A DNA stretch of 22,473 bases. Origin: Octopus sinensis (Eukaryota). The notes under the pieces were generated by a model, which was not told where the DNA came from, did no database searches, and was given only the letters and a program-made list of their open reading frames with translations. Numbering within the stretch: the stretch's first letter is position 1; each line of letters opens with the position of its first letter. This document shows positions 1-22,473 of this stretch, piece by piece. Made by a program: the position numbers and the translations under genes. The DNA lies in NCBI RefSeq assembly GCF_006345805.1, contig NW_021836926.1, forward strand, positions 1 to 22,473, in the 5' to 3' direction.

Positions 1-37
1 CCTATACAATATTCTTTATATATTTGATTTATATTTA

Positions 38-57
38 GTGTGTGTGTGTGTGTGTGG

Positions 58-152
<95 letters not shown>
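38..152. repeat. Compound (GT)n-(GA)n microsatellite
   Basis: Dinucleotide runs visible directly; they explain ORF 38..238. Confidence 0.97.
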
Positions 153-155
<3 letters not shown>

Positions 156-267
156 CACAATTAAAATATCTGAACCCATCCGAAATAGTAATCATTTTAG
201 TTATATCGATTTTTTTCTCTAACAGTTTTTACGCGTGAGTATTCATCTAATTCGTGTTAGAATATTC

Positions 268-390
268 TATAATATCTGCAAGATTAAGAGTTGTGGAGTA
301 ATAAAATTTAACGGTATACTTATTTAAAATGCAGTGATGCTTGTGGTTCGTAGAAAAGATATTATTTAATATATTAAAGAAAATTTTTGG
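268..390 (-). mobile_element. Degenerate Penelope-like retroelement fragment (RT to GIY-YIG linker region)
   Basis: Minus-strand manual translation PKIFFNILNNIFSTNHKHHCILNKYTVKFYYSTTLNLADII resembles the conserved PLE motif KFLxLIDKHFPxxHKxHKIFNRxTVKxSYSxxxN. An upstream in-frame stop indicates decay. Confidence 0.65.
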
Positions 391-1227
391 GTATGGTTTT
401 TGCTTTTCGCGTTAAACCGCGTTGCGTTCCTTTTGTTTTAATATCTCTATTTTTTTCTATCGTAGTTACTAATAGTTTTTAAGTGAGGTTCCTCGTAATT
501 ACTCTTAATGGACAATCTCAAGAATCTCAAGTTTGGGAATTTTGTTTTAGAAATATCAGAATAGATTATGTTATTTCGTACCTTACATTTTAGATTTGAT
601 GGAGATTTTGTATTAGTTGTGCACTTGCCGCCAGCTTCATCATTATTCTTAGATTTTAACATATTATAGTTTTCACTTTTCTGTTTGGTTATATGTTCGC
701 ACTCAAGATTAATAGATTGACCATATTCGTTTATTAGTTTAGTCATATTATTCTGATAATTTGTAGGTTTATTAGTTTTGTCTCCAGCTGTATCAGTTCT
801 TTTTTTTAATTCTTATTCTCAGAGCCGCCACTCATTATTTTCCTAGTCATATTCGTGATTGTATTATCATTATCATTATCACGTTTACTTTCCGTATTAC
901 AACATTTAGACGGTTTATGAAAAGTATTAAGTGGTTTATAAATTTGCTTTGTATGTTTATGTTGAGTAATCACTTTAAAATCAGAATTGTTTGTATTCGG
1001 GGAAGAAATAAATTGAAACTAGATCAAAACCATTTTTCAACAAAACTCCATTATGATGTTTAGATTTATTACTAAATATTTCTGCATTATAATATTCATA
1101 GTTCTTATTAAATACTTCTATGTTAGAAGGAAGTCTAAAGGAAATATTCTTTACAAGATTACGTATATAATTGATTTTGGATGATAGGAAGCTTTCTGAA
1201 TTTTATCCTTTCTTATGCTACGGAGAT

Positions 1228-1560
1228 TTTGTCGAATAAATCAACCCCATGACTTATGTTTTTTTTAAAGCCTAATACTTATTCTATCGGTCCCTTTGGC
1301 CGAGCCGCTAAGTTACGGGGACAGAAACACACCAACACCAGTTGTGAAGTAGTAGTGAGGGACAAACACATGGCAAAGATACACACACACATACACACAT
1401 ATATACGACGGGATTCTTTCAGTTTCCGTCTACCAAATCCACTCATAAGGCTTTGGTCGGCCCAGGGCTATAGCAGAAGACACTTGCCCAAAGTGCCACG
1501 AAGTGGGACTGAACCCGGAACCATGTCGTTAGGAAGCAAGCTTCTTACCACACAGGCACG
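1228..1560 (-). mobile_element. tRNA-derived SINE, family A (octopus OK-like)
   Basis: Minus-strand head has A-box-like TGTGTGGTAAG and B-box-like GGTTCAGTCCC, followed by TTGGGCAAGTGTCTTCT and an internal (CA/TA)n. The same sequence recurs at 14306, 15762, 16803 and 17398. Confidence 0.85.
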
Positions 1561-1639
1561 TTTGCGCGATTTTCGTTAGGTTTGTGGAAAGAAGAGTGTA
1601 AGCCCTGCTCTGAGTTTAAATTCCGCAGAATATAAGAAC

Positions 1640-1865
1640 TTCGGGCCAGACACCTTTTGATATTGGTTCCATCTCTCAGCGTTCTGAATTGAAATCCTTC
1701 CATGCCGCTGTTTAACACCATCTCCTGGTATGTTGTGTGTCTTTAGCGGAAGATACAATTTTGGAAGCATTTAGACCAAGTTTCTTGTTTGAGTATACCT
1801 TTGTGACTTCCTCTCAGTAATCTCAGTAGCTCTATAAGAGGACATGAGCACTGCCTTCACTCTTG
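1640..1865 (-). mobile_element. Possible highly degenerate HERO/R2-group non-LTR RT C-terminal fragment
   Basis: Minus-strand peptides ATEITERKSQRY, KLYLPLKT and TLRDG loosely match the HERO-type xxEAIERKINRY / KLQLPLKS / MLRDS motifs in the expected order. Frameshifted. Confidence 0.3.
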
Positions 1866-1994
1866 ACTAACACACACACACATATATAGTAAGGCGAGAT
1901 TTGTAAAGTATATAGAACGCAATACGTTGGGTGAGTGGATATATATGTTTATTATATCAAAACTCGCTTGTCTACTTTGAATTTCGCCCATGGT

Positions 1995-2345
1995 TAGATT
2001 CTTCAGGTCCTCCTGAAATGGCTGGCGCTATGTGTTCTTGGGCAGGCCCTTTCCAAGTTTTCTTTCTTCCGGTTTACTTTCTTGCCTACCGAGTGGCTGG
2101 CAGGTATAAGTTGTCATTTGGCAAGCGACACTAACACAGCGCCATGGTGTTTTGCAGTGCTTGGAATTAACTTCGTTGAAGAACTTCCTCATTTGTAGTT
2201 CTACCTCGCAATGAGGCGTTGAGGATATTCCGTAAACAGCATTGGTAGAATGTATCCAGCCTCTTGGCCAGCTTCGCCAAGATTTTTCCATCTTTCACTT
2301 CTATAAAAAACTGTTGGCAAAACAGTTGCCCTGTATTAGGACCGT
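1995..2345 (-). mobile_element. RTE-clade LINE remnant (post-RT C-terminal region)
   Basis: Minus-strand translation VLPTVFYRSERWK / KLAKRLDTFYQCCLRNILNASLRGRTTNEEVLQRS and GLPKNT*RQPFQEDLK match RTE motifs LYGxETW, LDxFHxRCLRxIL, ITNEEVL and GRPKKTW. Contains stops and frameshifts. Confidence 0.8.
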
Positions 2346-2370
2346 CATGTCAGTTCTGTTAGAGAAAACC

Positions 2371-2541
2371 GAAAGGAAGGAAGAAAAGAAAAGAAGGGAG
2401 AATGAGGAAGGTGAGAGAGAGAGAGAGGGGAGAGAGAGGGGAGAGAGAGGGAGAGGGAGAGAGAGAGAGAGAAAGAGAGAAAGAGTAGGAAAAAGAAGTA
2501 TGATTGAGAGCGGAGAGAGAGAAAGAGAATGAGAGAGAGAG
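2371..2541. repeat. Purine-rich (GA)n/(GGA/GAA) low-complexity tract
   Basis: Seen directly. Confidence 0.9.
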
Positions 2542-2692
2542 TGACTTGCGTTGAATCTCAGTTCGGAAAGTTAGCAAAAGTGAGCAGTGAAAGGTACTCT
2601 GGAAAGGAATAGAGCTAAAGAAAGAAAGAAAGAAAGAAAACGAGAGGTGGAGAACGAGTAATGTAGAAGTAAGTTTTCGCCGTGCATTAACT

Positions 2693-2810
2693 CACATGCA
2701 TCACATACACACACGTACACATGCACAAACACGCACACGTACACACGCGGACACACGTACATGCAGACACACGTCCATACAGACACATGTACACGCAGAC
2801 GCATGCACTT
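2693..2810. repeat. Degenerate (CA)n/(CACG) microsatellite
   Basis: Alternating purine-pyrimidine tract seen directly. Confidence 0.85.
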
Positions 2811-3115
2811 AGGCACGTCTGGACATTCGGTTCATATGCTTATTCAACCTCGATTAGTTCTGATCTGAGTTCAATTCCGAATGCGATTCATAAAATACCC
2901 CCCTTTCCCCACCATCCTTTAATATATTACTTCGAATTTGTGAAGGTAAAATAAAAATCACCTCCAAGAGACTGAACTGCTCACAACGGTTGGCACTTGG
3001 TTTCAACTTTATAGAATCAAACGGACGAGGGATACAAGATGGAATGTCAGTATATCTCCATTCACATCCCTTGAATATTAGATATTTATTCTGGGCAGCT
3101 TTCAGTAGTTTATAT

Positions 3116-3478
3116 GTGGAAGCACTCCGTCGGTTACGACGACGAGGGTTCCGGTTGATCCGAATCAACGGAACAGCCTGCTCGTGAAATTAACGTGTAA
3201 GTGGCTGAGCACTCCACAGACACGTGTACCTTTAACGTAGTTCTCGGGGATATTCAGCGTGACACAGAAAGTGACAAGGCCGGCCCTTTGAAATACAAGG
3301 TACAACAGAAACAGGAAGTAAGAGTGAGAGAAAGTACAGCAGGGATCACCACCATCCCTCGTGGAGCTTTAGGTGTTTTCGCTCAATAAACACTCACAAC
3401 GCCCTGTCTGGGAATCGAAACCGCGATCCTATGACCGCGAGTCCGCTGCCCTAACCACTGGGCCATTGCGCCTCCACT
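3116..3478 (-). mobile_element. Full-length tRNA-derived SINE, family B, with 12-bp TSD
   Basis: Minus-strand head GGAGGCGCAATGGCCCAGTGGTTAGGGC...GGTTTCGATTCCC carries A and B boxes. 3' tail is CCCTCGTCGTCGTAACCGACGGAGTGCTTCC. TSD AGTAGTTTATAT at 3104-3115 and 3479-3490. Confidence 0.92.
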
Positions 3479-3924
3479 AGTAGTTTATATATTTAGATGC
3501 TAAATAGCAGAATACTTATCTTCAAACTGGTACCACGGAGTGGAGACAGCAGGCTGCCGTAAGCAGTAACTTAGTAAACCTACCGAATGTACAATACTTT
3601 AACAGATCTTAATTCAATTTCTCCGATTGGGAACTTACAATATTAAGGAAGCTTTATCCAGGTGAGAATGTGTCTCTTATCCGTTTCACACAGGAGATAA
3701 GATCGGCCGAGTAAGTCGTGATGGTCTTGCTATGGAGAGGCATACAGTCACAAATGAGGGGAAAAAGAGACGCCAGTAAGTAAAAAAAAATTCTGTTAGC
3801 TTTATACGGAATTTGATCTGAAGACCTCTAAATACGAAGACAAGTACCGTATCCGGTTGGTTATTTCTTCTATTTGCCATTATAAGATTCTGAATCAAGG
3901 AATCTTGTAATGTTATTTCGTTAT

Positions 3925-4025
3925 TTCATGTTGTCCGCATATAAAGCGACTTTCGTTGTTTTATATGTGATTACGACAAAAGCGGAGTCGTTTACAACGT
4001 ATAGTGTCATTGTGTATCGGAAGGT
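3925..4025 (-). mobile_element. Possible ancient CR1/L2-like RT fragment
   Basis: Minus-strand translation TLYVVNDSAFVVITYKTTKVALYADNMK* resembles LYINDL...KVALYADD, but the catalytic DD is not intact. Confidence 0.3.
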
Positions 4026-4124
4026 GGGATAAAATATTGTTATATAATGACACAAGACAATATTTAGCTGCAATAGGAAGTATGACTGGTGTAATAATTG
4101 ATTGTAAACGACTCTGGTTCTAAC

Positions 4125-4126
<2 letters not shown>

Positions 4127-4168
<42 letters not shown>
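4127..4168. repeat. (AG)n microsatellite
   Basis: Seen directly. Confidence 0.97.
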
Positions 4169-4173
<5 letters not shown>

Positions 4174-4658
4174 AGGGCGAGAGAGGAAGGTGTGTAGCGG
4201 AAAGTTCAGTTATGTCACCGTGATGGTTTGGTGATTAACGGTACAGTCAGAGTCAAATACATAGCATCACATTGTTGTATATTAGTAATGGGTTACTCAT
4301 TCAGAATCGCATCAGTTGAGGTAATCAGAAGTTTCCAACCCTGAAGCTGCTGTTGGTATTGTCGTTTAATCCCTAACCAAGCTCGAATTAAAAAGCTCCG
4401 TAATTTAAACTCATTCCTGCTATGTCCGCCTCGTCTTATTTGGTTTCAAATACAATGTAGTTCCGATTCATTAACCAATTTTAAGACAATAGAGTTTTAT
4501 ATGAGGGAAATTTAGCAACAATTTACAGCAAATCAAACAACACGTAGGGGTTCCTCGCTGGATCGTTTTCTTGACCCTTTCATCTTTTAGTCAGGATGAA
4601 AAAACATTGCTAAAAAATCATAATGGAGTATCTTGCATGTTGAAAACCTTTATGGTCT

Positions 4659-4749
4659 TATACGTCCGAGGAGAGCGGTTTATTTAAAATTGATATAACG
4701 CTTGCATCGATCGATTAAATGGAGCCGCTTGAAACGGCTGTAGTGCACT
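4659..4749 (+). ncRNA. Degenerate type-I hammerhead-like motif with long stem II (Penelope pLTR-type)
   Basis: CCGAGGA (4666-4672, one change from CUGANGA), then stem II GAGCGG-TTTATTTAA...TTAAATGGAG-CCGCTT (4673-4730), then GAAAC-GGCT-GTA (4731-4742). Stem I is weak. Confidence 0.5.
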
Positions 4750-4779
4750 AATGCCTGGACATCCGCGTTACTTATTTGC

Positions 4780-4871
4780 TATATATATGTATCTATATAT
4801 ATATAATATATATACATACATACATACATACATACATACATACATACAGACAGACAGACAGACAGACAGAC
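4780..4871. repeat. (TA)n-(TACA)n-(CAGA)n compound microsatellite
   Basis: Seen directly. Confidence 0.95.
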
Positions 4872-5086
4872 AGGAAGTAAATAGACATCTTTAATTTTCA
4901 AAATTTCTGATCTAAGCGTCTTAATATGTTTTCAGTGGTATAGAATTTAGAATGAAATTATTCTTTTTCATTCCAGGTGCCATTATATTAAATATTTGTG
5001 AAGAGTAACCATGCCACGCACAAAAATTTCAGCAGAACTGTCAGATTTTCAAAGAGGTCGTATTGTTGGGCAAACTGAGGCTGGTC
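4872..5086 (+). mobile_element. Tc1-like transposon 5' fragment (transposase N-terminal HTH)
   Basis: ATG at 5011 gives MPRTKISAELSDFQRGRIVGQTEAG, matching the typical Tc1 N-terminus (xLSDFxRGxIVG). Truncated by a SINE fragment. Confidence 0.8.
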
Positions 5087-5089
5087 CAC

Positions 5090-5135
5090 TCTTCTACTTG
5101 TTTCAGTCATTTGACTGCGGTCATGCTGGAGCACC
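5090..5135 (-). mobile_element. SINE family A 3'-end fragment
   Basis: TACTTGTTTCAGTCATTTGACTGCGGTCATGCTGGAGCACC is nearly identical to 14328-14368. Confidence 0.85.
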
Positions 5136-5605
5136 ATGCTGGACTATCTTCAAAAGAGCCACACCATCAATGGAGAGTATTGTGCCAAATGGCTGAGGCA
5201 GTCATGAAGGGCTATCATGATCAAACACCCAGGAAAACTGACGAAAGGGGTCTTACTTCATCATATAAGTCCTTGGTTTCAATGGCTGCTGTGCATGACT
5301 GTGGCTTTGAACTGGTTAATCACCCTCCCCATTCACTTGATTTTTGGCCATCTAACTATCATTTGTTCCCAACGTGAAAAGACACTTGACTGGCGACCAG
5401 TATGGCAGTGGTGATGACCTCATGTCTGCTGTTGACGTCTTTTCTAACCAACAAGATGAAAGCTTCTTCACCAATGGGATCTATGCACGGCAACACCAAC
5501 GGAAGAAGTGTGTGGACCACAAGCGAGTAGAAAACCAAACCTCATTTGGTCACATTCCATGAGAGTATGTTGGTCAGCCAATAAACTTTTCAGCTGACCC
5601 TCGTA
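5136..5605 (+). mobile_element. mariner-family transposon 3' half (pseudogene) with right TIR
   Basis: Frameshifted pieces DYLQKSHTINGEY, HPGKLTKGVLLHH, MAAVHDCGFELVNHPPHSLDFWPSNYHLFP (HPPYSPDLAPSDY motif) and QDESFFTNGI...RKKCV. Ends AAACTTTTCAGCTGACCCTCG-TA (reverse complement TACGAGGGT..., mariner TIR type). Confidence 0.9.
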
Positions 5606-5637
5606 TGTAGCATTGTACTGGAAACGATCCGATCTTA

Positions 5638-6050
5638 ATAGGATTTTCCCTACACTTTATAATTAAGCATTTCCTCTTAAATCCCAGGTATTCTAAAATC
5701 TGTCATAAAAAATTGTATTAAGGTAAACTGTGGTTGCACGAATAATTTTACTGCTTTCATGGCGTTATGAATCAAAGAAAACCGTCCACTATGTAAATTC
5801 AATTAGCCCAGTATCTTTTCTCTCAACAGTATATGTCTAATGCATAAGTTTATCGAACTAAGTTTTCTCTTACAAATAGCAAGGAAGCAGAAAAATAACG
5901 AGGACTTCCTGGAAACACCATTTAAAAGAAGATTCTCACAACATATGTACATATTCAGGAATTCGAAATGACTCATTACCACTCTGCTGTCCAAAAATAT
6001 CTAGAGCTGAAAGGATAGTGATATTAACAATTCTTGTCCATTTTAGAACA
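5638..6050 (+). mobile_element. Degenerate Penelope-like element: linker plus GIY-YIG endonuclease remnant
   Basis: Plus-strand pieces IIKHFLLNPRYSKI, IKVNCGCTNN, FSLNSICL and ETPFKRRFSQHMYIFRNSK*LITTLLSKNI*S*KDSDIN follow the PLE motif order (HFP..HKI..KVSYSC; CPLxGxCL; FKxRxxxHxxSFR...TxLSKxIWxLKD). Confidence 0.75.
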
Positions 6051-6498
6051 TAATTTCCCCTACAATTCAGATAAGTACAACACCATGTCGTAGACTGTTG
6101 CAGTTATGCACAAAAGACCACAGTTGGCGAAGTCTTGCAGACACATCTATTTACTGATGTTTATTGAGGAATTTTTAAACACCAACTGGCTGAAATAGCT
6201 TACTCTGAAAGATCCTAAGCATATAGGAACAATAAATTTTTAAGCAACATCAAGATTCTATAAGCAGTCGTCACTGCCTTGTCTTGCGTGTTTTCTATAT
6301 AAAACGGTGGATTATTGTCTATATAACACTGATTTCGTGTGAATAGATGGATACCATTATGTGCTTCACAAATACCAACTGAGCAGTTAATTGAATAATG
6401 CATTTTATAATACTACCTTTTTCTTTTATTTAATTTTTTTTTGTCTAGAATAAATAAAATCTCGATGATTTATCACGTGTTTACGAATATGTTTGCTT

Positions 6499-7294
6499 AT
6501 ATATATATATATATATACCACGCTACCTTTCTACATCAATCGTTTGAGTAACTGCCAACGTGAAATTCAGAGTTATGATTCAAGATGTCTCAGCGTCTAT
6601 CTCATACATACATACATACATACATACATGCATACATACATACATACATACATACATGCATGCATGCATGCATACATACATACATACATACATACATACA
6701 TACATACATACATACATACATGCATACACACACACACATACATACATACACACATACATACATACATGCACACACACATACATACATACATGCATATCTA
6801 TATTTGTAAATAAATATGTTTATATATATGTATACATACTCATACACACACACACACGTATAAATATATATGCCTTTGTATGCGCTGTGCGTATTCATAT
6901 ATCATATTTGTACAAAAAGATATATTTATGTATATACAAACACACACATACACGCACGCACTCACAAACACACACATGCACACATATAAAACGTATATAA
7001 TTACTTATATACATATTTTAGCACCTGTATTATACAAACTCACAAACAAATACATACAAAGCACATATATAAATTTTATTCTTTAACATAAATACATATA
7101 CACGAATCTTTATAATGTATGTAATTACCTGTATATAATTACATATATAATTATTTAGATATCTGTTTTATATATATGACACATACACAATATATTTATT
7201 ATAACTCCACATGTGCGCTCGTGCATACACACATATATATATTGATATACATGTCAGTGTATGTATGTCTATATATATATATATATGTACATAC

Positions 7295-7384
<90 letters not shown>

Positions 7385-7445
7385 ACTCGTACATATATAT
7401 ATATTTACCACAAATACACATGTATATATATGTGTGCACGCACAC
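6499..7445. repeat. Long low-complexity (TACA)n/(CA)n/(TA)n region
   Basis: Seen directly; source of the HTYI/MYVC ORFs. Confidence 0.95.
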
Positions 7446-7825
7446 TGTCTCTAGAAATTGTGTGTCCTTTATAATTTTAATTAACTTATCGCGATGACAA
7501 ATACACTGCAAAAAGTAATTTATTCTAAGTTTATGAACGTTATAAATTTCCTTTAACAATCTCCTATTGTATATTTATTTATTTATTTATTCATTTATTT
7601 ATTTTTCTCCCTGATCTTCAAAATGATTCCATTAGATGAGAAAATGCAAATCTTATTCTCTGTTTAATAGTTAGAATAATATTTATGAGGGATTCTAAAA
7701 AGAAATGCACCTAATAGAAATTGGATTTCGAACAGGAGAAGAGAATGCATCAAAGAAAGCTTCATCGAATTTCAGACCGTAAAATAGTGGCTTTTTCTGC
7801 AAAGCTACTAAAATCATTATACATT

Positions 7826-8387
7826 CATTTCTACTCTAAGCGCAAGGACCGAAATTTTTGGGGACGGAGCTAGTCGATTAGATCGAACCCAGTACGCAAC
7901 TGGTACTTAATTTATCAACCCCCGAAAGGCAAAGTCGACCTCAGGGGAATTTGAACTTAGAACGTAAAGACTGGCGAAATACCTATTTCTTTACAACCCA
8001 CAAGGGACTAAACACAGAGGGGACAAACAAGGACAGACAAACGGAAAAAGTCGGTTTTATCGACCCCAGTGCGTAACTTATTTAATCGACCCCGAAAGGA
8101 TGAAAAGCAAAGTCGACCTCGGCGGAATTTGAACTCAGAACGTAACGGCAGACGAAATACCTATTTCTTTACTACCCACAAGGGACTAAACACAGAGAGG
8201 ACAAACAAGGACAGACAAACGGATTAAGTCGATTACATCGACCCCAGTGCGTAACTGGTACTTAATTTATCGACCTCAAAAGGATGTAAGGCAAAGTCGA
8301 CCTCGGCGGAATTTGAACTCAGAACGTAACGGCAGACGAAATACTGCTAAGCATTTAGCCCGGCGTGCTAACGTTTCTGCAGCCTTA
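7826..8387 (-). mobile_element. Trimeric tRNA-derived SINE, family C (octopus OR-like), flanked by TSD
   Basis: Three tandem units (about 8387-8162, 8161-7984, 7983-7826), each with (G)AGTTCAAATTCC...AGGTCGACTTTGC. TSD AAAATCATTATA at 7810-7821 and 8388-8399. Confidence 0.92.
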
Positions 8388-8414
8388 AAAATCATTATAT
8401 ATTATGACTTTAAA

Positions 8415-8660
8415 TACCTGGAATTGTGGGTACAAAGATTCAAGCAAGATAAAGAATTATCTACTGGACTGACCACTAGATAATAATGGATTGCACGCCC
8501 ACTCATGTATGTACATGTGTGAGACCAGTGTGGTCATATCTGCTTCTCAGTGGTAGGCTTACTCAACAACAAGCGTAGTTACGGAGGAGTCTCCATCTAC
8601 CAGTGTGGTATCCGGAATGACCTCTCGTGCACCTTGTGTAAGCAACTTATGTGGGTTGGC
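8415..8660 (+). mobile_element. Possible degenerate RTE C-terminal zinc-finger remnant
   Basis: DQCGHICFSVVGLLNNKRSY...CTLCKQ resembles the C2H2-like CxxCGRxCxSxxGLxxHxRxH tail of RTE ORFs. Degenerate. Confidence 0.3.
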
Positions 8661-8700
8661 AAGTGGACTTACTGGGAATTGTAAATCCTAACAATTAAAT

Positions 8701-8918
8701 CAGTGGCTCGCAACCGGGTTTCATAGGCGATTTTTTTGTTAAAATTTGTGCAATAAACTGGTTATATTTCTAAATTTACACAGAATATTTAAATATATTT
8801 TTTAATACAATTCCTAATAATATTTAGATATCCAACAGCTCTGAGGGTCCAAGCCCTGAGTAAAATAGGAATCAAAGGGTTCCATAGGCAAAGAGAAAAA
8901 AATGGTTGAGAATCTCTT
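8701..8918. mobile_element. hAT (Charlie-like) MITE
   Basis: Imperfect TIRs CAGTGGCTCGCAACC (8701-8715) and GGTTGAGAATCTCTT (8904-8918) fit the CAGTGGTTCTCAACC consensus type. 8-bp flanks AATTAAAT and ATTTAGAT match 6/8. AT-rich non-coding interior. Confidence 0.6.
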
Positions 8919-8928
8919 ATTTAGATGT

Positions 8929-8972
8929 TGGTTTTTTTGTTGGAAGCACTCCGTCGGTTACGACGACGAGGG
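8929..8972 (-). mobile_element. 44-bp 5'-truncated retroposed copy of the SINE family B 3' tail, with TSD
   Basis: TGGAAGCACTCCGTCGGTTACGACGACGAGGG is identical to 3118-3149, plus an A-rich tail on the minus strand. TSD TATTTAGATGT at 8918-8928 and 8973-8983. Confidence 0.88.
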
Positions 8973-9359
8973 TATTTAGATGTAACATGACTCGTAACAG
9001 ACTTGCAAGCCTTAAGAAATACATGAGGCGCTATCAGGGATGGGGCGACCAAACGTGAGGTGTTTCTTAGAGTAAAATGTGTTTAAGAAATGATTTTACT
9101 CGGTCATAAGTCGACTTCCACAGAGATCTCAATAATAAATAAGACACCACCACATAATATTGTTTTATCCGTGCCGACACTACGCATTAGTACGATGCTC
9201 AAATGGGTTTAGTCATTAAAAACTGCACAAAGCACGTCTGCTAAATGCTGGATTAATAATTAAAATGCACCAAATGACATTATTTCGTTTCTAGAATAAA
9301 TCTTTCGAAAATGGTGTCTATATTTTGAGATGTCAGTGTGTTAGATCACTCTTAGCACT

Positions 9360-9560
9360 ATTGGGTAACATGTAACCCAGTCCATTCTGTTGCATGGTCG
9401 GGCTGTGGGCGACCAACCCTGAAACCCTACGAAGGCTGCTTGGTTAGGAGGATGTTTTGCATCGGACACCCTAATGGACGAAAAACAAAACCCGTCAAAA
9501 GATGGATGAACTTAGTAGACTCAACAGCCATTATTCAACAAACGGGAGTGAGAGACCTCT
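9360..9560 (+). mobile_element. Probable interspersed repeat fragment (GC-richer, hairpin-containing; possibly a LINE 5' UTR)
   Basis: Local GC rise, near-palindrome TGGGTAACATGTAACCCA and a GGTCG...CGACC stem. Family assignment is tentative. Confidence 0.3.
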
Positions 9561-9669
9561 TTATCTAGATATCTCGTTAGGAAAAAAATAAAAAAATTCC
9601 GAAATAACACCCACCTCATTGCGATGCTGGATATTTTGTTCTTGCTTGTTTTTAGATAACGGACTTTGC

Positions 9670-10112
9670 AGGTGAGAATCTTAGCGGTGCTGTGTAAGCT
9701 GCTCCTGGCTTAAAGCTGACAGTCATCGTGTTTAACATTTGGAATGACATAATTTATCAGCGATGGTTATGGATATCTACAAGTTTCGAGCCATCATGTA
9801 CGCATGCGTGCGCATTTGTTGATGTATTGGGACACTTACGTAAAAATAAAAAGCAGACAAAATGGAGCATATATCAACACATTAAAGAGAGCGAAGAACG
9901 TTTCTTGAGAGCAATATTTGTAAAACAGTGTATTATATTTTTCTCTCCTTGTTTCTCTCCTTGTTTTTTTTTTCTGTGTCCTTTTTTGTAGAAGAGCGAA
10001 GGCTCGAAATGTAAAAGACTTTTTCTATTGCTGAGCGTTATACTAATACATCTGTTTGTTTTTTACACCACCTGTCTTCGTCTTTTGTTTTTTTTTTCGC
10101 GAATTCTCCCCT
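9670..10112 (+). mobile_element. Probable Penelope-like pLTR fragment carrying a degenerate hammerhead-like motif
   Basis: GTAGAAGAGC-GAAG-GCTC-GAAATGTA at 9988-10013 in a T-rich context; the segment ends CTCCCC followed by TA-rich sequence. Confidence 0.45.
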
Positions 10113-10640
10113 ATTATATAATAAAGTTGTGTATATTTGTATTTAACACCTTCGCATACACTCGAACATGGAAAGACCTTCGCTACAGTAACTGTCACAG
10201 AGGAGAAAATTCTTAGATAGACATTGTGAGTAAAAACAGAACGAACTGTGTGATAAATAACGTCACCAAATGGTGAGACATGGACACGGGTTTTTGCATC
10301 ACTACGTTTCATCAGTTGGAAATATGCTATTTACAGAAACCGTCAAACTACGCAGACTGAAGTTTGTTGGACCCTGTTGACGAAGGGAAGATTAAGTCGT
10401 ATGCCAACCGTTACTATCGTTTATCTTTTACTTTCTCCAATCATTAGGCGGCAGCTATGCTATAGAACTGCGGTGAAGAGTATAGTCGAACAAATAGAGA
10501 AGAGTAGTGAGCCTTTAACTACTAAGCTGTAACAGTTTCACGTCCTAGTTCAAGATAAGGAGGATGAAACCTTTGGTAAGATGCAGCAGCATTCAGATCG
10601 TGGATTGGTGTATAAAACAACGGGTGTCCAGCAAGTTATG

Positions 10641-10900
10641 ATTCTCTTTGAGGTGGTATGCGGAGAGTTCATCTTTCAGTCCCTCTTCAGAGCCTACCAG
10701 ATAATGGCCATCAGAGGGGTTAATAAGAGGAAGGTCATCAAGCTGGCTACCGAAGCAGCCAAGGTCACTTCAAGAAGGCTGTAGATCAGGAGAAGTCAGT
10801 CATGTGCGGGGTAGAGCAAACTACTCTAGATTGGTCAAACCCGGCTGAGCCGCCTGGGAGAGGATGCCTGATAGCTGGACAGCCTGAAACATGAAAAACT
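10641..10900 (+). mobile_element. HERO-clade (restriction-like endonuclease) non-LTR 3' remnant with 3' UTR
   Basis: FEVVCGEFIFQSLFRAYQIMAIRGVNKRKVIKLATEAAKVTSRRL*IRRSQS matches the HERO C-terminus PxEVGCRGF..QSLxRAY..LGIxG..KRxAIK.xTEAAE.ASRWLWIxR. Confidence 0.75.
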
Positions 10901-10915
10901 GTACGCTACAACATT

Positions 10916-11155
10916 TTTTTTCCCTTCTCTTTTCTTTACTACCCACAAGGGGCTAAACACAGAGAGGACAAACAAGGAGAGACAAACAGATTAAGTCGAT
11001 TACATCGACTCCAGTGCGGAACTGGTACTTATTTAATCGACCCCGAAAGGATGAAAGGCAAAGTCGACCTCGGTGGAATTTGAACTCAGAACGTAGCGGC
11101 AAATACCGCTAGGCATTTCGCCCGCTGTGCTAACGTTTTCTGCCAGCTCGCCGCC
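10916..11155 (-). mobile_element. Monomeric full-length SINE family C
   Basis: Minus strand starts GGCGGCGAGCTGGCAGAAAACGTTAGC, has a GAGTTCAAATTC B-box and an A-rich tail. Short TSD AACATT at 10910-10915 and 11156-11161. Confidence 0.92.
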
Positions 11156-11175
11156 AACATTGATATGTCCAAGCG

Positions 11176-11189
11176 TATATATATAATAT

Positions 11190-11240
<51 letters not shown>

Positions 11241-11271
11241 TATATATATATATATATAATATATATATATA

Positions 11272-11307
<36 letters not shown>

Positions 11308-11331
11308 ATATATATATATATATATAATATA

Positions 11332-11389
<58 letters not shown>

Positions 11390-11396
11390 TATATAT
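11176..11396. repeat. Long (TA)n microsatellite
   Basis: Seen directly. Confidence 0.97.
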
Positions 11397-11647
11397 GTGT
11401 AGGGAGAGATTAGTATTATGATTATTATTGTGATTATTTCATGTTGATACTGTTGAGAAAGCACAAATAGATCCAATAAATCTCAGTTGTTATATTTCAT
11501 TTATTTCTATATAAAATATATTAAAATAACTAATTCTTTTAACATTTGTCAATTTATTCTGCAATACAACCGTCTTTATGTTTTCTATTTAACTATAAAT
11601 GCCAGGTGCAATAAATATCCTTTTCACCAATTATAATTCCAGCAATA

Positions 11648-11651
<4 letters not shown>

Positions 11652-11684
<33 letters not shown>
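11652..11684. repeat. (TA)n microsatellite
   Basis: Seen directly. Confidence 0.95.
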
Positions 11685-11690
<6 letters not shown>

Positions 11691-12081
11691 TATATAGTTA
11701 TATAAAACAATATTTTCCGTTCAATAATACTGAAATTATGAGTAGAGTGAGAACGTTTACTAAGGAGATAAATACAGAGTTAAGGCGCTAGGGAGATAAA
11801 TAGTGAGGTAAGGTGCACTTTATTAGTAATTTTACATCATTATCACGGACGTAAAAGCCAAAAAGATAAATGTGGTGTAAGGATATTTAATATACTGTAA
11901 TATACAGTGAAGTAATGTTTCAAATCTGATAAAGTTCACTATAATGAAACTAATCTTCGCTTTAATTCGTTGGTGCCTCTTCTATGAGATACTTGTAAGT
12001 CAATTTACTCTTTCATTTCATTTTAATATTCATTGCTTCGTGCGACACGACTCCTCCGGGGCAGAATTCTTGAGTGCGAGC

Positions 12082-12486
12082 GGGCAGAAACGTTAGCACG
12101 CCGGGCGAAATGCGTAGCCGTATTTCGTCTGTCTTTACGTTCTGAGTTCAAATTCCGCCGAGGTCGACTTTACCTTTCATCCTTTCGGGGTCGATAAATT
12201 AAGTAACAGTTATGCAGTGGGGTCGATGTAATCGACTTAATCCGTTTGTCTGTCCTTGTTTGTCCCCTCTGTGTTTAGCCCCTTGTGGGTAGTAAAGAAA
12301 TAGGTATTTCGTCTGCCGTTACGTTCTGAGTTCAAATTCTGCCGAGGTCGACTTTGCCTTTCATCCCTTCGGGGTCGATAAATTAAGTAACAGTTATGCA
12401 GTGGGGTCGATGTAATCGGCTTAATCCCTTTGTCTGTCCTTGTTTGTCCCCTCTGTATTTAGCTCCTTGCGGGCAATAAAGAAATA
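12082..12486 (+). mobile_element. Dimeric SINE family C with 19-bp TSD
   Basis: Two units joined at AAAGAAATAG|GTATTTCGTCTG (~12303). TSD AGAATTCTT(G/T)AGTGCGAGC at 12063-12081 and 12487-12505. Confidence 0.93.
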
Positions 12487-12659
12487 AGAATTCTTTAGTG
12501 CGAGCTCCCCCCCCCCATGGCAAGATTTAAAAGTACCACTTGTAAAGTAAAGTAAACGTTACTTATACTTCTCTTTGCGCTTGCATCCACACCCTGGTTG
12601 ATATTGCCTATTTCTAGGCCCCGTAGAAGTGCTCAGCAGTAAAATTGGTTTTCCATTGA

Positions 12660-12860
12660 CTTCACATACAAGGACAGCAATTTCTGAGGTGGAGGTAAGT
12701 CAATTAAATCAACCTAAGTACTTAACTGCTACTTATTTATAGACCCCGAAAGGATGAAAGGCAAAGTCGACCTCGGAATTTGAACTCAGAACGTAAAGAC
12801 GGACGAAATACTGCTAAGCATTTTGCCCCGCACAGTAACGATTCTGCCAGCTTGCCCCGC
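12660..12860 (-). mobile_element. SINE family C copy (older, alternative tail)
   Basis: GACCCCGAAAGGATGAAAGGCAAAGTCGACCTCGG...GAACTCAGAACG...TCTGCCAGCT is homologous to the other family C copies. Confidence 0.9.
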
Positions 12861-13204
12861 TAGTTCGCTATTTAATATTGACTCAGTGTGTCACCAATTT
12901 GCCAGAAAGGTAACCGATATATGTATGAATTGCATCAAATCTCCATCGAACGGTCTGTGAATGTTGTATTCAGTGTGTATTAAACATTCATACTGAATTA
13001 AGAGACTTAGGGTCATTAGAGATTGAGAAGCGATGGGGGGGGGGGGTAGTATGCGAAGTGAGCGATGAGGTGGGAAGTGAAGAGTGAGGGAAATGCACTT
13101 TTGGAACAAAGTTTGATGCAAAATCGAGATCAAATGAAATGGGAAAGAAGAAGAAATAACCAAGGGAAATGAGTTTGGCGTTTAAAATTTTTTTTTTTTA
13201 CTAA

Positions 13205-13460
13205 GAATTATTTCTTTATTATCCATAAGGATTAACACAGATGGGGACAATACAATGATTTGGGGTCAAAAATGGAACTTTTTACAATGAAATCGGATGG
13301 ATTATTTACAGTGAAATCGGATGGATTATTTACAATGGAGTTATAATGAAAATGAAATCGAATAAGAACAAACAAACAAAAAGAGACAATGCATTGTTAA
13401 AGAAACGGCTGCGTAGGTGGCCAGTGACACACCCAGTGACACAAACGAAGAGGAAGATGA
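13205..13460 (-). mobile_element. Probable LINE 3' UTR fragment whose tail resembles the SINE family C tail; contains a 24-bp tandem duplication
   Basis: Minus-strand end TTGTCCCCATCTGTGTTAATCCTTATGGATAATAAAGAAATAA resembles SINE tail TTGTCCCCTCTGTGTTTAGCCCCTTGTGGG..ATAAAGAAATA, but the upstream sequence is unrelated to the SINE body. TTTACARTGAAATCGGATGGATTA occurs twice at 13281-13328. Confidence 0.5.
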
Positions 13461-14070
13461 GGTGATAGAAAGGTTGATGACAGAAATTTTGAATTCTAAA
13501 AAAGAAAATTCATTCCTGTGTACACTTAGATATAGTTATATGTAAATATCTCACCCTAGCTATAGTTATATGTATATATTTGTGTGCTATGTAGAATATG
13601 CTACATTCACGTTATCAAACAAGGTGATATCAACGTCACACACACATATTCAAACAACTACAAAATATTACTGGCTACCATTAAATTAAATAGAAATAAA
13701 TATATAATTGGAATATAAGCGCATACACACATGCACATATATACACACGCTCACATACAAATATATACATACGCTCTCCATCAATGCTGGAAAGTAAAAG
13801 TGCAATCAGAGAATCAATTTCGTTCTACATTTATCAAGAAGTCTGGATGACATTTCCTATGGAAGAATCTCGGCGATGGCACTCGCAATATATTTCATAG
13901 TAATTTTCATTTGATTAACCAATAAAATTAATGAATTCATCAATTATTTAAGTTCCTCGTGAAACTAGACGTAGAAATAAAGACATTTGTCATAGCAAAA
14001 TGTCCATGTTTAATTTTATCTCATTCTGAAAAATTACTTCGAAATGTGTCCCTCTCCTTCCCCCGTTCAC

Positions 14071-14305
14071 TATGTATGTATGTATGTATGTATGTATGTA
14101 TGTATGTATGTATGTATGTATGTATGTATGTATGTATGTATGTATGTATGTATGTATGTATGTATGAATGGATGTATGTGTATAGATATGAGTGAGTATA
14201 TGTACGTATGTATGTATGTATGTATGTATGTATGTATGTATGTATGTGTATATATATATTATGTATGTGTATATATATATATATATTATGTATGTATGTG
14301 TATAT
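14071..14305. repeat. (TATG)n/(TA)n microsatellite
   Basis: Seen directly. Confidence 0.97.
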
Positions 14306-14459
14306 ACTCTTTACTCTTTTACTCTTTTACTTGTTTCAGTCATTTGACTGCGGCCATGCTGGAGCACCGCCTTTAGTCGAGCAAATCGACCCCGGGACTT
14401 ATTCTTTGTAAGCCCAGTACTTATTTTATCGGTCTCTTTTGCCGAACCGCTAAGTGACG
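14306..14459 (-). mobile_element. SINE family A 3' half
   Basis: Homologous to 1228-1320, with an (ACTCTTTT)n tail repeat. Confidence 0.88.
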
Positions 14460-14474
14460 ATATATATATATATA

Positions 14475-15690
14475 TATTGTGTCAACCCATGAATAAAGCG
14501 GATTTTTTATACTTCTTTTATTTTTCAAAATTAAGATAAACAAAATTCTTTTTTAATCTAAAATATACTCTCATTCATTTTCTACAATGCTCTTCCATCT
14601 ATCTGGTAGACTTGCAAGGCCCCTCTTCCAAAATTCATTTGTCTGCGATGAAAAGTACTCCTCCAGTACTGTTCTGACCTCGTCTACAGAATTCATATTT
14701 TTTCCGTCTAAATGATTTCGAAGATTGCGGAATAAACGATAATCAGATGGGGCAGTTATAAAAATTGGTGGGTGGGGCATCGTTTCCCATTCAAACTGCT
14801 CCAACCCTTGGAATGTCATCTCCGCTGTAGGTGGCCGAGCATTATCCTGATGGAAGAACACCTTTCGTCTTGAGACCAAATATGGTAGTTTTTCTTCTAA
14901 TGCTGACTTAAGCCGCTGAAGCTGCTCGCAGTAGATCGCCTTTGTTATCATTTGGTTTGGGTTTAAAAGTTCAAAGTGGACTAAACCTTTCATATCCCAC
15001 CAAACAGATAACAACACCTTACGTGTGTGAAGACCTTCTCTAGCCTGGGGTGCAGGTGCTTCTCCTTTCCCTGCTCACTGTCTTCGGAGCTGGATATTTT
15101 TATAGAGAACCCATTTCTTGTCACCAGTCACTATTTAGTCCAAGAAAGATTCATTTGTGAGACTTGACAACAAAGAAGAGCATACATTCACTCTCGGGGA
15201 GTTTGTGAGGAACCCATCGACCCAATTTGCTGACTTTTCCGATGGCACGCAAGTGTCGATGAATGGTTGAATGACCAAATCCAAGCTTCTCTGCTAGTTC
15301 CTCTACAGTTACGATGGGATTTTGTTCCACCAGGGTTTGCAGAACATTCCCGTCGAGCTCTACAGAACTTCCATGACGAGGCCCGTCTTCTAGGCTGTAG
15401 TTTCCTACTCGGAATTTCTGGAACCGCTGTTGAAACTGGCTTACGCTTATTGTCCGATCCCCAAATACTGCATTAATATTCCTCGCACTTTCCATTGCGT
15501 TGTTGCCTTTATTGAACTCATAAAGCAAAATATGCCGAATATGCTCCTTTGTCACTTCCATTATAGCTTTGAAAAAATAACTGTTAAATTCGAACTGCAC
15601 TCTTAAAAACTTGCACTAAGAATAAGTACGAGGTAAAATTACTACTTGCTTTTATAGCAAGTTGATGCAGGTAGTTTATCCTGTCACCCA
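14475..15690 (-). mobile_element. mariner (D,D34D-type) DNA transposon, near full length, 5' TIR apparently lost
   Basis: Left end TA-TTGTGTCAACCCATGAATAAAGCGGATTTTT is TIR-like and sits in a (TA)n run. Contains the transposase pseudogene. No matching TIR at ~15690. Confidence 0.9.
14553..15561 (-). pseudogene. mariner transposase pseudogene
   Basis: MEVTKEHIRHILLYEF (HTH) ... WVPHKL ... FLD*IVTGDKKWVLY ... KVLLSVWWD ... FHQDNARP ... HPP..APSDYRLF ... LPDRWKSIVENE*EYILD*. Contains in-frame stops, a frameshift near 15170 and a damaged YSPDL motif. Confidence 0.93.
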
Positions 15691-15715
15691 TATATATATA
15701 ACACACACACACACA

Positions 15716-15760
<45 letters not shown>
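15691..15760. repeat. (TA)(CA)(CT)(CA) compound microsatellite
   Basis: Seen directly. Confidence 0.95.
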
Positions 15761-15761
15761 G

Positions 15762-15920
15762 CGGTAAGAAGTTTGCTTCTGAAGCACATAATTCCAAGTT
15801 CAGTCCCCCTATGTGGCATCTTGGGCAGGTGTCTTCTAATATAGCCCCGAAAGCCTGGGCTGGCCAAAGCTTTGTGAGTGAATTTGGCAGAGGAAAACTG
15901 AAAGACACCCGTCGTGTGTG
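15762..15920 (+). mobile_element. SINE family A 5' half
   Basis: GGTAAGAAGTTTGCTTC...AGTTCAGTCCC...TTGGGCAGGTGTCTTCT is the reverse-complement homologue of 1405-1550. Confidence 0.88.
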
Positions 15921-16447
15921 TATACCCCCCCCCCCACACACACATAAAATTAATAATAATGTACATATGTATATAATTATATCAAGGGAGCTTGGGTGAA
16001 AACGACCTGTCTCCAGCATACTTGAAGTGCCGATACTTTCAGAAAGCTATCAAAAGCTCCAGCTAAGTATACAGATGGCTGAAAGCGGGCTAGTGAGAGA
16101 GAATTAAGAAGACCTCACGTTAATTGTGAACTGGTTCCAATTTCTGCATGAAAGCAAAAAATAATTATATACATATCTACATTATTAATTTTATGTATTA
16201 ATTGCTAACTACTTGATAAAAATCATTATCGTGGTTTTTATTCTAATATTCTTTTATGAATTCATACATATATATATATAGTGATGGTATGTTGTTAACT
16301 TAATGTTGCAGTCCCAGGAAAGGGAAGAATGCTATTGCTATTTACCCCCAGGAAACACTGTTTCCAGTTAGCTACGTGAAACAAGCGTTCTGTGTCCCTA
16401 AGTTTTCAAACAGGGAAGATAAGCACCTCCACCCAGCAAAGCCAGCA

Positions 16448-16490
16448 TCCAAAGACTAGTTTCAGAGTTATTGCGCTTCATCAGTCTGGA
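16448..16490 (-). ncRNA. Minimal type-I hammerhead ribozyme motif (copy 1)
   Basis: Minus strand reads TCCAGA-CTGATGA-AGCGCAATAACTCT-GAAA-CTAG-TC-TTTGGA. Core intact, palindromic short stem III, 6-bp stem I with one G-U pair. Confidence 0.75.
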
Positions 16491-16711
16491 ATAGCTGTTG
16501 AAAACTTATAGAATTCCAAGTGAAATAAATTCACTGATCTACAAAATTAGAAATATTGCATTTCTAAATGTCGTAGAGAGACTTATACAGTAGCAGCACG
16601 ACAAAGTGACGGTTTGTTACCAACCCTAATGTGGCAGTCCCAGGAAATGGAAGGCTGAACAAACCATCACTTTCTCGTGAATAAGCATCGACAGCTCGCA
16701 AGCCTAGCTAT

Positions 16712-16754
16712 TCCAGACTGATGAAGCGCAATAACTCTGAAACTAGTCTCTGGA
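16712..16754 (+). ncRNA. Minimal type-I hammerhead ribozyme motif (copy 2)
   Basis: TCCAGA(16712-17)-CTGATGA(16718-24)-AGCGCAATAACTCT-GAAA(16739-42)-CTAG-TC(16747-48)-TCTGGA(16749-54). Perfect 6-bp stem I; predicted cleavage after GUC at 16748. Confidence 0.8.
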
Positions 16755-16760
16755 TGCTGG

Positions 16761-16764
<4 letters not shown>

Positions 16765-16802
<38 letters not shown>
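16765..16802. repeat. (TA)n microsatellite
   Basis: Seen directly. Confidence 0.95.
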
Positions 16803-16805
<3 letters not shown>

Positions 16806-16952
16806 GATGGGCTTCTTTCAGTTTTCGTCTACCAAATCTACGCACAAGGCTTTGGTCGGCAAGAGGCCATAGTAGAAGACACCTGCCCAAGGTGCTATGC
16901 ATTGAGACTGAACCCGGAACCATGTGGCTGGTAAACAAGCCACTTACCACAC
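16803..16952 (-). mobile_element. SINE family A 5' half
   Basis: Homologous to 1405-1553. Confidence 0.9.
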
Positions 16953-16993
16953 ACACACTCGCGCGCGCGCACATACACAAATTGATAGGTAAT

Positions 16994-17317
16994 TAGATAG
17001 ATAAATAGATAGATAGACAGATAGACATAGGTATACATGTAAATATATACACACATATATACGTACATACATACATACATATATAACGGGAAGCTTTATG
17101 AAAATAGACAAAAGACGAAGGCAGGTGATGCATACATACATAATACATACATACATACATACATACATACACACATGCATACATACATATATACATACAT
17201 ACATACATTCATACATACATACATATATACATACATACATACATACATTCATACATACATACATACATACATACATACATACATACATACATACATACAT
17301 ACATACATACGTACACC

Positions 17318-17348
<31 letters not shown>

Positions 17349-17397
17349 CATACATAATACATACATACATTCATACATACATATACATCTACATATA
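16994..17397. repeat. (TAGA)n and long (TACA)n microsatellite region
   Basis: Seen directly. Confidence 0.95.
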
Positions 17398-17555
17398 TGG
17401 AGCCGGCTTCTTTCGGATTTTGTCTACCAAATCCACTTGCGCACCTTGGTCGGCCCCGGGCTACCGTAGAAGACACTTACCTGAGGTGCCAAACATCGGG
17501 ACTGAACCCATAAGCACGTGGTTGGGAAGTAAAGATCTTACCACACACTCACCTG
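17398..17555 (-). mobile_element. SINE family A 5' half (diverged)
   Basis: GGCTTCTTTC...TCTACCAAATCCACT...GAAGACACTT...GGGACTGAACCC...CTTACCACAC is homologous to the other family A copies. Confidence 0.85.
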
Positions 17556-17575
17556 CACCAACAAAATATCTGCAT

Positions 17576-17675
17576 AATTGGTACTTATTTTGGTCATTCT
17601 TCATGGTTCAGACTCAGAACGTGAAGGGGTGCTACAGCTGGGCATTTCGTCTGGCTTTCTACCGATTCAGTCAAC
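17576..17675 (-). mobile_element. Deleted, diverged SINE family C fragment
   Basis: TGGTACTTATTTT...ACTCAGAACGTGAAG...GCATTTCGTCTGGC...CGATTC motifs shared with family C. Confidence 0.55.
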
Positions 17676-17814
17676 CGTAACAACTATGTATAAGTTAGCA
17701 AAATCATGACCGCATCGGGTTTAACTCGTATTGTTTCTATAGAACACACTTCATATTTCTCTCATATGCAGGATATATGATCTTTTACTGGAAGCAATAA
17801 GTTTATGTTCTAGA

Positions 17815-18067
17815 TGTTGTTGTTGTTGTTGATCTTCTTCTTCTTCTTCTTCTTCTTCTTCTTCTTCTTCTTCTTCTTCTTTTCTCTTCTTCTTTCTTCT
17901 TCTTCTCTTCTTCTCTTTCCTCCTCCTCCTCCTCCTCATCCAATCATCCTCCTCCTCCAGTCCTCCTCCTTCTCCAATCCTCCTCCTCCTCCTCCTCCTC
18001 CAATCCTCCTCCTCCTCCTCCACCTCCAATCATCCTCCTCCTCCTCCTCCTCCTTCTTCTTCTTCTT

Positions 18068-18100
<33 letters not shown>

Positions 18101-18111
18101 ATTATTATTAT
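17815..18111. repeat. Compound pyrimidine-rich microsatellite (TTG)-(TTC)n-(TCC)n-(TTC)n-(ATT)
   Basis: Seen directly; source of the poly-E/R/G/F/P ORFs. Confidence 0.97.
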
Positions 18112-18240
18112 TTCTGCCGAGGTCGACTTCACCAGTCATCCTTTGGGGTCGATAAACTAACTACCAGCTAAACAGTTGGGTCAGTGCAATCGACTCACTC
18201 TATCCCTCAAAATGCTGGCCTTGTGCCAAAATTTGAAACC
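18112..18240 (+). mobile_element. SINE family C 3' part
   Basis: TTCTGCCGAGGTCGACTT...CATCCTTTGGGGTCGATAAA...GGCCTTGTGCCAAAATTTGAAACC. Confidence 0.85.
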
Positions 18241-18257
18241 ATTATTATTATTATTAT

Positions 18258-18326
<69 letters not shown>

Positions 18327-18359
18327 ACTACTATTATTATTATTATTATTATTATTATT
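18241..18359. repeat. (ATT)n-(ACT)n-(ATT)n microsatellite
   Basis: Seen directly. Confidence 0.97.
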
Positions 18360-18837
18360 GAGTGAGAGAGCAGTTCATGCTATCAAAGTGACACTGGGGT
18401 AAAATATACGAAGCCCAATATACCCATCATGACCACCTGTCTGATAAGGGTACACCAGGCACATGCATCACAGCCATATATGTGCGCGACATGGTGATCT
18501 CATATCAAGATAAACAGCGCATGACCTTGCAGGTGGGGTCCAGTTAGAATTTTCTTCAGGTTGAGTAGCCCATCAAAAGGTCCCTGAATAAGGGTTGTTT
18601 AAGGATGTTGAACGAACCACCCATGTTTCCAGAGGTGAATTATTCAAACCCCAAAGAATTCCTCTCAACACATGGTTATGATGCTCCTCCACTACTTCTG
18701 CTCTTGATCAGAGATGCACATATCGTCAGCCACTAAGGGACATGCTCAACTGGTTATGGTCAAACAACTGACAAGCAAATCTATGGTATTGAGCAGAATA
18801 TTTGCTGTAGCCCATCTTTTATACCAAGACAAAACAA

Positions 18838-18839
<2 letters not shown>
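18360..18839. mobile_element. Non-coding ~480-bp interspersed element inserted within a (TTA)n tract
   Basis: Complex sequence bounded sharply by (TTA)n on both sides, with no convincing ORF. Probably a TAA-targeting non-autonomous retroposon (inference). Confidence 0.55.

Positions 18840-18902
<63 letters not shown>
18840..18902. repeat. (TTA)n microsatellite
   Basis: Seen directly. Confidence 0.97.
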
Positions 18903-18903
<1 letters not shown>

Positions 18904-19205
18904 AGAGGTGAGCTGATAGAATACTTAGCACACCAGAAAAGAATGCTTAGCGGCATTTCGTCCGCTCTGAGTTCTAATTCCGCCGAGGTCGACTTTGCCT
19001 TTCATCCTTTCAGGGTCGAAATATTAAGTACCGGCTGCATACTGGGGCCGATCTAATCGACTGGCTCCTTCCCCCCAAATTTTGGCCCTTGTGCCTAAAG
19101 TAGAAAAGAATTGATAAAATACATATCAATCGATCACTGGGGTCGATGTAATTGTCTTTCCCACTTCTCTGAAATTGCCGGCCTTGTACCAAAATCTGAA
19201 ACTGT
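18904..19205 (+). mobile_element. SINE family C copy plus a second partial tail unit
   Basis: GGTGAGCTG...TTAGCA...GAGTTCTAATTCCGCCGAGGTCGACTTTGCCTTTCATCC...GGCCCTTGTGCCTAAAGTAGAAA; second tail CACTGGGGTCGATGTAAT...GGCCTTGTACCAAAATCTGAAAC. Confidence 0.88.
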
Positions 19206-19604
19206 TATTGTTGTTGTTGTTGTTGTTGTTATGTTTTGTTGATTCACGGGAACAGCGTTTCGCACGGCTTAACCATGATTCCTGTGGAACAACAAATTGT
19301 GCTGAATGATGAGCTGTATTTTTTGACTTGTGCAGAAAAGTTTGCTCTCTGCTCTACGAATCTGCCGACACTTTGTACCGAGGACCTTCCGGGCAATTCT
19401 TGTTGGCTGAAAGAGATGTGTTCTCTGAGATGAAGATCAAAATTTTTAAGGTTATTCCCAATTGCTTAGTCACAGTTCACAAAGCCCGACGATAATTGCT
19501 AGGCTCATGACCTTGTTAACTTCTTCCTTCCAGTAATCGAATTTAAGTCAGTATAATATTCTACTCTTTCTTTTACTAACGATTCTGCCAGATCGCCGCC
19601 TTCA

Positions 19605-19623
19605 AATAATAATAATAATAATA

Positions 19624-19659
<36 letters not shown>
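19605..19659. repeat. (AAT)n microsatellite
   Basis: Seen directly. Confidence 0.97.
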
Positions 19660-19660
<1 letters not shown>

Positions 19661-19684
19661 GTATCTGTCAAGACCTACCAAAAA

Positions 19685-20059
19685 CTGCTTGAGAGGCGGT
19701 TGGATGGAACCTACACCCGCCTCCTTATGAGAGCTCAAAATCTCTCGTGGAAGCGCCATCCAACCAAAATGCAAATATATGGGAAACTACCACCTGTGTC
19801 ATCTCTTGTGAAAGGTAGGAGAGTCCAGTTTGCTGGACATTGTTGTAGAGCTGAAAAAGTGGTAATTTCTACTCTTCTCCTCTGGAAGCCATCTACTCGC
19901 AATACCAGTGGGCGCACACTCTCCTACCCTGATGTAATCTCCAGGGATACAGGCATCCAGCAACAGGACCTCCGTAATGCCATGATGGACCGTGAAGTCT
20001 GGCGTAGCATGGTAAATTCCATTGTCTCGACCACGGTCGAACAATGATGATGAAGATGA
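19685..20059 (+). mobile_element. RTE-clade LINE 3' end (5'-truncated), ORF tail open to its stop, with (TGA)n tail
   Basis: LERRLDGTYTRLLMRAQNLSWKRHPTKMQIYGKLPPVS...RRVQFAGHCCRA...LLLWKP...AMMDREVWR, typical of the RTE C-terminus. Stop at 20045-47, followed directly by TGATGATGAAGATGA. Confidence 0.88.
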
Positions 20060-20060
20060 C

Positions 20061-20333
<273 letters not shown>

Positions 20334-21985
20334 GGTGACTCACTTTCACCTTTAATATTCTGCATAGCCCTAATACCCCTTACAAGTGAATTAAACAGAA
20401 CAGGGTATGGGTATAAAATTGTCAATAAAAAAATAAGCCATCTATTTTATATGGATGACTTAAAACTTTATGGTAAAGACAATAATGAACTTGAAGGCCT
20501 ATTGCGCACCGTGAAAGCATTCAGCGATGACATCGGGATGGAGTTTGGACTTAAGAATGTGCCAGGCCACTTTCCAGAAAGGGAAAGTGAAGACCACAAA
20601 TTCAGTCGTGTTAGATGTTGACACAGTCATAAGAGAGCTTGAGCAAGAACAAACATACAAATATTTAGGGATAAATGAAGGCTCTGGTATTCAGCATGCA
20701 GCATGAAGAGAAGATCAGGAAGGAATGTTATAGGAGAGTTCGTGCAGTCCTGAAATCTGAACTAGATGCACGTACAAGGTGTTAGCTATAAATTCCTTAG
20801 CAGTTCCAGTTGTTACTTATAGCTACAATGTGTTGAACTGGAATATGAGTGAAGTAAAGAATATAGATAGGAAAATACGCAAGCTGCTGAGTTGTAATAG
20901 GATGCACCACCCAAAGGTAGACGTAGATCGCCTTTACCTTCCCAGAGCCCAAGGAGGTCGAGGCCTGATCCAATTTGAACTAGCTTACAAAACAAGCACA
21001 ATTGACTGGCCAAATATCTCGAAATATCGAATGACTGGATGCTAAAGCTCGTGGAAAATCACGAGACGAAAGAAGCTTCATTCTATCATAAAGGAAAGCA
21101 AAAAATTTGCTATTGATCTCGTGCAGGATACCCAAACTGAACAACCCGAGGGAAGTACGGCAACTATTGTTGCAAAGAAGGTGAAAATGATGGCAATGAA
21201 AAAAGCGCACGAGCAATTGGCTGATAGGTGGAGGAGAAACTCTGCACGGCAAATATGTGGCGCGCAGCAAACAGCTGATGTTGACCCAGAAGCAAACCCA
21301 TCAGTGGCTACGGAGCTCAGGGCTAAAAGCAGAGAGCGAAGGTTTCATCCTGGCTGCTCAAGATCAAAGCCTATTAACCCGGAACTACCAGGCCAATGTG
21401 ATGAAAATGGAGCAGACCCAAAATGCCGATTCTGCAACGACATGATTGAAACAGTGGACCATCTAATCTCTGGATGTAAAGTCTTAGCACCAGTGGAGTA
21501 TAAAGTAAGACATGACAGAGTTGGCCAATATATCCACTGGCTAATAAGTCGGCATTACAATATCAAAACTGCCGACAAGTGGTATAATCACCACCCTGAG
21601 GCTGTAACTGAAGGAGAAAATGTACCATTCTGTGGGACTTTCCATACATACAGACCGAACCATCAAGGCCAATAAACCAGATATTGTTGTGAAAGACCAA
21701 AACAATAAAGTTTGCTTATTGATCGACATGAGCATCCCTGTGATCATAATATCTCAGCGAAAGAGTTTGACAAGCTCAGAAATATAAAGACCTACTCATT
21801 GAATTGAGAAAATGTGGCATCTCAAGGCGGTTACAATACCAGTGATCGTAGGAGCACTAGGAATGATCAAGAAGAGAACCGAAAATTATATGAGAATGAT
21901 CCCTGGCTTACCATCCCTGCAAGAAGTGCAAAAGATTGTCTTAACTGGTACATCACACGTATTGAGAAGAGCATTGTCGTCGTGA
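20334..21985 (+). pseudogene. RT / zinc-knuckle / restriction-like endonuclease ORF remnant of the R4/Dong element
   Basis: GDSLSPLIFCIALIPL, SHLFYMDDLKL (YMDD 20448-59), FSDDIGMEFGL, YKYLGI, RLYLPRAQGGRGL, SEGFILAAQDQSL, CRFCNDMIETVDHLISGC, RHDRV, KPDIVVKD, IDMSIP, PVIVGALG, HVLRRALSS* (stop 21983-85). Many frameshifts. Confidence 0.93.
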
Positions 21986-22182
21986 GAGCTATTACTGCCC
22001 ATGTATTTTAATTTAACCTTAAAAAATAAAAAAATAAAAAAATAAAAATGAACGAACTATTGAGTTTGGTTTAATGGCCTACCAATGCATACTATGAGTT
22101 TCTTTGCCCTAGGAGTCGGGAAGACGCTCGGCAAGAAATGGAAGCAAATTTGAAAGAAGAAGAAGAAAAAAAAATAATAATA
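20334..22182 (+). mobile_element. 5'-truncated R4/Dong-clade non-LTR retrotransposon in a (TAA)n target
   Basis: Starts at GDSLSP immediately after (TAA)n; RT, CCHC and RLE motifs follow; ~190-bp 3' UTR ends (GAA)n-A-rich-(TAA). Confidence 0.92.
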
Positions 22183-22473
22183 GTAGGAGTAGAAATGAAA
22201 ATAATAATCATTATCATTATTGATATCATTGTTATTTTTTTTAATTATTGTTGTTGTCATTGGGGTTGTTTCTGTCGATGAATTATCACTAGTAGACTTA
22301 GGAAAAAACAAACACAACAAACAAAAGCTACAAACAAAAATAAAACAAAACAAAACTAACAACCAGTAAAGTTACTCCAGCAGATGTCGCTACCTTCAGC
22401 TTCCATACAATGAAACTATTAATAATTTAATTGTTTCTCTTCTTTAGTTTTATCAACATTTCTTACTTCCCAT

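Follow-up and report, generated by a model that had tools for sequence, protein, structure and literature searches.

Positions 16280-16764 of a contig from Octopus sinensis (NW_021836926.1, of which the whole stretch of 22,473 nt was analysed and is called the window here) carry two hammerhead motifs in opposite orientation, which raises the question of what kind of element left them there and by which enzyme it was moved. A first-pass annotation made from the sequence had reconstructed from the permuted pieces of this locus a head-to-tail monomer of about 251 nt with one ribozyme per unit, resembling the small circular RNAs known as retrozymes. According to the present analysis, the locus is rather, with a probability of about three in four, a decayed copy, inverted in part, of a non-coding ~350-nt repeat that has one hammerhead per unit, likely put into (TA)n by a borrowed Penelope-like reverse transcriptase (RT).

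The locus is composed of a minus arm running from ~16655 to 16280 and a plus arm running from 16658 to 16764, which are joined at their 5' ends and have (TA)n runs on their outer sides. The main arm (16280..16655, minus) comprises ~1.07 units of the ~350-nt repeat, matches the natural copies L004 and L022 collinearly with the exception of a single 30-nt gap, and ends 3' at site A, the commonest 3' end of the family. The segment 16497-16655, which the first-pass annotation had overlooked, is the continuation of this arm and overlaps the arm's own end by 49 nt (16605-16653 versus 16280-16327, minus). Copy 1 of the hammerhead motif, of type I, is located at 16448..16490 (minus; predicted cut after GUC at 16454) and consists of stem I, CUGAUGA, stem II with one mismatch, GAAA and a minimal palindromic stem III. 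Alignment to L022 places the junction of the 30-nt deletion, with 3-nt microhomology, at 16493..16494 (minus); this deletion has removed the stem I outer 5' strand together with the position at which Tx1-like LINEs are inserted in other copies. A palindromic hairpin at 16547..16567 (minus), recognised by sequence, fold and end clustering, marks site B, the second common 3' end of the family, and is internal in the window copy. The inverted arm (16658..16764, plus), attached to the main arm's 5' end, lacks 104 nt internally compared with the natural 355-nt unit of L022 (junction at 16678..16679, plus, specific to this locus) and carries copy 2 of the hammerhead, likewise of type I (16712..16754, plus; predicted cut after GUC at 16748). 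The unstranded (TA)n flank at the main arm's 3' end (16268..16279) is the likely insertion target, the same flank being common among copies, and a second one, equally without strand and evident from the sequence, adjoins the 3' end of the inverted arm (16765..16802). The hammerhead regions 16438-16496 and 16706-16764 are identical at 58 of 59 nt. Identity within the locus thus differs between the inverted hammerhead arms (98%) and the direct overlap (82%), and gene conversion between the two arms, later than the insertion, is likely.

Other repeats are found in the same window; a tRNA search of it gave none. One copy of a second, unrelated SINE-like repeat (16801-16960, 1402-1554, 15785-15917 and 17405-17552) is located to the right of the hammerhead locus. 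A non-coding repeat of ~235 nt (7817-8380, 10925-11152, 12076-12492, 12696-12855, 18112-18195 and 18942-19062) often occurs as partial tandems whose period is 184 nt; the 3' tail of this repeat can be aligned with that of an ORF1-only Tx1-like LINE (score 56 versus a shuffle mean of 18 and maximum of 29, n=500), and it may be a SINE moved by this LINE.

The pieces from which the 251-nt monomer had been assembled are real: AACATACCATCACT has its end at 16280 on the minus strand; on the plus strand, 34 nt separate AACAAACCATCACT, which begins at 16658, from the hammerhead. A true 251-nt family could therefore be read from the plus arm, which does link the site-A motif to the hammerhead via these 34 nt. 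In the assembly, however, this reading is refuted, as its junction matches the genome once, in the window itself, with up to 2 mismatches allowed, compared to 700 matches for the normal continuation and 1 for the control. Nor was any joint of the 251-nt type present among the RNA-seq reads described below. The real unit measures 349-355 nt, and the smaller size arises because the plus arm lacks a clean 104 nt of 355 (355 - 104 = 251). The 251-nt form is a deletion private to the window locus, and a monomer family of that size has virtually no likelihood left. What endures of the original retrozyme-type reading is a dispersed non-coding repeat with one hammerhead per unit in a genome with Penelope-type helpers; its size and its junction do not.

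Both hammerhead cores of that annotation were borne out, at 16484-16454 (minus) and 16718-16748 (plus), and in both arms the motif follows the order stem I, CUGAUGA, stem II, GAAA, four-base palindrome, GUC and stem I partner. A loose core pattern, which matches the window 5 times with overlaps at 3 places, is only modestly above chance there, as shuffled sequences average 0.72 matches and 2 of 100 attain 5; the 31-nt hammerhead pattern has 43 exact genomic matches versus 0 for the control. Because Rfam, run on the whole window and two short stretches, matched no hammerhead family either in the window or in a copy of a sister family, giving microsatellite-driven noise only, the hammerhead call rests on the core, the stems and the comparison of families. 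In family A, to which the window copy belongs, a 6-bp stem I extending through internal loops is combined with a 4-bp stem II and a stem III of 1-2 bp with a palindromic loop. Such a 6/4/1-2 bp layout is canonical for metazoan type I hammerheads, which cleave efficiently as a dimer only (PMC4209133). Activity is made less likely by the base of stem II, which in family A is A-U at the position where G10.1-C11.1 is usually conserved (PMC4209133), and by one further stem II pair that is broken in the window copies. The palindromic minimal stem III resembles that of HHR_Amex1 from axolotl (Cervera and de la Pena 2020, PMC7229834).

Conservation of the fold can be followed in two sister families, B and C, which came from behind LINE ends, so that pairing played no part in picking them, and in which the core is kept and the stems differ. 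With an anchored parse (13 of 14 copies, L087 being unparsed), stem I pairing in B and C reaches 69/78 versus a partner-swap mean of 54, a value equalled in 0 of 5000 swaps; a MAFFT cross-family alignment, in which stem I was shifted, was set aside. Dimer co-folding on energy alone did not give the active fold. In the read-through RNA of the window, the two arms pair with each other into one long hairpin, and since its hammerheads face opposite ways and fold in this manner, the window copy cannot yield a monomer; it is predicted to be inactive, a dead fragment. A different hammerhead motif was observed in L099 (minus, 272 and 832), where it recurs with a 560-nt period beside a fragment of a Penelope-like element (PLE).

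The unit itself is defined by predicted cut sites 349 nt apart in L004, a natural tandem of 2.4 units, and by a period of 355 nt in L022. Its longest open frame is 64 codons (six frames, 840 nt), its GC content is 0.40-0.41, and the circular folds computed for 2 units are 62-65% paired, with z -3.2 and -2.1 relative to 60 shuffles. The genomic matches to the normal-continuation motif indicate at least 700 sites. A genome search with the minus arm yielded 1967 first-look candidates, 40 of them scored. The locus counts given here are for 74 non-redundant loci, duplicates and 3 loci overlapping LINE-picked ones being excluded. Family A is old, as pairwise identity among 48 loci is 87% at the median and 95% at most. 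Collinear pieces longer than one unit occur in 20 of the 74 loci, the longest having 2.4 units, and long arrays of the full unit are absent from all 74. When within-locus identity was used as a rolling-circle test, direct overlaps proved to be 82-94% identical, like the family median. The tandem copies of L004 are 94% alike, above that median, which fits later DNA-level duplication. In L244 (G000:C1:208015000-208017500), moreover, a local tandem array has grown out of a 125-nt piece of the unit that includes site A and excludes the hammerhead, forming a satellite derived from the hammerhead repeat. Both loci would suit a family that spread as DNA, in the manner of a satellite or MITE-like element, with the hammerhead as a passive relic. 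Fixed 3' ends, scattered 5' ends, 5' inversions and occurrence on many contigs are signatures of retrotransposition, however, and the stems have been maintained through sequence change in the sister families; hence, such a spread is considered very unlikely.

These end positions are the main source of information on how the ~350-nt repeat was inserted. Among 113 outer 3' ends, 91 fall into two intervals covering 40 of the 349 unit positions (13 expected), namely site A at unit positions 165-176, after an AC-rich stretch (42 ends), and site B at 214-241, after the palindromic hairpin (49 ends), counts which are partly query-biased, since the queries that retrieved 54 of the 74 loci end at site A or span it. 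For the 20 loci picked by the core alone, a hand count places 22 of 31 ends in the two intervals. The distance between the sites is ~55 nt, and 5' ends are scattered across the whole unit. Both orientations are present in 39 of the 74 loci; of their 39 outward-facing arm pairs, 26 combine an end at 140-176 with a site-B end (19 with the strict site-A interval), 2 are A+A, none is B+B and 11 are of other kinds, including that of the window, whose plus arm stops 16 nt past the cut. (TA)n adjoins many outer ends, and flanks are mostly microsatellite.

Partial tandems, inverted 5'-truncated copies, a one-sided tail of 30-40 bp and a bias for (TA)n are known traits of PLEs and their pseudo-LTRs (pLTRs) (Craig et al. 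2021, PMC8557442), and the octopus repeat has in common with them the partial tandem, the inverted 5'-truncated arm, the one-sided tail and the microsatellite target of (TA)n type. As described for a PLE protein, AT-rich DNA is nicked, synthesis begins at an AC-rich stem-loop within the RNA, and the template is mainly RNA that has remained uncut (Frangieh et al. 2024, PMC11167929). Site A likewise follows an AC-rich stretch, similar to the internal start site of PAc from anole, and in both cases the template is uncut at the hammerhead (PMC11167929). In contrast to PLEs, the octopus unit has no ORF, its tail measures ~55 nt versus 30-40 bp (PMC8557442), and it is unlike both sampled PLE families in sequence.

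Penelope-type elements are nevertheless at hand in this genome. Of the two remnants noted earlier in the window, the one at the contig start was confirmed at 277..411 (minus) by tblastn against the ORF of L097 (56% identity, E 3e-9); it is a remnant of a Penelope-like RT-to-endonuclease linker, 16 kb off and outside the hammerhead element. The other, at 5638-6050, was missed by tblastn with the same ORF, although a frameshifted, GIY-YIG-endonuclease-like stretch can be made out there by eye only. Genome-wide, at least two PLE families are abundant (3284 and 5047 first-look candidates), which, judging from their motifs, we take to be Neptune-type and Poseidon-type. Since the unit is without DNA similarity to either of them in the 29 loci sampled of each, it is from the insertion anatomy that we infer a mobilisation of the unit in trans by PLE protein. 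The pLTR of one abundant PLE family (L111, L115 and L116) bears its own hammerhead and has two 3' ends on (TA)n, and this family is a candidate for the helper.

As every insertion hallmark is PLE-like and PLE pLTRs carry hammerheads themselves, the unit could alternatively be the detached pLTR of a coding PLE that is rare or extinct in the genome, the more so as the PLE sample covers two families with 29 loci each. Units are joined head-to-tail without an ORF between them, however, and the RT plus GIY-YIG ORF that lies between the pLTRs of an autonomous PLE is lacking from the ORF-less unit. No contiguous PLE ORF was found within 1.5 kb at the 74 loci, and tblastn with PLE fragments matched only 2 of these, in neither case contiguous with the unit. 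Also at odds with a detached pLTR are the 5' ends scattered over the whole unit and the shared upstream flanks touching the element, which, common repeats aside, are LINE 3' ends only (48 loci), as well as the canonical 6 bp / 4 bp / 1-2 bp layout versus the long helix II of minimal PLE hammerheads. A detached pLTR is therefore regarded as unlikely.

Under the preferred reading of a non-coding unit moved by a borrowed enzyme, the state of its RNA template can be judged from where the copies begin. Because 71 of 111 pieces cross the predicted cut site and only 2 begin within 5 nt of it, cut linear monomers are not the usual template. An RNA intact across the cut site may well be a circle, which would explain the regeneration of copies longer than one unit; almost as probably, it could be an uncut multimer, which fits the anole PLE result (PMC11167929) and a LINE chimera in L227 described below.

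Transcripts were sought in RNA-seq runs whose species match and library type are uncertain. When three runs (~6% of each) were compared with one unit of L005 at a threshold of 82% likeness, 388-476 reads matched per 11.5-12.9 million records. Reads of the family run in both directions and are mostly less than 90% alike to the copy used as reference, which shows low-level transcription of relatives of the unit. Head-to-tail joints leading back 349 nt were present in 3 of 4 runs, with 9, 9 and 5 distinct starts, in short reads which cannot separate a circle from a tandem; a pile-up of read ends at the predicted cut site was not seen in these data. At L005:1730-1762, the motif preceding site B has the highest read depth; the reads there have loose ends that come from other sequences, and a few of them agree closely among themselves and are family B-like, hinting at a younger, expressed sister family.

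A second kind of element is involved with this repeat, as several of its copies start at one position, directly behind a polyadenylation-like signal. Using two different LINE 3' ends as queries (best 40 of 168 and best 40 of 807 candidates scored; 40 and 30 loci taken), 69 complete LINE 3' ends were collected, 50 of which are placed directly before family A, B or C, a number that includes 4 seed loci and 4 exemplars of B and C themselves. Without the seed loci, the share is 46 of 65. By blast, family A stands behind 34 of the ends, B behind 7 and C behind 9; a target remnant plus the 5' end of another LINE comes next in 8 cases, and 11 ends gave no such match. An earlier count of the loose core motif behind LINE ends (46 of 69 versus 5.6% background) contained at least 2 false positives and is superseded by these blast classes. 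The hammerhead core follows the LINE end at ~25-28 nt, and a CTAGC-like motif occurs within the first 24 nt after it in 63 of 69 cases versus 17% in the background. The repeat is found on both sides of the LINE, with a target duplication of 12-17 bp, in L226 (a 5-kb element), L231 (internally deleted), L234 (5'-truncated) and L071 and L080 (ORF1-only, 1.7-1.9 kb). L121, tried as a full-length insertion, is actually a nested mix.

The domains detected in the LINE are RVT_1 (E 1e-13) and zf-RVT (E 4e-9), together with Exo_endo_phos (E 3e-5) and zf-CCHC (E 0.01), the latter two below the Pfam cut-off; LINE relatives have the same domains, and the closest named protein relative of one LINE is from an octopod. 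This set is of L1/Tx1 type, and from domain layout and behaviour we take the family to be Tx1, the probable clade being placed by domains. The LINE 3' ends had also been considered as LTR ends, which is ruled out by a CCHC ORF1, the RT and zf-RVT. Many independent insertions are suggested by the differing targets and LINE families and by the occurrence of both truncated copies and LINE tandems. Insertion falls within the extended stem I, on its outer 5' strand, and the hammerhead consequently stays whole downstream of the LINE. The window copy contains no LINE, and its minus arm is without the insertion site.

With 50 of 69 LINE ends leading into a hammerhead unit, and with L014 and L059 holding a LINE 3' end plus the unit and no unit upstream, the hammerhead could be thought of as the 3' tail of the Tx1-like LINE, or as a SINE-like partner moved by LINE enzymes. 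This is highly improbable, as complete LINEs and 5'-truncated ones alike have the repeat on either side, with target duplication, three divergent hammerhead families stand behind the same LINE family, and 8 LINE ends lead into a target remnant and another LINE 5' end instead. Most units, moreover, are LINE-free, a LINE-type end at that position being present in 6 of 74 loci. In L227, finally, a chimera of LINE end and unit is inverted and ends at sites A and B, which makes the LINE piece a passenger and indicates that such chimeras were themselves copied in PLE fashion.

Both the ~350-nt repeat and the LINE can be compared with known systems. Non-LTR retrozymes of animals, such as those of mussel (~350-390 bp) and Rtz331 and Rtz353 of axolotl, have one type I hammerhead per non-coding unit of 170-400 nt, as is the case here, and are further alike in a GC content below 50%, a self-paired fold, the presence of PLEs in the same genome and, probably, head-to-tail order (Cervera and de la Pena 2020, PMC7229834). 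The octopus repeat, in which a single type I hammerhead motif per unit is combined with a size within 150-450 bp, GC below 50%, no coding capacity and a highly self-paired fold, fits a non-LTR retrozyme for which cleavage and circles are predicted. Unlike the retrozymes of that study, it mostly occurs as 0.5-1.6 units with inversions and forms no long arrays, whereas coral has dimers to 62-mers (PMC7229834); it is also old (87% pairwise) and weak in RNA-seq, and its cleavage and circles are predicted. Its clear PLE-type tail is unreported in the main text of that paper, and the same holds for any targeting by LINEs (PMC7229834).

For Tx1 elements, snRNA genes, microsatellites and other transposons are known targets, with Tx1L inserting into Tx1D, Keno into U2 and Tx1-Mar into Mariner-N4 (Kojima 2015, PMC4494074). 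The octopus LINE is like these target-specific elements in having an ORF1 with CCHC knuckle and an ORF2 with AP endonuclease, RT and zf-RVT, as well as in its fixed position in a multicopy repeat, its tandem insertions parted by target duplication and a share of flanks in one target far over the 20% rule (PMC4494074). A hammerhead repeat superfamily is absent from the Tx1 targets in the text of that work, one figure of which has an unnamed 'satellite' class (PMC4494074). Literature searches, whose scope did not extend to Repbase, Dfam or the PMC7229834 supplement with its further invertebrate repeats, any of which may already contain the family, returned neither a cephalopod retrozyme nor Tx1 targeting of hammerhead repeats. 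Judged by that literature, the window locus is a dead member of a retrozyme-like family that is new and shows strong signs of PLE-type insertion, and landing of LINEs in hammerhead repeats is of a kind absent from it.

Combining these observations, the following course of events is proposed. Loci longer than one unit would be transcribed, whereupon two hammerheads in one RNA may pair via their palindromic stem III and cleave it; the resulting monomers may be closed into circles by ligation. A Penelope-like protein would then nick AT-rich DNA, and reverse transcription would start inside the RNA at site A or B on a template intact across the cut. Strand switches could finally give rise to the inverted arm and the microhomology deletions. 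More tentatively, and with doubt prevailing, Penelope enzymes might spread a superfamily of ribozyme circles while Tx1 LINEs evolved to land at a conserved position shortly upstream of the hammerhead, the repeat serving them as safe haven and promoter and the hammerhead trimming or even circularising LINE transcripts, similar to the use of rDNA and a ribozyme by the retrotransposon R2, with LINE pieces riding along when chimeric RNA is copied by Penelope enzymes.

So far, PLEs have been only a strong candidate for the enzyme that moves animal retrozymes (PMC7229834). A non-coding hammerhead repeat with the PLE-specific two-end tail at countable loci provides two defined start sites and allows circular and uncut templates to be compared, while the LINE insertions add a target class missing from the searched literature and a natural endonuclease with a short, defined site.

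Follow-up and report, generated by a model that had tools for sequence, protein, structure and literature searches.

A 349-bp hammerhead repeat in Octopus sinensis: a decayed head-to-head copy likely inserted by a Penelope-like enzyme

Several described systems come closest to the repeat reported here. The animal non-LTR retrozymes have units of 350-390 bp in mussel and 330-350 bp in axolotl and carry hammerhead ribozymes of the canonical kind, with Penelope-like elements (PLEs) proposed as their likely mobilizers on the basis of co-occurrence and phylogeny (PMC7229834; 10.64898/2026.07.22.740005). The main text of these two reports does not discuss inverted insertions or tails. In PLEs themselves, as far as the accessible text of the following papers goes, an inverted, 5'-truncated copy and a one-sided tail of 30-40 bp are typical (Craig 2021, PMC8557442), and the same features have been described with the head-to-head arrangement as the commonest form and with palindromes at the junctions interpreted as self-priming (Arkhipova 2013, PMC3846280). 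A PLE protein cuts and extends both strands, prefers AT-rich DNA, and starts reverse transcription at two internal sites on its RNA, the interval between which is the tail, and PLE hammerhead mutants still insert (Frangieh 2024, PMC11167929). The minimal hammerheads of PLEs have a helix II of 7-8 bp, a helix I of 4-5 bp, and a loop 1 that is not well defined, and pairs of them are found on opposite strands, 100-700 bp apart (Cervera 2014, PMC4209133).

The DNA analyzed here is a stretch of 22,473 nucleotides from Octopus sinensis (the window; GCF_006345805.1, contig NW_021836926.1). It contains an insertion at 16280-16764 that we read, with a probability of roughly 0.85, as one decayed non-LTR retrozyme, a copy of a 349-bp hammerhead repeat, likely put in place in trans by a Penelope-like RT/GIY-YIG enzyme and carrying two ribozymes predicted to be inactive. 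Like the animal retrozymes in the reports cited above, this repeat has a noncoding unit of ~350 bp, a GC content of 40%, one canonical type I hammerhead with a weak helix III, and a circle predicted to be self-paired, and it shares with the axolotl retrozyme Amex2 the option of a U-U at the base of helix II, which is present in 17 of 61 family copies. Unlike the non-LTR retrozymes as those reports present them, its copies are mostly dispersed truncated monomers and head-to-head pairs with few arrays, and the copy in the window has one damaged ribozyme per strand. Its insertions resemble those of endonuclease-bearing PLEs with an inverted pLTR and a tail, in the 5' truncation, the head-to-head copy, the tail on one arm, the (TA)n targets, the few bases shared at junctions, and the occurrence of copies longer than one unit (PMC3846280, PMC8557442, PMC11167929). 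They differ from PLE insertions, as far as these papers describe them, in the lack of an RT/GIY-YIG frame in or beside the examined copies, in the longer tail, and in a hammerhead that is canonical rather than minimal.

The locus in the window and the family it belongs to

A first-pass annotation of the window had reported two near-identical hammerheads in a 59-bp inverted repeat, and the repeat is indeed there: positions 16438-16496 and 16706-16764 are reverse complementary at 58 of 59 positions across a spacer of 209 bp, and the sole difference, the C at 16750 compared with 16452, changes the second pair of stem I from G-C to G-U in the left arm. Both arms contain CUGAUGA, a 14-nt stem II region, GAAA, the palindrome CUAG, and UC, and because a 33-nt pattern of the hammerhead core has 160 exact matches in the genome and 0 for the reversed control, the motif is not a product of chance. 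An Rfam search, the check that had been suggested for these motifs, reported no hammerhead family for the window at E<=1 or for 16380-16764 at E<=10 and is uninformative at this locus. While the motifs stand, the arms are not free-standing 59-bp units, as they sit inside larger copies of a repeat (Table 1). Damage sets both limits of the 59-bp repeat: the inner one lies at the 30-nt deletion of the left arm, and the outer one where the right arm is cut short at (TA)19. Most of the 209-bp spacer is made up of the left arm's upstream part. The sense hammerheads lie on opposite strands and face away from each other, and no transcript carries two sense copies.

Table 1. Features of the insertion at 16280-16764 and its flanks (window coordinates)
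Feature	Position	Strand	Details
(TA)n tract at the left arm's short 3' end, likely the target of the insertion	16268..16280	.	Read from the sequence
Left arm	16280..16653 (374 bp)	-	5'-truncated copy, marginally longer than one 349-bp unit; ends at the short 3' end (CCATCAC) and runs into TA repeat
Left hammerhead	16438..16496	-	Predicted cut after 16454; core 16484-16454; stem I contains G-U, stem II a C-U mismatch
Site of 30-nt deletion	16496..16499	-	17 + 13 nt; removes the 5' strand of distal stem I
Left partner of the inner inverted repeat	16597..16618	-	20/22 matching 16658-16679
Head-to-head (5' to 5') junction of the arms	16654..16657	.	
Right arm, 3' part lost	16658..16764	+	22-bp piece 16658-16679 and 88-bp piece 16677-16764
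Right hammerhead	16706..16764	+	Loop 1 UAU 16709-16711; stem I 16712-16717/16749-16754; CUGAUGA 16718-16724; stem II 16725-16738 with C-U mismatch 16727/16736; GAAA 16739-16742; CUAG; predicted cut after 16748
(TA)19 tract adjoining the truncated right arm	16765..16802	.	

Outside the 59-bp repeat, the left arm departs from the family majority at 12 of 238 positions, an ordinary age for a family with a median divergence of 5.9%. The right arm consists of 22 nt of the short-end/tail region, an internal deletion of ~90 nt at a shared GTG, and unit positions -71 to +16 numbered around the cut site, so that it stops 16 nt after the cut at (TA)19. The locus was compared with DNA runs from four studies, one of which is possibly the source of the window, over a stretch that ended at 16764, before the TA join. 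Contigs from runs X1 and X3 span 16580-16735, a region that takes in the junction and the beginning of the right ribozyme, and contigs from runs X5 and X6 cross the deletion in the left arm, in each case with 0 differences. An assembly artifact was considered and is rejected on the agreement of contigs from four DNA runs with parts of the locus. No second copy of the locus, either as a second allele or as an empty site, was present among 40 scored candidates, and the left flank is itself repetitive.

The surrounding window is rich in other repeats. A different repeat family at 15941-16273 meets the element across the TA tract that flanks the left arm and is apparently arranged back-to-back itself; no standard hammerhead core was seen in it. 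A broken mariner-type transposase occupies 14571-15615 on the minus strand, with Pfam matches in two frames, to HTH_48 and Transposase_1. A 178-184 bp repeat, probably a SINE, has copies in tandem and inverted at 7924-8344, 10925-11101, and 12084-12490, with 308 bp at 94% across 3.7 kb, and frames at 19625-20047 and 21046-21675 resemble C-terminal fragments of LINEs by eye, with no Pfam match.

Two genome similarity searches with the repeat returned 1091 and 2017 first-look candidates, of which 40 were scored in each case, and the family has at least 160 copies with an exact core. A natural head-to-tail dimer at locus L002 defines the unit as 349 bp of noncoding sequence with a GC content of 0.40 and one type I hammerhead, within the bounds used for retrozymes (unit of ~150-450 bp, GC below 45%, one type I hammerhead). 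This dimer also shows what Li 2026 takes to mark an "active" element, namely two or more sense units in a row, each with a whole hammerhead; the locus in the window has ~1.1 units on one strand and no such consecutive pair. Onto the unit we mapped 59 loci, comprising 49 picked by similarity (the window included) and 10 picked by hand, 6 of the latter for their inverted look; 11 of the first 60 similarity picks had been dropped as same-place overlaps, one of which, L060, is really a neighboring copy. The median divergence from the family majority given above is taken over 83 segments. The 5' starts of the copies vary, and the 3' end is either short (CCATCAC) or lies ~45-65 nt further on, with the additional stretch referred to here as the tail. 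Two sense hammerheads in tandem-bearing loci are found at only 4 of the 59 (L002, L037, L100, and a distant pair in L092), and most family copies are therefore not arrays. Of 81 family 3' ends, 33 (41%) have a (TA)3 or (AT)3 no more than 25 nt away, compared with 148 of 1357 background windows (11%), and the locus in the window is TA-flanked on both sides. One natural 349-bp unit folded as a circle is predicted to be highly self-paired (z = -3.1, 40 shuffles).

No RT plus GIY-YIG frame of the kind that lies between the pLTRs of an autonomous PLE was detected at the locus or within ~1.5 kb of the first 30 family loci. Near-identical copies together with their flanks are repeated 29 kb (L029, L030), 1.3 kb (L092), and 2.1 kb (L136, L137) apart, and these are local duplications or assembly repeats. 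Four runs presumed to be RNA contain contigs of family copies, which have the family letters at 16727 and 16711, leave 16654-16674 without cover, and show A>G and T>C differences indistinguishable from paralogues; they do not speak to expression or editing at this locus. Two of these contigs, of 363 and 609 nt from runs X15 and X18 (guessed RNA), cross the inversion junction of another copy, with the joint at 16480/16623. A literature search on octopus and cephalopod hammerheads, and on non-autonomous PLEs combining inversion, tail, and hammerhead, returned no paper on the 349-bp family, although the supplements of PMC7229834 and Craig 2021 (file S1) may list it.

Structure and condition of the hammerheads

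Judged from its sequence, the family ribozyme is a canonical metazoan type I hammerhead of the retrozyme type. Helix I has 6 bp, a loop of UAC in 56 of 62 copies, and a distal stem I; helix II has 4 bp and a loop of CAAURA (CAAUGA or CAAUAA) in 55 of 62; and helix III is short, with 2 bp in the form AC-UA-GU containing the CUAG palindrome. The UAC and CAAURA loops may form a loop 1-loop 2 tertiary contact, with a possible likeness to the Schistosoma motif. The hammerheads had been called minimal, a label that does not fit a family with a 6-bp helix I and a defined loop, a 4-bp helix II, and helix III present. With the minimal hammerheads of PLEs, the family shares the type I core, a palindromic helix III suited to dimer cleavage, and pairs on opposite strands, which have already been reported at distances of 100-700 bp, and it differs from them, as described in PMC4209133, in the lengths of helices I and II, the defined loop 1, and the presence of helix III with its loop. 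The first-pass annotation was correct in seeing hammerhead motifs whose helix III is palindromic and in linking them to Penelope-type elements.

Core conservation among genomic copies and stem covariation had been named as checks; the former is seen within the family and the latter between two families. Counting stem pairs by coordinates, the core is intact in 44 of 62 projected copies, the core plus the three inner pairs of helix II in 37, and these plus all of helix I in 16. Between the 349-bp family and a 352-bp sister family described below, four of the six helix I pairs and two inner helix II pairs change on both sides, the palindrome of helix III changes from CUAG to CUCGAG, and the core is kept. 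These two-sided changes around a kept core imply that the fold is under selection in active elements, while changes within the older 349-bp family mostly break pairs, as expected for dead copies.

The two arms of the window retain the canonical type I core (CUGANGA / GAAA / UH), and the 6-bp helix I is present with six Watson-Crick pairs in the right arm and five plus the G-U in the left. The 4-bp helix II is lost in both arms to the C-U mismatch at 16727/16736. The weakness of stem II that had been pointed out from the sequence is thus real and is due to a mismatch private to the locus, as 49 of 61 other copies have A-U there. The stem II hairpin is calculated at +2.7 kcal/mol in the window versus -1.8 kcal/mol for the family type, and its pair probabilities are ~0.4 versus 0.94-1.0 in three other copies. 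Loop 1 in the window is UAU, compared with UAC in the family, and the left arm is also without distal stem I, the 5' strand of which is deleted. It is accordingly doubtful that a transcript from either strand would contain one active ribozyme, as had been suggested, since both arms share the stem II break. The G-U pair had also been viewed as a structure-preserving change, but the same stem I pair is altered in 7 of 61 other copies, in 6 of them to non-pairs, and, going by the aligned copies, the difference is one of many random changes in the family. The argument from efficient dimer cleavage does not carry over to this locus either, because the motifs are located on opposite strands, are never both sense on one RNA, and cannot dimerize in cis.

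Folding does predict the long duplex that had been envisaged in a transcript through the locus, and whole-locus folds give the stems of the sense ribozyme a probability of 0.000 on either strand. If the duplex silences the ribozyme, as had been suggested, silencing would be a by-product and not a purposeful device. From either strand, the antisense arm is transcribed first, and the sense ribozyme would thus be trapped in the duplex, for which the geometry suffices and no selection is needed. Both ribozymes of this copy are predicted to be inactive.

Origin of the head-to-head layout

Two truncated copies joined 5' to 5' are found at 33 of the 59 family loci and at 25 of 48 loci other than the window that were picked by similarity alone. 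The inverted layout is a routine insertion product of the 349-bp family, which makes the finding at this locus an ordinary one, and a layout this frequent does not serve as a sign of a silencing or editing role, which had initially been suggested. Junctions range from -9 to +5 nt in 27 of the 33 inverted loci, the arms sharing a few bases, and both junction position and arm length differ at every locus. Nine other family loci, four of them hand-picked, carry a whole hammerhead on each strand. The 3' ends follow a stricter pattern: of 24 inverted loci with both ends scorable, 22 pair a short with a long end, 2 pair short with short, and 0 pair long with long, while 9 further inverted loci have one end damaged. 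The locus in the window has the 5' truncation with an adjacent head-to-head inverted copy and the (TA)n or AT-rich target on both sides; the tail on one arm only is seen at the level of the family, the end of the right arm being lost at this locus. At five loci (L021, L023, L016, L095, and L100), the inversion junction lies inside or directly beside the hammerhead, and such junctions may reflect stalling of reverse transcriptase at the structure.

A young sister family was found by chance beside a PLE. Its unit is 352 bp and ~62% identical to the 349-bp unit (62% over 287 nt), and among 2219 candidates, the best copies are 94-98% alike. Its copies include L111:6452-6770 (G000:C8:18821939-18822299) and L114-L138, with a trimer at C8:82985146-82986165. 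The layout is inverted at 13 of 24 loci, with a hammerhead on each strand at 7, and at 12 of the 13, the arms have one end at 318-319 and one at 271-275, almost all leading into a TA repeat; as the loci were chosen with a long-end query, the informative part is that the other arm is never long. The two 3' ends are 43 nt apart, giving a tail of 43 nt, and either arm may be the longer one, with 651 versus 139 nt at L136 and 103 versus 329 at L123, a variation that simple fold-back would not lead one to expect. An arm identity of 98% is normal in this family. Helix III reads AC-UCGA-GU or AC-UCGG-GU (palindrome CUCGAG/CUCGGG), and the circle is predicted to be self-paired with z = -6.2 (40 shuffles). 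A third, older relative of the unit is found at L087:50-438, with the helix III palindrome CCCGGG.

Under the reading that we favor, in which a Penelope-like enzyme acts in trans, the enzyme would nick both strands of a (TA)n target, and the priming of two cDNAs would take place within a tandem or circular repeat RNA at two fixed positions, namely the short end and a point some 45-65 nt further on, so as to leave the tail. The two cDNAs would then be joined at their 3' ends. In the window, the left arm would be the short-end product, longer than one unit, and the right arm, which no longer has its original 3' end, probably arose as the long-end product and then lost ~210 bp; the 59-bp repeat would be the part of the overlap left by the deletions. 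A more specific proposal is that the strict short and long pairing in both families reflects the activity in vivo of a Penelope enzyme that primes from both strands of the target, using two fixed sites on a retrozyme RNA that is circular or multimeric; for this we judge the balance to be even.

The near-identity of the two arms calls for separate consideration. At subfamily sites, the arms of one locus agree at 269 of 348 (77%) compared with 54% between loci, and private changes shared by same-locus arms are four times those shared across loci, which implies that both arms of a locus derive from a single source lineage and afterwards diverge by a mean of ~10%. In the window, the arms differ at only 1 of 59 positions, whereas 31 other arm pairs have 425 of 4249 (10%) unshared differences, and it is conceivable, though doubtful, that arms of the same origin were later homogenized by gene conversion or hairpin-templated repair, a step that would add to the favored reading rather than replace it. 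Such a step is suggested by an uncorrected P of ~0.015-0.047 for 1/59 against ~10% expected, by the rarity of the shared UAU (2 of 62 projected copies, including the right arm itself) and of the shared GCG (3 exact genome matches, 2 of them at this locus), and by the ordinary age of the left arm outside the repeat (12/238). However, this P ignores the 32 pairs tested and the choice of the locus for its identity, so the signal is weak; the inner 22-bp repeat differs at 2 of 22 positions; and other pairs share private changes as well (7 at L016, 7 at L097, and 6 at L035), as expected if they were borne by the source RNA. The agreement of same-locus arms at subfamily sites and the overlap of few bases at junctions would also follow if a single cDNA had folded back and primed itself to give the inversion, or if antisense RNA had done so as proposed by Arkhipova (2013), instead of priming on two strands. 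We consider this unlikely, since the strict short and long pattern (22/24 and 12/13), with either arm the longer, would need exact stops at two sites, and the concordance at subfamily sites is well below 100%.

That the locus is a selected regulatory hairpin, silencing the ribozyme or feeding dsRNA, siRNA, or ADAR pathways, would agree with the near-perfect 59-bp duplex predicted on both strands and with the locus-specific sequence being unchanged in DNA runs of four studies, one of which may be the window source, but it is very improbable given that the layout is the default product of the family, that the ribozymes are damaged, with deletions in both arms and truncation of the right one, and that no host gene was recognized in the window, where Pfam searches on five frames named mariner fragments only. 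Long inverted arms around a short spacer with TA flanks could likewise suggest a MITE or another DNA element with 59-bp terminal inverted repeats; here, though, the left arm extends 160 bp beyond the repeat, the apparent spacer belongs to that arm, junction and arm length vary at every locus, and tandem units occur. The copy maps refute this candidate, as they contain no fixed terminal inverted repeats common to the copies, and we give it practically no weight.

Partner search and implications

If a Penelope-like enzyme inserts these repeats in trans, the genome offers candidates for that role, as it holds intact RT plus GIY-YIG frames of 775-781 aa. Intact PLE frames with RT and GIY-YIG are located at L107:1753-4092, L108-L110, and L111:3245-5569. 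The frames of the L107-L110 type, probably Neptune-like, carry a Cys motif ahead of the nuclease, and ~60-110 nt before their TA-flanked end lies a U3-A8 hammerhead variant whose palindrome is CAUG. The search for the autonomous partner covered 7 longer PLE stretches and, out of 147 matches, 30 GIY-YIG loci, none of which shares the terminal sequence of the unit; the hammerheads of the compared PLE loci are different (U3-A8) variants located in their 3' ends, and the sole likeness found came from sister retrozyme copies inserted nearby (L111, L087). No long PLE frame is present at L093, where a GIY-YIG remnant lies 2.2 kb away from a copy of the family, or at the same-strand pairs of L091 (2.8 kb apart) and L092 (1.3 kb apart). 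The tail of ~45-65 nt, or 43 nt in the sister family, exceeds the published 30-40 bp and counts against a PLE explanation.

The locus itself is minor, a dead copy among hundreds to thousands, and the 352-bp sister family is a far better test object. The family also calls for caution over near-perfect ribozyme hairpins, which in such genomes arise routinely from insertion, and it is a large source of incidental dsRNA. The combination of a tail with a head-to-head footprint provides support for the mobilization of animal retrozymes by PLEs that is independent of the co-occurrence and phylogeny from which it was proposed. If the strict pairing of short and long ends is indeed the footprint of a Penelope enzyme, it would constitute direct genomic evidence of PLE machinery inserting retrozymes with canonical hammerheads, and the 352-bp sister family would be a ready substrate for testing this and for finding the partner.
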